Below are positions 1 to 64,000 of a stretch of 64,000 nucleotides of DNA, piece by piece. The translations under genes and the position numbers were made by a program. The stretch's first letter is position 1, and each line of letters opens with the position of its first letter. Under the pieces are notes generated by a model. It searched no databases and was not told the origin of the DNA. It saw only the letters and a program-made list of their open reading frames with translations. Origin of the DNA: the human T2T-CHM13v2.0 reference genome, Homo sapiens; the NCBI GenBank assembly GCA_009914755.4, contig CP086569.2, forward strand, positions 448,001 through 512,000. The letters are read 5' to 3'.

Positions 1-34900: not shown

Positions 34901-35767
34901 ACACACACCCCAACCCACCGTCACTCATGTCCCCCCACTGCTGTGCCATCTCACACAAGTTCACAGCTCAGCTGTCATCCTGGGTCCCCAGGCCCCGCCG
35001 GGGAGGAAGATGCGCCGTGGGGTTACGGGAGGAAGGGGACTCCGGGCCTCCTGGTGCCCCACTTTATTTGCAGAAGGTCCTTGGCAGGAACCGTGACGCG
35101 TTTGGTTTCCAGGACTTGGAAAACGAATTTCAGGTCGCGATGGCGAGCACCGGCTTCCCCTGAAGCACATTCAATAGCGAGAGGCGGGAGGGAGCGAGCA
35201 GGAGCATCCCACCATGAAAACCAAAAACACAAGTATTTTTTTCACCCGGTAAATACCCCAGACGCCAGGGTGACAGCGCGGCGCTAAGGGAGGAGGCCTC
35301 GCGCCGGGGTCCGCCGGGATCTGGCGCGGGCGGAAAGAATATAGATCTTTACGAACCGGATCTCCCGGGGACCTGGGCTTCTTTCTGCGGGCGCTGGAGA
35401 CCCGGGAGGCGGCCCCGGGGATCCTCGGCCTCCGCCGCCGCCGCCTCCCAAGCGCCCGCGTCCCGGTTTGGGGACACCCGGCCCCTTCTTCTCACTTTCG
35501 GGGATTCTCCAGCCGCGTTCCATCTCACCAACTCTCCATCCAAGGGCGCGCCGCCACCAACTTGGAGCTCATCTTCTCCCAAGATCGTGCGTCCCCGGGG
35601 CGCCCGGGTCCCCCCCCTCGCCATCTCAACCCCGGCGCGACCCGGGCGCTTCCTGGAAAGATCCAGGCGCCGGGCTCTGCGCTCCTCCCGGGAGCGAGGG
35701 CGGCCGGACGACTGGGACCCTCCTCTCTCCAGCCGTGAACTCCTTGTCTCTCTGTCTCTCTCTGCAG

Positions 35768-36595
<828 letters not shown>

Positions 36596-36624
36596 TAAGG
36601 CCCGGGCCGTCAGGCTTTGCCTAA

Positions 36625-37140
<516 letters not shown>

Positions 37141-39919
37141 TGACGGCTTAGGATGTGTGTTTCTGTCTCTGCCTGTCTGCCTTGTATTTACGGTCACCCA
37201 GACGCACAGAGGAGCCGTCTCCACGCGCCTTCCCAGCGCTCAGCGCCTGCCGGGCCCCCGGAGATCACGGGAAGACTCGAGGCTGCGTGGTAGGAGACGG
37301 GAAGGCCCCGGGTCAGCTCGGTTCTGTTTCCTTTAAGGAACCCTTCATTATTATTTCATTGTTTTCCTTTGAACGTCGAGGCTTGATCTTGGCGAAAGCT
37401 GTTGGGTCCATAAAAACCACTCCCGTGAGCGGAGGTGGCCGGGATCTGGATGGGGCGCGAGGGGCCCCGGGGAAGCTGGCGGCTTCGCGGGCGCGTCCTA
37501 AGTCAAGGTTGTCAGAGCGCAGCCGGTTGTGCGCGGCCCGGGGGAGCTCCCCTCTGGCCCTTCCTCCTGAGACCTCAGTGGTGGGTCGTCCCGTGGTGGA
37601 AATCGGGGAGTAAGAGGCTCAGAGAGAGGGGCTGGCCCCGGGGATCTCTGTGCACACACGACAACTGGGCGGCATACATCTTAAGAATAAAATGGGCTGG
37701 CTGTGTCGGGGCACAGCTGGAGACGGCTATGGACGCCTGTTATGTTTTCATTACAAAGACGCAGAGAATCTAGCCTCGGCTTTTGCTGATTCGCAGAGTT
37801 GAGGTGCGAGGGTGAATGCCCCAAAGGTAATTCTTCCTAAGACTCTGGGGCTACCTGCTCTCCGGGGCCCTGCATTTGGGGTGTGGAGTGGCCCCGGGAA
37901 ATAGCCCTTGTATTCGTAGGAGGCACCAGGCAGCTTCCCAAGGCCCTGACTTTGTCGAAGCAGAAAGCTGTGGCTACGGTTTACAAAGCAGTCCCCGGTT
38001 TCTGACCGTCTAAGAGGCAGGAGCCCAGCCTGCCTTTGACAGTGAGAGGAGTTCCTCCCTACACACTGCTGCGGGCACCCGGCACTGTAATTCATACACA
38101 GAGAGTTGGCCTTCCTGGACGCAAGGCTGGGAGCCGCTTGAGGGCCTGCGTGTAATTTAAGAGGGTTCGCAGCGCCCGGCGGCCGCTTCTGTGGGGTTGC
38201 TTTTTGGTTGTCCTTCGCAGACACCGTTTTGCTCCTCTGAACTCTCTCTTCTCCCCCTGGCCGTGGACCCGGGAGAGCAAAGTGTCCTCCAGACCTTTCG
38301 AAAGTGAGAGGAAAATAAAGACCAGGCCAAAGACCCAGGGCCACAGGAGAGGAGACAGAGAGTCCCCGTTACATTTTCCCCTTGGCTGGGTGCAGAAAGA
38401 CCCCCGGGCCAGGACTGCCACCCAGGCTACTATTTATTCATCAGATCCAAGTTAAATCGAGGTTGGAGGGCAGGGGAGAGTCTGAGGTTACCGTGGAAGC
38501 CTGGAGTTTTTGGGAACAGCGTGTCCCCGCCGAGCCTGGGAGCCCGTGGGTTCTGCAAAGCCTGCGGGTGTTTGAGGACTTTGAAGACCAGTTTGTCAGT
38601 TGGGCTCAATTCCTGGGGTTCAGACTTAGAGAAATGAAGGAGGGAGAGCTGGGGTCGTCTCCAGGAAACGATTCACTTGGGGAGAAGGAATGGAGTGTTC
38701 TTGCAGGCACGTGTCTGATAGGAGGTGAAACAGAATGTGAAATCCACGTTGGAGTAAGCGTCCAGCGCTGAATGTAGCTCGGGGTGGGGTGGGAGGGCCC
38801 TGGTGTGGATCGTGGAAGGAAGAAAGACAGAACAGGGTGCTAGTATTTACCCCGTTCCCTGTAGACACCCTGGATTTGTCAGCTTTGCAAGCTTCTTGGT
38901 TGCAGCGGCCTTGCCTGTGCCCCTTTGAGACTGTTTCCAGACTAAACTTCCAAATGTCAGCCCCTTACCCTTGACAGCAAGGGACATCTCATTAGGGCAT
39001 CGCGTGCTTCTCATCTGTGCTCAGCAGGCCCGAGATAGGAACAGAGGGGCGTTGGAGATGCCACTTCCACCAGCCCTGGGTTGAAGGGGAGCGAGGGAGA
39101 CACCTTTTACTTAAACCCCTGAGCTTGGTCAGAGAGGCTGAATGTCTAAAATGAGGAAGAAAAGGTTTTTCACCTGGAAACGCTTGAGGGCTGAGTCTTC
39201 TGCCCTTCTGACTCCCCCAGCAAATACAGACAGGTCACCAACTACTGGAGATGAGAAAGTGCCATTTTTGGCACACTCTGGTGGGGTAGGTGCCCGACCG
39301 CGTGTGAAAAAGTGGGAAGGAGAGATTTCTGCGCACGCGGTTCAGCCCCCAGGCGCGGTGGCGCATTCAGGTACTCAGACGCGGTTCTGCTGTTCTGCTG
39401 AGAAACAGGCTTCGGGTAGGGGCTCCTAGCTCCGCCAGATCGCGGAGGGACCCCCAGCCCTCCTGCGCTGCAGCGGTGGGGATAGCGTCTCTCCGTAGGC
39501 CTAGAATCTGCAACCCGCCCCGGGTCCTCCCCGTGTCCTTCCCGGGCGTCCCGCCGGGGATCCCACAGTTGGCAGCTCTTCCTCAAATTCTTTCCCTTAA
39601 AAATAGGATTTGACACCCCACTCTCCTTAAAAAAAAAAATAAGAAAAAAAGGTTAGGTTATGTCAACAGAGGTGAAGTGGATAATTGAGGAAACGATTCT
39701 GAGATGAGGCCAAGAAAACAACGCTCGTGCAAAGCCCAGGTTTTTGGGAAAGCAGCGAGTATCCTCCTCGGCTTTTGCCTTATGGACCCCACGCAGTTTT
39801 TGCGTCAAAGCGCATTGGTTTTCGAGGGCCCCCTTTCCACCGCGGGATGCACGAAGGGGTTCGCCACGTTGCGCAAAACCTCCCCGGCCTCAGCCCTGTG
39901 CCCTCCGCTCCCCACGCAG

Positions 39920-40128
39920 GGATTTATGAATGCAAAGAGAAGCGCGAGGACGTGAAGTCGGAGGACGAGGACGGGCAGACCAAGCTGAAACAGAGGCGCA
40001 GCCGCACCAACTTCACGCTGGAGCAGCTGAACGAGCTCGAGCGACTCTTCGACGAGACCCATTACCCCGACGCCTTCATGCGCGAGGAGCTCAGCCAGCG
40101 CCTGGGGCTCTCCGAGGCGCGCGTGCAG
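39920..40128 (+). CDS. SHOX: SHOX exon 3 (209 bp): (G)[69 protein letters not shown], the N-terminal two thirds of the homeodomain
   Basis: Acceptor ccctccgctccccacgcag|gg. Donor gtgcag|gtagga at 40128/40129. Phase-consistent with exon 2. Paired-like homeodomain motif QRRSRTNFT... Confidence 0.95.
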
Positions 40129-40339
40129 GTAGGAACCCGGGGGCGGGGGCGGGGGGCCCGGAGCCATCGCCTGGTCCTCGGGAGCGCACAGCACGCGTAC
40201 AGCCACCTGCGCCCGGGCCGCCGCCGTCCCCTTCCCGGAGCGCGGGGAGGTTGGGTGAGGGACGGGCTGCGGTTCCTGGACTTTTGGAGACGCCTGAGGC
40301 CTGTAGGATGGGTTCATTGCGTTTGTTTTTCACCAACAG

Positions 40340-42175
40340 CAAACAAATATATATACATATATATTATACAAATAACAAATAAATATATATGTTATACAGA
40401 TGGGTATATCGTATATATTATAGATATTTGTTCGTCCTTGGTGCAAAGACACCCGGTGAACCCATATATTGGCTCCTGACTGCCTTCGGTTCCCCTGGGA
40501 TTGGTTATAGGGGCAACACATGCAAACAAAACTTTCCCTGGATTATACTTAGGAGACGAAGCTACAGATGCGTTTGATCCAGAGTGTTTTACAAGATTTT
40601 TCATTTAAAAAAAAATGTGTCTTTTGGCCCCTGATTCCCCTCCGTCTTCCCGTGTGGCTGCATTGAAAAGGTTTCCTTAGGATGAAAGGAGAGGGGTGTC
40701 CTCTGTCCCTAGGTGGAGAGAAACAGGGTCTTCTCTTTCCTCCGTTTTTTCACCTACCGTTTCTATCTCCCTCCTCCCCTCTCCAGCCCTGTCCTCTGCT
40801 ACAAACCACCCCCTCCTCCCTCCGGCTGTGGGGAGCGCAGGAGCACGTTGGGCATCTGGATGAGCGGAGACTATTAGCGGGGCACGGGGGCTCCCCGAGG
40901 AGCGCGCGAATTCACGCTGCCCCATGAGACCAGGCACCGGGGGGCGGAGGGGCCTTGGGTGTCCGCAGAGGGACGGGCGGGCAGAGCCTTCCTCCGCATT
41001 CTAAACATTCACTTAAAGGTATGAGTTTATTTCAGGGGTGCTGCTGGGAGAGCCTCCAAATGGCTTCTTCCAGCCCCTGCCTGACAGTTCAGCTCCCCTG
41101 GAAGGTCAACTCCTCTAGTCCTTTCTCCTGGTTCTGGGCAGGACAGAAGTGGGGGGAGGGAGAGAGAGAGAGAGAGAGAGAGAGACGGTCAGGATCCCCG
41201 GACCCTGGGGAACCCGTCAAAAATAAATGAAATTAAGATTGCCGACCAGAGAGAGAACCGTGACAAAGCAAACGGCGTTCAAAGCAAAGAGACGAACTGA
41301 AAGCCCGTTCCCGTAGGACTGGTTATGAGGTCAACACATTCAAACACAGCTTGCTCTGGATTTTGCTGAGCAGAGGAAGATACAGATGCATTTGATCCAA
41401 AGTGTGTTACATCTTTCATTATATGTGTGTCTATATATATAAACATATATAAATATATAAACATACATAAATGTATGTAAATATATATAATCTATATACA
41501 TATATAAATATATAAACACATATATAATATATAAATCTATAAACATATATAATATATAAACATAAATATATAAACATATATAATATATAAATATATTAAC
41601 ATATATAAAATATGTATAAATATATATAAACATATAAACATATATAAATATATAAACATATAAATATATAAACATATATAAATATATACAAACATATTGT
41701 ATATATATAAATATATATAAAAACATATATATACATATAAAAATATATATAAACATATATACATATAAAGAAATATATATAAACATATATACATATAAAT
41801 ATACATATATAAACATATATATACATAAAATATATATAAACATATATACATATAAAAATATATATATATTAACATATATATACATATAAAAATATATATA
41901 TTAACATATATATACATATAAAAATATATATATATTTTTGGCCCCTGATTCCCTTCGGTTCCTGTGGGATGGGTGATTGAGTCAACACATTCAAACACAA
42001 CTTTTCCATCGATGTTGCTTAGGAGATGAGGATACAGATGCGTTTGATGGAGAGGGTTTTACAAGCTCTTTCATTTAAATATATATATATATATATATAT
42101 ATTTTTTGGCTCCTGATTCTCTTCCGTCTTCCCATGTGGCTGCATTTTAAAAGGCTTCCCTAAGATCGTTACGAT
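40340..42175. repeat. Intron-3 segmental tandem triplication: a unique block of about 200 bp repeated at about 40445-40680, 41285-41420 and 41935-42175, each associated with AT-rich minisatellites
   Basis: Shared block ...ggttcc..tgggat.ggt.at.ag..caacacattcaaacacaac.tt.c.tggat..tgct.aggaga.ga.gatacagatgcgtttgatc.agagtgttttacaag.t.tttcattt... then ttttggcccctgattcc..tccgtcttcccgtgtggctgcatt.aaaagg.ttcc.tagga. Confidence 0.7.
41400..41940. repeat. AT-rich minisatellite ((ATATAAACAT)n/(TATATAAA)n variants) of about 540 bp
   Basis: aaacatatataaatatataaacatacataaatgtatgtaaatatatataa... continuous. Confidence 0.85.
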
Positions 42176-42399
42176 TAAATCAACCCTCCCCAGGCATCTT
42201 TACCGAGGGCTGTGGTCCCCAAAGCGATACAGCCCAGGAGGGAGAGAGGCTTTGGTGACTTGGAGGAAGGACTGTGTCCCTCCTTAGGGCGTCTGTGGCC
42301 TCAGTGAGGGAAGGAAGCTGCATCAGACAGGGGTTTCCTCGCTGTCCACCCCTCTGGCAGAAGATGGATTGGGCTGCCCCGTATAAATTAATGAAAAGA

Positions 42400-43450
42400 T
42401 TAAAGTTTCGCTAAAGGGGACATCGAGTTTATGTGTCATCTCCTGGTGTCTGTGTGCCTGGGATCTGCAATATATCCCAGCCCTTGATGTACTGTTTCTA
42501 TAAAAATAAATTACTTGTAATTTAATTCCACACTATTTCTTTCCGTAGTCTATTACCGACGAGAGCACGTTAGTTCAGCTGCGGAAAATTGGTTGTGGGG
42601 TGTGTGCGGACCCCGAGAACGCCCTAAAATAAAGACAAATCGGGGACAAGCTGGGGGTTATCGATTGCAGGGGTCGCATGAAAATTTAACGACGGTAAAT
42701 AATAATAAAAACAAACATGGGAATGCAATAAAAGACATAATTCTCCATCGCCGCGGGGGGAAAGGATCCTATAGTAAAGGCGAGTGCGCTTTGAGGGGTC
42801 ATAAAAATCAATTAGTTCCAACACCCACGTCCCGCGTTGAGGGGACGGGGACGAGCAGGGACAGAAAAAGAAACCATATTTGAATCCCATCTCTCTGTGA
42901 ATTCTTGGGTCACATGCGTCTCAGTACAGCCCGTCCCGTGCTGTGACCGGATAGAGTTTCAATTTACTGTGGAAATTTGCTGTAAATAAATTGAGCATCC
43001 GATAGAAGCTGTTGCTGATTAACCTTTTATTTTTAGCGTGGCCCTGCAAAGTCGTATCACCCAGCTGTCAGGCTTCTAATCGAAAGTTATGAGACCACGG
43101 TGAGGGGCAGGCGGTAATTTAATTACAACAAATATCTTTGGGTTTATGGCGCAGAGCTAAATTAAATGTCATTATTCACTGTCTGTAATGGAAATCAAAA
43201 GGAAATCGCATTACGGCATTTGGGAAAGAAAGCGGGGAGTGCTCTTTAATGAAGAAATAACTGTCTTAAGCAGTGTCACACACTTCACTTACCATATTCG
43301 GGCCTAATTGGAATGGATCGTGAATCACTCCAAGACTGATTTATTAGCGCTTCACGCAGCGGCTAATTCATCACTTGTATTCTTCATCATTTTTTTTTTT
43401 CCTCTCGCCGTGTTGAAGGGAGAGTGAATGAGGCTTTCCACGTTTCAGGA
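42400..43450 (+). promoter_or_regulatory. Repeat-free intron-3 block with enhancer-like composition (candidate conserved non-coding element)
   Basis: No Alu/L1/simple repeats. Many TAAT/ATTA homeodomain-type cores (gtaatttaattacaac, ctaaattaaatgtcattattcac, ctaattggaatgg, ggctaattcatcac). CpGs retained in AT-rich context (cgattg, cgacgg, cgccgcgg, cgtcccgcg). Confidence 0.3.
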
Positions 43451-44857
43451 GGATTTTCTTTTTTGAAAAATGCCCTTCCAGAGGCTTTTGGGTGGCTGGC
43501 TTGCTTTCTGGGCCCTGGAGGAGACAGGCGGAGAGTCCAGGTGGGCATGGAGAGGCACAGTGGCAGGTCACCTGGATGGTCAGTGGAGGTGGAGGTCTGA
43601 AGGCGCCAGCTTTGGAAATTATTGGTGAATTTCGATGTCAGCACCAGGCAGGGGCCTTTTTGGCGGGGGTGTGAGGGAGGATGACTTTGCTGGGAAACAG
43701 GATCAGGTTCTCCAGGCGCACTGCAGCCCGGTAGGACCCACTTTGGAAATGAAAAGCCAGTTCCGAAAGCTGGGCTGGAAGCTTCCGTGTTGGGTTCAAG
43801 AGCAAGTTCACGTTGCGCTGTGTAGACTCCTGGCTGCTCCCAAACTCTGAGGGTTTTCTGAGGTTCCCTTCATAGGGGCACCGGCCCTGGGCCATGCACA
43901 GTGCGTAAGGGTGGCTGTGGGCCGAGGGACCCAGCACGTGTTTTGCCCACAACAGCCGGAGTGACTGGTTCACTCACCGCCTTGGCGGAGGACGCCTGTT
44001 CTCTGGACGAATCATTTCTCTTGGGTGGTGACTGCCTTGTGGGTCAAGGTGCAGGTTTTCTGCCACAGAAAACCTGTTAGGAGGAATTAAGCGACTAAGA
44101 CTGTCAGGGAGGTGGTGGTGGGGGAGAGGAGGGGGTGGTGTCCAGATTACCAGGCATAGGCTAAACTGCCTGCACTCTCCAGCTGGTCTGTCTGTGGAGG
44201 AGGGGATTGTCAATACTGGGAGAGCAGAGGAGGCTCGTAGGAGGTGAGAGGGGGTGGAATTTGCATGCAAATCTTCACATGAGGCCTGTGTGAATTTCTC
44301 CAGCCTCCTGAGGGTCCCCTGCGCTATTGCACTCAACTTCTTGATAGTTTACCCCAAGACTCAGAAGTCCTTAGAGGGGCAGAATGCCCCCACCACAAAG
44401 CCTGCTATCCTTGGGCGTCCTCAGGACCCTTGGTCATGAATGGGACCCTTTCATGTATGGGGACCCTTGGTAATATGAATGGGACGCCTTCAGCTCCCCA
44501 GGGCTTCCGAGGAGGCCGAGAAGGGCAAAGACACTTCCGAGGAGGCCGAGAAGGGCAAAGACATTTTCTGGGCTTGGTGTGTCAAGAGCTAGATTGGAGA
44601 AGGGGCTGGATTTGGAACTCTTTAGCCATCAGCTCACCCTCTCCGTTTGTGGCTAAAGTCTGAAGGTGGAAACTTCGGTTCTCCTACAGGGTCTACAGGA
44701 GTTGGGGGGCGGGGCGCCCACACAGAACGCTGGAAAGTTCGACAGTCCACTTCCACTGGCTCGGAACTCACTTTTTCACCTTAAGTTCATCAGCGGTAAC
44801 GCATAGGTCTCACTTAGGCAGGGCACGGATGATTTAACAATTTCTACTTCTAGGTCA

Positions 44858-46106
<1,249 letters not shown>

Positions 46107-46131
46107 TGACACCTGCTCCCTTTGGACACAG

Positions 46132-46220
46132 GCGTCATCTTGGGCACAGCCAACCACCTAGACGCCTGCCGAGTGGCACCCTACGTCAACATGGGAGCCT
46201 TACGGATGCCTTTCCAACAG
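46132..46220 (+). CDS. SHOX: SHOX exon 5 (89 bp): (G)[29 protein letters not shown]
   Basis: Acceptor tttggacacag|gcgtc. Donor ccaacag|gtagct at 46220/46221. Ends in phase 0. Confidence 0.95.
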
Positions 46221-46410
46221 GTAGCTCACTTTTTCTTCCTCTGAAGATCCCTAGGGACCTGCTGCTCCCTTCCCCTTTCCCCTATTTGCTGCCGCATCCT
46301 GACACTCCTAGTCCCTCCCTGCCCCTGCAGACTTCTCAGCTGGCCCTTAGAAAAAAAGCCTCTTTTCCGAGGAGGCATTTACAGGCACCTTGGCACCTAT
46401 GAAATCAGGC

Positions 46411-46840
<430 letters not shown>

Positions 46841-47812
46841 AGGCTGTAAAAATCCACTTTTGGGAAGGTGAACACACACAAGCCCAAACAGAAATCTGAC
46901 AAAAACCAGAGGGGTGAAAAGTCCACACAGTCAGGCACCCCCACCTGGCTTGCTGCCTGGTTAAGAAGGGCGCAGATGCCTGTGCCTGGATACCAGAGAT
47001 GGGACAGACACCCATTCCCTTTTCATCACCACCCCCGAGTGCCCGAGGGCCTGGGGCGTCTGCCTGGCCCCTGGCCCCTGGCTTGGGCTCTGCACCTCTG
47101 AGCTGGAGACACCCTACTCAGCTCCCCACTTACTTTGGAGTGAGCAGCGCTTGGGTGCCCAGCGTGGATTTGGGGCTTCCAGGGAGTCGGGGTTCGGTCG
47201 CGGAGCCCAAGCTTCCCAAGGGCGCCCCCGCCCTGCCCTGGCTTAGTGGTGGGGATGGGATGGGGGGAAGCGGGGAGCTGCGTGGAAGGAGGTGAAGGGT
47301 CACAGGAGGAGAGAGCGCAGCGCCCACGTGCGCCCTGCCTGAACGCGCAGCGCAGCGCCCGGCTGCGGTGCCCCTTGCCCCTTCGGTCCCTAATTTGGGG
47401 ATCGGGAGTGCATGCGCGGGCGGAACGGGCTTGGGGGGGGGGCTCTGGCAGGGCGGACGCGTGGCCTCCCTTCTTCACCGTTTTATTCCAAGGGGACAGG
47501 CTGGGGATTGTATTTGGGCGCGTGTTTGGCTGAGGGTGCAGGGACTTGGGGGGTGGCGGTGGGGAGCGCGGAAGGTATAAACGTATAAATCATAAGTAAA
47601 CAACTCAGAAATGGACCCCGAGCGCTGGTCGCCGCTAGCTCTCCAGCTCTCCCTGGCCCAGGCCCGAAGGAGAGGGGTCCGCATCCCTCCGCGGTTCTCC
47701 TCTCCTGGGTACCTGGCCTTGAGGTGGGGGAACGAGCCTACTTCTTGTACCGTCTTTTGCCGACGGCGGGACCCAGTGAAATTAGGCCGTTGGAGCCCGC
47801 AGGCCTGCCTGG

Positions 47813-49125
47813 CTTTGCGCACCGGAGTCTTGGGGACCTGGTGTCCCCGGGAAAAACTTGGGGACCTGGTATCCCCGGGAGAGGCTTGGGGACCTGGTGT
47901 CCCGGGAGAGGCTTGGGTACCTGGTTTCTCTGGAAGAGGCTTGGACACCTGGTGTCCTGGGAGGGCCTTTGGGACCTGGTGTCCTGGGAGAGGCTTGGAG
48001 ATCTGTTGTCCTGGGAGAGGCTTGGGGACCTGGTGTCCCTGGAGAGGCTTGGGGACCTGGTGACCTTGGAGAGGCTTGGAGACCTGGTGTTCTGGGAGAG
48101 GCTTGGGGACCTGGTGTTCTGGGAGAGGCTTGGGGACCTGGTGTCTCTGGAAGAGGCTTGGACACCTGGTGACCCGGGAGGGCCTTGGGGATCTGGTGTC
48201 CCGGGAGAGCCTTGGGGACCTGGTGTCCTGGGAGAGGCTTGGGGACCTGGTGACCTTGGAGAGGCTTGGGGACCTGGTGTCCTGAGAGAGCCTTGGGGAT
48301 CTGGTGTCCCAGGAGAGGCTTGGGGACCTGGTGTCTCTGGAAGAGGCTTGGACACCTGGTGTCCTGGGGAGAGGCTTGGGGACCTGGTGTCCTGGGAGAG
48401 GCTTGGGGACCTGGTGTCCTGGGAGAGGCTTGGAGATCTGGTGAGCCGGGAGAGGCTTGGGGACCTGGTGTCCCGGGAGAGGCTTGGGGACTTGGTGTCC
48501 CGGGAGAGGCTTGAACACCTGGTGTCCCAGGAGAGGCTTGGGGACCTGGTGACCTTGGAGAGGCCTGGGGACCTGGTGACCCGGGAGAGCCTTGGGGACC
48601 TGGTGTCCTGGGGAGAGCCTTGGGGACCTGGTGACCTTGGAGAGGCTTGGGGACCTGGTGTCTCGGGAGTGCCTTGGGGACCTAGTGACCCGGGAGAGGC
48701 TTGGGGACCTGGTGTCCCGGGAGAGGCTTGGGGACCTGGTGTCCTGGGAGAGCCTTGGGGATCTGGTGTCCTGGGGAGAGGCTGGGGGACCTGGTGTCTC
48801 GGGAGAGAGCCTTGGGGACCTGGTGACCCGGGAGAGGCTTGGACACCTGGTGTCCCGGGAGAGGCTTGGGGACCTGGTGACCCGGGAGAGCCTTGGGGAC
48901 CTGGTGTCCTGGGGAGAGGCTGGGGGACCTGGTGTCTCGGGAGAGAGCCTTGGGGACCTGGTGACCCGGGAGAGGCTTGGACACCTGGTGTCCCGGGAGA
49001 GGCTTGGGAGCCTGGTGTCCCGGGAGAGCCTTGGGGACCAGGTGACCTTGGAGAGGCTTGGGGACCTGGTGATCTTGGAGAGGCTTGGGGACCTGGTGTC
49101 TCGGGAGAGGTTACGGGGGCTGGTT
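47813..49125. repeat. 27-bp GC-rich minisatellite, about 49 copies (1.3 kb), in SHOX intron 5, ending 343 bp upstream of the exon 6a acceptor
   Basis: Unit gagaggcttggggacctggtgtcc.gg with period exactly 27 bp (for example starts at 47881 and 47908). Variants ggacacctgg, gtgaccttgg, gagagccttgg. Stop-free in several frames, which explains the 560-760-aa ORFs on both strands. Confidence 0.95.
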
Positions 49126-49467
49126 GGGGGAGAGAACGTTGTGAGCCAAAGTCCCTGAATCCCTGCGAAGAGAGCGCATCGGGAGCTCCCCCTGAGGGCG
49201 TTCCATTTGTGGACCCCCCTCCCATGCGCTTTGCAGGGAGCTGTTCGGATTCCCCTGGCCCGGCTCCCGCGGATGCATCCAGTGGCAGCGCCAATTCTGG
49301 GCCAGGGGGAAGGAGGAAAGGCGGGTGTGGGGTGGTCTCCACGGCTGGAGAAGGGGCGACGCTCCCTAGGGGAGAAGAGGCACGTTGGGGGTTTCCGGGG
49401 GCGCGGGGCGGAGCAGGCCCCCCAGTCCCCATCCTGCGCCCTCACCCCGCCGGGTCCGCTCCCGCAG

Positions 49468-49713
49468 GTCCAGGCTCAGCTGCAGCTGGAAGGCGTGGCC
49501 CACGCGCACCCGCACCTGCACCCGCACCTGGCGGCGCACGCGCCCTACCTGATGTTCCCCCCGCCGCCCTTCGGGCTGCCCATCGCGTCGCTGGCCGAGT
49601 CCGCCTCGGCCGCCGCCGTGGTCGCCGCCGCCGCCAAAAGCAACAGCAAGAATTCCAGCATCGCCGACCTGCGGCTCAAGGCGCGGAAGCACGCGGAGGC
49701 CCTGGGGCTCTGA
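49468..49713 (+). CDS. SHOX: SHOX exon 6a coding part (SHOXa C-terminus): [81 protein letters not shown] (includes the OAR motif)
   Basis: Acceptor ccgctcccgcag|gtccag at 49467/49468. TGA stop at 49711-49713. Total 292 aa across exons 2-6a. Confidence 0.95.
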
Positions 49714-51870
<2,157 letters not shown>

Positions 51871-52115
51871 GAGAGAGAGAGAGGCTTTAATAGTTAAGCT
51901 GAAATTTTTATCGAAAAGAAGAATTGCATTTTGAATCTTTGGGAAGTAGGTTCATTCATCAGAGTATGTAACCCTTTGGAAAAGTGGTTGGTAAGATATG
52001 TACAGCCCTAGATTTTTTTTTTTTTTAACCAAAAAGGCTGAGTAATTTTGAAAAATCGAAACATAACAGTGTGTCATCATTTCCTCCCAAGAAAAAGCTC
52101 ACTCCACGTGAGTAG

Positions 52116-53520
<1,405 letters not shown>

Positions 53521-53748
53521 GAACTTTTAAAAGGGAGTTACTGACTCTCAACTGTGCGGGGACGGTTTCAGTTTGATTTAATATGGAAAGAGGGCCAAGT
53601 GTCATCCTCACAAATGGGTCCCCGAAGCAGATCAAACGCAGAGAACTGTGAGGGTGGGACACGAGTGTCTGTGGACACTGGCTGCCTTTGGCTTTTCTCC
53701 TGCGAGAGAAGTTGGGTGACTTTCTGTAGGTGGATGAGTGATCCCTGA

Positions 53749-54336
<588 letters not shown>

Positions 54337-64000: not shown

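What the first reader, a model, noticed from the sequence alone, without database searches (positions are those of the whole stretch)
47813..49125. 27-bp GC-rich minisatellite (about 49 copies) in intron 5, ending 343 bp from the exon 6a splice acceptor
The period is exactly 27 bp (9 codons) and there are no stop codons in most frames on either strand. This yields spurious 560-760-aa ORFs with nonapeptide periodicity (GEAWGPGVL / RLGDLVSWE on +; PGHQVPKPL / SPSLSRDTR on -). One + strand ORF (47724-50003) even runs through exon 6a in the wrong frame. Unit variants (ggacacctgg, gtgaccttgg, gagagccttgg) are interspersed irregularly, suggesting ongoing unequal exchange or conversion. Its proximity to the 6a acceptor and branch region means length alleles could influence SHOXa versus SHOXb terminal exon choice. 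GC-rich minisatellites are also classic meiotic instability sites.
Basis: partly seen in the sequence, partly recalled or inferred. Interest (0 to 1): 0.6.

Follow-up and report, generated by a model that had tools for sequence, protein, structure and literature searches.

The report
Old intronic minisatellite in SHOX
A 1.3-kb block of about 47 copies of a 27-base GC-rich unit sits in the last intron of the human growth gene SHOX; it is an ordinary non-coding minisatellite, at least about 40 million years old, whose copy number changes between primates, and nothing here shows that it affects the gene.

Summary
Tandem Repeats Finder gives 47.1 copies of a 27-bp unit at 47825-49110, in SHOX intron 5. 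The array ends 357 bp (343 bp if the degenerate last unit is counted) before the exon 6a acceptor. The long ORFs are by-products of a stop-free GC-rich unit.

New here: the same array, with the same consensus, lies at the same place in chimpanzee (43 copies), orangutans (47-53), siamang (25) and macaques (44-121). Capuchins have 14-18 copies of a 28-bp unit. Two lemurs have only a single-copy progenitor. The array therefore arose in the anthropoid stem.

Turnover is shown in three ways:
- a human-specific 138-bp (5-unit) duplication;
- a colinear 5' half but a reshuffled 3' half against chimpanzee;
- very different X and Y alleles within single macaque assemblies.

Ape alleles look stable: two chimpanzee alleles are identical. 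Human length polymorphism at this array could not be shown directly.

The splicing idea has no support. The array is about 300 nt or more from the probable branch region. Arrays of 0.4-3.3 kb coexist with an intact SHOXa reading frame.

Verdict: an ordinary PAR1 minisatellite, of low interest. The published sex-biased methylated region in intron 5-exon 6a starts inside its 3' part.

The parts
47824..49110 (+). 27-bp GC-rich minisatellite: 47 units (36 of 27 bp, 9 of 28 bp, 2 of 29 bp). Consensus AGAGGCTTGGGGACCTGGTGTCCCGGG, with the G-rich strand being the SHOX sense strand.
   Evidence: TRF. Unit table. GC 65%, GC skew +0.37, CpG observed/expected 0.18. Core motif confined to this interval.
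49106..49132 (+). Degenerate 48th unit at the 3' edge (AGAGGTTACGGGGGCTGGTTGGGGGAG). It holds the only match to the PRDM9 13-mer CCNCCNTNNCCNC found between 46000 and 50500 (49107-49119, minus strand).
   Evidence: One of only 6 matches in the 64-kb window, so its position may be chance.
48749..49024 (+). Two tandem copies of a 138-bp, five-unit block (48749-48886 and 48887-49024), 134/138 identical. It has no counterpart in the chimpanzee array, so it is a recent duplication on the human lineage.
47824..48504 (+). 5' part of the array (units 1-25). The unit order is colinear with chimpanzee (13 of 25 units identical). It is poor in CpG: 6 CpG-bearing units among the first 23.
48505..49110 (+). 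3' part of the array (units 26-47). No unit is identical in the alignment with chimpanzee (0 of 22). It is richer in CpG: 15 CpG-bearing units among the last 24. Its last ~583 bp fall inside the published intron 5-exon 6a differentially methylated region.
   Evidence: Fisher test, 13/25 against 0/22: p = 4e-5.
49111..49467 (+). Unique spacer between the array and exon 6a. The last ~170 bp (49298-49467) are conserved in macaques and hold the pyrimidine tract, a candidate branch sequence (ccctcac) and the acceptor ...ctcccgcag|G.
46132..46220 (+). SHOX exon 5 (acceptor cacag|GCGTC, donor CAACAG|gtagct).
49468..49713 (+). Coding part of SHOX exon 6a (81 codons plus stop, OAR motif).
63859..63903 (+). 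Coding part of the alternative terminal exon 6b ([14 protein letters not shown]), which resembles Alu sequence.
   Evidence: The chimpanzee gene range ends at the homologous point.
47724..50003 (+). Spurious 759-aa ORF through the array, out of frame with exon 6a.
   Evidence: No homologue among 5.8 billion protein clusters. No Pfam family above threshold.
47475..49445 (-). Spurious antisense ORFs: 656 aa (47475-49445) and 564 aa (47738-49432). The 564-aa ORF gives a compositional Pfam collagen hit from its PGxPGx periodicity.
   Evidence: The frame is not conserved (28-bp units in capuchins). Unit variability shows no clear codon-like periodicity.

Best explanation
This is a non-coding, GC-rich intronic minisatellite (VNTR) of the subtelomeric PAR1 type, most likely with no function of its own.

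Origin (shown): a single-copy ~28-bp segment of SHOX intron 5, still single-copy in lemurs, was amplified in tandem in the anthropoid stem. That places the event after the split from strepsirrhines and before the platyrrhine-catarrhine split.

Maintenance (events shown, mechanism inferred): the array has since been kept going by repeated gain and loss of blocks of one to several units. The likely mechanisms are unequal sister-chromatid or interallelic exchange, gene conversion and replication slippage. This keeps the consensus unit almost unchanged while scrambling the order of variant units and changing copy number.

Other features:
- The one CpG per unit decays to TpG or CpA, which fits germline methylation (inferred).
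- Against chimpanzee, turnover is concentrated in the 3' half, next to exon 6a (shown).
- The long ORFs are an automatic consequence of a stop-free unit (shown).
For: Anatomy:
- 47 units with interspersed variants.
- A 138-bp five-unit duplication, 134/138 identical.
- CpG observed/expected is 0.18, against 0.49-0.63 in the flanking intron. Of the 47 units, 21 keep CpG, 21 have TpG and 2 have CpA.

Orthologous arrays at the same intron position, between the same flanks:
- chimpanzee 43.1 copies;
- orangutans 52.7 and 46.7;
- siamang 25.1;
- macaque assemblies 44-121;
- capuchins 13.7 and 17.9, with a 28-bp unit.

Origin: mouse lemur and ring-tailed lemur have a 1.45-kb intron 5 without an array. 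They carry one aligned copy of the unit at the position of the human 5' junction.

Unit-map alignments:
- human against chimpanzee: 13/25 identical units in the 5' part and 0/22 in the 3' part;
- human against orangutan: 2 identical units;
- the two orangutan assemblies: 29 identical units, with indels of 1-6 units.
- Within single macaque assemblies, X and Y alleles are 106 against 66, 121 against 44, and 65 against 60 units.

Not coding:
- no homologue of the + ORF;
- the frame is not conserved, given 28-29-bp units;
- unit variability shows no clear codon-like periodicity;
- by my own calculation, about 25% of random 27-mers of 65% GC are stop-free in all six frames.

No Rfam family matches.
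Against: - Neutrality is inferred, not shown. The array has persisted for roughly 40 My with an almost unchanged consensus, and two unit variants (GTGTCC/GTGACC and AGAGGC/AGAGCC) are kept in every catarrhine examined. A constraint could also produce this.
- The array is the most G-skewed GC-rich kilobase in the window.
- Its 3' part lies inside a published differentially methylated region.
- Human allelic variation at this array was not observed directly.
- Ape alleles are surprisingly uniform, so 'hypervariable' may not apply to hominoids.
Confidence: 0.85

Rival explanations
1. The array is a cis-regulator of terminal-exon choice or 3'-end processing. In this view, a 1.3-kb stretch of G-rich pre-mRNA and non-template DNA just upstream of exon 6a (G-runs that could bind hnRNP H/F, R-loops or long-loop G-quadruplexes that could slow RNA polymerase II) favours use of exon 6a over exon 6b in a length-dependent way.
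For: - 74 runs of three or more G on the sense strand, and GC skew of +0.30 to +0.40 over the array.
- It is the strongest G-skew among GC-rich 1-kb windows of the locus.
- Its position next to exon 6a is kept in all anthropoids examined.
- An intronic VNTR in CUL4A is reported to alter splicing (PMC11701250).
Against: - The array is 343-357 nt from the acceptor in apes, outside the probable branch and pyrimidine region.
- There is no canonical G4 motif with loops of 7 nt or less.
- Copy number ranges from 14 to 121 while the SHOXa CDS stays intact. Lemurs, which lack the array, keep the same SHOXa CDS with exon 6a.
- No expression data were available.
Confidence: 0.07
2. The array is part of the meiotic recombination machinery of PAR1. 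It would act either as a PRDM9-bound hotspot or as a small analogue of the mouse mo-2 minisatellite, which seeds the double-strand-break machinery.
For: - SHOX lies in PAR1 and contains one of the hottest sperm-typed hotspots. Many PRDM9 peaks in PAR1 are reported to be minisatellite-like (PMC4102438).
- mo-2 arrays act in cis in the mouse PAR (PMC11039559).
- Turnover against chimpanzee is polar, towards the 3' end.
- A PRDM9 13-mer sits exactly at the 3' edge, at 49107-49119.
Against: - The consensus unit has no 13-mer match.
- The single edge match is one of six in the window and may be chance.
- The array is 1.3 kb, far smaller than the large mo-2 arrays as I recall them.
- The unit occurs nowhere else in the 64-kb window.
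- The position of the published SHOX hotspot relative to the array could not be retrieved.
- Polarity is seen in only one species pair.
Confidence: 0.05
3. The repeat is (or was) protein-coding or exonised: a nonapeptide-repeat or collagen-like product from one of the long ORFs.
For: - ORFs of 564-759 aa.
- A Pfam collagen hit, E = 7e-9 and 35.8 bits (cut-off 27.2), on the 564-aa antisense ORF.
Against: - The + ORF has no homologue in 5.8 billion protein clusters.
- Eleven human units and most capuchin units are not multiples of 3.
- Copy number varies 14-121.
- Unit variability shows no clear codon-like periodicity.
- Stop-free units are expected by chance at this GC content.
- The array lies inside an intron of a well-defined gene. 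The collagen hit comes from PGx periodicity on the antisense strand.
Confidence: 0.01
4. The array is a methylation-sensitive element. Its one CpG per unit would contribute to the sex-biased gene-body methylation reported around exon 6a and, through it, to SHOX dosage.
For: - The published male-dominant methylated region, hg19 chrX:604,185-606,039 (bioRxiv 10.1101/2021.08.23.457290), starts about 583 bp inside the 3' part of the array. I mapped it using the paper's own primers.
- That 3' part is the CpG-richer half.
Against: - CpG observed/expected is only 0.18, so the array is not a CpG island and looks like constitutively methylated, decaying DNA.
- The RRBS data come from 2+2 samples, and short reads map ambiguously in a VNTR.
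- The authors interpret the region as ordinary gene-body methylation.
Confidence: 0.04

Closest known systems
Classical GC-rich hypervariable minisatellites of subtelomeric and pseudoautosomal DNA (Jeffreys-type VNTRs such as MS32/D1S8, MS205, CEB1 and B6.7, and the PAR1 minisatellites)
   Same: - Unit of tens of bp, GC-rich with a G-rich strand.
- Interspersed variant units.
- Location in PAR1.
- Multi-unit gains and losses.
- Signs of polarity (against chimpanzee).
- Large allelic differences in macaques.
   Different: - No PRDM9 13-mer or classical core in the unit.
- The ape alleles sampled are nearly invariant, so the mutation rate may be well below that of the classical hypervariable loci.
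- Germline instability was not measured.
Intronic VNTRs that change splicing or expression, e.g. the CUL4A intronic VNTR (as cited in PMC11701250)
   Same: A VNTR inside an intron of an expressed gene, so it is part of the pre-mRNA.
   Different: No length-phenotype or length-isoform association is known here. The array does not touch any splice signal. No cryptic exon is evident.
Mouse mo-2 minisatellite (31-bp unit), a cis-acting determinant of break-machinery aggregation in the mouse PAR (bioRxiv 10.1101/536136; PMC11039559)
   Same: A GC-rich minisatellite of about 30 bp in a pseudoautosomal region with obligatory male crossover.
   Different: - mo-2 forms large arrays at several chromosome ends.
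- This array is 0.4-3.3 kb, a single locus within the window, inside a gene.
- No binding data exist. Sequence similarity to mo-2 was not tested.
ACAN 57-bp VNTR associated with height (PMC12237279)
   Same: A VNTR in a gene that controls skeletal growth.
   Different: The ACAN repeat is coding and changes the protein. The SHOX array is intronic and non-coding.

Membership tests
GC-rich minisatellite / VNTR | Head-to-tail tandem array of a 10-100-bp unit, far beyond chance | tested here: met
   TRF: period 27, 47.1 copies, score 1699. The core motif matches 45 times against 0.06 expected.
GC-rich minisatellite / VNTR | GC-rich with purine/G strand asymmetry | tested here: met
   GC 65%, GC skew +0.37, 74 G-runs against 19 C-runs.
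GC-rich minisatellite / VNTR | Variant units interspersed along the array | tested here: met
   34-36 distinct unit sequences among 47-48 units. There are dimorphic sites at unit positions 5 and 21, plus CpG decay.
GC-rich minisatellite / VNTR | Copy-number difference between alleles within a species (primates other than human) | tested here: met
   Macaque assemblies, X against Y haplotypes: 106 vs 66, 121 vs 44, 65 vs 60 units. Not seen in chimpanzee (two identical alleles), siamang or Bornean orangutan.
GC-rich minisatellite / VNTR | Copy-number polymorphism in humans at this array | tested here: inconclusive
   hg19 is 225 bp longer than the window between intron 2 and the exon 6a 3'UTR. 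Five human haplotypes differ in the length from the start codon (ATG) to the exon 6b stop. These differences could not be assigned to this array. Human DNA could not be fetched.
Hypervariable (recombination-driven) minisatellite | High germline mutation rate with polarity towards a flanking hotspot | not testable with these tools
   Only an indirect hint: against chimpanzee, 13/25 identical units in the 5' part and 0/22 in the 3' part.
Hypervariable (recombination-driven) minisatellite | Unit contains the PRDM9 13-mer CCNCCNTNNCCNC | tested here: not met
   No match inside the array. There is one match in the degenerate edge unit, at 49107-49119.
Protein-coding tandem repeat (collagen-like or nonapeptide repeat) | Reading frame conserved between units and between species | tested here: not met
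   Eleven human units are 28-29 bp. Capuchin units are mostly 28-31 bp.
Protein-coding tandem repeat (collagen-like or nonapeptide repeat) | Homologous proteins exist, with codon-position bias of substitutions | tested here: not met
   No hit for the 759-aa + ORF. Variability by codon phase is 0.06, 0.09 and 0.11, with no clear codon-like pattern. The antisense ORFs were not searched against the protein databases. The Pfam collagen hit is compositional.
Splicing-modifying intronic VNTR | Overlaps or abuts splice signals, or creates cryptic exons | tested here: not met
   The array ends 343-357 nt upstream of the acceptor. The conserved ~170 nt before exon 6a lie outside it.
Splicing-modifying intronic VNTR | Array length correlates with isoform ratio or expression | not testable with these tools
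   No expression data were accessible.
mo-2-like PAR break-machinery array | Large arrays shared by the PAR and other chromosome ends that bind REC114/MEI4/ANKRD31 | not testable with these tools
   Array size (0.4-3.3 kb) and single occurrence in the window argue against membership. Binding cannot be tested here.

The most novel reading that the evidence does not exclude
Array length or composition modulates SHOX output. A longer G-skewed array just upstream of exon 6a would slow or pause transcription (R-loops, long-loop G4s, dense methylation). That would shift the balance between the functional SHOXa terminal exon and the Alu-like exon 6b, making the array a hidden contributor to variation in stature or to the variable penetrance of SHOX deficiency.
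Probability: 0.06. Interest if true: 0.6.

Novelty: new member of a known kind. Interest (0 to 1): 0.2.

Why it matters
SHOX dosage controls limb growth, and much of the variability of SHOX-related short stature is unexplained. A multi-allelic repeat inside the gene is the sort of variant that short-read studies miss. As it stands, the array matters mostly in three practical ways:
- it generates false ORFs;
- short reads, bisulfite reads included, may map ambiguously within it;
- it is a possible source of length differences between assemblies.

The comparative series assembled here runs from a single-copy progenitor in lemurs, through 14-18 units of 28 bp in capuchins, to 25-121 units of 27 bp in catarrhines. 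It is a clean small example of the birth and long-term turnover of a minisatellite.

Tried and rejected
- **Coding reading.** Rejected. The + ORF has no homologue, there is no Pfam family apart from a compositional collagen hit on the antisense ORF, and the frame is not conserved.
- **Hairpin or cruciform from the GGGAC...GTCCC palindrome in each unit.** Rejected. Five units folded as DNA give z = -1.1 against shuffles.
- **Canonical G-quadruplex.** There are 0 motifs with loops of 7 nt or less, and only 12 with loops up to 12 nt.
- **Multi-copy PRDM9-motif array.** Rejected.
- **Known RNA family.** Nothing above chance.
- **Human or other alleles in metagenome contigs.** A 37-mer gave no hit. 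A 17-mer gave only single, chance-like matches in environmental contigs.
- **Human assemblies.** Look-ups of the human/chimpanzee SHOXa protein returned DNA only when 1 or 2 places were requested, which yielded two chimpanzee alleles.
- **Literature.**
  - No paper in the library contains the unit sequence.
  - Searches for SHOX with minisatellite, VNTR, or intron 5 plus repeat found nothing about this array.
  - May et al. 2002, which describes the SHOX hotspot, is not held, so the hotspot could not be placed relative to the array.
  - Two searches gave nothing useful.
- **Localising the 225-bp difference between hg19 and the window.** It failed for lack of a published coordinate anchor between intron 3 and intron 5.
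Full report
**1. Observation**

Tandem Repeats Finder reports one array at 47825-49110: period 27, 47.1 copies, 84% matches, 1% indels, score 1699.

Anchoring on the CTGGT core and segmenting by dynamic programming both give 47 units, plus a degenerate 48th at 49106-49132. Unit lengths are 27 bp (36 units), 28 bp (9) and 29 bp (2). The period is therefore predominantly, not exactly, 27 bp.

A 19-nt core of the unit occurs 45 times with up to 3 mismatches, all inside the array. Only 0.06 matches are expected by chance in the window.

Three of the six frames are stop-free across the array and a fourth has one stop.

**2. Context**

The window encodes human SHOXa without a single mismatch.
- tblastn of the SHOXa sequence finds exon 2 (start codon, ATG, at 36200), exon 3, exon 4, exon 5 (46132-46220) and exon 6a (49468-49713).
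- The database names the same 292-aa sequence as SHOX_HUMAN / isoform SHOXa, identical across Homininae.
- Exon 6a carries the OAR motif.
- The alternative terminal exon 6b ([14 protein letters not shown], Alu-like) is at 63859-63903.

Intron 5 is 3,247 bp and the array fills 40% of it.

**3. The ORFs are by-products**

The consensus unit has no stop trinucleotide in any phase on either strand. At 65% GC, about a quarter of random 27-mers share this property (my own calculation from base frequencies).

Further points against coding:
- The 759-aa + ORF has no homologue among 5.8 billion protein clusters.
- Pfam gives nothing above threshold for the + ORF and the 656-aa - ORF. The 564-aa antisense ORF passes the collagen threshold (35.8 bits), but only because its PGxPGx stretches imitate Gly-X-Y.
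- Eleven human units shift the frame.
- Capuchin units are mostly 28-31 bp.
- Variability along the unit shows no clear codon-like periodicity: 0.06, 0.09 and 0.11 by phase. It is dominated by the CpG site and two dimorphic positions.

No Rfam family matches the array.

**4. Internal anatomy**
- The array has 65% GC, and the G-rich strand is the sense strand (skew +0.37). It contains 74 runs of three or more G. It is the most G-skewed of the GC-rich 1-kb windows in the locus.
- Each unit has one CpG site (CCCGGG). It is intact in 21 units, TpG in 21 and CpA in 2. CpG observed/expected is 0.18, against 0.49-0.63 in the rest of the intron and 0.99 in exon 6a. This is the signature of methylated, decaying CpGs (inference).
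- The 3' half keeps more CpG than the 5' half (15 against 6 units).
- A five-unit, 138-bp block is duplicated in tandem at 48749-49024, with 134/138 identity. This is direct evidence of recent multi-unit duplication.
- The short palindrome in each unit does not give unusual folding (z = -1.1).
- There is no canonical G4 motif.
- The PRDM9 13-mer is absent from the units. One copy lies in the degenerate edge unit, at 49107-49119.

**5. Comparative evidence (new here)**

I looked up the genomic places that encode SHOX proteins in public primate assemblies, and located exon 5, exon 6a and the array flanks by BLAST. The species attached to some accession numbers come from the protein names returned and from my own knowledge of the assemblies.

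The same array lies at the same position, between the same flanks:

| Species / assembly | Copies |
|---|---|
| Chimpanzee (both alleles) | 43.1 |
| Orangutan, first assembly | 52.7 |
| Orangutan, second assembly (X and Y) | 46.7 |
| Siamang (X and Y) | 25.1 |
| Macaque, one assembly (X and Y identical) | about 55 |
| Macaque, three assemblies (X / Y) | 106 / 66, 44 / 121, 60 / 65 |
| Capuchins (28-bp unit, CCCCGGG) | 13.7 and 17.9 |

The first two human units share the capuchin 28-bp form. The majority-rule 27-bp consensus is the same in human, chimpanzee, one orangutan assembly and most macaque alleles. It differs by a single base in four other arrays (TRF, or majority rule).

Mouse lemur and ring-tailed lemur have a 1.45-kb intron 5 with no array. 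One copy of the unit (GCAGACTCGGGGAGCTGGTGTCCCTGGG in Lemur catta) aligns with the 5' junction of the human array.

So a single-copy intronic segment was amplified after the haplorrhine-strepsirrhine split and before the platyrrhine-catarrhine split, roughly 40 My ago or earlier (dates from general knowledge). The dominant unit later changed from 28 to 27 bp in catarrhines.

**6. Turnover**

Unit-level alignments show the following.
- Human against chimpanzee: the 5' part is colinear, with distinctive variant units in the same order (13 of 25 units identical). None of the 22 units in the 3' part is identical (Fisher p = 4e-5). The human 138-bp duplication has no chimpanzee counterpart.
- Human against orangutan: only 2 identical aligned units, so the internal order has been completely replaced while the consensus stayed the same.
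- The two orangutan assemblies share 29 identical units and differ by blocks of 1-6 units along the whole array.
- Macaque X and Y alleles from the same assembly differ strongly in length and order.

Ape alleles are uniform by contrast.
- Two chimpanzee alleles from different assemblies are identical over all 1,176 bp.
- Siamang X and Y differ by one substitution, as do Bornean orangutan X and Y.

The array is therefore unstable on an evolutionary scale, and clearly polymorphic where it is long (macaques). It is not demonstrably hypervariable in hominoids.

**7. Human polymorphism**

I could not obtain a second human allele.

The indirect evidence is this.
- The distance from the ATG to the exon 6b stop is 27,704 bp in the window. 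It is 27,932 bp in GRCh38 and 27,674, 27,452 and 27,157 bp in three other human assemblies.
- Bisulfite primers and hg19 coordinates from bioRxiv 10.1101/2021.08.23.457290 give two anchors. The exon 6a amplicon chrX:605,642-605,771 maps to window 49984-50113. The intron 2 amplicon 593,482-593,694 maps to 38049-38261.
- The two offsets differ by 225 bp, so hg19 is 225 bp longer than the window between the anchors.
- That interval contains both a long (TA)n tract in intron 3 and this array, so the difference cannot be assigned to either.

**8. The splicing hypothesis**

The array does not reach the branch region. The pyrimidine tract and the only candidate branch sequence lie in the last ~50 nt. 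The ~170 nt before exon 6a are conserved in macaques and lie outside the array. In macaques the array comes to within 169 bp of exon 6a, because the equivalent of human 49111-49297 is missing.

Arrays from 0.4 to 3.3 kb coexist with an intact SHOXa reading frame. Lemurs, which lack the array, keep the same SHOXa CDS with exon 6a.

A length effect through G-runs, R-loops or polymerase pausing remains conceivable, given the strong G-skew. An intronic VNTR in CUL4A is reported to alter splicing (PMC11701250). Nothing here supports such an effect at SHOX, and I give it about 6-7%.

**9. Methylation and recombination**

The preprint cited above reports male-dominant methylation of hg19 chrX:604,185-606,039, described as 'intron 5-exon 6a'. 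With the downstream offset, this region starts 941 bp before exon 6a, about 583 bp inside the 3', CpG-richer part of the array. Its authors do not mention the repeat. Short RRBS reads inside a VNTR map ambiguously, so that result needs long-read confirmation.

On recombination:
- SHOX contains a very hot sperm-typed hotspot.
- Many PRDM9 peaks in PAR1 are reported to be minisatellite-like (PMC4102438).
- Mouse PARs use the mo-2 minisatellite in cis (PMC11039559).

The hotspot could not be placed relative to this array. The unit has no PRDM9 motif, and the array is far smaller than the large mo-2 arrays as I recall them.

**10. Verdict**

This is a real, ordinary, non-coding GC-rich PAR1 minisatellite.
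The account of spurious ORFs and repeat turnover is supported.
- The suggested effect on the choice between exon 6a and exon 6b is unsupported and rests on an overstated proximity.
- No publication describing this array was found in the searchable library, but arrays of this kind are well known.
- The comparative history (birth from a single-copy segment, age of about 40 My or more, 14-121 copies, polar turnover against chimpanzee) is a tidy result of modest interest.

Noticed in passing
window 3756-5743: A second large minisatellite about 30 kb upstream of the SHOX start codon: 59 copies of a 34-bp unit (GGATATTACAAAGTACCTTCTCAAGGGTGGGGGA), 87% matches, with 67- and 101-bp higher-order periods.
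   Followed up: no
window 52259-53402; L017 16400-17626; L139 16340-17590: Between exons 6a and 6b, an 82-bp fragment that looks Alu-derived is repeated 14 times at 97% identity. Chimpanzee alleles have 15 copies, or 13 plus 2, so this array differs between the two chimpanzee alleles although the 27-bp array does not.
   Followed up: partly
window 60915-61608; L017 25082-27778: A 132-bp array that looks Alu-derived, upstream of exon 6b, has 5.2 copies in the window but 17.7 and 14.7 in the two chimpanzee alleles.
   Followed up: no
window 63859-63903: The coding part of exon 6b ([14 protein letters not shown]) resembles Alu sequence. A similar sequence occurs at 14333 in the window. The SHOXa/SHOXb alternative is therefore probably primate-specific.
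   Followed up: partly
L001 9515-11042, L002 9580-10528; window 43397-43458: Siamang intron 3 carries a 57-bp minisatellite with 26 copies on X and 16 on Y. The unit is single-copy in the human window. This is a second, independent case of a single-copy SHOX intron segment amplified in one lineage.
   Followed up: partly
window 38049-38261 and 49984-50113: The window is not the hg19/GRCh38 haplotype. Published hg19 coordinates of two amplicons give offsets of 555,433 and 555,658, so hg19 is 225 bp longer between them. Five human haplotypes have five different lengths from the start codon (ATG) to the exon 6b stop.
   Followed up: partly
window 41432-41935, 27926-29128, 31135-32575, 33522-34893: Very long simple repeats lie in and upstream of SHOX: (TA)n of about 500 bp in intron 3, and (AG)n or (CT)n-rich tracts of 1.2-1.4 kb upstream of the start codon. 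These are likely major sources of length differences between assemblies.
   Followed up: no
L014 13079-13441, L015 12517-12883: Capuchins carry a 43-bp GC-rich tandem repeat (about 8 copies) starting about 135 bp after the exon 6a stop codon, in what would be the 3'UTR. TRF reports no such array at the corresponding place in the human window.
   Followed up: no
window 49107-49119 (minus strand): One of only six matches in the window to the PRDM9 13-mer CCNCCNTNNCCNC lies exactly in the degenerate last unit of the array, at the end where turnover against chimpanzee is greatest. It may be chance.
   Followed up: partly
window 47824-49110, units with GTGACC: About a quarter of human units, and 13-44% of units in other catarrhines, carry GTGACC instead of GTGTCC. 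On the minus strand this reads GGGTCAccAGGTCC, which resembles two nuclear-receptor half-sites. The resemblance is recalled from memory and was not tested.
   Followed up: no
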